Source: an uncultured Actinomycetes bacterium
Lineage (GTDB): Bacteria > Actinomycetota > Actinomycetes > S36-B12
Assembly (NCBI GenBank): GCA_963842725.1
Contig: CAWJHN010000003.1
Span: forward strand, 107,536-171,535
Direction: 5' to 3'
Length of the DNA stretch: 64,000 nucleotides
The notes below the pieces were generated by a model. That model was not told where the DNA came from. It made no database searches and saw nothing but the letters and a program-made list of their open reading frames with translations. Within the stretch, counting starts at the first letter, position 1, and each line of letters opens with the position of its first letter. The position numbers were made by a program, and so were the translations under genes. Positions 1 through 64,000 of this stretch are shown here, one piece after another.

Positions 1-1013
1 CGTCCGAGGCCGCCCCTGCGACGGACGTCGCCGTCTCCCTGATCACCAAGGACTCGACCAACCCGTTCTTCGTCGCCATGCAAGAGGGCGCCAAGAAGTC
101 GGCCGAAGCTCTGGGTATCGACCTCACCATCGCCTCCGGCAAGGAGGAGGGTGACGACGCGGGCCAGATCACCGCGATCGAGACCGCCATCGCGGCCGGC
201 CAGGCGGGCATCCTCATCACCCCGATGTCCGTCAACGTGAACGACGCCATCTCGAAGGCCCGCGACGCCGGGCTCTACGTGATCGCGCTCGACACGCCGA
301 CCGATCCGCCGGACGTCGTCGACATCACCTTCGCGACCGACAACTGCCTGGCCGGCGAGGCCATCGGCCAGTGGGCCGCAGGCAAGATGGACGGCCAGAA
401 GGCGATCATCGCCCGCCTGGTCATCTTCAACGACCGCATGGTGTCCGTCGACTACTGCCGCGACAACGGCTTCCTCAAGGGCATGGGCATCGACTACAAG
501 GACCTCACCATCATGGGTGATGAGGAGACCACGGGTCAGTACACCACCGGCAAGGGTGGCGAGTACGAGATCGCGTGCCTCGAGGCCACTGGCGCCAACG
601 AAGAGGGTGGCCAGAAGGGCATGGAGACCTGTCTCTCCAAGAACCCTGACATCAACCTCGTCTACACGATCAACGAGCCGACTGCAGCTGGCGCTGCCAA
701 CGCCCTCAAGGCGGCTGGCAAGACCATCGGCACCGACGTTCAGGTCGTCTCGGTCGACGGCGGCCTGTCCGGCGTCGAGGCCGTCCAGGCGGGCACCATC
801 GGCGCCACCTCACAGCAGTACCCGCTGAAGATGGCGGAGCTCGGCGTCCAGGCGATCTACGACTTCGCGACCGCTGGCACCGAGGCGACTGTGACCGAGG
901 GCAAGGACTTCTTCGACACGGGCGTCGTCCTGTGCACGGAGGATCCGCAGGACACCGTCACGGTGACCGAGCAGCAGAACGCGCAGTACTGCATCGACAA
1001 CGCGTGGGGCTAA
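1..1013 (+). CDS. Sugar ABC transporter substrate-binding protein (RbsB/FrcB-like), 5'-truncated by the window edge
   Basis: Frame is open upstream of ATG 78 (ITKDSTNPFFVAM); motifs VIALDTP, TFATDN, VYTINEP, SVDGG, QQYPLKMAELGV; first gene of an ABC operon. Confidence 0.9.
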   Translation, partial: SEAAPATDVAVSLITKDSTNPFFVAMQEGAKKSAEALGIDLTIASGKEEGDDAGQITAIETAIAAGQAGILITPMSVNVNDAISKARDAGLYVIALDTPTDPPDVVDITFATDNCLAGEAIGQWAAGKMDGQKAIIARLVIFNDRMVSVDYCRDNGFLKGMGIDYKDLTIMGDEETTGQYTTGKGGEYEIACLEATGANEEGGQKGMETCLSKNPDINLVYTINEPTAAGAANALKAAGKTIGTDVQVVSVDGGLSGVEAVQAGTIGATSQQYPLKMAELGVQAIYDFATAGTEATVTEGKDFFDTGVVLCTEDPQDTVTVTEQQNAQYCIDNAWG

Positions 1014-1063
1014 GCCCTCGGGCAGAAACCCTCGCTGCGTGATGTAGCGACATGCACAGCCGT

Positions 1064-1098
1064 GCCGGGGCCGCGGGGCCAGACCCTGCGGCCCCGGT
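1064..1098 (+). other. Intercistronic stem-loop between the binding-protein and permease genes
   Basis: gccggggccgcgggg-ccaga-ccctgcggccccggt inverted repeat with G-U pairs. Confidence 0.55.
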
Positions 1099-1212
1099 GC
1101 ACGTCCGGGGCCGGCCTCGCGTCTCCCGAAATCTACGAACTCAAGACACGATCACCCACAAGGGTGTGGACTTCCCACACAGAACAACCCCACGAGCTGA
1201 GGAGGCAGACGG

Positions 1213-2244
1213 GTGAGTACCCCCACTCCCGTGACCGATGCCGAAGCACTGATGGACTCGCTAGACAGCAGTAGTCCAATGCATCGCGTCCATCACGTGC
1301 TTCACAAGTACCCCTGGATCAGCCCCCTCATCGTGCTGATCATTGCGATGATCGTCTTCACGCTGCTGAACGACAAGTTCATCGCCCCACGCAACCTGTC
1401 GCTGATCACGCAGCAGGTGTCCATCGTCGGGGCCATCGCCGTGGCGCAGACACTGGTCATCCTCACGGCGGGCATCGACCTGTCGGTCGGGGCCATCGCC
1501 GTGCTGTCCAGCATGGTCATGGCGAAGACGGCGTTCGACCAGGGCGTCCCCGGTCCGCTGGCGCTCGTCATCGGACTGCTGATCGGCACGGCCGCCGGCG
1601 CGCTCAACGGCCTGCTGATCACCCGGCTGAACCTGCCTCCCTTCATCGTCACGCTGGGTACCTTGGGCATATTCACCGCCCTGACCCTGATCTACGCGAC
1701 CGGTCGAACCGTGCGCGACAACGAACTGCCCGACATCCTGAAGGTGCTGGGCACGCCCATCTCGCTCGGCCCATTCCAGATCACCTACGGCGTGGTCGTG
1801 ATGATCCTTCTCTACGCCGTGTTCGCCTACATCCTGCGGAACACCGCATGGGGGCGTCACGTGTACGCCGTCGGCGACGATCCGGGCGCCGCTCTCCTCG
1901 CCGGCATCCAGGTCAAGCGGGTGCTGTTCAGCGTCTACACCGTGGCCGGCCTCATCCTGGCGATCGCGGGCTGGATCACGATCGGCCGGGTGAACGCCGC
2001 CAGTCCGAACGTCATCCCTGACGCGAACCTCGACTCCATCACCGCAGTCGTGATCGGCGGCACCTCGCTGTTCGGCGGTCGTGGCACGATGATCGGCACC
2101 CTGATCGGTGCCATCCTCGTCGGCGTGGTCTCCAACGGCCTGTCCCTCGCCGGTCTCGACCAGGCCTACAAGATCCTCGCGATCGGCATCCTCGTCATCA
2201 CCGCCGTGGCCCTGGACCAGTGGATCAGGAGGGTCCGTTCATGA
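1213..2244 (+). CDS. Sugar ABC transporter permease (RbsC family)
   Basis: TAGIDLSVG, PPFIVTLG, GRHVYAVGD and AVVIGGTSLFGGRG motifs; polytopic; SD gaggagg upstream. Confidence 0.93.
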   Translation: MSTPTPVTDAEALMDSLDSSSPMHRVHHVLHKYPWISPLIVLIIAMIVFTLLNDKFIAPRNLSLITQQVSIVGAIAVAQTLVILTAGIDLSVGAIAVLSSMVMAKTAFDQGVPGPLALVIGLLIGTAAGALNGLLITRLNLPPFIVTLGTLGIFTALTLIYATGRTVRDNELPDILKVLGTPISLGPFQITYGVVVMILLYAVFAYILRNTAWGRHVYAVGDDPGAALLAGIQVKRVLFSVYTVAGLILAIAGWITIGRVNAASPNVIPDANLDSITAVVIGGTSLFGGRGTMIGTLIGAILVGVVSNGLSLAGLDQAYKILAIGILVITAVALDQWIRRVRS

Positions 2245-3065
2245 CAACCCAGCTGACTCTGGCACCCGTCGTCCAGGCGAAGAACCTCATCGTGACCTTC
2301 GGTCGCGTCGTGGGCCTGAACAACTGCAACATGGAGCTGTACCCGGGCGAGGTGCTCGCGGTGATCGGCGACAACGGCGCGGGCAAGTCCACGCTCATCA
2401 AGTGCCTGTCCGGGGCCTACACCCCGGATTCGGGGCACATCATGGTCGACGGCGAGGAGGTGCACTTCAAGAACTCCCTCGAGTCCCGCTACGTGGGCAT
2501 CGAGACCGTGTACCAGACGCTCGCCGTCGCCCCTGCCCTCGACATCGCGTCGAACCTGTACCTCGGCCGTGAGCTCCGCAAGCCGGGGTTCATGGGCACG
2601 GTGTTCCGGCAGCTCGACCACAGCGGCATGCGCAAGAACGCCAAGGACGAGATCACCAAGCTCGGCATCGGCACCCTGCAGGACATGAGCCAGGCGGTCG
2701 AGACGCTCTCGGGCGGCCAGCGTCAGGCCGTGTCCGTCGCCCGGGCGCAGCTGTTCGGCAGCAAGGTGATCATCCTGGACGAGCCCACGGCCGCCCTCGG
2801 CGTCCGCGAGTCCAACCAGGTCCTGAAGATGATCGAGGGGCTCCGCGATCGCGGCATCCCGGTCATCCTCATCTCGCACAACATGCCGCAGGTGTTCCAG
2901 GTCGCCGACCGGGTGCACGTCCAGCGGCTGGGGTCCCGGGCCGCGGTCGTGACCCCGCAGACCCACTCGATGAACGACTTCGTCGCCATCATGACCGGGG
3001 CGCTGAAGGTGGACGAGAAGGATCAGGCCCTCGGGCCGGTGCGCGTACCGGCGGCGCAGGCCTAA
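2241..3065 (+). CDS. Sugar ABC transporter ATP-binding protein (single ATPase domain)
   Basis: Walker A GDNGAGKST, signature LSGGQRQ, Walker B IILDEPT; ATGA overlap with the permease stop. Confidence 0.93.
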   Translation: MTTQLTLAPVVQAKNLIVTFGRVVGLNNCNMELYPGEVLAVIGDNGAGKSTLIKCLSGAYTPDSGHIMVDGEEVHFKNSLESRYVGIETVYQTLAVAPALDIASNLYLGRELRKPGFMGTVFRQLDHSGMRKNAKDEITKLGIGTLQDMSQAVETLSGGQRQAVSVARAQLFGSKVIILDEPTAALGVRESNQVLKMIEGLRDRGIPVILISHNMPQVFQVADRVHVQRLGSRAAVVTPQTHSMNDFVAIMTGALKVDEKDQALGPVRVPAAQA

Positions 3066-3086
3066 GGCGTTCATCCCTACGCGAGA

Positions 3087-3129
3087 GAACGTGGAGAGCC
3101 GGGCCGATTCGGCCCGGCTCTCCTCGTTC
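3087..3129. terminator. Bidirectional terminator-like hairpin between convergent genes
   Basis: gaacgtggagagccgggccg-att-cggcccggctctcctcgttc inverted repeat. Confidence 0.7.
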
Positions 3130-3173
3130 GTCCGCAGAGCCGGACGGCCGGCTCCGCCGAACGGGTGGCGTGG

Positions 3174-4181
3174 CTAGGCGTAGAGGGCGGGCCGCTCGGG
3201 CAGGGTGATGTCGATGGTCCGTCCGGAGCGCAACGACTCGATCCCCCGGTTGGCGGTCAGGGTCGCCACGTATCCGTCCCAGGCGCTCGCGCCGGGCGCC
3301 GGTCCGCGGCCACGCAGGTGGTCGACCCACGCCTGCAACTGACGCCGGTATGCATCCTGGAAGCGGCCCAGCCACAGCTCGGGCACGTCCACCCCGCGCA
3401 GGCCCGCGGCGGAGCGGGTGACGTACGAGCCGTCCCCCATCACGGCCGATCCCGAACTGCCGGTGACCTGGCAGCTGACGTCGTAGCCGTAGCGGGCATT
3501 GACGAAGGCCTCGATGTCGACGAGCACGCCGGACGCCGTTCGCAGGATGATCATCAGCGGGTCCTGCTCCCCCTCGGGGGTCGCCGGGCTCGGACGACCG
3601 GACAGCACGGTGACGCTCTGGTACTCGTCGTCCAGGAGCCAGCGCATGATGTCCAGCTCGTGGATCGCCATGTTCGTGAGGGTGGCCGCGCTCGACAGAC
3701 CGTACGGAGCGCTGGTGTTGCGGTGGATGTTGTGGACGAGCAGCGCCTCGCCGAGCAGGCCGTCGGACAACTGCGCCTTCAGCTGGCCGTACCCCGCGTC
3801 GAACCGCCGCATGAACCCCATCATGATCAGGCGCCGACCGGTCTCCACTTCGGCGTCGACCACCGCCCGGGCGTCGGACTCGACGGGCGCCAGGGGCTTC
3901 TCGCACAGAGTCGGCTTGCCCGCTGCAAGGCACGCAAGGACCTGGTCCGGGTGCATCGCGTCGGGCGAGGCGATCACGATCGCGTCCACGTCATGCGCGT
4001 CGACGACCTCCTGCGCGGACCCGGCCACCACACTGCCGAGCTCAGCGGCCAGCCGCGCCGCACGATCGAGGTCGGCGTCGTAGAGGGTCGTGACAGTCGA
4101 GCCGGAGACCGACAGTGCCAGGTCGCGGGCGTGCGACGTGCCGATGTTGCCGGTTCCGATCACGCCGATCCTGACGTTCAT
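3174..4181 (-). CDS. iolG: Gfo/Idh/MocA oxidoreductase, myo-inositol 2-dehydrogenase-like
   Basis: GVIGTGNIG, CEKPLA, GFMRRFD, IHELD and NARYGYDV motifs; SD aggagga before ATG 4181. Confidence 0.8.
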   Translation of the reverse strand: MNVRIGVIGTGNIGTSHARDLALSVSGSTVTTLYDADLDRAARLAAELGSVVAGSAQEVVDAHDVDAIVIASPDAMHPDQVLACLAAGKPTLCEKPLAPVESDARAVVDAEVETGRRLIMMGFMRRFDAGYGQLKAQLSDGLLGEALLVHNIHRNTSAPYGLSSAATLTNMAIHELDIMRWLLDDEYQSVTVLSGRPSPATPEGEQDPLMIILRTASGVLVDIEAFVNARYGYDVSCQVTGSSGSAVMGDGSYVTRSAAGLRGVDVPELWLGRFQDAYRRQLQAWVDHLRGRGPAPGASAWDGYVATLTANRGIESLRSGRTIDITLPERPALYA

Positions 4182-4238
4182 GGTCCTCCTTCGACGCCCG
4201 CTGGCTACGCTCGATTCGACCACACGACGGAGGGCACC

Positions 4239-5096
4239 ATGGCGCAGACCAGCTTCCTGAGCCGGCTTACCGGCTCATTCTCCACGTCCGCGGCGCAGAA
4301 TCCGACGGTTGCGCTCATGGAGGCCGCCTTCGTCGATGCGGGCATGGACGTCCGGTACATCAACTGCGAGGTGCCGCCCCTGAACCTGGCTGACGCGGTG
4401 CGGGGGGCGGTGGCGATGGGGTGGCTCGGGTTCAACTGCTCGATACCGCACAAGGTGTCCGTGCTCGAGTACCTCGACGAGCTGGCCCCGTCCGCCTCGA
4501 TCATCGGCGCCGTCAATTGCGTCGTCATCGAGGACGGTCGGCTCATCGGCGAGAACACCGACGGCCAAGGGTTCATCGCGTCGCTTCGCCAGGCGGTGGA
4601 CCCGCTCGGACTGGATCTCCTCATCTTCGGCGCCGGCGGGGCGGCACGCGCCATCGCCGTCGAGGCGGCGCTCGCCGGCGCCCGCCACGTCACGATCGTC
4701 AATCGCGACCCGGGCCGCGGGGCCACGCTCGCCGAGCTCATCTCGACCCGTACGCCGGCCACGGCGCAGTTCCTCCCCTGGACCCCGGCATTCGCCGTAC
4801 CCGCATCGGCGCACGTCGTCATCAACGCAACCTCGATCGGCTTCCACCCGAACACCGGCGATCGGCTCGACGTCGACACCACGACGCTGAAGGCGGGCAT
4901 GGTCGTCGCGGACGTCGTCGTGAATCCGCCCGTGACGCCGTGGCTGAAGTCCGCCGAGGAGCAGGGCTGCACCACGCTGACCGGGCTGGGGATGCTGGTG
5001 AACCAGGGGCTGATCAACGTGCGGCTGTGGACCGGGCAGGACGTCAGCGGCGCCGTGATGCGGACTGTGCTCGAGGACCTGTTCGGAGTCTCCTGA
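4239..5096 (+). CDS. Shikimate/quinate dehydrogenase family protein with atypical N-terminus
   Basis: GFNCSIPHK, IGAVN, NTDGQGF, GAGGAARA, INATSIG and GLGMLVNQG motifs; the canonical HSxSP motif is replaced by AAQNPT. Confidence 0.85.
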   Translation: MAQTSFLSRLTGSFSTSAAQNPTVALMEAAFVDAGMDVRYINCEVPPLNLADAVRGAVAMGWLGFNCSIPHKVSVLEYLDELAPSASIIGAVNCVVIEDGRLIGENTDGQGFIASLRQAVDPLGLDLLIFGAGGAARAIAVEAALAGARHVTIVNRDPGRGATLAELISTRTPATAQFLPWTPAFAVPASAHVVINATSIGFHPNTGDRLDVDTTTLKAGMVVADVVVNPPVTPWLKSAEEQGCTTLTGLGMLVNQGLINVRLWTGQDVSGAVMRTVLEDLFGVS

Positions 5097-5168
5097 CGCT
5101 GCCGCGACGGCTGCTGCCCGTCCTGACAGAATGACGGGCACGCCATCTCGCACCCGTGGAAGGACATC

Positions 5169-6218
5169 ATGGACGTTCGCGCCTACGCGGCCCTGACCCC
5201 CAACGCCCCCCTGGCACCGTTCACGGTGACTCGTCGAGACCTCCGTCCGGAGGACGTTGCGATCGACATCAAGTACGCGGGCATCTGCCACTCCGACATC
5301 CACCAGGCGCGCGAGGAGTGGGGTGCCGCGTCCATCTTCCCGATGGTGCCGGGCCATGAGATCGCCGGCATCGTGACCGCGGTCGGCAGCGACGTGACGC
5401 GGCACGCGGTGGGCGACCGGGTCGGCATCGGCTGCTACGTCGACTCCTGCCGCGAGTGCGACAACTGCAAGGCGGGTCAGCAGAGCTACTGCCTCGGCGC
5501 GATGGCGATGACCTACAACGGGCTCGAGATGGACGGCGTCACGCCCACGTACGGCGGATACTCGACCCACATCGTGGCCGACCAGAACTACGTCCTTCGC
5601 ATCCCCGACTCGCTCGCGCTCGACGTCGCCGCGCCGCTCCTGTGCGCCGGCATCACCTGCTACCAGCCGCTCGCCGAGTGGAAGGCCGGTCCGGGCATGC
5701 GCGTGGGCATCGTCGGCCTCGGCGGACTGGGGCACATGGGCGTCAAGATCGCCGCCGCCATGGGCGCCGACGTGACGCTCATCAGCCACTCGCCGGGCAA
5801 GGAGTCGGACGGCTACCGGCTCGGTGCCCACCACTTCCTGCTGTCCAGCGACAAGGCGGCCATGCGCGCGGCCGGCAGTTCCCTTGACCTGATCATCAAT
5901 ACGGCGAGTGCCGTGACGAAGCTCGATCCCTACCTGCGGCTCCTCGCCCTCGACGGCACGATGGTGATGGTCGGCTTGCCGACGGAGACCCTCACAGTGA
6001 GCGCCTTCACGCTGACCGCCCAGCGTCGTCGGCTCGCCGGCACGAACAACGGGAGCATCCCGCAGACCCAGGAGATGCTCGACTTCTGCGGCGAGCACGG
6101 CCTGGGCTGCGACGTCGAGACCATCGCCGTCCAGCAGGTCAACGAGGCCTGGGACCGGGTCGTGGCCAGTGACGTCAAGTACCGATTCGTCATCGATACG
6201 GCGTCACTGCTGGACTGA
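5169..6218 (+). CDS. Zn-dependent NADP alcohol dehydrogenase (cinnamyl-alcohol DH/AdhC family)
   Basis: GICHSD, PGHE, CRECDNC...C structural Zn site, APLLCAG, GLGGLG, KYRFVID. Confidence 0.92.
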   Translation: MDVRAYAALTPNAPLAPFTVTRRDLRPEDVAIDIKYAGICHSDIHQAREEWGAASIFPMVPGHEIAGIVTAVGSDVTRHAVGDRVGIGCYVDSCRECDNCKAGQQSYCLGAMAMTYNGLEMDGVTPTYGGYSTHIVADQNYVLRIPDSLALDVAAPLLCAGITCYQPLAEWKAGPGMRVGIVGLGGLGHMGVKIAAAMGADVTLISHSPGKESDGYRLGAHHFLLSSDKAAMRAAGSSLDLIINTASAVTKLDPYLRLLALDGTMVMVGLPTETLTVSAFTLTAQRRRLAGTNNGSIPQTQEMLDFCGEHGLGCDVETIAVQQVNEAWDRVVASDVKYRFVIDTASLLD

Positions 6219-7031
6219 CCCGTCCTCCCGGCGCGAATCCCACACCGCAACGAGCAACGGGGCGCCTAGGTATACGAACACGCCGGCCAGGATGAAGGTG
6301 AAGAGGGCGAACGTCACCCCGATCGGCCCGAACTGCTCCGCCTGCTGTGACAGGGCACCGGGCATGTAGAGGGCCGACCAAGCGGTCAGCCCGATGCGCC
6401 CCACGCTGGACAGGACGGCCGATGGCATCAGGAGGCGGCGGGGGATGGTCGGCACCAACAGCCGCAGTCCGGCCATGTCACCGAAGAACCACACGGCCAG
6501 CAGGATCACGACCGCGATCGTCGCGATGACCGTGCCGTTGCTGCGCCGGATACTGCGCAGTTCCGATGCCGACGCGAACAGCGCGATCTGCAGCGCGATC
6601 CACACGACTCCGCGCCACAGTTCGCTGCGCTTGAGCGCCGGCAGCTCGAAGATCGCCGCGTAGGCCCGAGACAGGCGGCGCGATAGGGCGAACGCGGACA
6701 GCGTCGACATGGCCAGTGCCAGCCAGGAGATCGTCACCACGGTTGCCGGCGACTGGAAGAGCGCGTGGACGGCCAGGTCGGCAGCGCCCACCAGTCCGAA
6801 CCGGTCGCTCATCTGACTGGCGAGAAGTTCGGCGTTCGGGCCGACGAAGACCGAGACGACCGAGATCAGCAGCGGAAGCAGCGAGACGAAGGCCTGGGCC
6901 GCTAGGCCGAACGACCGGTCCAGCAGCTCGAGCTGGACGAAGCGCCGAACCACCGCCACCGGGTAGCTGCTCAGAAGCCATTGCCTCAGGCCGTCCATGG
7001 CTCGCCTGTCGCGCTCAGCCGGCGGGGTCAC
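6204..7031 (-). CDS. YihY/BrkB-like membrane protein
   Basis: About 6 hydrophobic segments; LAAQAFVSLLPL and QFGPIGVTF motifs; start may be ATG 6998. Confidence 0.6.
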   Translation of the reverse strand: MTPPAERDRRAMDGLRQWLLSSYPVAVVRRFVQLELLDRSFGLAAQAFVSLLPLLISVVSVFVGPNAELLASQMSDRFGLVGAADLAVHALFQSPATVVTISWLALAMSTLSAFALSRRLSRAYAAIFELPALKRSELWRGVVWIALQIALFASASELRSIRRSNGTVIATIAVVILLAVWFFGDMAGLRLLVPTIPRRLLMPSAVLSSVGRIGLTAWSALYMPGALSQQAEQFGPIGVTFALFTFILAGVFVYLGAPLLVAVWDSRREDGSVQQ

Positions 7032-7139
7032 ACGGCTCGGAACCTGCGGGGCTCGCTGCGCTCACTCCTCGCCCCCTTCGCGGACACACGGCTCGGAACC
7101 TCCGGGGCTCGCTGCGCTCACTCCTCGCCCCCTTCGCGG
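7029..7139. repeat. Two tandem copies of a 55-bp REP-like unit (56-bp period)
   Basis: 7029-7083 and 7085-7139: cacacggctcggaacct(g/c)cggggctcgctgcgctcactcctcgcccccttcgcgg, one mismatch. Confidence 0.9.
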
Positions 7140-7996
7140 TAAATCGGCCTCGTCAGGCACGTCGGCCCACCCTCGCCCTTGTTGATCTCGCTGGCTGCGT
7201 ACGTGTGCACCTCGACGCCGTGGTCGCGCAGCCTCTTGATCGTCTCGTCGTTGCCCTCGGCGATCACCACGACTCCCGGCGCGACGGCGAGCACATTGCA
7301 GCCAAGGGTGACGTAGTCCTCGTCCGGAACCGGGATCGTCTCGATGCCGCGCGCCTGCAGCGCCTGCAGGAGACGAACCGGCGCCAGCCGCTCGTAGACC
7401 ACGGCGAGGTCGTCGCGAACCGGCGAGACCACGGACATCAGGTGCAGGCAGTACTCCGGACCCTGGTCGTGGGGCAGGTCGAAGGCCTCGACGGAGACGC
7501 CCATCGGTGCCAGTATCTCGGTCAGCTGATCGACCGCCGCCTGGTTCGTCCGGTAGGTGCGGCCTACGGCGAGCGTCGTCCGGTCGAGCCAGAACATGTC
7601 GCCGCCGTCAGCAGTGCCCGGGGCGGAGATCCGTCCCACGACGGGCACTCCGAGGTCCTCGAGCTGCACCGTGAGCAGTGGTGCCTCGCCGACGCGTGCG
7701 GCCTTCGCGCCCCGCAACTGGATGAGGCCGGTGGGGACGACGAAGGCGGGGTCGTAGACGAAACAGGAGTCCGGCATGTCCGCCGCGGGCTCCAGGATCT
7801 CGACGAAGCAGCCGAGCCGCTCGAGCAGCGAAGTGAATCGCGCGTGCTGCTCCTGAAGGAGGCCGCGGTCCAGAGGCTGCGCCCAGTGCGCGGATGCGAA
7901 GTCACCCCGGGTGTCAGGCGGGCGGACGGCGACGCGCCGAAGGGGAGCCACCATCGAGTCGACCCCGAACGAACGAGCCTGGCTGGAGGACGTCAT
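7118..7996 (-). CDS. Amidinotransferase / dimethylarginine dimethylaminohydrolase family (pentein)
   Basis: PDSCFVYDP, DGGD, RTN, CLHL and C-terminal GGPTCLTRP with the catalytic Cys. Confidence 0.85.
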   Translation of the reverse strand: MTSSSQARSFGVDSMVAPLRRVAVRPPDTRGDFASAHWAQPLDRGLLQEQHARFTSLLERLGCFVEILEPAADMPDSCFVYDPAFVVPTGLIQLRGAKAARVGEAPLLTVQLEDLGVPVVGRISAPGTADGGDMFWLDRTTLAVGRTYRTNQAAVDQLTEILAPMGVSVEAFDLPHDQGPEYCLHLMSVVSPVRDDLAVVYERLAPVRLLQALQARGIETIPVPDEDYVTLGCNVLAVAPGVVVIAEGNDETIKRLRDHGVEVHTYAASEINKGEGGPTCLTRPIYREGGEE

Positions 7997-8463
7997 GCCG
8001 GATGCCTTTCGAGAATGCGCAGGATGCGCAGCCGATTGTTACGCAAGATGAGGATGAACGGCGCGTTGACCCCGATGACGACGATCAGGAAGGCGAGCGC
8101 CAGCCACCAGGGGTTCACGGCGAAGAGCACGATCGGCGTCGCCATCGAGATCCAGTGGACCCACTCCGCACGACGGACCTCGCGCACGTACCCCACAAGG
8201 TCGACCCGGGACCGCCCCGGAAGGGCCGACTTGCTTCTCCCTCCGAACGTCGCGCCGAGCTCAGGCAGCCACCCAGCCAGGCGGGACACCCCCACGCGCC
8301 GGTACCAGCGCACCGACTCCCACGGCGCCAGACGCAAGGGGAAGGGATCTCGGTCGAGCCACGCGTCGGGCCAGCGCGGGGCCGTGGCGCCTACCCCGAT
8401 GGACACCCCCGCCACGAAGACGATGTCCAGAAGAACGAGCAGCACGTCACGAGTCATCGACAC
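7993..8463 (-). CDS. CrtO-like glycosyl-4,4'-diaponeurosporenoate acyltransferase family membrane protein
   Basis: WLPELG, YVREVRRAEWVHW and NAPFILILRNNRLR resemble CrtO-family motifs. Confidence 0.65.
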   Translation of the reverse strand: MSMTRDVLLVLLDIVFVAGVSIGVGATAPRWPDAWLDRDPFPLRLAPWESVRWYRRVGVSRLAGWLPELGATFGGRSKSALPGRSRVDLVGYVREVRRAEWVHWISMATPIVLFAVNPWWLALAFLIVVIGVNAPFILILRNNRLRILRILERHPA

Positions 8464-8495
8464 CCCCGCCGTGCATCAGGAGACGGCCCCACAGT

Positions 8496-8630
8496 GCCGC
8501 TATCGCGGCGAGGGAGGGAACCGTCGCCCTCTCGCGACGGCTCCGTAGCGCCGCTATCGCGGCGAGGGAGGGAACCGTCGCCTTCGGCTTCTCCCAAACC
8601 CGGGGCGCCGCTATCGCGGCGAGGGAGGGA
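8496..8630 (-). repeat. Three copies of the tRNA-Ser 3' end plus trailer (tRNA-linked repeats)
   Basis: gccgctatcgcggcgagggaggga at 8496, 8550 and 8607 (the last overlaps the tRNA); the two distal copies extend to ...gggaaccgtcgcc. Confidence 0.9.
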
Positions 8631-8701
8631 TTTGAACCCCCGGAGAGTTTCCCCTCGGGCGCTTTCAAGGCGCCTGCAATCGGCCGCTCTGCCACCTCGC
8701 C
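8617..8701 (-). tRNA. tRNA-Ser (anticodon UGA), CCA not encoded
   Basis: Minus strand: GGCGAGG/CCTCGCC acceptor stem with G discriminator, anticodon arm GGCGC-CTTGAAA-GCGCC, long variable arm GAGGG-GAAA-CTCTC, T-loop GGTTCAAATCC. Confidence 0.95.
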
Positions 8702-8721
8702 TGAGCGGCACAACCGTACTG

Positions 8722-9864
8722 TCACTGTGCTGCCGGATTGACGCTCGGGTACGGCTGGTCGACGAACGTGACGTACTCCTTGGCAACCGCGAGCAGAGAC
8801 CACCGGCTGCCGTCGTCACCCTCGAGGAGGTAGGAGGGCAGGATCAGCAGATCGCCGTCCGGCTGCCAGTACTGCGCGAGCCCGAGCTCCGCGCCCGTCA
8901 CCACGATTCCCGATAGCGGCACCCGCAGGGCCGGTCGGTCCGGGGTTGGCTCGGGCCGGACCGGGGTGGCCGTGGCGACGACGGCCGGCTCGGTCTCGGC
9001 GACCGTCTCGAAGACCGGCGTCGGACCGATCACCGCCCATGTCGGCAGCGCCGACCTTCGAACGGCGGTGGCGGCACCCACGACGGGATAGCCCGCCACC
9101 TCCTCGAGGCTGGCCGCGAAACCCGACACGCCGGAAACGGCAGCTCCGTTCCCGAACACGACCTGCCAGTTCAGGTGGCTGCGCGACCCGTCGACCAGTT
9201 GCCACGCCGTGACGGTCGTGCCCGCGTCGTATCGATCCACCTGCCACGCCACCGCGTCGACCTCGACGCCGACGCCGGCGAGCAGGTTCGACGCCAGTTC
9301 CGCGGCCCGATCGGGTCCCAGCGGCTTGGCTGCATCGCTGGCGGCCGATGCGGCCGGGTCCGAGAAGCTCCAGGAGACAAGCGGGTCGTCCGCGACCCGC
9401 AGGCTCGGGCCGGAACCGTCGTCCGACCCCACGAGCCATCCGCCGTCGACGGCGACCGCCTCACCGGCGACCCCGAAGGCGGCGGCCAGCGATGCGGCGA
9501 CGTCTGCACCGATCAGTCCCGCGTCGGTGACGCGGTACCCGGACGCGGTGGCCGGCGTGTCCGGCAGCTCGGGGTCCGGGGAGAACACGGCGGGCACGGA
9601 GGCGGGCATCGTGCCCTCGACGGTCAGTCCGGGGTTGGCCGCGTTCGCCACCGGCGAGGCTGCGCCGGACGGCAGCGCGTCGACCAGCGGGGCCTCCTCG
9701 ACGACGGGCTCCGGTGCCACGACGATGTCGGGACCCGGGGCCGTCGCCCGACCCACCAGGAGCCCGCCCGCGGCGGCCGCGACCAGCCCGACGACCACGA
9801 GGGCGATCGGCAAGGTCCGGCGCACGCGCGCAGGAGTCGAACCGGCGACCTCCGAATCCGACAC
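8722..9864 (-). CDS. Hypothetical membrane-anchored extracellular protein
   Basis: One N-terminal TM helix, Pro/Ala linker, acidic globular domain; SD ggagg upstream. Confidence 0.7.
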   Translation of the reverse strand: MSDSEVAGSTPARVRRTLPIALVVVGLVAAAAGGLLVGRATAPGPDIVVAPEPVVEEAPLVDALPSGAASPVANAANPGLTVEGTMPASVPAVFSPDPELPDTPATASGYRVTDAGLIGADVAASLAAAFGVAGEAVAVDGGWLVGSDDGSGPSLRVADDPLVSWSFSDPAASAASDAAKPLGPDRAAELASNLLAGVGVEVDAVAWQVDRYDAGTTVTAWQLVDGSRSHLNWQVVFGNGAAVSGVSGFAASLEEVAGYPVVGAATAVRRSALPTWAVIGPTPVFETVAETEPAVVATATPVRPEPTPDRPALRVPLSGIVVTGAELGLAQYWQPDGDLLILPSYLLEGDDGSRWSLLAVAKEYVTFVDQPYPSVNPAAQ

Positions 9865-9873
9865 GTCCGCCTC

Positions 9874-11100
9874 CTACTCCGCTGACTCCATCGGAATGGG
9901 CACGTTCGGAGCCTGCCTGCGATCCATGAAGAGGCCGACGAAGGTCAGGACGAGGGAGACCGCCACGACCGTCGTGACGATCTCCGCGACCGAGGAGTGC
10001 CGCCAGCCGGCGACGATCGCGACCAGGACGGCCAGCGCCACCCACACCGCGATGACCGCGCTCTTGTCCTGGGTCGCCAGACGGGCATAGAGCAGCACCT
10101 GCACGAGTGCGAAGGCCGATCCCTCCAGGGCGAACAGCCACGCCTCGGATCCGAGCTGGGTGTACTGGGCGCCACCGAGGATCCGGATGACGAAGTCGCC
10201 GAAGAAGAAGCTGAACGCCGTGACGACGAGACCGAGGCTGGCCGTCAGGCCGGCGGCGAGATAGACCGCACGCCGGGAGTTGCCGGCCGTCATCTTCGGG
10301 AAGAGCACGATCACGATCGCGTTCGGCAGGAAGAACGCGATCTTGGCCAGCTGGACCCCGACGGAGTACTCGCCCGACTGGTCGGCGGTGAGGAAGTACC
10401 GGGCCAGAAGGACATCGACGTTGGTGAGCGTGAACAGCACGAACAGCGCATGGACGACATGGGCGAACTCGATCGTGACCCCGCGCGATACTCCCGGGTG
10501 CCACGTGCGCGGGCAGATCAGCTGGTAGGCGACGGCAGCGCCGACCGCGCATCCCACGAAGACGCCGATCCCGACGCCCACCACGCTCGCCAGCACGGCG
10601 ACGCCGATCAGGCCGCCGATCGCTCGGCCGAGCTGGTTGGCGATGAAGGCCCACGACAGCCGCATGTGCTCCTCGCGGCCCTGGGCGATGCCCATCGCGG
10701 CGGAACCGAAGACCACGAAGCCGATCGAGCCGATGCCCGTCGCCACGGCCAGCATCGGGATCGTGAACAGCTGGCCCAGCGGCCAGGACACGAGAACCCC
10801 GGCCACCATGATCAGGACGCCCACGATGGCCGACAGGCGGATCGCCTCGCCCTCCACGTCGTGGCGGTCCGTGGTGGCCACCGCCACCCGACGAGCGGTG
10901 AGCGCCTGAGTGGCGATGGCGACCGTCGCCACGATGACATTGAGGCCGAGCAGCGCACCGAGAGCGCCGAACTCCGCAGGCGTGAGCACTCGCGCCGCGA
11001 TCATCGACAGCAGGAAGGAGGCGCCGTTGCCCACCACGGTTGCCGCGCCAACGAAGATCAGCCCCTTGGCCAGGGCCGCGCGGGGCTGGGGCGCACTCAC
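9874..11100 (-). CDS. Oligosaccharide flippase (Wzx/MOP-like) family protein
   Basis: About 12 TM segments; ARVLTPAEFG, LTNVDVLLARYFL, LFP motifs; TAGGGT -10 box 6 nt upstream. Confidence 0.75.
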   Translation of the reverse strand: MSAPQPRAALAKGLIFVGAATVVGNGASFLLSMIAARVLTPAEFGALGALLGLNVIVATVAIATQALTARRVAVATTDRHDVEGEAIRLSAIVGVLIMVAGVLVSWPLGQLFTIPMLAVATGIGSIGFVVFGSAAMGIAQGREEHMRLSWAFIANQLGRAIGGLIGVAVLASVVGVGIGVFVGCAVGAAVAYQLICPRTWHPGVSRGVTIEFAHVVHALFVLFTLTNVDVLLARYFLTADQSGEYSVGVQLAKIAFFLPNAIVIVLFPKMTAGNSRRAVYLAAGLTASLGLVVTAFSFFFGDFVIRILGGAQYTQLGSEAWLFALEGSAFALVQVLLYARLATQDKSAVIAVWVALAVLVAIVAGWRHSSVAEIVTTVVAVSLVLTFVGLFMDRRQAPNVPIPMESAE

Positions 11101-11120
11101 GCGCCCACCCTACTGATGGC

Positions 11121-11156
11121 GACGGACCCCCGGTCGCAGTCGACCGGGGGTCCGTC
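11121..11156 (-). terminator. Terminator hairpin downstream of trpB2
   Basis: Perfect 16-bp stem gacggacccccggtcg-cagt-cgaccgggggtccgtc. Confidence 0.75.
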
Positions 11157-11168
11157 GGACCGTTCGGG

Positions 11169-12542
11169 TCAGCCAGTCACCTGCGGAAGCGTCGCGAGCG
11201 CCTCCGCGAAGCGCTCGTCCGACACCTCCTCGTCGGTCATCGAGCCATTGAGGTAGGCGTCGTAGGCGGCCAGGTCGAAGTGCCCGTGGCCGCAGAGTGC
11301 CGTGAGGATCACTGTCTCCTCCCCGGTCTCCTTGGCCTTGAGCGCCTCGCGAATGGCGATGGCCAGCGCGTGCGTCGGCTCCGGCGCTGCGACGATGCCC
11401 TCGGTGCGCGCGAACTGCACTGCGGCGGCGAAGCACTCCGTCTGGGGTACCGCGATCGCGTCCATCAGCCCGAGCTCGTAGATGTGCGAGATCAGCGGAG
11501 CCATGCCGTGGTAGCGAAGGCCGCCGGCATGGATCGGGTCGGGGATGAAGTCGTGGCCGAGCGTGTGCATCTTCATCAGCGGGGTCATCCCCGCCGTGTC
11601 GCCGAAGTCGTACGCGTAGACGCCCTTGGTCAGCGACGGGCAGGAGGCCGGTTCGACGGCGAGGATCCGCGGATTCATGCGGCCCTCGAGCTTCTCCTTC
11701 AGGAAGGGGAACGACAGTCCCGCGAAGTTGGAGCCACCGCCCGTGCAGCCCACGATCAGGGTCGGGGTGTCGCCGGCCATCTCCATCTGGAGCAGCGCCT
11801 CCTGGCCGATGATCGTCTGGTGCAGGAGCACGTGGTTGAGCACCGAGCCGAGCGCGTACCGGGTGTTCGGATCCTGCGCGGCCACCTCGACGGCCTCCGA
11901 GATGGCGATGCCGAGCGATCCGGACCAGTTCTTCGGATCGGCCGCGAGCGCACGACCGATCTCGGTCACGTCCGACGGTGAGCGATGGATGCGGCCGCCG
12001 AATGCCTCGATCATCAGCCGGCGGTAGGGCTTGGCGTCGTACGACGCGCCCACCTGCCAGACCTCGCACTCGATGTCGTAGAGGGCGCACGCGAACGCCA
12101 GCGCGGTCCCCCACTGCCCGGCTCCCGTCTCCGTGGTCAGGCGGGTCGTGCCCTCCTTCTTGTTGTAGTACGCCTGCGGCACGGAGGTGTTCGTCTTGTG
12201 CGAGCCGGCCGGCGAGACGCCCTCGTACTTGTAGTAGATCCGGGCAGGGGTGCCGAGGGCCTCCTCGAGGCGATGCGCCCGGAACAGCGGAGACGGGCGC
12301 CACTGCCGGTAGACGTCGAGAACGCCACCCGGGATGTCTATGTACCGCTCGGTCGAGACCTCCTGCATGATCAGGTCCATCGGGAAGAGCGGCATGAGGT
12401 CCTCGGGCCCCACCGGGTCCATCCGGCCAGGGTGCAGCGGCGGAGGCGGGGGCACCGGCAGGTCGGCCATGATGTTGTACCAAGTGGTCGGCATCTGGTC
12501 CTCGTTCAGGAGGAACTTGTGCTGCCGAACGGCGTCGTCCAT
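11169..12542 (-). CDS. trpB2: TrpB-like PLP-dependent enzyme (TrpB2)
   Basis: YKYEGVSPAGSHKTN, TTETGAGQWG, GSLGIAISEA, GGGSNFAG, PIHAGGLRYHG, LCGHGHFDL. Confidence 0.92.
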   Translation of the reverse strand: MDDAVRQHKFLLNEDQMPTTWYNIMADLPVPPPPPLHPGRMDPVGPEDLMPLFPMDLIMQEVSTERYIDIPGGVLDVYRQWRPSPLFRAHRLEEALGTPARIYYKYEGVSPAGSHKTNTSVPQAYYNKKEGTTRLTTETGAGQWGTALAFACALYDIECEVWQVGASYDAKPYRRLMIEAFGGRIHRSPSDVTEIGRALAADPKNWSGSLGIAISEAVEVAAQDPNTRYALGSVLNHVLLHQTIIGQEALLQMEMAGDTPTLIVGCTGGGSNFAGLSFPFLKEKLEGRMNPRILAVEPASCPSLTKGVYAYDFGDTAGMTPLMKMHTLGHDFIPDPIHAGGLRYHGMAPLISHIYELGLMDAIAVPQTECFAAAVQFARTEGIVAAPEPTHALAIAIREALKAKETGEETVILTALCGHGHFDLAAYDAYLNGSMTDEEVSDERFAEALATLPQVTG

Positions 12543-12807
12543 GGCTTGCCACCCTTCACCTGACCCGACCTGCGGGCGTGTTGTCCCAGTGCTTGCGGAC
12601 GGTAGCGCCGCGTCCGCCCCCCTGCAGGCGGATTGGCCAACTCCGTTGCACATGTGACAGAAGTGACGTGTGGGATGAGGTGTGAGTGATCCCACACGGG
12701 CCTCCAGCGACCGTCCGTCTTTCGGACAGCCACGATTCGGGCTCAAGACCGCTGCTTACCGTCGATAGTGCTGCTGGTCCTGACGCGACACCCGTCGCGC
12801 CCCGGCG

Positions 12808-12966
12808 GCCCGCCGAGTCGGCCACGGACCACGCGTGGCGGTACCGGGGACCCAACCGGTCGGGCAACCGACCACGGGGCGAATCAGATGCGAGCCGGCC
12901 ACCGCCGGGCAGCATCGGTAGGGCGACCTTCACGCCCGAGCCCGTCAGCTCACCTGGGAGGCGGCG
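12808..12966 (+). ncRNA. c-di-AMP (ydaO/yuaA) riboswitch
   Basis: Conserved blocks gccgagtc...ggtaccggggaccc...ggggcgaatc...gtagggcgaccttc...cccgagcccgtcagctcacc...ggaggcgg; upstream of a peptidoglycan hydrolase, the typical actinobacterial context. Confidence 0.85.
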
Positions 12967-12983
12967 ATCGAAGGAGTTCCACC

Positions 12984-13634
12984 ATCCGTTCCACAACGCG
13001 CGCAACCGCCATCGTGTTCGCCCTCATGTCCGCCCTCATCGCCGGCGTCGCCTACCTCATGGTGCCGCCGGCCGCTCAGGCACAGACCCCGGTACCGGCC
13101 ACTGGCGCGGTCGTCACGGCCGCCGAATTCGCGGACGTGACCCGGGCCGCCGCGATGCAGGAGGCGGCCATCGGCTTCGCGGCCCAGCGCGCTGCCGCCG
13201 CCCAGCACCTGGCTCGACAGCGGGCGTACCAGACCCGCAACGCGAAGGCCATGCAGGTCCAGCGGCTGCGCGACCGCATCGTCTCGATCGCGCGCAAGCA
13301 GGTCGGCGATCGCTACTCCGCCGGCGCATCCGGCCCGAGCAGCTTCGACTGCTCCGGCCTGACCCGCTACGTGTACCGGGTCGCGGTGGGCAAGGCGCTG
13401 CCGCACCAGTCGTACGCGCAGTACTCGCGCGTCAAGAAGATCTCCCGCAAGAGCGCCCGCCCGGGCGACCTCGTCTTCTTCTTCCGCGGAGGCGCGCACC
13501 ACGTCGGCATCTACATCGGCAACGGCCGCATGGTCGACGCCGCGGGGTACGGCAAGGGTGTGCGCGTCAGCCCCATCACGGGGTCCTGGTGGTCGCGGAC
13601 CTACAGCGGGATGGGCCGCCTTCTGCCGGCGTAG
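12984..13634 (+). CDS. Secreted NlpC/P60 (C40) peptidoglycan endopeptidase; start uncertain (ATC 12984 or ATG 13026)
   Basis: FDCSGL, PGDLVFF and HHVGIYIG motifs; signal peptide ending AAQA. Confidence 0.88.
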   Translation: MRSTTRATAIVFALMSALIAGVAYLMVPPAAQAQTPVPATGAVVTAAEFADVTRAAAMQEAAIGFAAQRAAAAQHLARQRAYQTRNAKAMQVQRLRDRIVSIARKQVGDRYSAGASGPSSFDCSGLTRYVYRVAVGKALPHQSYAQYSRVKKISRKSARPGDLVFFFRGGAHHVGIYIGNGRMVDAAGYGKGVRVSPITGSWWSRTYSGMGRLLPA

Positions 13635-13740
13635 GACGACCGACGCCCGAATGGGGCCGCAGGTCCCTCGGGCCGGCGTCCGCTCGGGCCGCTTTGACTC
13701 GGGCGGACGCCCTTTGGCACGCTGGCCAGGGAGGTGGGTT

Positions 13741-14592
13741 GTGGTCCGGTTCGAGCGTGGTGACCATCATGCCGTCGACCTTGCCTTGACCAAGTCCGGG
13801 CGGCGGGTGAGCGTCTGCATCCCCGCGCACAACGAGGCCCGCACGATCGGGCCGATCGTGCACCGCATCCGCACCAGCCTCATGGACCGGACCGGGCTCG
13901 TCGACGAGCTGATCGTCCTCGACCACGCCTCGACCGACGCCACCGCCGCCGTGTCACGGCGCGCAGGTGCCCGGGTCGTCGCGGCGAACGCGATCCTGCC
14001 GGACTTCGGGCCCGCCGTGGGCAAGGGCGACGTCCTGTGGCGATCGCTCTTCGTGTCGCAGGGTGACCTCATCGTGTGGATCGACGGCGACCTCGCGTCC
14101 TTCACCCCCGCCTACGTGACCCGCCTGATCGAGCCGCTGCTGCTCGATCCTGCGGTCTCGCTGGTCCGGGCCAGCTACGAGCGGTCGCTCGACGGCGCCC
14201 GCGCGGAGGGCGGACGCGTCACCGAGCTGACCGCTCGCCCGGCCCTGCACCTGCTCCGCCCCGAACTGGCCCACATCCGCCAGCCGCTCGGCGGCGAGTA
14301 CGCGATCAGGCGGGACGTCGCGGAGATGGTGCCGTTCGAGGTCGACTACGGCGTGGAGATCGGACTGCTCATCGACGTTGCCGACACGTACGGGATCGAC
14401 TCGATCGCCCAGGTCGACCTCGGCCTGCGGGTCCACCGCAACCGGCCGCTCAGCGAACTGAGCGATCAGGCCGGCCAGGTGCTGCGGTCGGTCCTTTCCC
14501 GTTCCGGCAGCCCGCAGGTGCGTGGCGGGGTCCCATTACGACCCCCGATGTCCGAGGCACGCGTACTGCCGCCCGTCACGCTGCCCGGGTAG
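13741..14592 (+). CDS. gpgS: Glucosyl-3-phosphoglycerate synthase
   Basis: IPAHNE, GKGDVLWRSL, IDGD, GGRVTELTARP, QPLGGEYA, YGVEIGLLID, HRN. Confidence 0.85.
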   Translation: MVRFERGDHHAVDLALTKSGRRVSVCIPAHNEARTIGPIVHRIRTSLMDRTGLVDELIVLDHASTDATAAVSRRAGARVVAANAILPDFGPAVGKGDVLWRSLFVSQGDLIVWIDGDLASFTPAYVTRLIEPLLLDPAVSLVRASYERSLDGARAEGGRVTELTARPALHLLRPELAHIRQPLGGEYAIRRDVAEMVPFEVDYGVEIGLLIDVADTYGIDSIAQVDLGLRVHRNRPLSELSDQAGQVLRSVLSRSGSPQVRGGVPLRPPMSEARVLPPVTLPG

Positions 14593-14630
14593 CCCGGTCC
14601 CGCCACCGGTGGTCGGTCCGGCACGGTCGT

Positions 14631-15998
14631 TCAGGACTTGCGGGCCGGCGGCTGGCCCGCCAGCGGCATGCGGATCACGACGTCGAGGCCGCCCCAGCGT
14701 GACGCATGGGCGGCGGCCGAGCCCCCGACACCGACCACCGACTCGCGGACCAGGGCCAGACCCAGGCCGCTTCCCCCGGGCACCGAGCTGCCGCCCCGGG
14801 TGAAGCGGTCGAAGATGGCCTCGCGCTCGTGGCGCGGCACGCCCGGGCCGTCGTCGGCGACGGACAGCAGCGCTTCGCGGCCGGCTTGTCGAAGGTCGAC
14901 GTGCACGCGGGCCTTGGCGTACTGGAGGGCATTGCCGAGCAACTCGTCGACGACCCGCGCGAGCATGCCCGACGGCGCCTGCACCAGGACGTTCTCATCC
15001 AGGCTGGAGGTCAGCTCGACGTTCCGCTCGGCGAACATCGCCCCCGCCGCCTCGAGGCGGTCGCCGAGGATGTCCGACGCGTTCTGCGCGCCGACGGGGG
15101 CGCTGCCGGCATCCGTCCTCGCCAGGGCCAGGACCTGCTCGATCCGCCGGTTGAGGCGATCCACCTCCGTGGTCGCCGCGCGGGCCTCGGACGCGACGCG
15201 CTCGTCCGTCGTGATGTCCTCGATCGCCTCCAGTCGCAGCCGCACCCCGGTCAGCGGCGTGCGCAGGTGGTGCGAGGCGTCGGCGGCCACGCGCTCCTGC
15301 CGGCGCACGATCCCGGATAGTCGACGGGCCGTGCTGTTCAGCGCCGAGGCAACCGCACGCACCTCCATCGGACCGTGCGACTCGTCCGCCCGCAGCTGCA
15401 GGTCCTCGGGAAGGTCAGCGGCGACCCGGGCGACGCGACGCAGGGGGGAGGCGATCGAGCGGGACAACTGCCAGGCGACCAGGGCCGCGCCCACCATGAC
15501 GCTGAGCACGAAGACGATCAGCCAGCGCTCCGTCTCGCGCACGGCGTCGGAGACGATCGACTCGGGCAGGGAGAGCCGGATCGCGGCCACCACCCCGCCG
15601 TTCTGGACGACCGGTGCGGCCACATACCGGAGTTCCTCGCCGAGGGTGTTCGACTCGCGAACGGACGAGGTCAGGGAGCCCGCGAGGGCCTGGCTGATCT
15701 CTGGCCGGTCGAACAGCCGGTCCAGCGAGGAGTTGTCGCTGTCCGCGATGAGGTTGAGGTTCCGATCGACGACGACGACGCGGGCCCCGGTTCGCTCGGC
15801 GGCCTGCTCGGCAGTGATCTGCCAGTCCACATAGGGCTCGGCCGCCATCGTCGATGCCGTCGACAGCGTGTCGACCTCGAGCCCGGATACGAATGCGGCC
15901 CGCTGGTCGTTGGCCACCACGATGGCCATGGGCACGGCAAGAGCGATGGCCACGACTGCGACGAGCACCGTCATGGCCAGGACGAGCCTTCGGGTCAC
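14631..15998 (-). CDS. HAMP-domain sensor histidine kinase
   Basis: Two TM helices, H-box ASHHLRTPLT, N-box GNALQY, DDGPG, GSGLGL; GTGA overlap with the regulator stop. Confidence 0.92.
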   Translation of the reverse strand: MTRRLVLAMTVLVAVVAIALAVPMAIVVANDQRAAFVSGLEVDTLSTASTMAAEPYVDWQITAEQAAERTGARVVVVDRNLNLIADSDNSSLDRLFDRPEISQALAGSLTSSVRESNTLGEELRYVAAPVVQNGGVVAAIRLSLPESIVSDAVRETERWLIVFVLSVMVGAALVAWQLSRSIASPLRRVARVAADLPEDLQLRADESHGPMEVRAVASALNSTARRLSGIVRRQERVAADASHHLRTPLTGVRLRLEAIEDITTDERVASEARAATTEVDRLNRRIEQVLALARTDAGSAPVGAQNASDILGDRLEAAGAMFAERNVELTSSLDENVLVQAPSGMLARVVDELLGNALQYAKARVHVDLRQAGREALLSVADDGPGVPRHEREAIFDRFTRGGSSVPGGSGLGLALVRESVVGVGGSAAAHASRWGGLDVVIRMPLAGQPPARKS

Positions 15999-16648
15999 GC
16001 GGTATCCACCGCTAGGCGGTACCCGACCCCCCGGACGGTCTCGATGAGGTCGGCGTCGCCGAGCTTCTTGCGCAACGACGCCACGTGCACGTCGAGGGTC
16101 TTGCCCGTCCCGATCCAGACCGGGTCCCACACCCGCGCGAAGAGCTCCTGGCGGGTGACGGCACGACCCGGCTCCTCCGCGAGGACCGCGAGCAGGTCGA
16201 ACTCCTTGGCCGTCAGCTCCACGGTCTCGCCGTCGAGCAGGACGAGGTGGCGGGCCCGATCGACGACCAGCCGGCCGGATTCGAGATTCGACTCGACGCG
16301 ACGACGTCGGGCGACCGCACGCACGCGCGCGGCCAGCTCGCGGACCGAGAACGGCTTGACGACGTAGTCGTCGGCACCCAGCTCGAGCCCGACGATGCGG
16401 TCCGTCTCGTCACCTCTGGCCGTGGCGATGATGACGGGGATGTCGGACGTGCGCCGCAGCTCGCGCAGCACCTCGAGTCCGTCGCCGTCCGGCAGGCCAA
16501 GGTCGAGCAGCACGACGTCGACGTTCTGCGCGGCCGCGATGACCTCGCTGGCGTAGACCACGTGGTCGGTCTCGATGCCATTGCGCTGAAGTCCCGCGAG
16601 CAGCGGCTCGGCAACGACCGGATCGTCCTCGACCACAAGTACCCTCAT
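15995..16648 (-). CDS. OmpR/PhoB-family response regulator
   Basis: VVEDD, LLDLGLPDGDG, GADDYVVKPF, winged helix LTAKEFDLL...VRGVGY. Confidence 0.93.
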   Translation of the reverse strand: MRVLVVEDDPVVAEPLLAGLQRNGIETDHVVYASEVIAAAQNVDVVLLDLGLPDGDGLEVLRELRRTSDIPVIIATARGDETDRIVGLELGADDYVVKPFSVRELAARVRAVARRRRVESNLESGRLVVDRARHLVLLDGETVELTAKEFDLLAVLAEEPGRAVTRQELFARVWDPVWIGTGKTLDVHVASLRKKLGDADLIETVRGVGYRLAVDTA

Positions 16649-16696
16649 GCCGCCATGGTGGCATGCGCCCGGCCCGGATCGCACGCGGCCTCGCTC

Positions 16697-16726
16697 ATCC
16701 GCAAGGGACCAACGGCCCTTGCGGAT
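16697..16726. promoter_or_regulatory. 11-bp inverted repeat in the divergent promoter region
   Basis: atccgcaaggg-N8-cccttgcggat. Confidence 0.45.
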
Positions 16727-16729
16727 CAC

Positions 16730-16785
16730 CCTTACTGCCTTTTTACCTCGACGTGGTGACCTCTTGTTGGCTGGCTCCCTACCTT
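16730..16785 (+). promoter_or_regulatory. Putative OmpR-type direct-repeat box plus -10 element (promoter 1 of the ApbE cluster)
   Basis: ccttact-gcct-ttttacc (11-bp period) at 16730; TACCTT at 16780. Confidence 0.55.
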
Positions 16786-16836
16786 CTGAAGTGCCCGGAT
16801 CGCCTGATCCACCACGACGAGGACGGACACCCAGAC

Positions 16837-17316
16837 ATGACCAGATCACGCCACACGGCCACGCCGATGCGCGGCCTTCGTCGCACGTCGGCCGAGAAGC
16901 TCGTCTCCGCCGGACTCGCCACCGCCGCCTGCGTCGGTCTCGTCGGTGTCATCGGCGTCCGTTCCATCGAGGACAGCGCCGCGAGCCAGAACCAGGCCGA
17001 GCCGGCTCCCGTCGCCGTGGCCCCCGCGGCACCGGCCGTGTCCTCGTCCGGTCTCAGCGAGGCGGACCTCGACGCGTACGCCGCGCAGCTCCAGAAGGAG
17101 AGCGATCGCCTCAACGCCTACCGCGCGAAGCTGGTGAAGACGGCCAAGCAGCTCAAGTCGGCTCGGGCCCAGGCCGCGACCGCCTACAGCGCTCCCGCCG
17201 CCGACGTGCCGAGCGCGTCGTCGGGCGGCGGCTCGTCGAAGCCCGCGGCCAAGCCGGCCGCCAAGCCCGCTGCCCCCGCCGCGCCCGCTGCGCAGTCCAG
17301 CTCGTCAGGCAGCTGA
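16837..17316 (+). CDS. Membrane-anchored coiled-coil protein ending SSSSGS (candidate ApbE substrate, paralog A)
   Basis: RR followed by a TM helix with Cys, amphipathic helix LDAYAAQLQKESDRLNAYRAKL, Ala/Pro linker; clearly similar to 19988..20524. Confidence 0.75.
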   Translation: MTRSRHTATPMRGLRRTSAEKLVSAGLATAACVGLVGVIGVRSIEDSAASQNQAEPAPVAVAPAAPAVSSSGLSEADLDAYAAQLQKESDRLNAYRAKLVKTAKQLKSARAQAATAYSAPAADVPSASSGGGSSKPAAKPAAKPAAPAAPAAQSSSSGS

Positions 17317-17321
17317 CCGGC

Positions 17322-18269
17322 GTGGCCGTGGCCGAGGGCAGGTTCCGGGCCATGGGCACGGACTGCCACGTCATCGTCGTGGCCGACACGCCCATCGTCT
17401 CCGAACTCCTCCCGCTGGCAGTGGAGCGGATCGAGCTGCTCGAGGACTGCTGGAGCCGGTTCCGCCCCGACAGCGAGCTGAACCGTCTCAACGCCGCCGC
17501 CGGGCTCGGCCCGATGCCGGTCTCCAGTGACCTGCTCAACCTGGTCCTGCACATGAAGCACGCCTGGCAGTTGTCGGGTGGGCTGTTCGACCCGACGGTG
17601 CTGCAGGCCGTCCGCGCGCTCGGCTATGACGCCGACTTCGACGAGGTCGTCGCCCGCGACGCGCTGACCGGGGTCGACGAGGCCACCCTGGGGACGACAC
17701 CGGGCATGGCCGCGGTGACCTTCGATCCGCATGCCGGGACCGTGAGCCTGCCGAAGCGGGTGGGCATCGACCCCGGCGCCATCGGCAAGGGCCTAGCGGC
17801 CGACGTGGTCGCCGCGGAGCTCATGTCGGCCGGCGCGGCCGGCGTCCTGGTCAACCTGGGCGGCGACCTCACCTTCGAAGGCGTGACCTCCGATGGCTCG
17901 CCGTGGACGATCGCCGTCCAGGACGAGCGCATCTCGCCCGACCGCTCCGATCGAACGCTGCGACTGCTCGAGTTCCCGAGGCAGACCCGCCACGCCGGCG
18001 TCGCCACCTCGACCACGCTGAAGCGGCGGTGGGCCCAGGGCCGACGCCACCACGTCATCGACCCGCGGACCGGCAACATGAGCGCGAGCGACCTCGTCCA
18101 GGTCACGGTGGCCGCCGACCGTGCCTGGCAGGCCGAGATCACCGCCACCGCGGCGTTGCTCATGCCGGCCGACGAGGCTGCCGGCTGGCTGCGCGCTCGC
18201 GACATCACGGCCATCCTGCTGACCGCCGACCGCACGATCCACTCCGACGAAGAGGTTCACCATGGCTGA
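17322..18269 (+). CDS. apbE: FAD:protein FMN transferase
   Basis: FRAMGT, SRFRPDSELNRLN, GLFDPTV, DPGAIGKG, VNLGGD, VATS, HHVIDPRTG. Confidence 0.92.
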   Translation: MAVAEGRFRAMGTDCHVIVVADTPIVSELLPLAVERIELLEDCWSRFRPDSELNRLNAAAGLGPMPVSSDLLNLVLHMKHAWQLSGGLFDPTVLQAVRALGYDADFDEVVARDALTGVDEATLGTTPGMAAVTFDPHAGTVSLPKRVGIDPGAIGKGLAADVVAAELMSAGAAGVLVNLGGDLTFEGVTSDGSPWTIAVQDERISPDRSDRTLRLLEFPRQTRHAGVATSTTLKRRWAQGRRHHVIDPRTGNMSASDLVQVTVAADRAWQAEITATAALLMPADEAAGWLRARDITAILLTADRTIHSDEEVHHG

Positions 18270-18855
18270 CATTCCCTGGATGTGGCTTGGCGTGCGCGCC
18301 ACCGGCCTGACGGCCTGGGGTCTGCTGACCGCCGTCGTGCTGTGGGGCATCCTGCTCAAGACCCAACTGCTCGGCCGCGTGGCCAAGCCGATGCGACTGC
18401 TGGACCTGCACCGCTGGCTGGGTGCGGTGTCCATCGGGTTCCTGCTGATCCACATGGCACTGCTGTTCTTCGACACGTACGCTCCATACTCGATCCCGGC
18501 CCTGCTGGTGCCCGGCCTGGCGCCTGCGCCGCTCACGACGGCCGCCGCCCTCGGCACGATCGCCTTCTGGATGATGATTCCCGTCTCCGTGCTGGGTCGC
18601 CTCCGCGCGAAGATGGGCGTCGCCGGAAACCGCTGGTTCTCGGGCGTGCACCTCATCGCCTACCTCGCCTGGCCGGTGGCCACCGCCCATTACGTCCTGG
18701 CCGGCACCGACGCGCTCGCCGAGTGGTCGCTGGGCCTGCTGTTCACGGGCACGGCCCTCGTCGTGATGGCCCTGCTGGCCCGCGGGTTCGTCCCGGCGCC
18801 CGGCCCCTCGCGGGCCGTCGGCACCGATGCAAAGCGGTCCCTTACCTCCGCTTAA
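18262..18855 (+). CDS. Ferric reductase-like (MsrQ-like) transmembrane cytochrome b
   Basis: 5-6 TM helices; four His ligands (LHRWLG, LIHM, VHLIAY, AHYV); no FAD/NAD domain. Confidence 0.8.
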   Translation: MADIPWMWLGVRATGLTAWGLLTAVVLWGILLKTQLLGRVAKPMRLLDLHRWLGAVSIGFLLIHMALLFFDTYAPYSIPALLVPGLAPAPLTTAAALGTIAFWMMIPVSVLGRLRAKMGVAGNRWFSGVHLIAYLAWPVATAHYVLAGTDALAEWSLGLLFTGTALVVMALLARGFVPAPGPSRAVGTDAKRSLTSA

Positions 18856-18895
18856 CCATTGGCGGGTTGGTTCGGGGTGCTTTGCCGCATACGGT
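18840..18895 (+). promoter_or_regulatory. Putative OmpR-type direct-repeat box plus -10 element (promoter 2 of the ApbE cluster)
   Basis: ccttacc-tccg-cttaacc at 18840; TACGGT at 18890, the same 50-bp offset as promoter 1. Confidence 0.55.
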
Positions 18896-18963
18896 GGCAT
18901 CTGCGTATGCCTGTGCGAGGCAGTCGCCCGTGGCGTACTGCCCCCGAACGAGGAGAAGCCTGA

Positions 18964-19995
18964 ATGCAGCGCAGCAGTGTCATCGCCACGGTGATCGCCG
19001 CCGGCGGGATCCTCGTGGCCGGGTCGGCGGCCAGTGTTGCCGTTATCCAGGCCGCGTCGACCAGCGAGGCGGCGTCCGAGACGGTGACGCTCGTTGCAGC
19101 CGGGCAGGCCGGCAGCACGCAGAATCCCTCGACCAGCGAGGCCGACCCCACCCTGGCCCCACCCTCCACCGCCTCGACCCCGACCCTCGAACCGGTGGCC
19201 CTGCCCGAGCTTCCCGAGGTCGTCACCCAGACCGGGAGCACCGGATCCACCACCACGTCGAGCGCGGCCCAGAGCACCCGCAGCGGCACCACGGCGCAGG
19301 CCACGCCGGCCAAGCCACGCAAGCCCGCAGCCAGTCCCTTCCCGGTCACCGCTGCACAGGCCGGGGCCAAGGTGCTCAGTCAGGGCCGCGGCGCCTCAAT
19401 CGTCCGGATCAATGCGGCCAAGTACGAAGGCAGCTACGCCTGGGCGGTCCGGATCGTCCGCCCCAACGGCGAGGTGCTGACCGGCTACGTCAATCGCAAG
19501 ACCGGCGTCGTGATCGGCTGGGACGTCAACGAGCGACCCGCAGGCCGCCCGACGACTCCCACCACGGCATCCGCACCGACCGTGCAGGCCGCTCCGGCAC
19601 CCGCGCCCGCTCCGTCCAGGACGCAGGCGCAGGAGTCCGCGCGCGACGACGACGGGGAGCAGCACAGCAGCGCAGCCAACAGGCCCAGGCCCGACTCGAC
19701 CCCCAAGCCGGCACAGACGCAGACGCGGCCCAGCGCGGCTCCCAAGCCAGCATCGACGCACCGGCCGAGGCCCACGGCAGCACCCAAGCCCACGGCAGCA
19801 CCCAGGCCGACCGCCACCCCGAAGCCGACCGCCACGCCCAGGCCCACCTACTCGCCCAGGCCGACCGCGACGCCCAGGCCCACGTACTCGCCCAGGCCCA
19901 CCTACTCGCCGAAGCCGTCCGCATCCGCATCGCCGTCCCCGTCGCCCTCGTGGTCCGACGGGGAGCACCACGAGAGCGACCACGACGATGACTAG
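18964..19995 (+). CDS. Exported PepSY-like domain protein with Pro/Thr-rich stalk and His/Asp tail
   Basis: N-terminal hydrophobic signal; VTAAQA...AWAVRIV...GYVNRKTGVVI resembles PepSY; C-terminal EHHESDHDDD; SD aggag. Confidence 0.65.
   Translation: MQRSSVIATVIAAGGILVAGSAASVAVIQAASTSEAASETVTLVAAGQAGSTQNPSTSEADPTLAPPSTASTPTLEPVALPELPEVVTQTGSTGSTTTSSAAQSTRSGTTAQATPAKPRKPAASPFPVTAAQAGAKVLSQGRGASIVRINAAKYEGSYAWAVRIVRPNGEVLTGYVNRKTGVVIGWDVNERPAGRPTTPTTASAPTVQAAPAPAPAPSRTQAQESARDDDGEQHSSAANRPRPDSTPKPAQTQTRPSAAPKPASTHRPRPTAAPKPTAAPRPTATPKPTATPRPTYSPRPTATPRPTYSPRPTYSPKPSASASPSPSPSWSDGEHHESDHDDD
19765..19926 (+). repeat. In-frame 18-bp tandem repeat (about 9 units, P[RK]PTxx)
   Basis: Units such as cccaggcccacctactcg and ccgaagccgaccgccacg encode PRPTAA-PKPTAA-PRPTAT-PKPTAT-PRPTYS... 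Confidence 0.85.
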
Positions 19996-20524
19996 CCGAC
20001 GGCACACCAGCGCTCCCCTGCGCCGGTCGTCCGTCACCGGGAAGATCGTCTCCTTGACCCTTGCGGCCGCCACGTGCGTCGGCATCGTCGCCGTGATCGG
20101 CGTCCGATCGATCGACACGGTGGCCGGGGCCGCCGACAGCGTCGTCGTCGACGTGCCGTCGGCGCCCGCGGCACCCACCACCACGTGGAGCGACGATCCG
20201 ACCGGGACCGCCGGGCTCACCGCGGCGCAACTCGACGAGTACGCGGCGGCCCTCGAGGCGGAGCGGGCCAAGCTCGATGCCTACCGGGCCAAGTTGATCA
20301 AGCTCGCCAAGCGGCTCAAGGCCGACATCGCCAGGGCGAACGGCGCGGCCGCCGCGCCGACCAGGGCCACGTCCCGCTCCAGTGCACCCGCGGCGACCAA
20401 GCCCACCCGCAAGCCGGCTGCGGTCCGGGCCGGCTCGGCCACCGCGACCCCCGTCGCGGACGTACCGGCACCTGCGGACGTCGCGGGACCCGCCGACGTG
20501 CCCGCGCCGGTCGAGGGCAGCTGA
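19988..20524 (+). CDS. Membrane-anchored coiled-coil protein ending VEGS (paralog B)
   Basis: Shares CVG(L/I)V.VIGVRSI and GL..A.LD.YAA.L..E...L.AYRAKL.K.AK.LK with 16837..17316; ADVPAP repeats. Confidence 0.75.
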   Translation: MTSRRHTSAPLRRSSVTGKIVSLTLAAATCVGIVAVIGVRSIDTVAGAADSVVVDVPSAPAAPTTTWSDDPTGTAGLTAAQLDEYAAALEAERAKLDAYRAKLIKLAKRLKADIARANGAAAAPTRATSRSSAPAATKPTRKPAAVRAGSATATPVADVPAPADVAGPADVPAPVEGS

Positions 20525-20573
20525 CCGACGCACCGGCGCGGCGCCCGCCGTCCCGCCATGCCAGCATGACCCC

Positions 20574-21815
20574 ATGAGCACGTTCGGTCTGGACGGCGTC
20601 CTGCCCTGGTCGCAGGCGCGGCACGTGGCCGCGACCGCCGCCCGACCCCTGGACACCGTCGCCGCCCGCCTCGACGAGGCGGGGGGCGCCGTCCTCTCCC
20701 GTCCGCTGGCGACCGTGCAGGACGATCCACCCGCCGACAGCGCCGCCGCCGCAGGCTTCGCCGTCTGCGGCGAGGGTCCGTGGCAGCTGGACCTGCACGC
20801 CGACGTCCTGACGAGCGGCCATGGCAGCCCGGTCGAGGCCGGCGAGCCCATCCCTCGGCACACCGACGCGGTCCTCACCGAGGAGCAGGGCTCAGTGTCC
20901 GAGGCCGGCGACGGACGCTACCTGCTGCTCGCGCGGGACCCGCTCACCGGCATCCCCGACGAGCGCGTGCGGCCCGACTTCGGCGAGGGCATCGTGCGGC
21001 AGGCTGCCCATTCAACGGCTGGCCACGTCCTCGTCTCCCCAGGGAGCATCGTGACGCCCGCCGTGATCTCCCTCGCAGCCGCCGCCGGAGCCGACGAGAT
21101 CTCCATCGTCCGCACGCCAGTGGTGGGCGTACTGGTGCTCGGTGGGCACCTCCTCGACCGCGGGCTGCCGCGGCACGGCCGCGTGCGTGACGCGCTGGGC
21201 CATGCCGTCCCTGCCTTCGTCGGCGCGCTCGGAGCCCGGGGCAACCCCGCAGTGCGGGGGCCGGACACCGCTGAACTGCTGCTCCGCGAGATCGAGGACG
21301 CCGCCGTCGACGTCCTGATCACGACCGGATCGACGGCACCGGGGCCGGACAACCACCTGCGCCGCGTGCTGCGCGACCTCGGGGCCCGGTGGCTCGTCGA
21401 CGGCGTCAGCGTGACGCCCGGCGCGCAGATGCTGCTGGCCCGGCTACCCGACGGCCGGTTCCTGGTCGGGCTGCCGGGCGATCCGCCATCCGCCCTGGCC
21501 GGTCTGGTGACTCTGGTCAGCCCTCTCGTTCGGGCCCTGCGGGGCCAGGAGATCGACGCGCGGCGCCGCTCGGCGGTGCTCATGGACGACGCCCCTGCGG
21601 CGGACTTCGCCGACGACACCGCACTGGCCCCGGTGCGGCTCGAGGTGTCGACGGCCGCCACCCAGGCGCACCCGATCCCGGTGGGCGGCCCGGCCGGCCT
21701 CCGGGGCTGGGCGCTCGCCGATGCCGTCGCCGTCATCCCGCCAGGTGCCGGCCTGCGCGGCGACGTCGTCGAACTCCTCGACCCGTTCGGCCGCCACGCG
21801 GAGTCGGGGGCATGA
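20574..21815 (+). CDS. MoeA/gephyrin-like protein with degenerate active-site motifs
   Basis: MoeA layout (LSRPL, IPRHTDAV..EE, DVLITTG, LVGLPGDP.SA, LADA) but the SAMDG and TGDE motifs are altered. Confidence 0.75.
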   Translation: MSTFGLDGVLPWSQARHVAATAARPLDTVAARLDEAGGAVLSRPLATVQDDPPADSAAAAGFAVCGEGPWQLDLHADVLTSGHGSPVEAGEPIPRHTDAVLTEEQGSVSEAGDGRYLLLARDPLTGIPDERVRPDFGEGIVRQAAHSTAGHVLVSPGSIVTPAVISLAAAAGADEISIVRTPVVGVLVLGGHLLDRGLPRHGRVRDALGHAVPAFVGALGARGNPAVRGPDTAELLLREIEDAAVDVLITTGSTAPGPDNHLRRVLRDLGARWLVDGVSVTPGAQMLLARLPDGRFLVGLPGDPPSALAGLVTLVSPLVRALRGQEIDARRRSAVLMDDAPAADFADDTALAPVRLEVSTAATQAHPIPVGGPAGLRGWALADAVAVIPPGAGLRGDVVELLDPFGRHAESGA

Positions 21816-21892
21816 CGGACGTCACGCGGCCGTACCCCGCTTTCTCTGCCTATTAAGTAGGAAAAGCCGCTCGGGACGGTTAGGGTGTGCCG

Positions 21893-22804
21893 GTGACGTT
21901 TGCCGACATCGATTTCGCCCTCTCCCTGGGCGGCCTGGTGGCAGGCCTCATGGTCGGGCTCACCGGGATGGGCGGCGCGGCCCTCGTCACCCCGATGCTG
22001 GTCTTGCTGTTCGGCATCTCCCCGGCCGCCGCCGTGTCGAGCGACGTGGTCGCGTCGGCCTTCATGAAGCCGGTCGGCGCGTGGGTCCACATCCGCCACC
22101 GCACCGTGCACTGGGGACTCGTTGCCTGGCTGTCGGCCGGGTCCATCCCGGGGGTGCTCCTGGGGACGGTCGTCTTCGCCCGCGTGCTCACGTCGGACGA
22201 GGCGAGTGAGACGATCCAGACCTGGATCGGCTACGTGCTGCTGCTGGCCCTGGCCGCCATGCTCGCCAAGGTGTGGGTGGCCCGCCGCGCCAGCCACCTG
22301 CGCGAGGTCCGGATGCCGGTAGGCACCGAGATGCCCGTCCGCCCGATGCCCACGCTCCTGCTCGGCCTGGGCGTAGGCGTCCTGGTGGGAATGACGAGTG
22401 TCGGCTCGGGCTCCCTCATCGTCACCACGCTGCTCCTGCTGTACCCGCTGCTCCGGCCGTCGATCCTGGTCGGCACCGACCTGACCCAGGCGGTGCCCAT
22501 GCTCATCGCCGGCGCCATCGCCCATGCGGGGTTCGGCGACATCAGCGTCGCCGTCGTGGTTTCGCTGCTGATCGGGCAGATCCCCGGCGTGTGGGTCGGC
22601 GCCCGCATGTCGTCCCGCTACGACGGGCACGCCCTTCGCTGGCTGCTGATGGTCGTCCTGGCGGCGACGGCCCTGAAGTTACTGGGCATCTCGAGCCTGA
22701 TTGCTGGCATGATCGCCATCGTCGGGGTCATCGTCGTGAGCGCGCTGTTCGTGAGGGAACGCATTCATGCCAGGAGTCAGGAGTCGGGAAGCCCGTCACC
22801 CTGA
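21893..22804 (+). CDS. Sulfite exporter TauE/SafE (TSUP) family protein
   Basis: VGLTGMGG..LVTP, AVSSD, GMTSVGSGS, LVGTDL; TAGGGT 6 nt before GTG 21893. Confidence 0.88.
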   Translation: MTFADIDFALSLGGLVAGLMVGLTGMGGAALVTPMLVLLFGISPAAAVSSDVVASAFMKPVGAWVHIRHRTVHWGLVAWLSAGSIPGVLLGTVVFARVLTSDEASETIQTWIGYVLLLALAAMLAKVWVARRASHLREVRMPVGTEMPVRPMPTLLLGLGVGVLVGMTSVGSGSLIVTTLLLLYPLLRPSILVGTDLTQAVPMLIAGAIAHAGFGDISVAVVVSLLIGQIPGVWVGARMSSRYDGHALRWLLMVVLAATALKLLGISSLIAGMIAIVGVIVVSALFVRERIHARSQESGSPSP

Positions 22805-23836
22805 CGACGGCGCACCACCCCCGCTGGAGTTCCCGGAGCGGCGCTTCAGCCCGATGCGCAACATCGGCGTCCGCGTCGCCGTGGCTGTGCTCGCGCTAGT
22901 CCTCACCACGGCGATCGTCTATCTGGAGCAGGACTGCTACCAGGACCGCGGTGAGATGGCGGGGCTGTCCTGGATCGACGCCTTCTACTACGCCACGGTC
23001 ACGCTGTCGACAACCGGCTACGGTGACATCACGCCGGTATGCGAATCCTCCCGGCTGCTCAACGCTCTGGTCATCACCCCGCTTCGCTTCCTGTTCCTCA
23101 TCGTCCTCGTCGGGACCACCATCGAGGTGCTCACCCGTCGAACCCGCGAGCAGCTGCGCTCGAACCGCTGGAGGAAGAACGTGGACAAGCACACCGTGGT
23201 CGTCGGCTACGGCGTCAAGGGCCGCGCTGCTGCGCACTCGCCTCACCGACGCCGGAACCCCGAAGACGAGCATCGTCGTCGTGTCCCCCGACCGCAGCGC
23301 CGTCGACGAGGCGACCCGCGACGGCTTCGTGGGCGTGGTCGGCGACGGACGGCGCGAGGAGATCCTGCACGACGCGGCGATCGAGACGCGCGTCCCGCAT
23401 CGTCGTCGCGACGAACGAGGACGACACCTCGATCCTGGTCACCCTGACGGCCCGGCGACTCGCGCCTGAGGCGACCATCGTCGCTGCGGTGCGCGAGTCC
23501 CAGAATGCGGAGATCCTGCGACAGTCGGGGGCCAACACCGTGATCCCGACGGCGGAGTCCGCCGGTCGGCTGATGGGGCTGTCATTGCTCTCGAGCACGG
23601 CGGGCGAGATCATGGAGGACCTGCTCGACTCGGGTCGCGGGCTCGAGGTCGTCGAGCGCGACATCTCGCGCGAGGAGCTCGGTCTGGCACCGCAGGACCT
23701 TGACGCCCGTGGGCAGATCGTCTTGGCTGTGATCCGCAAGGGCACGTCGCACCGCTTCGACACGGAGGGAATTCGCTCGCTCGAGTCCGGAGACCGCCTC
23801 GTCGTCATCAGGCACAACCCCGGGGGAACGAGGTAG
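22767..23836 (+). CDS. Potassium channel protein (2TM pore + TrkA-N/RCK), interrupted by two +1 frameshifts
   Basis: Filter TTGYGDI, VVGYGVKG, VVGDG, IVVATNEDD; extra bases near 23241 and 23386-23389. Confidence 0.8.
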
Positions 23837-23838
23837 GC

Positions 23839-24820
23839 ATGTATGCGATCACCTTCGCCGAGCCCGGTGGACCCGAGGTCCTGACGTGGGAGAAGGTGGC
23901 CGACCCGACACCCGGCCCCGGTGAGGTGATCGTCGACGTCGCCGCTACCGCCGTGAACCGCGCCGACCTGCTGCAGCGGCAGGGGCACTACCCGCCACCG
24001 GCCGGCGCATCCGAGATCCTCGGACTCGAGTGCTCGGGGACGATCAGCTCCGTCGGCGCGGCCATCAGCCTCGACCACATCGGTGAGAAGGTCACGGCGC
24101 TGCTCGCCGGCGGGGGATACGCGCAGAAGGTCGCCGTGCCGATCGGCCAGATCATGGCCGTGCCCGTCGGACTCACGCCTCATCGAGGCGGCGGCCCTGC
24201 CCGAGGTCGCCTGCACGGTCTGGAGCAATCTCGACCTGACCGCGAACCTCAGCGAGGGGGAATGGCTCCTGATCCATGGTGGCGGCTCGGGCGTCGGCAC
24301 GGCCGCCATCCAGATCGGCCGGGCGCTCGGCGCCCGGATCGCCGTGACGGCCGGCAGCGCGGAGAAGCTCGAGCGCTGCGCCCAACTCGGTGCCGACGTC
24401 GTCATCAACTACCACGAGCAGGACTTCGTCGAGGTCATCCGGAACGAGACCCACGGGCGTGGTGCCAACGTCATCCTCGACAACATGGGCGCCGCCTACC
24501 TCGAGCGCAACGTGGCTGCCCTCGCCCGCGACGGTCGACTGGTCATCATCGGCATGCAGGGAGGGGTCAGCGCCGGTCTCGACATCGGGGTCCTCCTCCG
24601 CAAGAACGCCTCCGTGCACGCCACCTCGCTGCGGGGCCGGCCCGAGTCCGAGAAGGCGGCCATCTGCGCCCAGGTCGAGCGCACCGTCTGGCCGTGGGTC
24701 ACGGCCGGACTCGTGCGACCCATCGTCGATCGCGTCCTGCCGATGAAGGATGCCGCCTACGCCCACCAGCAGCTCGCCGACGGCAACGTCACTGGCAAGG
24801 TGGTGCTCTCGGTCTCATGA
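23839..24820 (+). CDS. NAD(P)H-quinone oxidoreductase (PIG3 family), one +1 frameshift near 24178
   Basis: VNRADLLQRQGHYPPP, GLECSG, GGGYA, then AAALPEV, LIHGGGSGVG, GKVVL in the next frame. Confidence 0.85.
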
Positions 24821-26031
24821 CGCGCCGGATCGCGGTTGTCGCCCTTGCCCTCATCGTCGGCCTGGCGGCCCAGCTCGCCCCGTCGGCTCCGGCGTCCGCG
24901 GCGACGTCGGTCAGCTGCGCGACCGCACCGGCCCCGATCACCGATCAGCAACGGGCAGCGGCGTGGGACCTGGCCGCCATCCGCCTGGCCGCGCTGGACG
25001 GTCCGGCCACGTCTCCCTTCGGCGCCACGGGCTCCGGAGGGTACCGACGCACCAGCGCCTACGCCTGGACGTCTGGCTTCTTCCCCGCGTCGCTCTGGCT
25101 CATGTACGACCACACGGACGATCCGGCGTGGCTGTCGCGCGCCCGCCGCTACACCCGGGCCGTCCTGCCCGTGGCCGACTGGACGGGTTCCCATGACCTC
25201 GGCTTCATGGTCGGCCTGCCGGCCGGCCTGGGCCTGGGGGCGGATCCGTCGGTCAACCGCGGCACCTCCTACGCGCGGGCGATCATCGACGCGGCCCAGA
25301 GCCTGTCGACCCGATGGAACAGCAAGGTGCGGGCGATCCGATCGGGCGAGTACGGCGGGCGGTGGGGCCTGATCATCGACTCGGCCATGAATGCGCCGCT
25401 GCTGATGGAGGCGGGCCTGGTGCTCGGCGGAGTCGAGGGCAGGCGCCTCTACCTGCGGGGCGATCGCCACCTGGTCACCCTGCGGCGGCACCTCGTGCGA
25501 GCCGACGGGTCGACGCGGCACCGGGTCGCCTTCGACGCTCGGACCGGCCGGGAGCTGGGGCCGATCGCCGGCCAGGGCCTGGGTGCGCAGAGCACCTGGG
25601 CGCGGGGTCAGGCGTGGGCGATCCGCGGCTTCGCGCGGGGATACGAGCTGGCACCCGACGCGCGGCTGCTCGAGACCGCGCGCGCCACGTCCGACTACTG
25701 GATCGCCCATGTGCCGGCTGGGTGCGTCCCCGCCTGGGATCTCGACGTGACCGATCCCGACGCCCCGCGTGACTCCTCGGCGGCCGCCATCGCCGCCGAC
25801 GGCCTGCTGCTGATGGCCAACGTGGACCCCGACCCGGCTCGCGCCGCCGCCTACCGGCAGTACGCGACGACGACCTTGGGCACGCTGGTCGCCCCGCCGT
25901 GGCTGACGACGGACCCGGCCGGGCGCGGGCTGCTGCAGCGTCAGAGCTACAACGTCCCGGCCGATGCGCGGGAGGGGACGTACGCCTGGGGGGACACCTA
26001 CCTGCTGTCGGCGCTGCGCAGGAGCGGGTAG
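24817..26031 (+). CDS. Secreted glycoside hydrolase family 88-like (unsaturated glucuronyl hydrolase)
   Basis: WTSGFF, HDLGF, IIDSAMN, WARGQAWA, RDSSAAAIAA, WGD; signal peptide ending ASA. Confidence 0.8.
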   Translation: MTRRIAVVALALIVGLAAQLAPSAPASAATSVSCATAPAPITDQQRAAAWDLAAIRLAALDGPATSPFGATGSGGYRRTSAYAWTSGFFPASLWLMYDHTDDPAWLSRARRYTRAVLPVADWTGSHDLGFMVGLPAGLGLGADPSVNRGTSYARAIIDAAQSLSTRWNSKVRAIRSGEYGGRWGLIIDSAMNAPLLMEAGLVLGGVEGRRLYLRGDRHLVTLRRHLVRADGSTRHRVAFDARTGRELGPIAGQGLGAQSTWARGQAWAIRGFARGYELAPDARLLETARATSDYWIAHVPAGCVPAWDLDVTDPDAPRDSSAAAIAADGLLLMANVDPDPARAAAYRQYATTTLGTLVAPPWLTTDPAGRGLLQRQSYNVPADAREGTYAWGDTYLLSALRRSG

Positions 26032-27008
26032 CACCACACGTCGATCACGTGCTCCGTGGCGTAGCCGACCGACTCGTACAGGGCGGTGGCCCCGGTGGTG
26101 TTCTCGCCGTCGACGGCGAGCGAGATGGCCGTCCGTCCACGTGCCACCGCGTCCGACGAGGCGCACTCGAGCAGCCAGCGGGCGATCCCCCGCCCGCGTG
26201 CGGCCGGAACGACGCCGAGCGTGCGCACGTAGCCCCGACCGAACTCCGCCCTCGAGTCGTCGACGACGCACAGGCCGACCGGCTCGCCGTTGAGCTCGGC
26301 GATCCACCATCCGGCCGGGTCGTTGCCGGGTGCTGCCTCCAGCCGGTCGATCCACTCCTCGAAGGGCTCGTCATGCGTCATCCCGAAGTGCTCGGCGAAC
26401 GTCTCCTCGTACAGCGCGTGCAGCAGCCGGCGGTCGGCCTCGCCATCCACCACCCGCCTGACCACGCCGGCGGGCGCCCGGGACACCGTGAGTGGGGCGC
26501 CGGTCAGGTCCTTCAGCATGCGCCAGAAGCGCCGGATCGGGCGGAAGCCAAGTCCCTCGATGACGGCTCGGTAGGCCGAGTCCTGCGCGTACGAGCCGGC
26601 GACGACCTGCCAGATATCGGCAGACAGCGCGTAGGCGTCGTCGGGCACGGTCGACGGCACATCCTCGTCGGCCAGCTGCACTGTGGCAGCTATCGCGTGG
26701 GACAGCAGGATCCGCTGCAGTGCGGCGGCGTCCGACCCCACGGCAAAGGCATCGACGAAGACCTCGCGGCCCGGCCGGTCCAGCTCGGCGGCGAGCAGCG
26801 CCACCGGCGTCCCCTCCGCCAGCACGAACCGGTGCTCGTCGCGCCACCCGAGCGGGCCGCCAAGCTGAGACGCGACCGATTCGCGCGTGGCGTCGGTCCA
26901 GCCCACGCCCGCCAGCTCGCAGGAGCTGACCAGCGCAAGGGCGGCGTCGATGTCACGCGGATCGTCGACGTCGACCGTGCGCGACGTGAAGCCCCTGGGC
27001 AGGTCCAT
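25998..27008 (-). CDS. GNAT acetyltransferase (MshD-like two-domain layout)
   Basis: LGVVPAARGRGIA, LAVDGENTTGATALYESVGY. Confidence 0.85.
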   Translation of the reverse strand: MDLPRGFTSRTVDVDDPRDIDAALALVSSCELAGVGWTDATRESVASQLGGPLGWRDEHRFVLAEGTPVALLAAELDRPGREVFVDAFAVGSDAAALQRILLSHAIAATVQLADEDVPSTVPDDAYALSADIWQVVAGSYAQDSAYRAVIEGLGFRPIRRFWRMLKDLTGAPLTVSRAPAGVVRRVVDGEADRRLLHALYEETFAEHFGMTHDEPFEEWIDRLEAAPGNDPAGWWIAELNGEPVGLCVVDDSRAEFGRGYVRTLGVVPAARGRGIARWLLECASSDAVARGRTAISLAVDGENTTGATALYESVGYATEHVIDVWCYPLLRSADSR

Positions 27009-27019
27009 GACGGTCGACG

Positions 27020-28405
27020 CTACCCGACATGCGCCTGCCAGGCCGCCAGCATGTCCTCGGCGAGCCGGGGTGGCGAACCCCAGGTGCCCAGCGAGTACGT
27101 GAGGTACGCCTCGTACCCTCCGCCCTCGCCGTTGAGCCTCGATCCGGCGAAGGTCTCCGTCAGCATGGCGGCCGCCTGCCCCTGCGTCAGCCGCTCACCG
27201 GCGCCGGGTGCGGGCTTCCACATGAGCCAGTACATGACCGGGTCGGTCTCGCCTTCGGCGAACGGGGGCGAGACCTCCTCCATGTCGAGCACCGTGTAGC
27301 CATGTCGCTCGTAGAACGCGATCCGACGCCGGTTGTCGCTGCCCGGGCCATCGCCCTTCGTGGGTGCCTCCACCTCCGCGAGGATCCCCAGCGGCTTCGA
27401 CACCGCAGGCGACGCCGCAGAGAGTCTCGAGAGAACCGCGTCGACCTGCGCCAGCGCTCGGGCGCCGATCTCCAGGCCTCGGTACTCCGGGCTCGTCGCG
27501 ACGTACCAGAGGTAGACGGTCCGGCTGTCCGCCAGGTACTCGAACACCAGGAGGCCCAGGAAGTGCTGCCGGTTCCAGAGGCCGAGGAACCACGGGCCGA
27601 CCTGCTCGGACTCCTTCGCGTCCGACGGGCAGGCCAACCGCACGGACGAGATGGGCCGCAGCGCGTCGGGAGGGAACGAGGACGTGAGGAGGACGTCGGC
27701 GCGCCCCCAGAAGTCATCGTCGCCGCGGGTCGCGACACGCGTCTCGACGAAGTCCGAGAGCTCACGGGCCTTGTCCATGTACATCCTGAACCAGTTGTCG
27801 TATGTGTCCCCGCTCTCCGTCGCCCGCCACGCGGCCCAGTACTCCACGTGGCTGCCGAGGTCGTGACGGATCCAGGTGTCCCAGCCGGACCACTGTCGGG
27901 ACAGGAAGCTCAGCTCCGGGGAGTCGGGATCGTCCTCCTTCCAGACGAACTCCAGCATGCGCCTGGACACAGCGTCGCCCCTGCCTCGGTCCGCGCCCCC
28001 GTACATGACCTCCGCGCGATAGAGGACGAACGCCTTCTCGGTCACCTCGAACATCAGCTCGAACAGGATGCCGTCCCGCACCCGCTCCTCGAGCGTGAGT
28101 TCGCGCGGGGGCCTCTCGTCGATGAGTCCGTAGCAGATCAGGGGGAGCGTGAACGTCGGGTTCTCGAAGAACATCTTCATGACGTCCATGTAGTGCGTGG
28201 TGATGGTCTCGTAGGCCGCCTCCTCGCGCTGGCGCTCCAGCCGGTCGGACTCCACCTCCTGCTGCCGACGCTGCATGCTCAGCTGCTTCCAGACGAACAC
28301 GACCGCGATGACGCCGAACGCCGTGATGATCGTCGCGAGGTCCGCACCCTCCTGCCACGAGTCCCACGGCATCCAGGTCTCCACGGTCCCCACTTCCGAA
28401 GCCAC
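27020..28405 (-). CDS. Fusion protein: N-terminal TM/helical domain of unknown function + C-terminal GNAT
   Basis: TM helix and Trp-rich helical domain; C-terminal YVATSPEYRGLEIG, LAEVE, RRIAFYERHG. Confidence 0.7.
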   Translation of the reverse strand: MASEVGTVETWMPWDSWQEGADLATIITAFGVIAVVFVWKQLSMQRRQQEVESDRLERQREEAAYETITTHYMDVMKMFFENPTFTLPLICYGLIDERPPRELTLEERVRDGILFELMFEVTEKAFVLYRAEVMYGGADRGRGDAVSRRMLEFVWKEDDPDSPELSFLSRQWSGWDTWIRHDLGSHVEYWAAWRATESGDTYDNWFRMYMDKARELSDFVETRVATRGDDDFWGRADVLLTSSFPPDALRPISSVRLACPSDAKESEQVGPWFLGLWNRQHFLGLLVFEYLADSRTVYLWYVATSPEYRGLEIGARALAQVDAVLSRLSAASPAVSKPLGILAEVEAPTKGDGPGSDNRRRIAFYERHGYTVLDMEEVSPPFAEGETDPVMYWLMWKPAPGAGERLTQGQAAAMLTETFAGSRLNGEGGGYEAYLTYSLGTWGSPPRLAEDMLAAWQAHVG

Positions 28406-28491
28406 TCGACGAACGTGCAGTCTCTCACGGGGATCGGACCGATCACCGGGCCAGAGAGGCCACTACGTCACCCGGTGCCTAGGCTTGGCCC

Positions 28492-29811
28492 GTGATCGAT
28501 CCCACCATCCTGCGCACCGACCCCGACCGGATTCGCGAGTCACAGCGTCGTCGCGGGGAGGACGTGGCCATCGTCGACGATCTCGTCGCGGCCGACGTCG
28601 CCAAGCGCTCGCTGCAGGTGGCGTTCGACGAGCTGCGCAATCGGCAGAAGCAGCTCGGCAAGCGCATCGGTCCGTTGCAGGGCGCCCTTCGGACGGCGTC
28701 CGACGAGGCGGAGCGCGCAGCCACGCAAGCCGAGCTCGACGAGCTCATGCGCGAAGCCCACGCACTTGCCGACCAGGTCAAGGAGGCCGAGCGGGCGGCC
28801 GGCGAGGCCGGGGAGGCCGTCGACTCCCTCTGGCTCAGGGTGTCCAACCTCGTCAATCTCGAGTCCCCCGTGGGCGGAGAGGACGCCTTCGTCGTCCTCG
28901 AGCACGTCGGCACGCCACGCGACTTCACCGCCGAGGGCTTCCCGCCCAGGGACCACCTGGAGATCGGCGAGCGGCTCGGCGCCATCGACGTCGAGCGGGG
29001 CGCGAAGGTCTCCGGCTCGCGGTTCTTCTACCTCAAGGGCCAAGGCGCCCAGCTGGAGTTCGCCCTTCTCAACCTCGCCATGCAGCAGGCCGCGGCCAAC
29101 GGGCTGACGCCGATGATCACGCCGAGCCTCGTGCTCCCCAGCGCGATGGAGGGCACGGGATTCCTTGGGCAGGCCGCCGAGAACGTCTACCGCGTCGAGG
29201 CAGACGACCTCTACCTCGTCGGCACCTCCGAGGTGCCGCTCGCCGCCTACCACTCGGACGAGATCATCGATGCCGCCGAGCTGCCCCTGCGCTACGCGGG
29301 GTGGTCCAGCTGCTACCGGCGCGAGGCGGGGTCCTACGGCAAGGACACCCGCGGCATCATCCGGGTCCACCAGTTCGACAAGGTCGAGATGTTCGTCTTC
29401 TGCCGACCTGAGGACGCGGAGGCCGAGCACGCACGCCTGCTGTCCTGGGAGAAGCAGTTCGTCGATGCACTCGACATCCCCTACCGGGTCATCGACGTGG
29501 CCACCGGGGACCTCGGCTCGAGCGCCGCACGCAAGTTCGACATGGAGGCCTGGATCCCGACTCAGGGCGCCTACCGCGAGATCACGTCGACCTCCAACAC
29601 CACCGAGTTCCAGGCCCGCCGACTGCGGATCCGGATGCGCGACGGCGAGCAGGTGCGCCCCCTGGCGACCCTCAACGGCACGCTCTGCGCGATGCCCCGC
29701 ATCATCGTCGCCATCCTGGAGAACCACCAGCAGCCCGACGGGAGCGTTCGCATCCCCGCTGCGCTGCAGCCGTTCCTCGGTGGCCGTACCGAGCTCACGC
29801 CCCCGTCATGA
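28492..29811 (+). CDS. serS: Serine--tRNA ligase
   Basis: N-terminal coiled coil, [41 protein letters not shown]. Confidence 0.97.
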
Positions 29812-30614
29812 GAGCGGTCGCGCACATCCCGGAGGGCTTCGTCCCGCAGTTGATCGCGCTCGACGTCGACGACACCCTCGTCCAGCATCTGGGCGGGGTC
29901 TCCGAGCGGGTGGTCGAGTCGATCGAGCGCGTGCGGGCCGCTGGCGTCGAGGTCACCATCGCCACCGGGCGCACTCCCTCGACGACGATCCCCGTCGCGC
30001 GCGCCGCCGGCATCGATGGACTGGTGGTGTGCAGCAACGGCGCGCTCCTGGTGAGCGTCGAGACCGAGGCGACCGTGGAGTCCGTGACCTTCGACCCGCG
30101 CCCGGTGCTCGAGGAGCTGAGGCAGCACCTGCCTCGCGCCGTCTTCGCCGTCGAGGACGTGCACGGCATGTTCCGCACGACGCGGCTGTTCCCGACCGGA
30201 CCCCTCGCCATGGCGATCCGGGAGGTGCCGTTCGAGCACCTGCTCGAGGAGCCGATCGTGCGACTCGTGGTACGCAGCGAGGACCACGTCGACGAGGGCT
30301 TCGGCGCCGTCGTCGAGAAGCTCGGATACCAGTCCGTCATCTACGGCGTGGCCGACGTCGCCTGGATGGACGTCGGGCCGAAGGGGTCGAACAAGGCAAC
30401 GATGCTGCAGCGACTGTGCGAGCGACGCGGCTACGACCCGGCCCGCACGATCGCCATCGGGGACTCGTGGAACGACACGGCGATGCTGCGCTGGGCGGGC
30501 CTCGGGGTGGCGATGGACACCGCTCCCGACTCGGTCAAGGCCGCCGCGAACACCGTCACCGCCGGCACCCCGGGCGACGGTGTCGCGGACGTCCTGGACG
30601 CCCTCGTCCTCTAG
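29808..30614 (+). CDS. Cof-type HAD hydrolase
   Basis: [24 protein letters not shown]. Confidence 0.88.
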
Positions 30615-30639
30615 GCGCCCCCGGCGGAGACCGGCAGCC

Positions 30640-31500
30640 CTACGGCGCGATCCCGTCCGCGAAGGCCGTGGCCAGCGCCTCGCGCCAGTCGCGCATCTCT
30701 GACATGCCCGCCTGCGGCCATCGATCGTGGCCGAGCACCGAGTACGCGGGTCGCGGCGCGGGCCGGGTGAACTCAGCCGACGTGGTCGGGAGCACGCGTG
30801 CCGGATCCGCCCCCGCGAGCCGGAAGATCTCCTGGGTGAAGCCGTACCAGGTGGTTGCTCCCGAGTTCGTGCCGTGGAACGTGCCGGGGTCCGGATGCCG
30901 CTCCATCAGCCGCACGATCTGCTGTGCCAGGTCGCGCGAGTAGGTGGGCTGGCCCCACTGGTCGTCGACCACCGAGACCGTGTCGCGCTCCTGCTCGAGC
31001 CGGAGCATCGTCTTGACGAAGTTGCTGCCGTTGCGGCCGTACAGCCAGGCGGTGCGCACGATGAAGTGCGAGTCCGGCAGCACCTCGCGGACGGCATCCT
31101 CGCCGGCCAGCTTGGTGCGCCCGTAGGCCGTTCGCGGATCCGGTGTCGCATCCTCCGCGTACGGCTCGGCGGCCTCCCCGTCGAAGACGTAGTCGGTCGA
31201 GATGTGCACCAGCCAGGCAGACGCCTTGTGGCACTCCTGCGCGATGACCCGCGGTCCCAGGCCGTTGACCCGAAGGGCGGCCGCCTCGTTCGCCTCCGCG
31301 TCGTCGACCGCGGTCCATGCCGCGCAGTTGACGACGAAGTCCGGGTCGAATCCGCCGAACACCAGTTCGACCGACACCGGGTCGGTGATGTCGATGTCGG
31401 GCAGGTCGAGTCCCAGGACGGCCAGCCCACGGTTCTGCTGCAGCGTCTCGACCAGATCGGACCCCAACTGACCGTTGCTGCCGATCACCAGTACGCGCAT
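30640..31500 (-). CDS. rfbD: dTDP-4-dehydrorhamnose reductase
   Basis: GSNGQLG, NCAAWTAVD, ISTDYVFDG, YGRTKLAGE, PRPAYS. Confidence 0.95.
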   Translation of the reverse strand: MRVLVIGSNGQLGSDLVETLQQNRGLAVLGLDLPDIDITDPVSVELVFGGFDPDFVVNCAAWTAVDDAEANEAAALRVNGLGPRVIAQECHKASAWLVHISTDYVFDGEAAEPYAEDATPDPRTAYGRTKLAGEDAVREVLPDSHFIVRTAWLYGRNGSNFVKTMLRLEQERDTVSVVDDQWGQPTYSRDLAQQIVRLMERHPDPGTFHGTNSGATTWYGFTQEIFRLAGADPARVLPTTSAEFTRPAPRPAYSVLGHDRWPQAGMSEMRDWREALATAFADGIAP

Positions 31501-31534
31501 GTGCCTACTCTGTCAGGCGAGCGGCGGGTAGCGG

Positions 31535-32515
31535 CTATGAGATGGCAGCCTTCGCCTTGAGCGGGCGCCACCACGCCTCGTTGGCCCGGTACCAGGCCAC
31601 CGTCTCGGCGAGGCCCTCATCGAACCTGTGCTGCGGGGCATAGCCGAGCGCGCGCAGCTTGGCGTCGTTGACCGAGTAGCGCCGATCATGGCCCTTGCGG
31701 TCCTCGACCGGCGTGACCGCGGTCCAGTCGGCGCCCATCGCCGCGAGCACGCGTTCGGTGAGCTCGCGGTTGGTCAGCTCGAGGCCGCCGCCGATGTTGT
31801 AGCTCTCGCCCGGCCCACCCTTCTCGACCACGAGGGCGATACCGCGGCAGTGGTCGTCGACGTGCAGCCAGTCGCGGACGTTGAGCCCGTCGCCGTACAG
31901 CGGCACCGAGCCCCCGTCGATCAGGTTGGTGACGAAGAGCGGGATGACCTTCTCGGGGAATTGGTACGGCCCGTAGTTGTTCGAGCAGCGGGTGCTCGAG
32001 ACGTTGAGGCCGTACGTGACGTGGTAGGCCCGCACCAGCATCTCGGCGGCCGCCTTGGCCGCCGAGTACGGCGAGTTCGGCCGCAGCGGCTCGTCCTCGT
32101 CCCAGGAGCCCTCGTCGATGGATCCGTAGACCTCGTCGGTGCCGATGTGGACCGTTCGCGGGATGCCGTGGCGCAGGCAGGCGTCGAGGATGGTCTGGGT
32201 GCCGACGACGTTGGTGATGATGAAGTCCTGCGGACCGCTGATCGACCGGTCGACGTGGGTCTCGGCGGCGAAGTTGACGACGACATCGTGGCCCGGCAGC
32301 ACCTGGTCGAGCAGGGTCCCGTCGCAGATGTCGCCCTGTACGAAGGAGAAGCGCGGGTCGGACGACACCGACGCCAGGTTCTCGAGGTTGCCCGCGTACG
32401 TGAGCTTGTCGTACACCGTGACGCCGGTCGGCTCCGCGCCGTAGGCGCCGGTCATCAGCTCACGGACGAAGTGGGACCCGATGAACCCGGCCGCCCCGGT
32501 GACGAAGTACCTCAC
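31535..32515 (-). CDS. rfbB: dTDP-glucose 4,6-dehydratase
   Basis: TGAAGFIGS, DKLTYAG, AAETHVDRSI, TDEVYGS, YSAAK, SNNYGPYQFPEK. Confidence 0.95.
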   Translation of the reverse strand: MRYFVTGAAGFIGSHFVRELMTGAYGAEPTGVTVYDKLTYAGNLENLASVSSDPRFSFVQGDICDGTLLDQVLPGHDVVVNFAAETHVDRSISGPQDFIITNVVGTQTILDACLRHGIPRTVHIGTDEVYGSIDEGSWDEDEPLRPNSPYSAAKAAAEMLVRAYHVTYGLNVSSTRCSNNYGPYQFPEKVIPLFVTNLIDGGSVPLYGDGLNVRDWLHVDDHCRGIALVVEKGGPGESYNIGGGLELTNRELTERVLAAMGADWTAVTPVEDRKGHDRRYSVNDAKLRALGYAPQHRFDEGLAETVAWYRANEAWWRPLKAKAAIS

Positions 32516-33441
32516 AGGTTGCTCCCTTTCAGCTTGTCCAGCCATTGCTGGGCGTCGGCGAAGTCCGCGTCGGTGACACCCGGGCGCAGGACGGGCTGCT
32601 TGCCGTCATGGCGCGGGTACGAGCCGAGGAACCGGACGTCGAGGCACACGCGGTGCAGGCCCATGAGCGCCTCCGAGACGCGGGAGTCCGCCACGTGGCC
32701 CTCGAGGTCGACGCTGAAGAAGTAGTCGCCGAGGGCCTTGCGGGTGGGGCGGGACTCGATCCGGGTGAGGTTGACGCCTCGCACGGCGAACTCGTTCAGG
32801 ATCGCCATCAGCGCCCCCGGCTGGTCGAGGCGCATGAACAGGCTGAGCGTGGTCTTGTCCGCCCCGGTGGGCGATGGGATGGCCCCGGGCTTGCGGACGA
32901 GGACGAACCGGGTGGTGGCCTCCTCCGTGTCGCCGATGTTCTCGGCGAGGACGTCGAGGCCGTACCGGTCGGCTGCCAGGCGGGGCGCCACCGCCGCGTC
33001 GAAGGGCGCCGGCACCTGCAGGAGGGCCTCGGCGGCACCGGCAGTGGACGTGGCAGGGATGACCGTGGCATCGGGCAGCATCTCGGCCAGGTAGCGGCGC
33101 ACCTGCGCGAGGGCGTGCGGATGCGAGGCGAGGCTGCGCACCGCGGCCATGCCGGTTCCGGGGCGGGCCATGAGAGCGAAGCGCACGGGCAGGGCGACCT
33201 CGTCGACGATGACCAGTCGCCGGCCGTTCGCCAGTTCGTCGAGGGTGACCGAGACCGATCCCTCGACCGAGTTCTCGATCGGGATCAGCGCCGACCCGAC
33301 CTCGTCCGCGCGGACCGCATCGATGGCCGCCTGGACGGACAGGGCGGGGATGTGCTCCGAGCCCTCGGACGCGGGCATCGACAGGAGCGCCGCCTCGCAG
33401 AAGGTGCCGCGAGGTCCGAGGTAGGCGATCCGCGGGGTCAC
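32512..33441 (-). CDS. pheA: Prephenate dehydratase
   Basis: AYLGPRGTF, PIENSVEGSV, TRF, ACT domain DQPGAL, LTRIESRP, FLGSYP. Confidence 0.95.
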   Translation of the reverse strand: MTPRIAYLGPRGTFCEAALLSMPASEGSEHIPALSVQAAIDAVRADEVGSALIPIENSVEGSVSVTLDELANGRRLVIVDEVALPVRFALMARPGTGMAAVRSLASHPHALAQVRRYLAEMLPDATVIPATSTAGAAEALLQVPAPFDAAVAPRLAADRYGLDVLAENIGDTEEATTRFVLVRKPGAIPSPTGADKTTLSLFMRLDQPGALMAILNEFAVRGVNLTRIESRPTRKALGDYFFSVDLEGHVADSRVSEALMGLHRVCLDVRFLGSYPRHDGKQPVLRPGVTDADFADAQQWLDKLKGSNL

Positions 33442-33929
33442 GTGTCGACCCCTCTCGCCAGTCGTACCGCCTGCAGCTCCTCCGGGGAGAGGGTGATGTC
33501 GCTGTCGCCGCCGGACAGTCCCTTGAGGTAGGTGCGCGTCTCGCTGCGGGCGTGGATGGAGGTGATCACCAGGCCGTCGCCGGAGTCGTCCAGCAGGGCG
33601 GCCGAGAACGAGTACCGCCCGCCCATGTCGCCGAAGGCGTCGTACCGGACCACGGAGACGTGCCGAAGCGCGGCCGCAAGGTCCCGGCGCGTGGCGGACA
33701 GGGCGCTCTCGAGGCTGAGCACCTCGTCGCGCAGTTCGCCGAACTCGTTCATCGTCCGGCCCATGACGTCGACGATGGTCTCGCGGCCCTCGGCCACCTG
33801 GAGCAGTTCGTACGCCCGGTTGAGCTTCGACAGCCTGGTAAGGGCATAGGCACCCAGGGCGACGCCGACGGCGCCGATGGCGATGCCGACCAGCGCTACG
33901 ACCAGCGCCGCCTGGGGGTCCGAAGTCAC
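33438..33929 (-). CDS. DUF4446 family protein
   Basis: TM helix, coiled coil, VVRYDAFGDMGG..SFS.ALLD..GDG, LSPEE; TACGCT 6 nt before GTG 33929. Confidence 0.8.
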   Translation of the reverse strand: MTSDPQAALVVALVGIAIGAVGVALGAYALTRLSKLNRAYELLQVAEGRETIVDVMGRTMNEFGELRDEVLSLESALSATRRDLAAALRHVSVVRYDAFGDMGGRYSFSAALLDDSGDGLVITSIHARSETRTYLKGLSGGDSDITLSPEELQAVRLARGVDT

Positions 33930-33967
33930 GACCTGAGCGTAGTAGGCCGGTGTGGGACCATCTGCGA

Positions 33968-35275
33968 GTGTCACAACTGATGGCGGACGTGCTGTCCCGC
34001 GGAGCCGCCAGCCTCGCCGGCGCGCTCCTCATCGTCGCCACCACGGTCAGCCTCATGCGAACCGTCGTGATCCCCCGGTCCCTCCGCTCAGCCATCGCCG
34101 ACACGGTCGCCGGGGCCGTCATCTGGGTGACGGGGAGCCTGGCCCGGCTGCGCCGCACGTACCAGGGACGCGACACCGTGCTGGCCTGGGCCGGACCGTC
34201 GATCATCATCCTGCAACTGCTGACCTGGCTGTTCCTCTACATGATCGCTTACGGCCTGCTCATCTTCGGCGTCAGCGGCATGGACGTCGGCAACGCGATC
34301 CGCCAGTCGGGCTCGAGCCTGCTCACCCTGGGCTTCGCAGCCGTCAACACCGAGAACCAGACGATCATCGACTTCTTCGCCGCGGCCACCGGCCCGATCG
34401 TCATCGCCATGCTCATCGGCTTCCTCCCCACCATCTACTCGGCGTACCTGGAGCGGGAGACCGACATCGCGATGCTCGCCGCCGAGGCGGGCGAACCGAC
34501 CTGGGGTCCGGAGCTGCTGGCGCGCCGGGCCATGTCGGACACGCTCGACACGCTGCCCGACACGTTCGCCGGGTGGGCGCGCTGGTCGGCCCGACTGCGC
34601 ATGACGCACGTGACGTACCCGGTTCTCGTGTGGGTTCGCTCGGCGCGCGCCGACCGCCACTACGTGGTGGCCCTGATCGCCGTCATGGACGCGGCCGCGC
34701 TGCGCCTCGCGCTCACCTCCTCACCCCGCCGGTCGGAGGCCTTCGCGCTGCTCCTGCAGGGAGGCCAGGCCCTCGAGGTCCTCTACGTCTTCCTGTTCGC
34801 CAGGCGCGGCTGGAGCGACCGGCTGCCCTTCGCCGACCGCTTCGCCGGTCGGCGCGGCGATCTCGCGCGTTCGTCACCCCTTCCCGGCTGGGAGCGCAGC
34901 ATGCTCGCCATCCAGCAGGCATCGGACATCGACGCGATCCGCACCCTCGACCGCCGCTCCTCGGCCGCGCTGGCCGAGGGCGAGCAGCACCCGCTGTCAC
35001 TGACGCGTGCGGAGTTCGACGCGGCCGTCGACCACCTGATCCGGTCCGGGTACCCGGTCGACCGAGACCGCGACGAGGCGTGGGAGCAGTTCCGCGTCAC
35101 CCGGGTTCGCTATGAATTCGCCGCCTACGAGCTGTGCCGCCGGCTCGACGCCGCACCCGCGCCCTGGTCCGGTGGCCGACGCCAGAGCACACCCGTGATG
35201 TGGCCGACCCTGGCAATCGACATCCTGGGCGACGACCACGCCACCGAGACGGGTGACGGGACGTCCGACTCGTGA
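33968..35275 (+). CDS. Ion-channel-like membrane protein
   Basis: N-terminal TM helices with pore-like SGSSLLTLGF; IGFLPTIYSAY..RE and H..YP.L motifs; start may be 33980. Confidence 0.6.
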   Translation: MSQLMADVLSRGAASLAGALLIVATTVSLMRTVVIPRSLRSAIADTVAGAVIWVTGSLARLRRTYQGRDTVLAWAGPSIIILQLLTWLFLYMIAYGLLIFGVSGMDVGNAIRQSGSSLLTLGFAAVNTENQTIIDFFAAATGPIVIAMLIGFLPTIYSAYLERETDIAMLAAEAGEPTWGPELLARRAMSDTLDTLPDTFAGWARWSARLRMTHVTYPVLVWVRSARADRHYVVALIAVMDAAALRLALTSSPRRSEAFALLLQGGQALEVLYVFLFARRGWSDRLPFADRFAGRRGDLARSSPLPGWERSMLAIQQASDIDAIRTLDRRSSAALAEGEQHPLSLTRAEFDAAVDHLIRSGYPVDRDRDEAWEQFRVTRVRYEFAAYELCRRLDAAPAPWSGGRRQSTPVMWPTLAIDILGDDHATETGDGTSDS

Positions 35276-35898
35276 TCGACCTCGCCGTCGTGCTGACGAC
35301 GTTCGCCCTCATCTTCCCGGCGGAACTGCCGGACAAGACCTTCATCGCGACCCTCGTGCTTGCCACCCGGTTCCGGCATCTGTGGGTCTGGCTCGGCGTC
35401 ATCAGCGCCTTCGCCGTCCAGGTGCTCATCGCCGTCACCGCCGGCGGACTCCTCGCCCTGGCCCCGCAGCGACTGGTCCTGGCCGTGACGTTCACGCTGT
35501 TCGCCATCGGCGCGGTCGTCATGATCCGCGGGGGGCTCGCGTCCCGTGCCGCCGAGCAGGCCCAGGAGGACGACGAGCAGGCCGAGGTCGACAGCAGGGC
35601 GGCCGCCCAGAACCCCACCTCGGCGTGGAAGGTCTACGCCACGAGCTTCGTCATCCTCTTCACGGCCGAGTGGGGCGACCTGAGCCAGTTGCTGACGGCC
35701 GGGCTCGCGGCCCGGACGGACGATCCCGTGTCGGTGTTCATCGGATCGTGGACCGCGCTGGCCGTCGTGTCCGGGCTCGCGGTGCTGGTCGGCAGCTGGC
35801 TGCGCAGTCGCGTGCCCATCTGGCGGATCCGCCTGGTCTCCGGCGGCATCCTGACTGCGCTGGCCGTCTGGACCGCCGTGGAGCTCGTCCGCGGCTGA
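35272..35898 (+). CDS. TMEM165/GDT1 (UPF0016) Mn/Ca exchanger
   Basis: Two motif copies, AELPDKT and AEWGDLSQ. Confidence 0.9.
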   Translation: MIDLAVVLTTFALIFPAELPDKTFIATLVLATRFRHLWVWLGVISAFAVQVLIAVTAGGLLALAPQRLVLAVTFTLFAIGAVVMIRGGLASRAAEQAQEDDEQAEVDSRAAAQNPTSAWKVYATSFVILFTAEWGDLSQLLTAGLAARTDDPVSVFIGSWTALAVVSGLAVLVGSWLRSRVPIWRIRLVSGGILTALAVWTAVELVRG

Positions 35899-35907
35899 TC
35901 CCGACTG

Positions 35908-36882
35908 CTAGCGCAGCGTCACCTGGCGGGTCGTCAGCCCGGCACGGGCGCGGCGCTGAGCGTCGGTCAGGGGGGACGAGTCGGCCAGGGCAGCCGTCAG
36001 GCGCACCCCGAAGGCGGCCGCCGGCTCCTCGATCGCCGCTGCGCCAGTGCCAAGCGGCAGGTCCCACACCGGGCAGACCAGCCCCTGCGCGCGGAACATC
36101 CCGACGAACCGGGTCCCCTCCCCCAACGAGTCCTCGCCCGCCGCATGCAGGCGGCCGAGGGCATTGAGCAGGGGCTCCTCGTCGTGCGGCATGACCCAGC
36201 GCAGGTGCTCCTTCTCGCCGATCTGCGTCCAGTACGCGGAGGGGACGCCGGCGAGCTTGACCGTCGGGTGCGCGTAGGCGCTGGCTCGGTCGAGGGAGGC
36301 GCGCACGTCGTCGTTCAGACCCTCGGCGTCGTCGACCCAGAACTCGAAGCTGTCGTAGACGGTCACGTCGAGAGCCTGCTCGACGTCGACGAGGTCCTGC
36401 AGGCGCGGCGAGTCCGCGGTCACGCGACCCAGCGGAACGGGCTCGCCGGGCTCGGCGGCGAGGGCACCGAGCAGGGCATCGGCCAGGTCACGGCTGGCGT
36501 CGCCGGATCCGACATTGACCTGCAGGGCGAGCATGATCGCGCCATCCGCGCGGACGAGGGCCGGCCAGGCCATGGGCAGGACCGTCACGAGCGTCACGAC
36601 GCGATCGGCGTGCTCCCCCAGCAGCGAGAGCCGGGCCGACGCGGCCGGCACGATCTCGCGCATCGCCACGATGTCGCACTCGGAGGCGAAGCCGGCGAAG
36701 GGCCGGGCCGGGCCGCTGAAGGCCGCGGCGGCCGCCTTGCCGTGGCATGCCTTGTAGCGACGCCCGGATCCGCACGGGCAGGGCTCGCGCATCCCGACGA
36801 CGGGCAGGTCGGCACCCGTCGCTGCGCTCGGGGCCGCCACGGGGGCGCCGCCGCTCCGGCGTGTCGCGTTCTTCTTTGACAT
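35908..36882 (-). CDS. SEC-C motif protein (actinobacterial DUF5926-like)
   Basis: CPCGSGRRYKACHG; C-terminal FRAQGLVCPVWDL and RQVTLR. Confidence 0.75.
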   Translation of the reverse strand: MSKKNATRRSGGAPVAAPSAATGADLPVVGMREPCPCGSGRRYKACHGKAAAAAFSGPARPFAGFASECDIVAMREIVPAASARLSLLGEHADRVVTLVTVLPMAWPALVRADGAIMLALQVNVGSGDASRDLADALLGALAAEPGEPVPLGRVTADSPRLQDLVDVEQALDVTVYDSFEFWVDDAEGLNDDVRASLDRASAYAHPTVKLAGVPSAYWTQIGEKEHLRWVMPHDEEPLLNALGRLHAAGEDSLGEGTRFVGMFRAQGLVCPVWDLPLGTGAAAIEEPAAAFGVRLTAALADSSPLTDAQRRARAGLTTRQVTLR

Positions 36883-36891
36883 GGCCGCAAC

Positions 36892-37689
36892 CTACCGGCT
36901 GAGCATCCCCAGCACCCGTCCCGGGCGGTTGGTGATGATGGCATCCACCCCGAGGGCGACGCACAGTTCGACGTCCTCACGGTCGTCCACGGTCCACACG
37001 TGCACCTGGCCGCCGCGAGCGCGGACCCGCGACACGTAGTGCGGATAGGCGCGGACGATGTCGATCGACGGCCCCGCGATGCCCACGCCCTCCGGGAGCG
37101 ACCCGTCACGGTACCGGCGGGGCACGTCGTCCATCAGGTAGACGGTCCGCAGCGCCGGCGCGAGGTCGGCGACCCGGCGCACGGCGACCCGGCTGAAGGA
37201 CATCACCCGTGCCCGGGGCACCCCGCCGCCGTTGGGCCGAGTGAGGCCGAACCGGTTCAGCAGGTCGATGAGGGTGTCCTCGACGTACTTGCCATACCGG
37301 GTGGGGTGCTTGGTCTCGATGGCGAACTGCACGGTCGGGGAGGCGTCGAGCATGGTCGCGAGCAGGGTCTGCAGGGTCAGCACCGACGTGCGCGTCTCGT
37401 CCGGCGCGGGATCCTCGAAGTCCCGCCACACGTCCGGTCCGCCGCTGTAGTCGAAGGCGGACAGCTCCTCCAGGGTATGGGAGCTGACCGACCCCCGCCC
37501 GGTGCTGGTGCGGTCGATGCGGCGATCGTGGACGCAGACCAGGACGCCGTCCTCGGTCAGGCGGACATCGCACTCGATCGCGTCGGCCCCCTGCTCGACG
37601 GCCAGCAGGTACGCCGCCAGAGAATGCTCGGGCTCCTCGTCGTTGGCGCCTCGATGCGCGACGACCTGGACGCGCCCCTCGCCTGTCAC
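36892..37689 (-). CDS. Glycerophosphodiester phosphodiesterase
   Basis: AHRGA, ECDVRLT, HDRRIDRT, IETKHP, WTVD, ITNRP. Confidence 0.9.
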   Translation of the reverse strand: MTGEGRVQVVAHRGANDEEPEHSLAAYLLAVEQGADAIECDVRLTEDGVLVCVHDRRIDRTSTGRGSVSSHTLEELSAFDYSGGPDVWRDFEDPAPDETRTSVLTLQTLLATMLDASPTVQFAIETKHPTRYGKYVEDTLIDLLNRFGLTRPNGGGVPRARVMSFSRVAVRRVADLAPALRTVYLMDDVPRRYRDGSLPEGVGIAGPSIDIVRAYPHYVSRVRARGGQVHVWTVDDREDVELCVALGVDAIITNRPGRVLGMLSR

Positions 37690-37761
37690 GCGCAAAGCGT
37701 AGGGGCCGACGGCGGGCGGCCGCGCGTCGGAGCGACGAACGTCATGTGACATATTCGCGAC

Positions 37762-38433
37762 GTGCCCAGCGCCTCGCACGACGTGATCCTCTTCGACCTC
37801 GACGGCACGCTGACCGATTCGGCTCCTGGCATCGTCAACTGCCTGCACTACGCCCTGGCGCGCATGGGCCTGCCCGGCCCCGACGACGCGACCGTGCGAA
37901 CGATGCTCGGGCCGCCGCTCGTGGTCACCTTCCGAGACCGGCTCGGCATGAGCGAGGCGGACGCGAGCCGCGCGATCGGCATCTACCGGGAGCGCTACCA
38001 CGACGTGGGGCTCTTCGAGAACGAGGTGTACGACGGCATTCCAGACCTGCTGCTGGCGCTCGGCCGGACCCCGGCCACCCTTGCTATCGCGACGTCCAAG
38101 CCGACCGTCTCGGCCTCGCGGATCCTCGACCACTTCGGGCTCGCTGACCACTTCGCCTTCATCGCGGGAGCCGAGCTCGACGGGCCCCGTCAGGCCAAGG
38201 CGGACGTCGTGGCGCACGCCCTGGAGGAGCTCGCCGCCCGGGCACGGCTCACGTCCGAGTCCCGCGTCGTCATGGTCGGCGACCGGGAGCACGACGTCAT
38301 CGGGGCACGCGCCCACGGCATCGACTGCATCGGGGTGCTCTGGGGCTACGGAGACGCGGCGGAACTCCGGTCGGCCGGGGCCGCGGCCGTCGTTGCCACC
38401 CCGACCGATCTGGAGTCGGCGCTCATTCGCTGA
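37762..38433 (+). CDS. HAD hydrolase (5'-nucleotidase/phosphoglycolate phosphatase-like)
   Basis: FDLDGTLTDS, ATSKP, MVGDREHD, WGYG. Confidence 0.88.
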   Translation: MPSASHDVILFDLDGTLTDSAPGIVNCLHYALARMGLPGPDDATVRTMLGPPLVVTFRDRLGMSEADASRAIGIYRERYHDVGLFENEVYDGIPDLLLALGRTPATLAIATSKPTVSASRILDHFGLADHFAFIAGAELDGPRQAKADVVAHALEELAARARLTSESRVVMVGDREHDVIGARAHGIDCIGVLWGYGDAAELRSAGAAAVVATPTDLESALIR

Positions 38434-39793
38434 AGATGACGCCGGGGTTCATGATGCCCCGTGGATCCCAGGCTGCCTTGACCGCCCGCATCGCGGCGAT
38501 CTCCTCGGCGGACCGGCACATCGAGAGCTGAGCCGCCTTCGCCCGGCCCACACCGTGCTCTGCGGAGATCGAGCCGCCGTACCGGGCCACGCAGGCCAGC
38601 ACCGCCAGGTCGATCGCGTCGTCCTCGGCCGCCGGGCCGTGGATCTCGACGTGGATATTGCCGTCTGCCAGGTGCCCGAAGACCCCGAAGGCGACCACGT
38701 CGGGGAACACCGCGACGACGGACCGAAGCTCGACCGCGCAGTCCGCAAGAGATGCGAGCGGCACGGAGACGTCGAGCTTGTGCGTCATGCCGAGGGCCGT
38801 GAACGCCTCGCCCTGCGACTCGCGGAAGCGCCAGAGCCGCGACTGCTCCGAGGCGTCGAGCCCCACGACCGCGTCGACGTCGTCGAGGCCCACCAGTCCG
38901 GACGCGTCACCGCCGTCGACCACCTCCAGGAGGGTGACCAGCGGATGGCGACGCTCCAGCGGCCACGCCATCCCGGTCAGCGAGGACGCGAGGTCCATGC
39001 CCTGCTCGTCTATGACCTCGGCGGCGAGCAGGGTCACGCCGGGCGCGACGGCCGAGCGCATCACGTCGAGGGCCTGGTCGTAGGAGGAGCAGCCGATCAG
39101 GGCCACGCTCGAGCGCCCGGCCGGCTGGTGCAGACGAAGCCGTATCGCGGTGATCACGCCGAGCGTCCCCTCCGACCCGCACAGCAGGGCGCCGAGGTCG
39201 TAGCCGGTGTTGTCCTTCAGGAGCCCGGCCAGATGCGAGACGATCCGGCCGTCGGGCAGCACGGCCTCGATCCCCACGACCTGCGCCCTCGTCATGCCGT
39301 AGGCGATCACATGGATGCCGCCCGCGTTGGTGGCCACGGTTCCGCCGATCGTCGCGGAGTCGCGGGCCGCGAGGTCGACGCCGTAGGCCCAGCCGGCCGC
39401 CGCGGCCCGGCGCTGGACATCGCCGAGCGTGGCGCCGGCGCCCGCAGTGAGCTGGCCGGACAGCGGGTCGACGTCGCCGAGCGCGTTCATCCGGCGCGTG
39501 GACACGACGATCGGCAGCCGGTCGCCGCCGGGGGCGGGCACCGATCCGCCTACGAGCCCGGTGTTGCCGCCCTGCGGGACGACCGGAACGCCGGCATCGA
39601 AGCAGGCCCTCAGGACGCCCGCGACCTCGGCGGTGGACGCGGGCCGGACGACGCCGAGCGCGGGACCGGAGAAGCGACCCGACCAGTCGACGACGTACTG
39701 CGCCGTCAGGGCCGGGTCGGTGAGCACATGCGGGGCGCCAACCACCTCGCGCAGGGCATCGAGGACGGCGGTCGCGCTGCCGGTGTCGTTCAC
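38423..39793 (-). CDS. FAD-binding oxidoreductase (D-2-hydroxyacid dehydrogenase, GlcD-like)
   Basis: PQGGNTGLVGG, TNAGG, KDNTGYDL, GSEGTLG, GHLADGNIH, SAEHGVG, MNPG. Confidence 0.9.
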   Translation of the reverse strand: MNDTGSATAVLDALREVVGAPHVLTDPALTAQYVVDWSGRFSGPALGVVRPASTAEVAGVLRACFDAGVPVVPQGGNTGLVGGSVPAPGGDRLPIVVSTRRMNALGDVDPLSGQLTAGAGATLGDVQRRAAAAGWAYGVDLAARDSATIGGTVATNAGGIHVIAYGMTRAQVVGIEAVLPDGRIVSHLAGLLKDNTGYDLGALLCGSEGTLGVITAIRLRLHQPAGRSSVALIGCSSYDQALDVMRSAVAPGVTLLAAEVIDEQGMDLASSLTGMAWPLERRHPLVTLLEVVDGGDASGLVGLDDVDAVVGLDASEQSRLWRFRESQGEAFTALGMTHKLDVSVPLASLADCAVELRSVVAVFPDVVAFGVFGHLADGNIHVEIHGPAAEDDAIDLAVLACVARYGGSISAEHGVGRAKAAQLSMCRSAEEIAAMRAVKAAWDPRGIMNPGVIFSE

Positions 39794-39840
39794 GGGGTTA
39801 TCCTTGCCGAGACACCGCTACGACGTCGAAGGAGGCTGGC

Positions 39841-40422
39841 ATGAGAACCCGACTGCGCACCCTCCTGGCCGTCGGTGCCGCGCTGCTGGTGCTCGGCACG
39901 GCCTCGCCGGCCGGCGCGACCGAGACCCAGCCCGCCAGCGGCACGTTCACGTTCGCCACCGCCAACGGCATCCTGCCGACGTGGACGGCGGAGGACATCG
40001 TCCTGATCGGCGTCAGCCCCGGATCCGTGACGACCGCGGCCTCGAACCTGACGGCTCGGGTCTCCGTCCCCATCATCGCCAAGACCGGCACCGCGAACGC
40101 CGCGGCCGGCGGGTTCCGCCTCTACAACGTCCGGACCGGAGACGGGGTCCGCTGCTCGAACCCGACCATCGACACGAGAGCGCGACTGGTCGACTGCGTG
40201 CTCGCCGACGGCACCAACGCGGCCCTGTTCCAGATCCGGTCGATCGCCTCGCGCTCACGGCTGGCGGGGGCCTCGACGATCACCACGATCTTCCGCGGCG
40301 TCACACTGCGCATCAACGGTCAGGCGATGGCCGACATGCTCAACGAGGAACTCGACACGATGGCGTTCAGCCCGTACGTGACCGTGGGCACCGGGGACCT
40401 CATCGTGACGCGCGCCCGCTGA
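39841..40422 (+). CDS. Secreted hypothetical protein
   Basis: SD aaggagg, signal peptide ending AGA, beta-rich with two Cys. Confidence 0.7.
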   Translation: MRTRLRTLLAVGAALLVLGTASPAGATETQPASGTFTFATANGILPTWTAEDIVLIGVSPGSVTTAASNLTARVSVPIIAKTGTANAAAGGFRLYNVRTGDGVRCSNPTIDTRARLVDCVLADGTNAALFQIRSIASRSRLAGASTITTIFRGVTLRINGQAMADMLNEELDTMAFSPYVTVGTGDLIVTRAR

Positions 40423-40541
40423 CGCACAGACCGCCGGGGCGCCAGGTTTTCCACAGGCGGGAACCGAGGTTTCCCTTCCCCCTCCGCTGGGCATCACGCT
40501 GCTCGTAGCACCCGGTCCTGGGTGCACGAGGGAGATCGATC

Positions 40542-41728
40542 ATGAACGTCAGCACGCCGCGGCGCACCGGCCGCACACTTCCCAGCTTCGCAGTCGTCGC
40601 CGTCATCGGTGCCCTGACGATGCTCCTGACCGCGACGCCGGCCTCGGCCCACGACCTGGTGACCGGCGACGAGGCGACCACCGTCGCTGCCTCGCGCCCG
40701 CGCCCGCGCCGCACACTGCGAGGCCGCGCGCCGTCGCCAGCATTCCGGCCGGCATCGTGGTCACCGGCACCGGCGGCCAGCAGGTCAAGCTGTTCGCCAA
40801 GGGCGAGGCCATCCGGCGCGAGCACCGATCGGGATCGTCCACCGCCACGTTCACCAAGCTGACCCCGGGCACGACGTACACGGTGACGGTAGGCGGCAGG
40901 GAGGTGGCGCGCCTGGCCGCGATCGCACGACCCACCCCCGCCACCAGGCTCGTGGTGCACACCACGGACCAGCCGACCAGCGTGCGCGTCGCCTGGCAGC
41001 ATCGCGCGACCCGGGCCACCGGCGGAACCCGCATCTCGTACGACGTCACCGCCACGAGCGCCACCGCTCCGACGATCACCGCCGCTGTCGTCGGGCAGAC
41101 CTCAGTGACCCTCGCGGGCCTCGATCCGACCGCTCTCTACACCTTCCGGGTCACGCCCCGGAACAGCGCCGGCCGTGGGCGCTCGACGACCGCGTCCATG
41201 ACGCGGACCCTCGCCCAGATCCACGGCACCGGCGCGATCGCCACCACCGTGGACACGCCGCCCGCACCTACTCGCCCAGCCGTGGTCCTGCCGACCCCGG
41301 CGCCGCCAGCGCCCGCACCCGCACCCGCGCCGAGCACCAAGACGATCTACGTCTGCCCGGACGGCTACGCCACCGTCGGCGAGCTCTGCCGGACCACGGC
41401 TGCCTACACCTACGACGTTCGGGCGTACACGTACCACGAGGTCTTCGTGAAGACCGGGCAGACCGTCGACTTCATGCCGTGGGTCCCGGGCGTGTCCACG
41501 CACTGCACCAACGGCGGCACCTACTACGCCACCGGCCCGCAGGGCGAGGGCTGCTACCGCTACGACGCCGTCGGCTACCTCGAGACGGTCAAGGACGCCA
41601 CGCCTGCCGGGTACTCCGACACCGGCACCGACTGGCGCAAGAGGGACGCCGCACCCGCGGGCTACCTCGACGACGGGACGCAGTGGGTGAAGACCGTGGC
41701 CAAGGAGGCGCGGGTGGTCCCGGCCTGA
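40542..41728 (+). CDS. Secreted fibronectin type III domain protein, one frameshift near 40692
   Basis: Signal peptide in frame 40542; FN3 motifs LTPGTTYTVTV and LDPTALYTFRVTPRNSAG in frame 40757; one missing base joins the two frames. Confidence 0.7.
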
Positions 41729-41784
41729 CCAGCGGGCGCACGATCCTCGGCGAGGGGTTCGCTCGCGCGGTGTAGGTTCACGAC

Positions 41785-43446
41785 GTGGTCGTGCCCTGGC
41801 GCCGGGCGAGGGAGCCCCTCGTCGTGCTCGGCATCACGCTGTTCACCGGGCTGCTGTCCGGCTCGGAGCGCTGGGCCGGACTCGACACGCCCGACTCGTC
41901 CTTCTACGCGACCCTGTCGCTCAACGGCGACGAGGTCACGGACCGCTCACCGGAGAACTCGTACTTCTGGACCCGCCTCGGCTACATCGTGCCGGTCCGT
42001 GTCCTGACGTCGCTCACGGGACCGTGGCCCGGTTTCGCGATCTATCGCATGCTGCTCCTGCTCCTGCTCGTCACGGCCTTCTACGTCGCCCTGCGCCGGT
42101 TCACCGGCATCGCGTCCGCGGCGTTCCTGACGACCGTCGCGTCCCTGAGCACGGTGGTGCTCAGCTACCTCGGCAACACGTACCTGACCGGAACCGTCCT
42201 GGCCGGCACCGCGGTCCTGATGGCCTGTGCCCTGTTCGACGGCCGCCGTGCCGCCGCCGTGGCCGGCGTGACCATGGGCTGGCTCGTCATGGTCAACCCG
42301 CCCGGCGTGCTGCTCGCAGGAACGCTGTGGCTCGTCCTGCGCATCCAGGCCCGCACCCGGATCTTGCCGCTGCTCGTCGCGGCGGCCACCACGATCCTGA
42401 CCTTCGTGGCCTTCCTGCTGGTCGGCCGCGTCGTGTTCCCGCGGATGGACTGGCTCGCCTCCTACGTCGACTCGAACGCGCGCCTCGACTACTCCGACTT
42501 CGCGAGCAAGGACGCGGTCTGGCTTCAGGACATCTCCCTGATCGTCCCGGTGGCCGTGCTCGCGGTCGTCCTCGTCGCCTGGCTCACCCACCGCGACAAC
42601 CCGGCCAACCAGAAGGCCTTCGTCATCAGCCTGACGAGTCTCGCCTTCATGCTCGTGTTCTCGCCGATCATGGGGGGCATCCCGCTCGAGGCGCCGATGT
42701 ACCAGGCGATGCTCTGGCCGCCGGCGCTGCTCTCCCTCGCGCTCGCCATGGCGACGGCCCTTCCCGACGAGGCCTGGACGCGTCGTCAGGGCCTCGCCGC
42801 GATCCTCGCCGTCATCGTCGTCATCGCGGCCGGTCACACCGATCTCGGCCTCAGCCTGCTGGCCGGTTGGGTGCTGGCGATCGCCGTGCTCGGCATCCTC
42901 CTGCTGGCGTCCTACAAGGGCACCATCGGTGCCATCGCCGGCGTGGCGCTGCTGCTCGCGGGCGCGCAGGTGCTGCAGAACTCACGCGAGAGCCTCGGCC
43001 TGTACTACCTCAGCCCCTACAGCTGGGCATTCACCAGCAACCCGATCTCCGAGCGCATCCACGCCGCGGTCAACGCGGAGGACTGGGTCCTTGCTCAGAC
43101 GCAGCGCAGCGACCAGATCCTCAGCTGGGTACAGGGCGACTGGGTCAACGGGGACCGCGAGCTCTACGTCGTGGCCGGCATGCAGCTGTGGGGTGAGAAC
43201 CGCATCACGCTTGAGCCGACCCTCACCGAGGCCGACGTGCAGCGGCTCAACGACATCCAGCCGAGCGTGCTCGCGATGTACGGGCAGACGATGGACGCAG
43301 TGCTGGCCTTCTGGTCCAGCATCCCGGCGGCCAACCGGCCCACGCCGCCGGTGTGCTACGACTTCCCATGGGCATCGAACCCGACGAGCGCCTTCGCGAT
43401 CACGCTGGGGCACGCCTGCCTGACGACGCTGACGTGGAGGAGCTAG
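41785..43446 (+). CDS. Polytopic membrane protein, GT-C-like
   Basis: About 13 TM segments, first loop DTPDSSFY, C-terminal soluble domain. Confidence 0.55.
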   Translation: MVVPWRRAREPLVVLGITLFTGLLSGSERWAGLDTPDSSFYATLSLNGDEVTDRSPENSYFWTRLGYIVPVRVLTSLTGPWPGFAIYRMLLLLLLVTAFYVALRRFTGIASAAFLTTVASLSTVVLSYLGNTYLTGTVLAGTAVLMACALFDGRRAAAVAGVTMGWLVMVNPPGVLLAGTLWLVLRIQARTRILPLLVAAATTILTFVAFLLVGRVVFPRMDWLASYVDSNARLDYSDFASKDAVWLQDISLIVPVAVLAVVLVAWLTHRDNPANQKAFVISLTSLAFMLVFSPIMGGIPLEAPMYQAMLWPPALLSLALAMATALPDEAWTRRQGLAAILAVIVVIAAGHTDLGLSLLAGWVLAIAVLGILLLASYKGTIGAIAGVALLLAGAQVLQNSRESLGLYYLSPYSWAFTSNPISERIHAAVNAEDWVLAQTQRSDQILSWVQGDWVNGDRELYVVAGMQLWGENRITLEPTLTEADVQRLNDIQPSVLAMYGQTMDAVLAFWSSIPAANRPTPPVCYDFPWASNPTSAFAITLGHACLTTLTWRS

Positions 43447-45632
43447 TGCGAGGACCGATCCGGCGAACCGCCATCGAGGCGGGCATCAGCGCCGTCATCG
43501 CGTTCGCGGTCTCCCTCATCGTGTTCGGGCCGCTCCTGGCCAGCCTCGACGAGGGCTGGTCCGGCGGCGACATGCTCAGCACGTACGTGAACTCGGTGAA
43601 CTGGGGCGGGTTCTCCTACACGGTGACGACCCAGTTCGGGTTCCCGCTGGGCATGAACCTCAACTACTTCCCGGGCATCGACATCACGGAGAACACGTTC
43701 GCGCTCCTCGTCAACTCGATCGCCGGCACGACCTTCCTGGGCATCAACCTGCTGATCGTGCTGTCGTTCCCGCTCGTCGCCGCCCTGGCGTACCTCGTGA
43801 TGCGCATGACCGGCCTGCAGGGCCCCATCGCCATCGCGCTGGCGATCGCCTTCACGTTCATCCCCTTCCACTGGGGCCGAGCCCTTGGCCACACGTACCT
43901 ATCGACGCTGTACTCGGCTGTCATCGGACTCGCGCTCGTGCTCCTGGTCGGTAGCGGGCAGTTCGAGCGCCTGCTGCACGGGCGCACCCGAAGGCGTCGG
44001 TTGCTGTTCATCGGCGCCGTGGCGGCCATGGTCGTCACCGTCGCCTGGACGGGCGTCTACTACGTGGCGTTCACCCTCATCCTCGGCGGGGCGGCGCTGC
44101 TCTGGCGTTTCGGGCAGCGCGCGTCGTTCCGCACGATCGGCATCGAGGCGATCCCGTTCGCCGGCATCGGCGTCCTGGCCGCGGTGGGGTTCGTGCCCGC
44201 CCTGCTGACGCTGCGGGCCGCCCCGCCGCTGGCCAGCCTCGGCGAGCGCCTGCCCTACGAGTCGGTGACCTTCGCCGGGAACCTCGCGATGGCGCTGCTG
44301 CCGCTCCCGCAGAGCATGGTGCCGGGGCTGGGGTTCTACAACACCGCCGTGGTCGAGGCGATCCAGGCGGCCCCGTTCGGCGAGAGCACGGCGATCACCA
44401 ACCATGGGACCTGGATCACGTCCGCGGCCCTGGTGGTGCTGCTCGTCGCACTGCTCCTGCGCTCGCGACGACCGGCCCCGCCCCCCACGGACGATGTCCG
44501 CGTCAGCCTCGGCCTGATCAGCTACCTGATCGTGGTCGTCGTGCTGTTCTTCGTCCCCTGGGGACTCAACTACCTGGTCGCGGGCACGCTGACGGCCCAG
44601 ATCCGGGCCTGGAACCGACTGCTCCCGTTCCTCCTGCTGCTGTTCCTGCTCGGCGCCGCGGCCGCCCTGGCCCGTACGCGACTGCCCGGCCGCCTGGCGT
44701 ACGCCCTGCCCATCGCCCTGGTCGTCATCGGCGTGACGGCCGTGGACTCGGTCCTGCCCTTCCGGGAGGCGTACGCCGACAGCGTCGCCGAGGGAAGCGA
44801 GCGCACCCGGGCTGCGCGCGAGTACGCCCCCCGGGTGAACGACGCCATCCCCGGGGACTGCGGCGTGCTGCAGCTGCCGTACATGGCCTACCCGGAGTAC
44901 GGCGTCATCGGCGAGGTCAACGACTACGACCACTTCTGGAGCTCCATCACCAACGAAGGCAAGGAGTGGAGCTACGGGGCGGTGAAGAACACGGTCGCGA
45001 GCGTCTGGGCGGCGCAGCTGCCCGAACTGCCCACCGATGCACAGGTCGAACTGCTCCGCGGCGCCGGCTTCTGCGGGCTCCATCTCGACACCCGCGCCTT
45101 CATCTCCGAGCGGCTGCCCGACCTCCGGGCGAACCTGTCCGCCCGATTCGGTCCCCCGGTGGCGACCGGGTACGACGACCAATGGGAGCTGTACGCGCTG
45201 GGCAGCGCACCCGTCAGTCCCGCTTCGGCCGCGGACGCCTTCGTGCACCAGCCGCTCATCACGTCGGACCCCGTAACGGTCGGCTCGCGGGCCACGGAGC
45301 TCGAGCGGGTGTGGTGGTGGACGACCGACAGCATCGCGACCTTCGCCCTGACGCCCACGACCGAGACGTCTCCCGTGACGGCTGTGACCGGACGGCTTCG
45401 GGCCCCCGACTGCGGCGTGGCCCCGGTGACCGTCCGCCTCACGTCGGGCACCGAGGAGGTCACCACCACCGTCATCGCGAGTCCCGAATCGGACGCGCAG
45501 TTCACCCTCGAACTGACGCAGCCCACGTCCACGCCCGCCAACCTGACGATCGAGACTCCCGGCGAAGGGTGCCCGGCCAACGGGGTCGACGGGCAGCACT
45601 ACGTCAAGGTGCTCGATCTCCAGACGTCGTAA
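43446..45632 (+). CDS. Polytopic membrane protein, GT-C/YfhO-like, with C-terminal extracellular domain
   Basis: GGD loop, FGFPLG, IRAWNR, QLPYMAYPE, WSYGAVK, GF.GL.LD motifs. Confidence 0.6.
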   Translation: MRGPIRRTAIEAGISAVIAFAVSLIVFGPLLASLDEGWSGGDMLSTYVNSVNWGGFSYTVTTQFGFPLGMNLNYFPGIDITENTFALLVNSIAGTTFLGINLLIVLSFPLVAALAYLVMRMTGLQGPIAIALAIAFTFIPFHWGRALGHTYLSTLYSAVIGLALVLLVGSGQFERLLHGRTRRRRLLFIGAVAAMVVTVAWTGVYYVAFTLILGGAALLWRFGQRASFRTIGIEAIPFAGIGVLAAVGFVPALLTLRAAPPLASLGERLPYESVTFAGNLAMALLPLPQSMVPGLGFYNTAVVEAIQAAPFGESTAITNHGTWITSAALVVLLVALLLRSRRPAPPPTDDVRVSLGLISYLIVVVVLFFVPWGLNYLVAGTLTAQIRAWNRLLPFLLLLFLLGAAAALARTRLPGRLAYALPIALVVIGVTAVDSVLPFREAYADSVAEGSERTRAAREYAPRVNDAIPGDCGVLQLPYMAYPEYGVIGEVNDYDHFWSSITNEGKEWSYGAVKNTVASVWAAQLPELPTDAQVELLRGAGFCGLHLDTRAFISERLPDLRANLSARFGPPVATGYDDQWELYALGSAPVSPASAADAFVHQPLITSDPVTVGSRATELERVWWWTTDSIATFALTPTTETSPVTAVTGRLRAPDCGVAPVTVRLTSGTEEVTTTVIASPESDAQFTLELTQPTSTPANLTIETPGEGCPANGVDGQHYVKVLDLQTS

Positions 45633-45678
45633 CGCGAACGGCTACCATGGCCGCACGTCATCGTTGCGGAGGTCTCAC

Positions 45679-46947
45679 GTGCGGGTGCTCCACCTCGCAA
45701 GCGTCGACGGTGCCGGCGGAGCGGGGCGCGCCGCCTACCGCCTGCATGAATCCCTCGTCGGCAGCGGCCTCGACTCGCGCATGTGGGTCGATGTCAAGAC
45801 GTCCGGCGACTGGCGGGTCACGTCGTCGGACTCCTTCCTGGCCGGGCTGTCCCTGAAGGCTCGCATCGCCACCGAGCAGATCCCCACGGTGGCCGCCGGC
45901 ATCCGCGGCGGGGAGGTACGGACCTCGGCCCGATTCGGGGGACTGCGGGCCAGGCAGGTCGATGCGAGCTCCGCCGACGTCGTCGACCTGCACTGGACCG
46001 GCTTCGGCTTCCTGACCATCGAGCAGATCGGCCGCATCGGCAAGCCGATGGTGTGGACCATGCACGACATGTGGGCGTTCCTCGGCACGGAGCACTACGC
46101 CGATGACGGCCCCGACGCACCGTGGCGCGGAGGGTACGTCGCGCCACGTGCGGATGGCACGCGTTTCGACATCGAGCGCTGGGCCTGGCGACGCAAATAC
46201 CGGAGCTGGACGACGCCGCACCAGCTGGTCGCCCCCAGCCGGTGGCTGGCGCGCTGCGTCGCAGAGAGCGCCCTGCTCGGCGCCTGGCCGGTCACCGTGA
46301 TCCCCAATCCGCTCGACCTCGGGGCTTTCACGCCGCACGACAAGGGCATGGCCCGACGCCTGCTCGGACTGCCTGCCGAGGTGCCGCTGGTGCTGTTCGG
46401 CGTCATCAGCGGCCTGGCCCAGGACCGCAAGGGCTGGGATCTCCTGCAGGAGGCCCTTGGACGCGTCGCAGCCGCCAACCCCGCCGCTGAGATCGTCGTC
46501 CTCGGGCACACCGAGCCGCGTGAGCCGCTGCCAACCGGCCTGCCACGCGCCCACTGGCTCGGCCAGGTCAACGACGATCTCACCCTGGCGCTGGTCTACA
46601 GCGCCGCCGACGTCGCCGTGGTCCCGTCCCGCATGGACAACCTGCCCCAGTCCGCCACCGAGCCGCAGGCCTGCGGCTGCCCGGTCGTCGCGTTCGACGT
46701 CGGCGGCCTGCCCGACATCGTGGTGCACGACGAGACCGGCTACCTGGCGGCGCCGTTCGACACCTCCGACCTCGCGAACGGCATCATCTCGGTGCTCGAC
46801 GACGCGGACCGGCGACGACGAATGGGCGTGGCGGCCAGGGAGCGCGCCGAGCGGCTGTGGGCGCCATCCGTCGTCGTGCCGCAGTACCTCGACGCCTACC
46901 GGCAGGCGCTGGAGGGTCGGCAGGCACCGTCGAACGGACGTCGATGA
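45679..46947 (+). CDS. Glycosyltransferase family 4 (WcaC-like)
   Basis: GGAGRAAYRLH, VWTMHDMW, RKGWD, SRMDNLPQSATE, GGLPDIV. Confidence 0.88.
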   Translation: MRVLHLASVDGAGGAGRAAYRLHESLVGSGLDSRMWVDVKTSGDWRVTSSDSFLAGLSLKARIATEQIPTVAAGIRGGEVRTSARFGGLRARQVDASSADVVDLHWTGFGFLTIEQIGRIGKPMVWTMHDMWAFLGTEHYADDGPDAPWRGGYVAPRADGTRFDIERWAWRRKYRSWTTPHQLVAPSRWLARCVAESALLGAWPVTVIPNPLDLGAFTPHDKGMARRLLGLPAEVPLVLFGVISGLAQDRKGWDLLQEALGRVAAANPAAEIVVLGHTEPREPLPTGLPRAHWLGQVNDDLTLALVYSAADVAVVPSRMDNLPQSATEPQACGCPVVAFDVGGLPDIVVHDETGYLAAPFDTSDLANGIISVLDDADRRRRMGVAARERAERLWAPSVVVPQYLDAYRQALEGRQAPSNGRR

Positions 46948-47849
46948 GCCGGCCCACCCTGGTCGTGCCGGTGTACCGGGGCGGCGAGCGCTTCCAGCGC
47001 TGCCTGCGATCGCTTGCCGGCAACGAGGAGTTCTTCGCGGGGATCGTGCTGAGCGTCAACGGCCCGTCCGACTCCCTTGACCTCCATGCGGCCCGAGCGT
47101 TCGCGGCCACTTCCCCGGCGAAGGTGCTGATCCTCAACACCGGCCACGAGGTCACCTCGATGGACCACGGTCGGTTCTGGGCGGCCGAGCTGCGTCGGCG
47201 CGGACTCGCTCCCCGCGATCGCGTCCTCTGGCTGGCTCACGACGACGAGCTCCACCGGCCCGGGCTCCTCGCCGCGACCGCCCCCGACCGCGAATGGGCG
47301 CTGGATCCCACGACCACGATCCTCGGCCCCTGGCTGCTGCGGCACGAGGCCGTGGACCGGCTGTACGAGATCCCGGAGGACGAGTCGCTCGAGACCTGGA
47401 CGTGCTTCCCGGGGCACGAGGGCCGAGCGGTCCCCGCGATGCACTGGGTCCGCCAGCAGCTCACGCATCCGACGTACCTCAGCTTCAGCGGTGCCGTGTT
47501 CCCCTTCTCCAGCATGCTGTCGATCATCGACTCCCGCCCGCGAAAGAAGGCGGGCATGCGCATCGAGATGTCGGTGGCGACCGCACCCGGCATGTCCCTC
47601 GTGACCGAGGCCGCCGAGCCGCTGGTCATCGTCTACGGACGTGCGGACTCGGACCGGGCCACGATCCCGGCCGCGCACGCCCGACAGGACGACGCGCACC
47701 TGCTGGCCTGGCTGGCGCGCTACGCCTCTCGCACGCCGGGCGCACGGGCCGAGTTCGGCCGGGCCATGGCAGCGGTGGCCCGGCAGCGACTCGACGCGGT
47801 CACGGGTCGCGCGCCCCTTCCGGCCGAGGACTGGGTGGTCCGGTCGTGA
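46944..47849 (+). CDS. Divergent GT-A/GT2-like glycosyltransferase
   Basis: LVVPVYRG start motif, WLAHDD at the DxD position. Confidence 0.55.
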   Translation: MSRPTLVVPVYRGGERFQRCLRSLAGNEEFFAGIVLSVNGPSDSLDLHAARAFAATSPAKVLILNTGHEVTSMDHGRFWAAELRRRGLAPRDRVLWLAHDDELHRPGLLAATAPDREWALDPTTTILGPWLLRHEAVDRLYEIPEDESLETWTCFPGHEGRAVPAMHWVRQQLTHPTYLSFSGAVFPFSSMLSIIDSRPRKKAGMRIEMSVATAPGMSLVTEAAEPLVIVYGRADSDRATIPAAHARQDDAHLLAWLARYASRTPGARAEFGRAMAAVARQRLDAVTGRAPLPAEDWVVRS

Positions 47850-48772
47850 GGCGCGCGCCCTTCACCGCCCTCGCACCCCTGATCCGGACCGACGACCGCA
47901 TCGTCATCACCGGCGCCTCGGGCTGGCTCGGACGGTCGCTGCTGCACGAACTGTCCGCCGCCCTCGCGGATCGCTTCGACGACACGGTCCTCGCCCTGGG
48001 CGCACGGCCCCGCACGGTCACGCTCCTCGACGGGCGGCCGGTCCCGGTCGGCGCGTGGAACGAGGCGGACGTCACCGCCTGGCGGCCGACGGTCGCGGTC
48101 CACCTCGCCTACCTCACGGCCGACCGCTTGGCGGCAGCCGGAGGCGAGGAGGCGTACATCCGGCTCAACGACGACCTCACCCGACGAGCCGCGGCACTGC
48201 GCCGGACTCCGACGCTTCGGACGTTCGTGGCCAGCAGCTCTGGTGCCGCCACCGTCGCGGGCACGGACAGCGCCCTGGGCCGCCACCCCTACTCGCGCAT
48301 GCGCCTCGCCGAGGAGAACGACCTGCTCGCCGCGAGCGACGTTCCGACACTGATCGCCCGTGCCTGGTCCGTGAGCGGGGGCTACTGCAACCGTCCGAAG
48401 TCCTTCGCCTTCAGTGATTTCGTCACCTCGGCCATTGACACCGGGCAGGTGGTCGTCAGGGCGCCCGGCGTCGTGCTGCGTCGATACGTCGACGCCGGCG
48501 AGTATCTCGCGGTCGCCCTGGCCGAGGCCCTGTCCGGGCGCACCGGCGTGCTCGACTCCACCGGCGAGCTGGTCGAGATCCGCCAGCTCGCGCATGCCGT
48601 GGCGGACGAGCTGGGCGGCAGCGTCGTGGAGGCGGCGCCCGATCCCGCGGTCCCCGTCGACCGCTACGCGTCCGATGACCCGACGATGGCCGCGTGCGCC
48701 ACCGCCCGCGGCCTGACCCTGTCGACGCTGCGCGAGCAGATCATCCGGACGGCCAGGGGGCTGCGCCCCTGA
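47846..48772 (+). CDS. NAD-dependent epimerase/dehydratase (extended SDR)
   Basis: ITGASGWLG, HLAY, SSGA, YSRMR (YxxxK variant). Confidence 0.75.
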   Translation: MRRAPFTALAPLIRTDDRIVITGASGWLGRSLLHELSAALADRFDDTVLALGARPRTVTLLDGRPVPVGAWNEADVTAWRPTVAVHLAYLTADRLAAAGGEEAYIRLNDDLTRRAAALRRTPTLRTFVASSSGAATVAGTDSALGRHPYSRMRLAEENDLLAASDVPTLIARAWSVSGGYCNRPKSFAFSDFVTSAIDTGQVVVRAPGVVLRRYVDAGEYLAVALAEALSGRTGVLDSTGELVEIRQLAHAVADELGGSVVEAAPDPAVPVDRYASDDPTMAACATARGLTLSTLREQIIRTARGLRP

Positions 48773-49543
48773 TCACCAGACCTTCCAGGGCGCCGAGCCG
48801 TCGGCCCACATCTGGTTGAGCATGACCGACTCGCGGTAGGTGTCCATCGGCTGCCAGAAGCCCTCGTGGCGGTAGGCCGTGAGCTGACCGTCACCGGCCA
48901 GGCGGGCGAGCGGCTCGTTCTCGAGGATGCACGAGTCGTCGAGGTAGCCGAGCACCTGCGGCTCCATGATGAAGAAGCCCACATTGATCCAGCCCTCGAG
49001 CCGGGGCTTCTCCCGGAAGTGGCGCACGTGACCCGCATCGTCGACGTCCATGACGCCGAAACGCGACGTCGGCTGGACCGTCGTGACCGTGGCCAGCGTG
49101 CCCGACGCGTCGTGGAAGTCGCGCAGGGCGGTGATGTCGATGTCCGCCAGTCCGTCGCCGTACGTCACCAGGAACGGCTCGTCGTCGAGGTACCGAGCGG
49201 CGCGGTGGACGCGCCCACCGGTCATGGTGTCGTGTCCCGTGTCGGCCACGGTCACGGTCCAGGTCCCCTCATCGTGATGATCGTGGAAGACGACGGACTG
49301 GCGGCGCCCGAGCTCGATCGTGAAGTCGTTGTTGCGCGCCTCGTAGTTGAGGAAGTACTCCTTGATGACCTCGCCCTTGTACCCCGTCGCGATCACGAAT
49401 TCGGTGATGCCGAAATGGGCGAGGTTCTTCATGATGTGCCACAGGATCGGACGGCCGCCGATCTCGACCATCGGCTTCGGGCGGAATTCGGTCTCTTCGC
49501 GGAGGCGCGTGCCCAGGCCTCCGGCGAGCAGGACTGCCTTCAC
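48773..49543 (-). CDS. rfbF: Glucose-1-phosphate cytidylyltransferase
   Basis: LAGGLGTRLREET..RPKPMVEIG, TMTGGR, TYGDG, FWQPMDT, APWKVW. Confidence 0.95.
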   Translation of the reverse strand: MKAVLLAGGLGTRLREETEFRPKPMVEIGGRPILWHIMKNLAHFGITEFVIATGYKGEVIKEYFLNYEARNNDFTIELGRRQSVVFHDHHDEGTWTVTVADTGHDTMTGGRVHRAARYLDDEPFLVTYGDGLADIDITALRDFHDASGTLATVTTVQPTSRFGVMDVDDAGHVRHFREKPRLEGWINVGFFIMEPQVLGYLDDSCILENEPLARLAGDGQLTAYRHEGFWQPMDTYRESVMLNQMWADGSAPWKVW

Positions 49544-49607
49544 GGGCCCTCCATCGATGTCCACGCCAGTGTCCACACACTACTTGGTCACCTCGTAGGC
49601 TCTCGGT

Positions 49608-50936
49608 GTGTCAGACACCCTCGCCGACAAGCGCCGAAGCATTCTCGAGCAGGTCGCGGAGTATGCGCGGGAGGCGGCCGCCGAGGTCGGATTCGTGCCG
49701 GGCGAGACCACCGTCCCGGTATCGGGCAAGGTGCTCACCCCGGAGGACTTCGTCGCCCTCGTCGACTCCTCGCTCGACGGCTGGCTGACGGCCGGGCGAT
49801 TCACCGAGAAGTTCCAGCGCGCCCTGGCCCGCTACGTCGGCGCCCGGTCGTCGGTGTTCGTCAACAGCGGCTCGAGCGCGAACCTGCTGGCCCTGACGGC
49901 ACTGACGAGCCCCAAGCTCGGCAAGCGCGCCCTCAAGGAGGGGGACGAAGTGGTGACCGTGGCCATGGGCTTCCCCACCACCGTGAACCCGATCCTGCAG
50001 AACCGGCTCAAGCCCGTGCTCGTCGACGTCGAGCTGGCCACCTACGACGCCATCAGCTCCCAGCTGCGCGAAGCGGTCGGCCCCAGGACCCGCGCGATCA
50101 TGATGGCGCACACCCTCGGCAACCCGTTCGACCTCGACACCGTCCAGGAACTGTGCAAGGAGCACGGCCTGTGGCTGATCGAGGACTCCTGCGACGCCCT
50201 AGGGTCCACCTACCGCGACAAGCGGACCGGCAGTTTCGGCGACACGGCGACCGTCAGCTTCTATCCCGCGCACCACATCACGACGGGCGAGGGCGGTGCG
50301 GTGTTCGTGAAGTCCCCCCTCGTGCGCAAGCAGGTCGAGTCCTTCCGGGACTGGGGTCGGGACTGCTACTGCGAGACCGGCCACGACAACACCTGCCTCA
50401 AGCGCTTCGAGTGGCAGCTCGGCGACCTGCCCGTCGGCTACGACCACAAGTACATCTACAGCCACATCGGCTACAACCTCAAGGCAACCGACATGCAGGC
50501 CGCACTCGGCCTGTCCCAGCTGGCGAAGCTCGACGGCTTCGTCGCGTTGCGCAGGCGCAACTTCCGACACCTCACGAAGCGGCTCAAGGGGACCGAGGGA
50601 CTCATCCTGCCGAAGGCGACACCGCACTCGGACCCGTCCTGGTTCGGGTACCCGATCACCCTGAGCCCGGACCTGCCGATCAACCGCGAGGAGCTGCTCC
50701 GCTTCCTCGACTCACGGCTGATCGGCACGCGCCTGATGTTCGCAGGGAACATCCTGCGCCAGCCCGCGTACCGCGGCATCGATGCCCGGGTGGTCGGCAG
50801 TCTCGCCAACTCCGACATCGTGATGGCGCGCTCATTCTGGGTCGGCGTGTACCCGGGACTCACGCCCGCGATGCTCGACCACATCGCCGACTCGATCCTC
50901 GAGTTCATCACCGACCCGCGCAACCACCGGGGCTGA
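49608..50936 (+). CDS. rfbH: CDP-4-keto-6-deoxy-D-glucose 3-dehydratase (E1/DdhC)
   Basis: [49 protein letters not shown]...DNTC, YDHKY. Confidence 0.95.
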
Positions 50937-50938
50937 CC

Positions 50939-52012
50939 GTGCACGTACTTGTCACCGGGCACACGGGCTTCAAGGGAGCCTGGCTCACCATGATGCTGAC
51001 GGAGCGTGGACACCAGGTCAGCGGCCTGGCGCTCGACCCGCTGCCGGGTGCGCTCTTCGAGGTCGCCGGACTCCACGACCTGCTCGAACAGGACCATCGC
51101 GTGGACATCCGCGACGCCACGGCAACGCACGCGGCCATCTCCACCACCCGGCCCGACGTGGTGATGCACCTCGCGGCGCAGCCGCTGGTGCGCGCTTCCT
51201 ACGCCGATCCCGAGGGCACCATGGCCACGAACGTGACGGGGACCCTCCATGTGCTGCAAGGCATCTGGGCCACCTCGTCGGTCCGGGCGAACGTCATCGT
51301 CACCACCGACAAGGTCTACCGGAACGTCGGTCAGGCCGAGGGGTACCGCGAGGACGATGCACTGGGCGGGACGGATCCCTACAGCGCCTCCAAGGCGATG
51401 GCCGACCTGCTGACGCAGTCCTGGGTCGCCAGTTTCCCCGGACCGGCCACGGCCATCGCGCGGGCGGGCAACGTCATCGGCGGCGGCGACGTCAGCCCGG
51501 ACCGACTCCTGCCGGACCTGATCTCGTCCTTCGCTGCGAGGAGGGCGGCCGTCCTCCGCTACCCGGCTGCGGTCCGGCCCTGGCAGCACGTGACCGACTG
51601 CCTGAACGGATACCTGCTGCTCGTCGACGCCCTGCTGGCCGGAACCGGCGCCGGTGCCTGGAACTTCGGCCCCGACCCCACCGCCTTCTCCACCGTCGGC
51701 GAGGTGGCCGACCTGGCTGCGCGGGAGTGGGGCGCCGGAGCGAGCTGGACCACGGACGACGGCGAGCACCCGCATGAGGCGCACCTGCTCACGCTGGACT
51801 CCGCGAAGGCCCGAGCCGAACTGGGCTGGCGTGACCGGCTGGAGGTGGAGGCGGCCGTGACATCCACCGTCGACTGGCATCGTCGGGTCACGGGCGGTGC
51901 CGATCCCCGGACCGTGACGTTGGAGCAGCTACGCGACTTCGCCGACCGCGGCGCCGGCCCTGATCGGGACGTCGTCCCTGACCACGACGTGCCTCCCGAT
52001 CGCGGTCACTGA
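50939..52012 (+). CDS. rfbG: CDP-glucose 4,6-dehydratase
   Basis: TGHTGFKGAWL, HLAAQPLV, TTDKVY, DPYSASK, RAGNVIGGGD, RPWQHV. Confidence 0.93.
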   Translation: MHVLVTGHTGFKGAWLTMMLTERGHQVSGLALDPLPGALFEVAGLHDLLEQDHRVDIRDATATHAAISTTRPDVVMHLAAQPLVRASYADPEGTMATNVTGTLHVLQGIWATSSVRANVIVTTDKVYRNVGQAEGYREDDALGGTDPYSASKAMADLLTQSWVASFPGPATAIARAGNVIGGGDVSPDRLLPDLISSFAARRAAVLRYPAAVRPWQHVTDCLNGYLLLVDALLAGTGAGAWNFGPDPTAFSTVGEVADLAAREWGAGASWTTDDGEHPHEAHLLTLDSAKARAELGWRDRLEVEAAVTSTVDWHRRVTGGADPRTVTLEQLRDFADRGAGPDRDVVPDHDVPPDRGH

Positions 52013-53386
52013 CGCACCCAGGGCGAACGCCCCTGCGACGATGCCGGCGATGCTGGCGAGCAGCGTGTTCCACACCACGATGCTGTTGACCGCCACGAGC
52101 GACAGCATCACGAGCGACGAGTACAGCATCACCGGAGAGCGCGGACGCGCAGGTCGGGCGAGCAGGGGCACCGCCAGGAGCAGGAAGGCCGCCTTGTAGG
52201 CCCAGCCGAATCCGGCGATCAGCACGCTGGACAGGAACAGGGCGCTGCCCGCCGCCGCCAGCATCGCGTCGTGCACGGGCACCCGGCGCAGGGAGAGCGC
52301 GAACGCGACGCCCCACGCCGCGGCGAGCAGTGCGGCCAGCAGGACGAGGAGGTCACCCGCCTGCCAGCCCTCCGCCGGGAACACCGCGTCGACCATCCGA
52401 GCCACGATCGGGATGCGACCCAGCACGACATAGTCGCCGATCTCGGTCATGTTGTCGTTCGACTGCAGGCTGAACCTCAGGTTCTCCCACGTGAGCACGA
52501 CGAAGGCAAGGCTCGCTATAGCGAAGGCGACGATGACCGTCCACCCGCGCCGGATGCGCAGCGCCGGCACGAGCATCAGCCCCATCGCGAACGGGTAGTA
52601 CTTCCAGGTTCCGAGCAGCCAGATCGCCACGGCCGCCAGGTACCACCACCACAGTCGGTCCGACCGACGCACGAGGACAACGGTCCCGATCGCCACCCAG
52701 ATCGCGAAGACGTCGAAGTTCCCCCGCTCGAGCATCAGCAGCCACGGTGCCCCGACCGCCGCGACCAGGATCACCAGCGCGCCTCGCCCGGCGCTGTTAC
52801 GGGCGATCCAGACCAGCGCGAGGCTCGAGATGACCATCGCGATCACGCCGAGGACCTGTGCGTTGGCCGCCGAGGCGAGGTCGAAGGGCACGTACTGCAG
52901 CCACAGCGAGCCGGGGCCGTAGATCGAGGGATCGGGCAGGCAGCCGTTGTGCTCGGCGTACACGTCGAAGCCGTACGAGGCGCAGTCGACGCTGCGCAGG
53001 ACGAGGGCGAGATCCCAGAACCGCTCTGAGCCCTGGGGGACCCGGAGCCCCCGGTACATGAGCTGGGCCATGGTGGCCTGCGACGTCGTGACCAGGAGCC
53101 ACGGCACGACGCTGAGCACCAGGGAGATGAGCCCGACCAGCCAGGCGAAGCCGCGGCCCACGCCGATGTCGACGCGCCGGATGAACACGGGCAGCAGAAA
53201 CGCCACCAGCAGGACGCTCATGGCGGCGAAGGCGGCCTGGGTGAACCCGGGGGCCGCCTCCTTGCCATCGGTCGTGATGACCCGCAGCACCTGGACCAGG
53301 ATCGCGGAGGTCGCGGCGACGGTGAGGCCGGCCGCCGTCCACATCGCCCTTCGGACGCCCACGCCCGCAGCGCGGGTACTCGTCAC
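51929..53386 (-). CDS. Polytopic membrane protein, GT87/GT-C-like
   Basis: FWDL loop, ERGNFD, KYYP motifs; 11-12 TM segments; start uncertain. Confidence 0.55.
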   Translation of the reverse strand: MTSTRAAGVGVRRAMWTAAGLTVAATSAILVQVLRVITTDGKEAAPGFTQAAFAAMSVLLVAFLLPVFIRRVDIGVGRGFAWLVGLISLVLSVVPWLLVTTSQATMAQLMYRGLRVPQGSERFWDLALVLRSVDCASYGFDVYAEHNGCLPDPSIYGPGSLWLQYVPFDLASAANAQVLGVIAMVISSLALVWIARNSAGRGALVILVAAVGAPWLLMLERGNFDVFAIWVAIGTVVLVRRSDRLWWWYLAAVAIWLLGTWKYYPFAMGLMLVPALRIRRGWTVIVAFAIASLAFVVLTWENLRFSLQSNDNMTEIGDYVVLGRIPIVARMVDAVFPAEGWQAGDLLVLLAALLAAAWGVAFALSLRRVPVHDAMLAAAGSALFLSSVLIAGFGWAYKAAFLLLAVPLLARPARPRSPVMLYSSLVMLSLVAVNSIVVWNTLLASIAGIVAGAFALGASVTAIGRHVVVRDDVPIRAGAAVGEVA

Positions 53387-53449
53387 GGGAACTCCCCTTC
53401 GGCGACGGACCTCGTCGGTGGACGCGGCTTGCGCTGGGATACTACAAGG

Positions 53450-54289
53450 ATGGCACCGGTCGTGAGCGTCGTGATTCCCGTCTTCAACGGTCTGCCGCAC
53501 CTCAAGGACGCGCTCGACTCCGTGCTCGCTCAGGACTACCCGGACGTCGAGGTGGTGCTCACCGACGGCGGCTCGACGGACGGCTCGCGCGAGTGGCTTC
53601 GCACGATCGACGACCCGCGGGTGCGCGTGTTCGAGTCCCCCGAGCGCACGTCCGCGGCCGAGAACTGGACGGAGTGCTCGAGGCTGGCCACCGGTGCCTA
53701 CGTCAAGCTGCTCTGTCAGGACGACCTGCTGGCACCCGATGCGCTGACGCGGCAGGTGTCGGACCTCGAGCGCCATCCGGATGCCCTGATGGCCGTCGCC
53801 CAGCGCGACATCGTCGACGTGCGTGGCCGGGTGCTCTACCAGCGGCGAGGCTGCGCAGGCCTTCCCGACGGGCTCGTCGCGGGCACGACGGCGCTCGCGG
53901 CGTCCTACGGACAGGGCACCAACGTGTTCGGCGAGCCGGTCGCGGTCCTCTTCCGACGTGCGGTCCTGGATGCCGCCCTGCCCTGGAACGACGCACAGCC
54001 CTTCCTGCTGGACCTGGAGCTCTACACGCGGATCCTCGAGCAGGGACCGCTGGTGGTGCGACGCGAGTCGATCGGCGCCTTCCGCGTCAGCGAGAGCTCC
54101 TGGTCGACCCAGCTGATCCACACCCAGGTCGAGCAGATGCGCGGCTGGCAGCACGATTTCGAGGAGAAGCAGCGGCCCGCCCTCGGCCGGGCGACCCGCA
54201 CGGCGGCGCGCCTGCACCTTCGCCGGCAGGCGCTCCTGCGGCGCGGCGCGTACCGGGTTCTCCGCATGCGCGGCGCCTTCACGTCATAG
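53450..54289 (+). CDS. Glycosyltransferase family 2
   Basis: VIPVFNG, DGGSTDGS, LCQDD, GEP. Confidence 0.88.
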   Translation: MAPVVSVVIPVFNGLPHLKDALDSVLAQDYPDVEVVLTDGGSTDGSREWLRTIDDPRVRVFESPERTSAAENWTECSRLATGAYVKLLCQDDLLAPDALTRQVSDLERHPDALMAVAQRDIVDVRGRVLYQRRGCAGLPDGLVAGTTALAASYGQGTNVFGEPVAVLFRRAVLDAALPWNDAQPFLLDLELYTRILEQGPLVVRRESIGAFRVSESSWSTQLIHTQVEQMRGWQHDFEEKQRPALGRATRTAARLHLRRQALLRRGAYRVLRMRGAFTS

Positions 54290-54323
54290 CGCCGGTACCT
54301 CGGGCTTTCACTAGACTCCGCCC

Positions 54324-55343
54324 ATGCCGGAATCTCCCACGCCCACCCCCTTGCGGGTGAGCGTGGTCGTGCCCGTGTACCAGGGTGAGGCCACCCTCCC
54401 GTCGCTCATGCAGGAGCTGCTGCCCCTGACCTCCGTGCAGACGACGCCGGGTGGTCGGGCCTTCCTGGTCTCGGAGGTGCTGCTGGTCTGGGACCGCGGA
54501 CCCGGACGAAGTGACGACACCCTGCGCGCGTTGCGGCAGGCGTACCCGTTCGTGCGTCCGATCTGGCTGTCGCGCAACTTCGGCCAGCATGCCGCGACGC
54601 TCGCCGGGATGACGTCGTCCAGCGGCGACTGGATCGTCACGATGGACGAGGACGGGCAGCAGGACCCGGGCTACATCGGCGAGCTCATCGACTGCGCGTA
54701 CGACGAGGGGGCGCAGCTCGTCTATGCGGCGCCCTCCAACGCGGCGCCACACGGCTTCCTGCGCAACCTCGGCTCGAAATTCGCCAAGTGGCTCTTCGTC
54801 ACCGCGCTGTCCGAGAACGATGTGGCCGCCTTCAACAGCTATCGCCTCATCCTCGGCGAGATCGGCCGCAGCGTGGCCGCCTACACGGGTTCCGGCGTGT
54901 ATCTCGACGTCGCCCTGTCGTGGGTGGTCGCCGATGTGGCGACGCACCCCGTGCCCATGCGTTCCGAGGGTCGGCCGGCCAGCAACTACAACCTGCGCCG
55001 ACTTCTCTCGCACTTCGGGCGCATGGTGGTCTCGTCCGGCACCCGTCCGTTGATCTTCGTCTCGCTGCTGGGCGTCATCTTCGTGGTCATCGGGGCCCTG
55101 GTCACGCTGTGGGTGGTCATTCAGGCGTTCGTCGGCGATGTCCCCGTCGAGGGCTGGGCGTCCACGTTCATCGCGATCCTCGTCGTCGGCGGTGCGACCC
55201 TCCTCTCGCTCGGAATCATCGCCCAGTACGTGGGCGCGGCGACGAACATGTCGCTGGGCAAGCCCCTCTATGTCGTGGTCAGCGATCCACGCGACACGTT
55301 CCCCGAGCCGGGGTCCCTCCCCGATCCCGGCGCAGACGACTGA
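54324..55343 (+). CDS. GT2 polyprenol-phosphate glycosyltransferase (ArnC/GtrB-like)
   Basis: VVPVYQG, LSRNFGQHAA, MDEDGQ, two C-terminal TM helices, GIIAQY. Confidence 0.85.
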   Translation: MPESPTPTPLRVSVVVPVYQGEATLPSLMQELLPLTSVQTTPGGRAFLVSEVLLVWDRGPGRSDDTLRALRQAYPFVRPIWLSRNFGQHAATLAGMTSSSGDWIVTMDEDGQQDPGYIGELIDCAYDEGAQLVYAAPSNAAPHGFLRNLGSKFAKWLFVTALSENDVAAFNSYRLILGEIGRSVAAYTGSGVYLDVALSWVVADVATHPVPMRSEGRPASNYNLRRLLSHFGRMVVSSGTRPLIFVSLLGVIFVVIGALVTLWVVIQAFVGDVPVEGWASTFIAILVVGGATLLSLGIIAQYVGAATNMSLGKPLYVVVSDPRDTFPEPGSLPDPGADD

Positions 55344-55345
55344 TC

Positions 55346-56266
55346 GTGCTCACCTGGACCATCGGCTCCGGCGGACTCCTGGGCGGCGCCGTGGACCGCC
55401 AGTCCGCCCGTTCCTTCGCCGCCTCCGCCATTCCGTGGTCCGATCCCGAGCGCTCCATCGCCACCCTCGGCCGCGAGCTCGCCCGCTTCCGCGAGGAGGC
55501 CGGGTCGGGCGAGTGGGCACTCATCTGGGCAGCGGGCCATGCGACGACGGCGACCGGCTCGGCCGTCGCCGCGGTCGAGCGTCAGGTCTTCACGTCCTTC
55601 CTGTCCCTCCTGGTCGGCTGCGCGCCCGCGGGCGACGGCGCGTTCTTCCTGACCTCGTCGGCGGGAGGCGTCTACGCCGGATCGCCTGCGCCGCCGTACG
55701 ACGTGCGGACACCGATCCGCCCGATCAGCCCGTACGGCGACCTCAAGGCGGCCCAGGAGCAGGACGCCCTCGTACTGGCGGACACCTGCCCGGTCGTGAT
55801 CGGCCGGATCAGCAACGTCTACGGCCCCGGCCAGAATCTCCGCAAGGTCCAGGGGCTCGTGACCCGCCTCGTCCTCGCCGCAGCGACGCGCCAGCCGATC
55901 AACATCTTCGTTCCGCTCTCGACCCTCCGGGACTACGTGTTCGTCGACGACGCCGCGCGCGCGGTTCATGCCTGGACCCGGCACGCCATCGAGGCCACGG
56001 CTCCGCAGGAGACGTGCATCGTCGCCTCTGGCGAGTCGACCGCGATCTCGCATCTCATCCGCACGGTTCAGGACGTCAGCGGTCGACGCGTTCCCGTCGC
56101 CCTGGGATCTCATGCCAGTGCCCAGAGTCAGGCTCTGGACCTGCGTTTCGTCCCCACGCCGGTCCCCGGCGGCCGGCACCGGGCGCCCACGACGCTCCCG
56201 GTCGGGACCCGCCTGGTGTTCGACGACGTGCTGCGCCGGCTCCAGGCCTCCGGAACGGGGCTGTGA
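55346..56266 (+). CDS. NAD-dependent epimerase/dehydratase
   Basis: GSGGLLG, SSAGGVY, YGDLK, RISNVYGPGQ, RDYVFVDD. Confidence 0.85.
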   Translation: MLTWTIGSGGLLGGAVDRQSARSFAASAIPWSDPERSIATLGRELARFREEAGSGEWALIWAAGHATTATGSAVAAVERQVFTSFLSLLVGCAPAGDGAFFLTSSAGGVYAGSPAPPYDVRTPIRPISPYGDLKAAQEQDALVLADTCPVVIGRISNVYGPGQNLRKVQGLVTRLVLAAATRQPINIFVPLSTLRDYVFVDDAARAVHAWTRHAIEATAPQETCIVASGESTAISHLIRTVQDVSGRRVPVALGSHASAQSQALDLRFVPTPVPGGRHRAPTTLPVGTRLVFDDVLRRLQASGTGL

Positions 56267-56305
56267 CCCGGAGCAGCCCTCCGACCGTCCCGCGCGGGAC
56301 GGCCT

Positions 56306-58276
56306 CTACGGCTCGAGCCCGGCCGATGCCGGGTACCTGGCCAGCAGGCTGTCGATCGTCTCGAGGCCCTTCACATTGTTGCTGAAGTCGAGCAGGATCA
56401 GCTGCTTGGCGCGGACCTCAGGTGGCATGTCGGCGAGGTAGTTGTAGACGTCGGCCCAGGCCGGCGTGTTGGTGAGCCACTCCCGACGCAGCCAGTCGAC
56501 CAGCGGCTGCGCCGTGCTGTCGGCGCCGCTGAGGCCGCTGAGGATGCGCGAGCAGGTGTAGGTGATCTGCCCGTTCGGCAGGGCACTGGGCACCTTGTCG
56601 CCCGGCGCGAGCATCACGCACCCGATCGGGTTGTCGGCGATGGACTGGTCGGCCACCGGTCGCACCTCCGCCGGCCACCAGTAGCCGGGCCGATCGCCGG
56701 CGATCGATGACCACTGCTGCGGCCTCAGCTGAGCCGCGGACCTCGGCAGCAGGGTGTCGACGGTGAGGGCGAGGATGACCGCCACGAGCGCGACGATGCG
56801 CGGGTTGGTCATGCCTCGGCCACCCGCGTCGAGCTGCATGAAGGCCAGGGGAAGGCTGGCCGCCAGCAGGACGACGACGGTCAGGAAGATCATCTTGGAT
56901 GCGCCGTAGTGCGGACCCTCGCCGGTGACCCACAGGTCGCCGATGGTGATCAGGACCGAGTAGCCGATGAGCAGCGCTCCCGGAACGAACCGGATGAGGA
57001 TGCGCCGGTCACGCTGACCGGCCGTCGACAAAGCACCGAACAGGTAGGTCACCGCGACGAGCGAGACGCCGAGCAGGAGCACGAGGATCGGTCCGGTCTC
57101 CTCGGTGCCCCCCGTGCTGGAGAACAGCGGGAACGACGGGAGGGTCATGGCGACCGGATGCATGATGGCCCCCACCGTGCGCACCCCGGCACCGCCGCCC
57201 AGGCTGGTGACAACACTCTCCGCGGAAGCCGTGGTGGTGCCGATCGCGTACTGCAGGCTACTGGTCAGCGGGAACCACATCACGAAGGTGACGGCCACCA
57301 GGAGCGCGGCCGAGATCCAGTCCACCGACCGCAGCGAGAAGCCCGCCCGCACCCAGCGACGCACGTATACGAACGCATAGCCCGCGACGATCGCGAGGCC
57401 CACCATGTTGAGCGGGAACCACACGATGACCGACGTCACCACGACCAGCGACATCAGCAGGTGCACGCGCGGCATGCGGTACCCGACCAGGAAGACGACG
57501 ACCCACAGGCCGACCGTCGTGATGATGAACTGGAAGGTCAGGTGCCCATACCGGGTCACCACCAGGCTGGCCGCGCCGAGCAGGAAGGCCGACACCCACA
57601 CGATGGACGCCGGAATCAGCTGCCTGTTCCCCTTGCCCCTCCCGACCCGCGTGACGGCCAAGGGGGCGAGCGCCATGGGCACCGACGCCACGAGGAAGAA
57701 CTCGGCATAGATCACGGCGTTGACGGCGACCGCGACCTCGTTGACCCCGCCGAAGAGGATGCTCGACAGAACGGCGATCGCTGTGCCGACCATGACGACG
57801 ACAAGCTGCAGGGGGCCGCCCATCGGGATCACCTGGGTGATCGGCACGCCGGCCGCCATCTGCGACGAGAAGTCCAGCCACTTGGCGTTGTCCTCGCCCA
57901 CGGGATGGTTGAAGAAGTAGCCGACCCCCGCCAGGATGCCGTCCTCCGGAGGCACGAACCAGCGCACGATCACGACGATGAGGATGAACACGAGCATCGG
58001 CCCGAAGACAACGGCGAGGTCCCGCCTGAACGGCGTGCGGTGGCGTGCCCGCGCTAGGAAGGCCGCCCCGGCGACCAGTGCGAGCAGAGCCACCAGGGCC
58101 CACTGCAGGCCGACGAACGTCCAGCGGAATCCGTGCTCGAGCGTCCATCCGATCACGCCGCCGCCGAAGCCGAACGCGACGGCCAGAGCGATCGCGAGCC
58201 ATGCGGCACTGCGCACCCAGACGTAGGCGATGACGGGCAGGACGAGGAAGGCGACGAGGAAGCCGGCGTTGGCCAT
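56306..58276 (-). CDS. Large polytopic membrane protein, GT-C-like
   Basis: About 13 TM segments, acidic loop GEDNAKW; SD aaggagg before ATG 58276. Confidence 0.6.
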   Translation of the reverse strand: MANAGFLVAFLVLPVIAYVWVRSAAWLAIALAVAFGFGGGVIGWTLEHGFRWTFVGLQWALVALLALVAGAAFLARARHRTPFRRDLAVVFGPMLVFILIVVIVRWFVPPEDGILAGVGYFFNHPVGEDNAKWLDFSSQMAAGVPITQVIPMGGPLQLVVVMVGTAIAVLSSILFGGVNEVAVAVNAVIYAEFFLVASVPMALAPLAVTRVGRGKGNRQLIPASIVWVSAFLLGAASLVVTRYGHLTFQFIITTVGLWVVVFLVGYRMPRVHLLMSLVVVTSVIVWFPLNMVGLAIVAGYAFVYVRRWVRAGFSLRSVDWISAALLVAVTFVMWFPLTSSLQYAIGTTTASAESVVTSLGGGAGVRTVGAIMHPVAMTLPSFPLFSSTGGTEETGPILVLLLGVSLVAVTYLFGALSTAGQRDRRILIRFVPGALLIGYSVLITIGDLWVTGEGPHYGASKMIFLTVVVLLAASLPLAFMQLDAGGRGMTNPRIVALVAVILALTVDTLLPRSAAQLRPQQWSSIAGDRPGYWWPAEVRPVADQSIADNPIGCVMLAPGDKVPSALPNGQITYTCSRILSGLSGADSTAQPLVDWLRREWLTNTPAWADVYNYLADMPPEVRAKQLILLDFSNNVKGLETIDSLLARYPASAGLEP

Positions 58277-58350
58277 GTGCCTCCTTCGTCGCGTCGCGCA
58301 TCGGTGCTCGTCGTGGGCGCCTCGGCGCCACCCTAGGGTAACGTGGCGGC

Positions 58351-59136
58351 GTGTCCGGCCCACGCGTCCTCATGGTGATTCCCACCATGGGAGACCGGGT
58401 CGCGTACCTCGCCGAATGCCTCGCGTCCATCACGGGTCAGTCCACTCCCGCCGACATCGCACTGGTCGTCCCGCGACCCAGCGACGAGGTCCGCGCCCTT
58501 GCGCAGGCGCACGGCGCAGCCCTGATTCCGGATCCGGGCAGCCTCACCGGAGCCATCAACGCCGGGGTCGCCTCCGCGAGCGCTCGCCACGAGTTCGTCA
58601 ACTGGATCGGCGACGACGACCTGCTCGAACCGGGGTCGCTCGCTGCCACCGTCTCGGCGCTGGATCGGGACCGATCCGCGGTGGTGGCCTACGGCGCCTG
58701 CCGCTACATCGACGAGGACGGCCGCGAGCTGTGGATAAGCCGGGCGGGCGCCTGGGCCCCGCGCATCCTCAAGTGGGGACCCGATCTCATCCCGCAGCCC
58801 GGCATGCTGGTCCGTCTCTCGGCATGGCACGAGGTCGGCGGTCTCGACGAGTCGTTCCGCTTCGCCTTCGACCTCGACCTGCTGCTCAAGCTGCAGGCGC
58901 TCGGGCGGTTCATCGACGTCGGCCGCGTCGTGTCCTCCTTCCGGTGGCACGGCGACTCCCTGACCGTGAGCGACCGCAGCACGTCGCTGCACGAGTCCGA
59001 GATCGCCCGTCGACGCGCACTGTCGCCGACTGCCCTACGCGTGGCCTGGCTCTGGGAGGCTCCGGTCCGGGTAGCGACCCGGGCGGCCGCGGCCGAGCTG
59101 CACCGTCGCGCTAGCCGGCTCGAACGAAGGCCATGA
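58351..59136 (+). CDS. Glycosyltransferase family 2
   Basis: VIPTMG, WIGDDD, IPQPG, GGLDE, FDLDL, FRWH. Confidence 0.88.
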   Translation: MSGPRVLMVIPTMGDRVAYLAECLASITGQSTPADIALVVPRPSDEVRALAQAHGAALIPDPGSLTGAINAGVASASARHEFVNWIGDDDLLEPGSLAATVSALDRDRSAVVAYGACRYIDEDGRELWISRAGAWAPRILKWGPDLIPQPGMLVRLSAWHEVGGLDESFRFAFDLDLLLKLQALGRFIDVGRVVSSFRWHGDSLTVSDRSTSLHESEIARRRALSPTALRVAWLWEAPVRVATRAAAAELHRRASRLERRP

Positions 59137-60037
59137 CCCGAGGGATCACCTCGGAGAGGGCGAGCCCCGCACGGTCCCGCAGGTACGGCTGACTGCCCAC
59201 GGCGAACTGCTTCTCGTCGCGCAGCCCGAGCACCAGAACGCGCCGGGCGCTGCCGTCGGACGCCAGGGCCTCGAGCACCGCACTTCCGAAGCCGCCCGCC
59301 ACGGAGTGCTCCTCCATGGTGACGAGTCCGCGGGTACCCGCCGCGGCGGCGAGCACGGCCGGACCGCTCAACGGCTTCACGACGGGTGCGGTCAGGACCC
59401 GGGCGGACACCTCATGGTCTGCCCACAGCGCATCAGCGAGGGCCAGGGCGTGCGAGACGACTGCCCCGACGGCCATGATCGTCACATCGTCGCCCGTCCG
59501 CACCAGCAGTGGGGCGCCCGACGACACATCGGGCTGCGAGCCGTGGATGACGGGCTCGCGATTCTTGCCCAGCCGCAGGTACGCCGGCCCGCCGACCTCG
59601 CAGATGTCATCGACGACGGCGCGAACCTCCATCGCGTCTGCGGGCGAGTAGACCCTCAGGCCGGGCAGCGCTCGCATCACGGCGATGTCCTCGACGGCGT
59701 GATGGCTGTATCCCAGTGGACCGTAGGCGAGGCCCGCCCCCACCGAGACGATCGTCACGTCGAGAGCGTGGTAGCAGACGTCATTGCGGATCTGCTCGAG
59801 GCAGCGCATCGTCGGGAAGTTCGCGATGGAGTACACGAAGACCTTCCGGCCACTGGCCGCCAGGCCCGCGGCCACGCCGATCATCGCCTGCTCCGCCACT
59901 CCCGCGTTCAGGAACTGGGCGGGCAGCTCGTCGGCGAAGTCGGTGACCACGCTCCAGCCGAGATCCCCGACGACCAGGTTGACGCTGCTGTCACGTCGGG
60001 CGTGCTCCGTGAGCCGCGCGACGAAGGCGTCGCGCAC
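59111..60037 (-). CDS. Transketolase-like protein, C-terminal (pyrimidine-binding) subunit
   Basis: GDLG, NAGVAEQAM, EQIRND, SHHA.ED, PAYLRLG, EEH. Confidence 0.9.
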   Translation of the reverse strand: MRDAFVARLTEHARRDSSVNLVVGDLGWSVVTDFADELPAQFLNAGVAEQAMIGVAAGLAASGRKVFVYSIANFPTMRCLEQIRNDVCYHALDVTIVSVGAGLAYGPLGYSHHAVEDIAVMRALPGLRVYSPADAMEVRAVVDDICEVGGPAYLRLGKNREPVIHGSQPDVSSGAPLLVRTGDDVTIMAVGAVVSHALALADALWADHEVSARVLTAPVVKPLSGPAVLAAAAGTRGLVTMEEHSVAGGFGSAVLEALASDGSARRVLVLGLRDEKQFAVGSQPYLRDRAGLALSEVIPRVMAFVRAG

Positions 60038-60843
60038 TATGAGCTGCCCAGTTGACGGAGCGCGACCTCGAGCTGCTCGGGGCTCGGCGACTTGTAGTGC
60101 CAGGCGACCTGGTTCTCCATGTAGTCGACACCGTGGCCCTTGACCGTGCGCGCGACGACGACGGACGGACCCTCCGTCCGACGCGACACGGCGGTCTCGA
60201 GTGCCTCGTGGTCGTGACCGTCGACCTCGGCGGCCTCCCATCCGAATGCCGTCCACTTGTCGAGCAGGGGCTCGAGGCGCAGGGTCTGCTCCGTCGTCGT
60301 GAGCGACTGCAGGCCGTTGCGATCGATCACGACGGTGAGGTTCCCGAGGCCGTGATGGGCGGCGAGGAGCGCCGCCTCCCAGTTGCTCCCCTCGTCGCAC
60401 TCGCCGTCCGACATGACGACGTACACGCGACGGTCCACGCCATCCCGCGATGCCGCCAGGGCCTGGCCGACGCCGAAGGGCAGGGCATGGCCCAGGGAGC
60501 CCGTCGAGAGCTCGACCCCCGGCACGCCGTGTGCCGTGACGTGCCCGCCCAGCGGAGCGCCGTCCGCGCAGTAGTCGTCCAGCCACGACTCGGGGATGAA
60601 CCCGGCGGCGGACAGGACGGCGTAGACACCGGCGGCCGCGTGCCCCTTGGAGACGAGCACGATGTCGCGATCGCCTGCCGCCGGCCGATTCGGATCCACG
60701 CGGGCGACCGCTCCGTACAGGACCGCCAGGATGTCGATGACGGACAGGGACGACCCGATATGCGATGCATTCGCCGTGGCGCACATGGTCACGGCACTCA
60801 CGCGTGCCCGCTGCGCCAACTGCCGGGTCGTCTGCGATTGCAC
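60037..60843 (-). CDS. Transketolase-like protein, N-terminal (ThDP-binding) subunit
   Basis: SHIGSSLS, SKGHA, STGSLGH, SDGECDEGSNWEA, DRNGLQ, TVKGHG, WHY. Confidence 0.9.
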   Translation of the reverse strand: MQSQTTRQLAQRARVSAVTMCATANASHIGSSLSVIDILAVLYGAVARVDPNRPAAGDRDIVLVSKGHAAAGVYAVLSAAGFIPESWLDDYCADGAPLGGHVTAHGVPGVELSTGSLGHALPFGVGQALAASRDGVDRRVYVVMSDGECDEGSNWEAALLAAHHGLGNLTVVIDRNGLQSLTTTEQTLRLEPLLDKWTAFGWEAAEVDGHDHEALETAVSRRTEGPSVVVARTVKGHGVDYMENQVAWHYKSPSPEQLEVALRQLGSS

Positions 60844-60879
60844 CGGCTCAGGCTACGACACGCGGCCTACACTCCGACT

Positions 60880-61509
60880 GTGGCGACCCCCTTCGTGATC
60901 ATCGGCAGCGGCGGCCTGGGTCGCGAGGCGCACGACATCTGGATCGCCGATGCCGCCGGGCTCGACTTCCTCGGCTTCGTCAGCAGTCCACCAGCCGACC
61001 CGGAGCTGATGGCCCGCAAGGGCACCCGCTGGCTCGGTCCCGAGGAGACTCTGTTCACGCTGCCCACCGACGTGCGCTACGTGATCGGCGTGGGACAGTC
61101 CCTTGCCCGTCAGCGCATCGACATCGCAGCGCAGCACGGCGGCTACCGGGCCGTCTCCCTGATTCACCCCGAATCCGTCGTCGGAGCAGACGTCGTCATC
61201 GGTGACGGATCGATCGTCCCTGCCAACTGCACGATCACGACCGACGTCCGCATCGGGCGGTCCGCCTGCCTGAATCCCGGCGTCGTGGTCACGCACGACT
61301 GCCGGCTCGGCCACTACGTGTCCGTGGGACCCAATGCCGCGATCTGCGGGCGCGTGTCCATCGGTGACCGGGTCCAGATCGGCGCGTCGGCCGTCGTTGC
61401 CCCTGACATCACGATCGGTGACGACGCCGTGGTCGGTGCTGGCGCTGCGGTGGTCAACGACGTGGAGGCAGGCAGCACGGTCGTGGGGGTTCCGGCCCGG
61501 CCGCTGTAG
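60880..61509 (+). CDS. NeuD/PglD/VioB-family sugar acetyltransferase
   Basis: IIGSGGLGRE, hexapeptide repeats, THDC, VVGVPAR. Confidence 0.88.
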   Translation: MATPFVIIGSGGLGREAHDIWIADAAGLDFLGFVSSPPADPELMARKGTRWLGPEETLFTLPTDVRYVIGVGQSLARQRIDIAAQHGGYRAVSLIHPESVVGADVVIGDGSIVPANCTITTDVRIGRSACLNPGVVVTHDCRLGHYVSVGPNAAICGRVSIGDRVQIGASAVVAPDITIGDDAVVGAGAAVVNDVEAGSTVVGVPARPL

Positions 61510-61515
61510 CCCGCG

Positions 61516-62502
61516 TCACGCCTCGGGCGGCAGCCGGGGATCGTCGAGCTGCCGGGCAGACTCGGTCCGCTCGACGATGAAGCGTGGTCGGCCCTTCACA
61601 TCGTCGTAGATGCGCCACAGGTACTCGCCGACGATGCCCAGCATGACCATGATCAGGCCGCCGATCACCAGTTGCGTGATCATGATCGGCGCGTACCCCG
61701 GCCACGGCGTCTGGTTCGCGAGGCGGGCGATGACGATGACGACGGCGTACACGAGGCCGGCCAGGGCGATCAGGAAGCCCAGCCTCGACATGATCTGGAT
61801 CGGCGCGAAGGACGAGTCGAGCAGCAGGTCGGTGAAGTACTTGAACTTCTTGCGGAAGCTCCAGGTCGACTTTCCGTACGGTCGCTTCGCCCGCGCATAC
61901 GGGATGAACGTCGTCGGCAGCCCCAGCCACAGGATGTCGCCCTGGAAGAACCGATGGCGGCTCGGGAAGCCGAGCAGCAGGTCGACGGCTCGTCGGCTCA
62001 GCAGGACGAAGTCGAAGCCGCCCGCCGGCATGTCCGGGTGCGCTCGTCGTGCCACGCCGTAGGCCATGCGGCTGAACAGTCGCGACGACGCGTCGTCGTC
62101 GCGCTCGGCACGATGCGCGATGACGACGTCACTGCCCTGCTGCCACTGCGCGACCATCTGCCCGAACAGTTCCGGCGGATCCTGCAGGTCGGCCGAGATC
62201 GTGATCACCGCATCGCCCCGCGACGTCTCGTACCCGGCCAGGATCGCGTTCACCTGGCCGAAGTTGCGCGACAGCTTGACCAGCGTGACGACGTCCGGGT
62301 GCAGCGCATGCAGCTCCTCGAGCACCTCCCAGGATCCGTCCGTCGACCCGTCGTCCACGAAGCACACCTCGAGGCCGACCGACGACAGCGCCCCCTCACG
62401 GGCAGCGAGGATCTTCTCGAGGGTCTGGGTGAGCGACTCGCGGTTCTCGAAGACCGGCACGACGACGGAGAGCACGGCATCGCCCGCCTCCGGTCGATCC
62501 AC
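61516..62502 (-). CDS. GT2 polyprenol-phosphate glycosyltransferase (ArnC/GtrB-like)
   Basis: VDDGSTD, LSRNFGQ, SADLQDPP, two TM helices, GIVGEYLWRIYD.VKGRP. Confidence 0.88.
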   Translation of the reverse strand: MDRPEAGDAVLSVVVPVFENRESLTQTLEKILAAREGALSSVGLEVCFVDDGSTDGSWEVLEELHALHPDVVTLVKLSRNFGQVNAILAGYETSRGDAVITISADLQDPPELFGQMVAQWQQGSDVVIAHRAERDDDASSRLFSRMAYGVARRAHPDMPAGGFDFVLLSRRAVDLLLGFPSRHRFFQGDILWLGLPTTFIPYARAKRPYGKSTWSFRKKFKYFTDLLLDSSFAPIQIMSRLGFLIALAGLVYAVVIVIARLANQTPWPGYAPIMITQLVIGGLIMVMLGIVGEYLWRIYDDVKGRPRFIVERTESARQLDDPRLPPEA

Positions 62503-62545
62503 CGTGCCTCCCCAGAACGCCGCGTGCAGCCCGTCAGAGGGCAGG

Positions 62546-63613
62546 CTAGCCCTTCAGGGCCACGCGCAGCGCCTCGCCCACGGAGTCGATGTCCGCGCCA
62601 CCGATGTCGCGGTGCATCGGCAGTCCGAGGGCCGTGGCGGCCGCGTGCACGCAGTGCGGCGTCGGCACGGCGGGCGCCCACGCGGTGAAGGCCGGCATCT
62701 GGTGAAGTGCGGCCGGCCACCACAGACGAGTCTCGATACCCCGCTCGGCGAGGATGGCCTCGGCGTGCTCACGGGCAGCCGCTGTCTCGAACTGCACCAC
62801 CCAGTAGGGATGAACGCCCCGGTATCGCTGGACCGGGCTGGCGATGCCCAGGTCGTCGGCTATCGCGTTGGCGCGGGAGAGGCCGCGCATCCAGTCGGTC
62901 CGCTCGGTCGTCCACCCGCTGAGCGAGGCAAGCGCGTACGCCGCCGTGAGCTCGGACATCTTGGCGTTCGTGCCGACGATGGAAGACAGACGCGTGCCGG
63001 CGAAACCGAAGTTGGACCAGGCACGGAAGCGACGGGCCTGGTCCTCGGATCCGAAGACGACGAGCCCGCCCTCGCCCGCGGGCAGCACCTTGGTCGCGTG
63101 CAGGCTGAAGACGACGGCCCACGTCGCGGGCAGGCCGGTCAGATCGAGATCCTCGGATCCGAGCGATGCGGCCGCGTCGAGCACGACATGCGGGAAGGCG
63201 CGCCACTTGTCGAGACGGATCCCGGCCCCGAAGGGAAGCACCGGCATGATGCCGAGGGTGTCGGCCCGCTCGTGGATCGGCACGGTGTCGAGTTGCCAGT
63301 CGTCTGGGGAGATGTCGCCGAACTCCAGGGACTTGCCGGCCGCGAGGACCGCATGCACTGAGGCGGGGAACGTGAAGTCGGGTACCACCCAGGTCTCGGC
63401 CGGCGAGACCGCAACCGCTCCCTCGAGACCCAGGGTGGCATTCGCGACCGACACGAGCCGCTCCGGCGGGACGCCGAGGCGCGCCGCATGCGCTGCCTCG
63501 AGCTCGCGGACGAGCGGGCCGAAGTTCGAGTACAGGCGAGAGGCATCCATGCGCTCCAGCCAAGGGGCGACCTCCGCGGCCCGGGGCATCCGGGGACGCA
63601 TGACGGGGATCAC
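62546..63613 (-). CDS. DegT/DnrJ/EryC1/StrS sugar aminotransferase
   Basis: SNFGP, NAT, DAAASLG, FSLHATK (PLP Lys), GEGG, NAKMSE. Confidence 0.88.
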   Translation of the reverse strand: MIPVMRPRMPRAAEVAPWLERMDASRLYSNFGPLVRELEAAHAARLGVPPERLVSVANATLGLEGAVAVSPAETWVVPDFTFPASVHAVLAAGKSLEFGDISPDDWQLDTVPIHERADTLGIMPVLPFGAGIRLDKWRAFPHVVLDAAASLGSEDLDLTGLPATWAVVFSLHATKVLPAGEGGLVVFGSEDQARRFRAWSNFGFAGTRLSSIVGTNAKMSELTAAYALASLSGWTTERTDWMRGLSRANAIADDLGIASPVQRYRGVHPYWVVQFETAAAREHAEAILAERGIETRLWWPAALHQMPAFTAWAPAVPTPHCVHAAATALGLPMHRDIGGADIDSVGEALRVALKG

Positions 63614-64000
63614 GCCGACACTCTACGGGAGCGCGCCTCACGCACTTGTCGCGCCTTTTGCACGCCGAGATAGAGCGCGAAGGTGATGAAGACGTACACG
63701 GGAACCTCGAGGAGCATCTTCAGCCGGATCGCGTCGGTCCAGATCGGACCGAGGTCCTCCTGACCGGGTCGGTAGCGGTTGGACAGCACGACGGGCAGGG
63801 CGATGACGCACCAGAAGACCGCCAGCCAGCCGTATCTCCTGAGTCCGGCACGCACTCCCCGCCAGCCACGCGACCACACGAACAGCCCGAGGGAACCCAG
63901 GATCAGCAGCAGGTACCGCCACTGCGAGAACACCCAGATGTGGGCGTCCGTCCACGGCAGTTCCTCGACGAAGTGGTTCGTCGTGTAGATGGAGGAGCCG
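63610..64000 (-). CDS. 3' part of a membrane protein (5' end lies outside the window)
   Basis: Open frame with several TM segments; its TGA overlaps the aminotransferase GTG. Confidence 0.6.
   Translation of the reverse strand, partial: GSSIYTTNHFVEELPWTDAHIWVFSQWRYLLLILGSLGLFVWSRGWRGVRAGLRRYGWLAVFWCVIALPVVLSNRYRPGQEDLGPIWTDAIRLKMLLEVPVYVFITFALYLGVQKARQVREARSRRVSA

Follow-up and report, generated by a model that had tools for sequence, protein, structure and literature searches.

In Listeria, PplA carries folded FMN_bind domains on a flexible anchor and is flavinylated by the ApbE-like FmnB, an exported lipoprotein that is supplied by a flavin exporter and acts alongside an EetAB/quinone route. 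Among membrane haem proteins, NOX and STEAP domains have six transmembrane (TM) helices.

According to excerpts of PMC12052999, the motif used by ApbE is Dxx[ST]GA[ST], in which D to A has a minor effect and about 50% of flavinylation survives G to A or A to V; a 7-residue flavin tag works best at the N- or C-terminus of a protein, and cytosolic ApbEs exist. In the excerpted parts of Meheust et al. (2021; PMC8238504), actinobacterial MsrQ-like clusters "typically include" an FMN-binding-domain gene, clusters were kept only where a target gene encoded a signal peptide or lipidation site, some (31 clusters) include a NuoF-like protein, and electron transfer from NAD(P)H to the outside was proposed; Supplementary file 1 of that work may list some of the loci described here. 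For UipA of Microbacterium, PMC9988556 and PMC8963506 (relating Gallois et al., 2021) describe two PepSY domains and measured metal binding.

Gene content and conservation of the cluster

All seven genes of the cluster were found in the ORF list of the window, that is, the whole 64-kb stretch of DNA analysed. As the initial annotation had described, a histidine kinase and response regulator pair lies divergent from five genes, an arrangement borne out by the ORF list, Pfam and structure models:

14631..16130, minus strand: sensor histidine kinase (HK), longest ORF; HATPase_c 2.2e-18, HisKA 9.2e-13, HAMP 1.3e-5 (Pfam)
15995..16648, minus strand: OmpR-family response regulator (RR); Response_reg 9.7e-24, Trans_reg_C 8.6e-25
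16731..16747, plus strand: DNA box 1, CTTAC-N5-YTTWACC, in the RR/sp1 intergenic region
16837..17316, plus strand: sp1, 159 aa, C-terminus SSSSGS; candidate ApbE substrate
17322..18269, plus strand: ApbE-family FAD:protein FMN transferase; PF02424 5.3e-54
18262..18855, plus strand: small ferric-reductase-domain (MsrQ/NOX-type) cytochrome b (cytb); PF01794 26.3 bits, four invariant His
18841..18857, plus strand: DNA box 2, same motif as box 1, overlapping the end of cytb (final codons and TAA stop) ahead of the PepSY-like gene
18964..19995, plus strand: anchored PepSY-fold protein with an Asp/His-rich tail (AF2 and Foldseek)
19988..20524, plus strand: sp2, paralog of sp1, C-terminus PVEGS; second candidate ApbE substrate

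The true HK start is probably a GTG near 15998, overlapping the RR stop; Cache-like Pfam matches to this protein were weak and below cut-off, and the NCBIfam search gave no equivalog at its cut-off. The GTG start of apbE lies 6 nt past the sp1 stop, and the start of cytb overlaps the apbE stop. Family searches of the cluster yielded no match to FMN_bind, MsrP or NosR, as had been noted before, and none to DUF2271 or DUF3570.

The arrangement recurred in 20/20 loci retrieved from as many other genomes in the genus; the RR was 79-94% identical in 19 of them (none was found in L044), and 19/20 also had a copy at the sp2 position. Across the class we sampled 60 loci around cytb matches. Here apbE lay directly upstream of cytb in 51/60, and in 44 of these 51 pairs a TM-anchored ORF stopped at the apbE start (within 150 nt); the other seven had no anchored upstream ORF that passed the filter, and one of them, L172, has one ending SSGS. 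Where apbE was not adjacent, a sp-type ORF ending -GS was found directly upstream of cytb in 8/9 loci, and ApbE was encoded elsewhere in 5/5 such genomes tested. Within the lineage, sp, apbE and cytb stayed together in all architectures, including those without the PepSY gene. The sp-apbE-cytb core is thus far wider than the initial annotation saw, and since the arrangement was repeated in 20/20 genus loci and its core across the class, it is not due to chance.

A candidate flavin carrier and its proposed electron supply

sp1 matched no Pfam or NCBIfam family. A basic stub at the N-terminus is followed by a single TM helix that is rich in Gly/Ala and has an invariant Cys, then by an amphipathic stretch and a Lys/Pro/Ala tail; sp2 shares 46% identity with it over 149 aa (E 1e-27). 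The amphipathic stretch is conserved in the alignment of 25 genus sequences. Both proteins are predicted to be type-II anchored and intrinsically disordered, with the tail outside, as suggested by the basic stub and the uncharged or acidic flank after the TM helix.

The terminal Ser was invariant in 25/25 aligned genus sequences, with a T-K-[GS]-S consensus (in the window the two proteins end SSSSGS and VEGS). Among the 44 TM-anchored ORFs upstream of apbE in the class, two of which are clearly other proteins, 36 ended in Ser, 31 in GS and 18 in [ST]G[GA]S, whereas a -GS end occurred in only 54/1723 control ORFs. Small anchored proteins ending -GS therefore recur in apbE and ferric-reductase-like neighbourhoods class-wide, and the C-termini proved conserved in homologs, the two comparisons proposed with the initial annotation. 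The class consensus was A-T-S-G-G-S and the general form [ST]-x-G-S-COOH; some relatives carry one or two residues beyond the Ser (GSR, GSG, GSGG, ASKG). Among the 45 ends examined, the Ser was encoded by TCG (12), AGC (10), TCC (10) or TCA (9), and Gly at -2 by GGG (17), GGC (10), GGT (5) or GGA (5); the use of four codons for the terminal Ser indicated that selection acts at the amino-acid level. Compared with the canonical motif this C-terminus appears only motif-like, with no Asp and with Gly, Ser or Lys at the usual Ala position.

The ApbE of the window could be aligned over its full length with 6nxi, the ApbE of V. cholerae (1.4e-21), and has kept, as His244, the His by which 6nxi and 6nxj differ; for these reasons the enzyme looks active. 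The ApbEs of the module form a subfamily of their own with the signature ATSS(T)xxRRW, and no title among the ApbE entries matched by the PDB sequence search named a substrate. A complex was modelled from ApbE, FAD, Mg and sp1 residues 125-159, together with three controls. The sp1 tail was placed in the conserved ApbE cleft with ipSAE values, the model's own confidence, of 0.91, 0.92 and 0.92, as against 0.00 for the best of the three controls; the tool's mark is reached by 58/80 solved complexes and 2/110 mismatched pairs in a calibration that left out small molecules. The runs shared at least 68% of contacts, with partner pLDDT of at least 52. In this model the last ten sp1 residues (150-159) occupy the cleft and contact ApbE residues among which are the invariant G12, K156, G180-G181-D182, W195 and T229-S230 and the near-invariant R235, and the lowest-error contacts centre on residues 153-156, not 159.

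Other flavin acceptors were also searched for. The 55 flanking ORFs of 16 loci contained no FMN_bind, and the NuoF-like protein of related loci had no conserved [ST]G[AG][ST], an incidental copy being present in 2 of 40 sequences (42 aligned). The only Ser/Thr among the invariant or near-invariant residues of cytb was the near-invariant Thr149, in a loop placed outside by charge distribution. The sp proteins are thus the only candidates for a flavin substrate that the module sequences offer.

The main problem is one of compartment. No signal peptide was seen in the N-termini of the window's ApbE or of its relatives in the genus and class, and there appears to be no room for one, because an in-frame stop lies 2-13 codons before the FRAMGTD of ApbE in 8 genus loci and upstream gaps are small class-wide; the sp tail, in contrast, is predicted outside. 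The puzzle seems general in this genome, since all three of its ApbEs are without signal, including one adjoining an exported canonical FMN_bind protein. The earlier proposal that the sp paralogs are non-canonical ApbE substrates modified on a terminal Ser came through the tests run (C-termini, absence of a canonical substrate from the cluster, a separate apbE beside the genome's one FMN_bind gene, docking), whereas extracytosolic flavinylation is not possible as usually pictured. Flavinylation might instead occur in the cytosol before the disordered sp tail is translocated, or ApbE might be exported by another route.

The PF01794 score of cytb was just under the cut-off of 28 bits, and 573 database homologs were retrieved at E<=1e-10 under the source names "ferric reductase-like" or "YedZ". 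His50, His64, His130 and His143 were invariant in 48 homologs. The AF2 model (pLDDT 90.4) has five TM helices, and its best Foldseek rows were the TM domains of SpNOX, STEAP2/4 and NOX5, with weak E-values (0.02-0.2) and TMq of 0.51-0.58. A NuoF-like match was present in 44/51 apbE-cytb pair loci, and in the E-type loci of the lineage the NuoF-like gene and Fer4_15 lie directly upstream of sp. In the window's genome the orthologous pair of NuoF-like and ferredoxin genes lies on a separate contig (60% identity, E 2.9e-158). These two proteins, missed by the initial annotation and within the operon in most relatives, are likely the cytosolic electron donor.

The computed results cover gene content, conservation, folds and docking; for flavinylation, electron path, acceptor and regulation we infer the following scheme. 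The core is a three-gene module of sp, apbE and a small di-haem cytb, joined in most actinomycetes by a NuoF-like NAD(P)H-oxidising Fe-S flavoprotein. ApbE would use FAD to attach FMN to the terminal (or near-terminal) Ser of sp, whose [ST]-x-G-S-COOH end would serve as a degenerate flavinylation motif. Electrons from NAD(P)H would reach the inner and then the outer haem of cytb by way of the NuoF-like protein and the small ferredoxin, and would go on through FMN on the sp tether to an extracytoplasmic acceptor, e.g., Fe(III), quinones or O2. Within the genus of the window, sp is duplicated and the module is joined to a two-component and anchored-PepSY module of the UipRS/UipA type. We are moderately confident that the small sp proteins are natural C-terminal "flavin-tag" substrates of ApbE that take electrons from the cytochrome; in many actinomycetes they are probably a new kind of flavin carrier taking electrons out of the cell. 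Counting against this is that FMN would sit on a bare peptide, with no protein pocket to tune its potential.

The PepSY module and alternative readings

The PepSY-like protein had no Pfam match even at E<=10. It comprises an N-terminal anchor, one PepSY-fold domain (about residues 120-194) and a tail ending DDD. The AF2 model of the 75-aa domain (pLDDT 89.6) matched YpmB (2gu3) with TMq 0.73 and rmsd 1.6; YpmB, CD1622, Rv0603 and YpeB were among the Foldseek rows, with UipA (7ath) at rank 26 and no FMN_bind chain among the rows listed. A profile search against the PDB gave 2lra/2kgy at E 4e-4. This protein lies outside the conserved core, as the gene is absent from E-type loci and only 6/60 class loci have an acidic-tailed anchored ORF; the part of metal-holding acceptor suggested for it in the initial annotation is a hypothetical one. 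The plus-strand genes may then represent two neighbouring systems, a two-component and anchored-PepSY module for metal sensing or metal binding beside the sp-ApbE-cytb electron module, with the PepSY protein not the acceptor, a reading we regard as quite possible. It is in line with what PMC9988556 and PMC8963506 relate of UipA, whose anchored PepSY form binds both uranyl and Fe(III) and which has the two-component system UipRS upstream.

The DNA boxes bear on the same question. They are direct repeats with an 11-bp period, and boxes 1 and 2 were the only two matches in the window, where 0.04 would be expected even with one mismatch allowed. Box 1 is conserved in intergenic regions of genus loci; both boxes occurred in 13/20 genus loci and at least one in 19/20. 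In the family's other genera, and likewise in E-type loci, the box adjoins the RR gene or precedes the PepSY gene and not sp-apbE, which favours two systems, whereas in the window's genus it stands before both sub-operons, making their co-regulation by the neighbouring RR likely. Since an OmpR-type RR also lay within 3 kb of apbE in 22/51 pairs class-wide, a functional link remains likely in this genus.

It is also conceivable, if rather unlikely, that sp belongs to the cytochrome as a structural or accessory subunit (a sixth TM helix or a wall tether) and that ApbE acts on another target or handles flavin for the cytosolic part of the chain, as a chaperone or FAD pyrophosphatase. The five TM helices of the cytb model as against the six of NOX/STEAP would fit, as would the ApbE without export signal and the sp-cytb linkage that persists where apbE is not adjacent. 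The TM helix is moreover the part of sp best conserved in the genus, where it shows a pattern of small residues and the invariant Cys, but across the class only its composition is kept and not its sequence. Such a role leaves unexplained the invariant terminal Ser on an otherwise unconserved disordered tail class-wide and the specific docking of the sp1 tail in ApbE, and no other protein of the module has a conserved flavinylation-like motif. The subunit and flavin-carrier roles could coexist.

That the window's ApbE serves a canonical FMN_bind protein elsewhere in the genome, the sp proteins being unrelated neighbours, was an alternative raised with the initial annotation and is now disfavoured as very improbable. 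One such protein is encoded, on another contig within a NOX-like cluster (motif YVSGATYTS), but its gene has an apbE of its own immediately downstream; the module ApbE belongs to a separate subfamily, and sp, apbE and cytb are linked class-wide, the start of apbE overlapping the sp stop or lying right next to it. Hardly credible at all is a -GS end produced by nucleotide constraint (the apbE Shine-Dalgarno/start overlap) or by sp-ApbE read-through fusion: the sp stop is TGA in 40/41 cases, is preceded by G-rich codons and often overlaps or directly adjoins the start of apbE, and sp and apbE share a frame with one stop between them in 8 genus loci, but the idea is largely refuted by codon usage (Ser with four codons from two codon families, Gly with four), GGAGG is rare at the sp end as read from the codon listing, the same frame holds in only 3/41 pairs class-wide, and -GS is kept in copies without apbE behind them (sp2, the second L140 copy and L138).

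Comparison with known systems

Taken as a terminally flavinylated carrier module, the cluster resembles the MsrQ-like clusters in the excerpts of PMC8238504 in that apbE accompanies a PF01794 cytochrome, with a NuoF-like protein in some, broadly in actinobacteria. It differs from the clusters described there in having no FMN_bind, DUF2271 or DUF3570, an ApbE without signal and, as candidate substrate, an unannotated disordered protein. With the engineered "flavin-tag" (Tong et al., 2021, via excerpts of PMC12052999) it would share a short C-terminal linear motif with the last Ser/Thr flavinylated and no folded domain; that tag is artificial and of DxxSGAT type, whereas the sp motif is natural and degenerate, has neither Asp nor Ala and sits on a membrane-anchored tether.

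The four His of cytb lie in two helices, spaced 14 (His50/64) and 13 (His130/143), as in MsrQ/YedZ, SpNOX and STEAP; unlike these, cytb has five and not six TM helices, and it lacks both a fused dehydrogenase domain and an MsrP partner. In contrast with Listeria FmnB/PplA, there is here no folded domain and no exporter in the cluster, ApbE is predicted to be cytosolic, and a haem protein would replace EetAB/quinone. The likeness to extracellular electron transfer of the Listeria type, as outlined in PMC9973259, would be that a Gram-positive surface flavoprotein carries electrons to outside acceptors.

As in UipRS/UipA, a single-pass anchored PepSY protein stands beside a two-component system in an actinomycete, the acidic metal-binding face being that of UipA (excerpts of PMC9988556 and PMC8963506); the protein of the window, a candidate metal binder, differs in having one PepSY domain with an Asp/His tail, and 7ath is only at the rank given above among its structural matches.

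Gene cluster, conservation and genomic context

The gene list of the initial annotation, in which a two-component pair (histidine kinase and response regulator) lies divergent from five genes, was borne out by the ORF list and Pfam scan of the window. The features were located as follows, sp1 and sp2 being the two small transmembrane (TM)-anchored proteins and sp denoting such proteins in general:

14631-16130, minus strand: histidine kinase (ORF list and Pfam scan)
15995-16648, minus strand: OmpR-type response regulator (ORF list and Pfam scan)
16731-16747: DNA box 1, in the intergenic region between the response regulator and sp1
16837-17316, plus strand: sp1, no family
17322-18269, plus strand: ApbE (PF02424, 5.3e-54)
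18262-18855, plus strand: small cytochrome b (PF01794, 26.3 bits; cut-off 28 bits)
18841-18857: DNA box 2, overlapping the cytochrome stop, upstream of the PepSY-like gene
18964-19995, plus strand: anchored PepSY-like protein, no family
19988-20524, plus strand: sp2, no family
about 20574-21815: MoeA-like gene, next after sp2
21887-22804: TauE/SafE exporter, after the MoeA-like gene

The window DNA has a high GC content (about 0.69-0.76) and belongs to a genome of 2.84 Mb, 84% complete. The paralogs sp1 and sp2 share 46% identity (E 1e-27), and neither they nor the anchored PepSY-like protein could be assigned to a family by NCBIfam and a permissive Pfam scan. Genes for an NlpC/P60 peptidoglycan hydrolase and a family-2 glycosyltransferase (12768-13634, 13558-14592) were found just past the kinase gene, NlpC/P60 being a conserved neighbour of the cluster within the genus.

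One FMN_bind gene and three apbE genes were present in the same genome. The FMN_bind protein, whose N-terminus bears a hydrophobic signal and which contains the canonical YVSGATYTS motif, is encoded on contig C1 (locus L006, 82-84.7 kb) between a NOX-like gene (Ferric_reduct, FAD_binding_8 and NAD_binding_1 domains) and an apbE of its own, so that the ApbE of the window is not needed for it. The third apbE (locus L007, contig C4, about 1.861 Mb) adjoins a gene for a PMT_2/YkcB-type mannosyltransferase, and a YkcB_C fragment was observed just upstream of an sp gene in another genome (L135:8444-8668); judging from these neighbourhoods, a link of the module to protein O-glycosylation of S/T-rich tethers is possible.

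Relatives of sp1 occurred in 22 of 24 other genomes of the genus and in none of 16 genomes that were searched in the order's other families. Records related to the window were all MAGs of uncultured actinomycetes, several of them labelled Candidatus Nanopelagicales. The gene order apbE, cytochrome, PepSY, sp, MoeA-like was kept across the 20 genus loci fetched, with TauE following wherever the locus reached far enough. The divergent regulator-kinase pair appeared in 19 of these loci (it was missing from L044), the downstream sp copy also in 19, and the upstream copy in 11. A wider pattern scan, comprising 39 loci, revealed further layouts: PepSY, sp, apbE, cytochrome (D type), and NuoF-like, Fer4_15 ferredoxin, sp, apbE, cytochrome, with no PepSY gene (E type). 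The trio sp, apbE and cytochrome was constant over all layouts.

Twenty-five sp sequences of the genus were aligned, leaving out five ORFs that were frameshifted or broken by runs of N (L037, the first copy of L038, the second copy of L034, L045 and L047). Conservation was seen in the basic N-terminal stub, in the TM helix, which is rich in Gly/Ala and holds an invariant Cys, in an amphipathic stretch and at the C-terminus, which reads Q-S-x-T-K-[GS]-S with the final Ser invariant in the 25 sequences; ahead of the helix stands another motif of the genus, T-[ST]-x-G-[LM]-T. Export of sp through a twin-arginine (Tat) signal was rejected because the Arg pair is not conserved.

Small anchored proteins as candidate ApbE substrates

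Among 301 genomes sampled from the class Actinomycetes, 118 had homologs of the cytochrome, and 60 loci, from as many genomes, were fetched around the matches. In 51 of them apbE lay directly upstream of the cytochrome gene on the same strand (pair loci), and in 44 of these 51 a TM-anchored ORF stopped at most 150 nt from the apbE start, two of these ORFs clearly encoding something else (L143, a kinase; L150, a protein of 552 aa). Ser was the last residue of 36 of the 44 anchored ORFs, of which 31 closed with GS and 18 with [ST]G[GA]S, as compared with 54 GS and 237 Ser ends in a control set of 1723 ORFs taken from these loci; the class counts are not independent, as they include related genomes, yet they span many genera and families. 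Moreover, eight of the nine loci lacking an adjacent apbE carried an sp-type ORF ending in GS directly upstream of the cytochrome gene, and apbE was located elsewhere in all five tested genomes with this arrangement.

What the 41 sp extracted from these loci had in common was limited to the basic stub, a single TM helix and a body, rich in S/T/A/P/G and 50-150 residues long, that closes with [AT][TS][ST]GGS or something close to it. None of the 20 sp sequences tested matched Pfam or NCBIfam above cut-off, and ESM Atlas searches with sp returned only unannotated actinomycete clusters. Pfam gave no match to canonical substrate domains (FMN_bind, DUF2271, DUF3570, NqrB/RnfD) in the window cluster or in the 55 ORFs examined on the flanks of 16 class loci. 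A short beta-strand-like motif rich in Val, Ile, Arg and Lys (e.g., TVIIRKTILV or VVRVVVRVH) occurs within the disordered body of some sp (L126, L129, L130, L151, L154, L157, L159, L165, L172 and L181) and may act as a docking element; in the lineage of the window an amphipathic helix takes its place.

The codons at the C-terminus were inspected in 45 ends. The terminal Ser was encoded by TCG (12), AGC (10), TCC (10) and TCA (9), and the preceding Gly by GGG (17), GGC (10), GGT (5) and GGA (5). The -GS end was also kept in sp copies without apbE behind them. Only 3 of 41 pairs had sp and apbE in one frame, so that read-through fusion cannot be the general case; on codon usage and frames, both this and a Shine-Dalgarno explanation of the -GS end were rejected. 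On this evidence the end is a feature of the protein.

ApbE recognizes the motif D-x-x-[ST]-G-A-[ST] and places FMN on the last residue, where Ser is accepted (PMC12052999). The sp ends do not correspond to this canonical motif: the two window proteins have SSSSGS and VEGS, the genus has TK[GS]S and the class [ST][ST]GGS. L158 has the sole SGAS end among the 44 class ORFs in the sp position. According to the mutant data in the same source, replacement of Asp by Ala has a minor effect, G to A and A to V changes leave about 50% flavinylation, and the 7-residue flavinylation tag works best at a protein terminus (PMC12052999). By analogy with this tolerance and terminal preference, a free S-G-G-S-COOH end is a plausible natural flavin tag.

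The ApbE of the window covers positions 1-265 of the 266 of PF02424 (184 bits) and aligns over its full length with V. cholerae ApbE 6nxi (1.4e-21, residues 11-300). The catalytic general base of the V. cholerae enzyme is His257 (PMC12052999). His244 of the window ApbE stands at the aligned position where 6nxi has H and 6nxj has G, and it is invariant among 40 ApbEs of the module, so in these alignments the catalytic His is kept. The module ApbEs carry the signature ATSS(T)xxRRW, the V. cholerae counterpart being ATSGDYRNYF; as a speculation, the Arg pair of RRW might bind the C-terminal carboxylate. In Bifidobacterium breve, an apbE transposon mutant is described as sensitive to a ferrous chelator (PMC5449479).

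The tail of sp1 (residues 125-159, 25-row alignment) was modelled together with ApbE (40-row alignment), FAD and Mg, both alignments being supplied by us. The ipSAE values for the pair were 0.91, 0.92 and 0.92, against 0.00 for the best of three controls; they express model confidence and not a measurement, and the docking mark, reached by 58 of 80 solved complexes vs. 2 of 110 mismatched pairs, was calibrated on a set without small molecules. The runs shared at least 68% of contacts, with a partner pLDDT of at least 52. The confident interface joins sp1 150-159 to G12, K156, G180-G181-D182, W195, T229-S230 and R235 of ApbE, among others; these ApbE residues are invariant, except for R235, which is nearly so. 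None of the ApbE entries that the PDB sequence search matched has a title naming a substrate, which makes it seem unlikely that the model merely reproduced a memorized complex. It is on this docking model that the putative transfer of FMN from ApbE to the Ser of sp rests.

The location of the two partners complicates such a transfer. Following the positive-inside rule, the sp tail is read as lying outside. Window ApbE, which starts 6 nt past the sp1 stop, has neither a signal peptide nor a lipoprotein anchor; only about 10 residues precede its first conserved motif (MGT), leaving no room for a signal, as is also the case class-wide. An N-terminal signal was equally absent from all three ApbEs of the genome, including the neighbour of FMN_bind, and cytosolic ApbE with an exported substrate thus seems, from these sequences, to be the rule in this organism. 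A signal peptide or lipoprotein anchor is typical of ApbE but not universal, cytosolic forms being described in Klebsiella (PMC12052999). A search for longer, fused ApbE forms yielded two database proteins. P0124 was discarded as an ApbE-cytochrome fusion, as its junction has the appearance of a frameshift artefact. In P0125 (560 aa, single record) an ATSS..RRW-type ApbE comes after a lipoprotein signal and 250 residues of low complexity; if real, P0125 would be an exported member of the ApbE subfamily of the module. Either the sp tail would receive its flavin in the cytosol and be translocated afterwards, as can be imagined for an unfolded tail, or ApbE would get outside by some other route. 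This compartment problem is the main reason why we hold with only moderate confidence that sp are C-terminal substrates of ApbE. The initial annotation had proposed sp1 and sp2 as ApbE substrates modified on the terminal Ser and passing electrons from the cytochrome to a surface acceptor, possibly metal held by the PepSY-like protein; that outside location and this metal-holding role are kept here as mere possibilities. The standing of the two proteins as substrates withstood the findings that could have overturned it and gained class-wide comparative and modelling support.

Other candidate substrates and probable regulation of the cluster

The PepSY-like protein was considered as another candidate substrate. 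Its loop reads D-x-x-S-G-x-V, and in D-type loci a two-residue insertion makes the last loop F-T-G-A-T-G, giving a full [ST]GA[ST] motif (L081:6268-6960, L085:524-1222 and L086:6211-6900) that is absent from other orthologs. The model of its 75-residue domain (pLDDT 89.6) consists of helix H11-21 and four strands, in line with the PepSY fold of a single helix on a four-stranded sheet, and Foldseek related it to YpmB (TMq 0.73, rmsd 1.6). Matches to YpeB and the vibriolysin propeptide were obtained as well, and lower in the ranking came UipA and the PepSY domain of FoxB; no FMN_bind chain appeared among the Foldseek matches listed. PF03413 was not matched, nor was any Pfam family at E ≤ 10, and a profile search against PDB sequences gave Rv0603 (E 4e-4) and YpmB (E 0.044). 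As a general answer in the form of a hidden FMN_bind substrate this protein was rejected, because it has a PepSY fold and no FMN_bind match, TGAT occurs in only 3 of 23 aligned sequences and E-type loci lack the gene. The C-terminus of the cytochrome, LTSA, had been considered as a cytosolic flavinylation site and was set aside, being kept only within the genus because DNA box 2 encodes L-T-S-A-stop. The NuoF-like protein encoded near many of these clusters was excluded as a flavinylation substrate by the absence of a conserved motif.

A different role for sp2, as the GlpR partner of a Glp-type MoeA-like protein, was rejected, since TM count, length, Glp score and neighbourhood all disagree: GlpR is described as having three TM helices, two cytoplasmic disordered regions and about 340 aa (PMC10522489), sp2 has one hydrophobic segment and 178 aa, the MoeA-like gene resembles Glp, a divisome protein, only weakly (89 bits vs. 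a 475-bit cut-off), and MoeA (4/51) and TauE (2/51) neighbour class pairs only within the family of the window.

A conserved direct-repeat box, CTTAC-N5-YTTWACC, was recognized in the intergenic region between the response regulator and sp1. The 64-kb window contains exactly two matches, one ahead of each sub-operon, where 0.04 would be expected at ≤ 1 mismatch. Of the 20 genus loci, 19 had at least one box and 13 had both. E-type loci and the other genera of the family have a single box, which stands beside the response regulator or before the PepSY gene, and not before sp-apbE. An OmpR-type response regulator lay within 3 kb of apbE in 22 of 51 class pairs. We infer that the response regulator binds the box, and we read the arrangement in the genus as two co-regulated modules, the two-component system with the anchored PepSY protein and the sp-ApbE-cytochrome set. 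The former resembles UipRS/UipA.

Proposed electron route and relation to known flavinylation systems

The cytochrome model (pLDDT 90.4) shows five TM helices. His50, 64, 130 and 143 are invariant in 48 homologs and fall on model helices 43-68 and 92-147 as two His pairs, which would accommodate two predicted haems. The best Foldseek matches were the TM domains of SpNOX, STEAP2/4 and NOX5, with weak E-values (0.02-0.2). Three of five apbE-adjacent class cytochromes passed the 28-bit cut-off of PF01794 (L126, 36.2; L141, 35.6; L136, 29.1) and two gave no match (L133, L134); this domain is present in most close database homologs of the window cytochrome.

A candidate electron donor emerged from the neighbourhoods. 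A NuoF-like match was obtained in 44 of 51 pair loci, usually directly 3' of the cytochrome gene (Pfam-confirmed in L138, L140 and L141), and in E-type relatives the NuoF-like/Fer4_15 pair lies directly upstream of sp-apbE-cytochrome (L070:5264-6813). In the genome of the window, contig C4 holds at about 234.5-236.1 kb (L091), apart from the cluster, a Fer4_15 ferredoxin gene paired with an orthologous NuoF-like gene (Complex1_51K, SLBB and NADH_4Fe-4S domains; 60% identity, E 2.9e-158).

ApbE flavinylation feeds extracytosolic redox chains. Taking these elements together, cytosolic ApbE would put FMN on the last Ser of the disordered, membrane-anchored sp, and the modified tail would then be threaded out across the membrane. 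A minimal NOX-like chain, formed by the NuoF-like protein, ferredoxin and the 5-TM di-haem cytochrome, would reduce the sp flavin, which at the end of a tether of 50-150 residues could serve as a fishing-line shuttle through the thick wall to outside acceptors. Cytosolic flavinylation, if true, would account for the unfolded state of the substrate and make a flavin exporter unnecessary. This full scheme, a natural flavin tag added in the cytosol and threaded out, which would make a class-wide and so far overlooked route of extracellular electron transfer, is put forward tentatively, and we regard it as rather improbable in its entirety.

Surveys of ApbE left "orphan" apbE genes without a substrate (PMC8238504), and no ApbE substrate of the present kind was found described in the literature searched, which comprised main texts of largely open-access journals. 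The sp offer a concrete, easily testable class of candidate substrates, without a folded domain or family annotation; many of the actinomycete genomes sampled encode them beside apbE and a minimal NOX-like cytochrome. If they are indeed modified, they would be a new substrate type for ApbE, a bare C-terminal peptide could be a natural carrier of a redox cofactor, and how a flavinylated tail crosses the membrane would become a question. Actinomycetes, including soil and freshwater lineages, would then possess a defined outward electron route of relevance to iron acquisition, redox stress or extracellular respiration.

Among known systems, the MsrQ-like flavinylation clusters (PMC8238504) share a PF01794 gene clustered with apbE. 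Compared with their definition, the window ApbE lacks a signal, and the three further domains named in it are missing from the cluster. The system of the window belongs with the MsrQ-like flavinylation clusters, from which it differs in its candidate substrate and its cytosolic ApbE.
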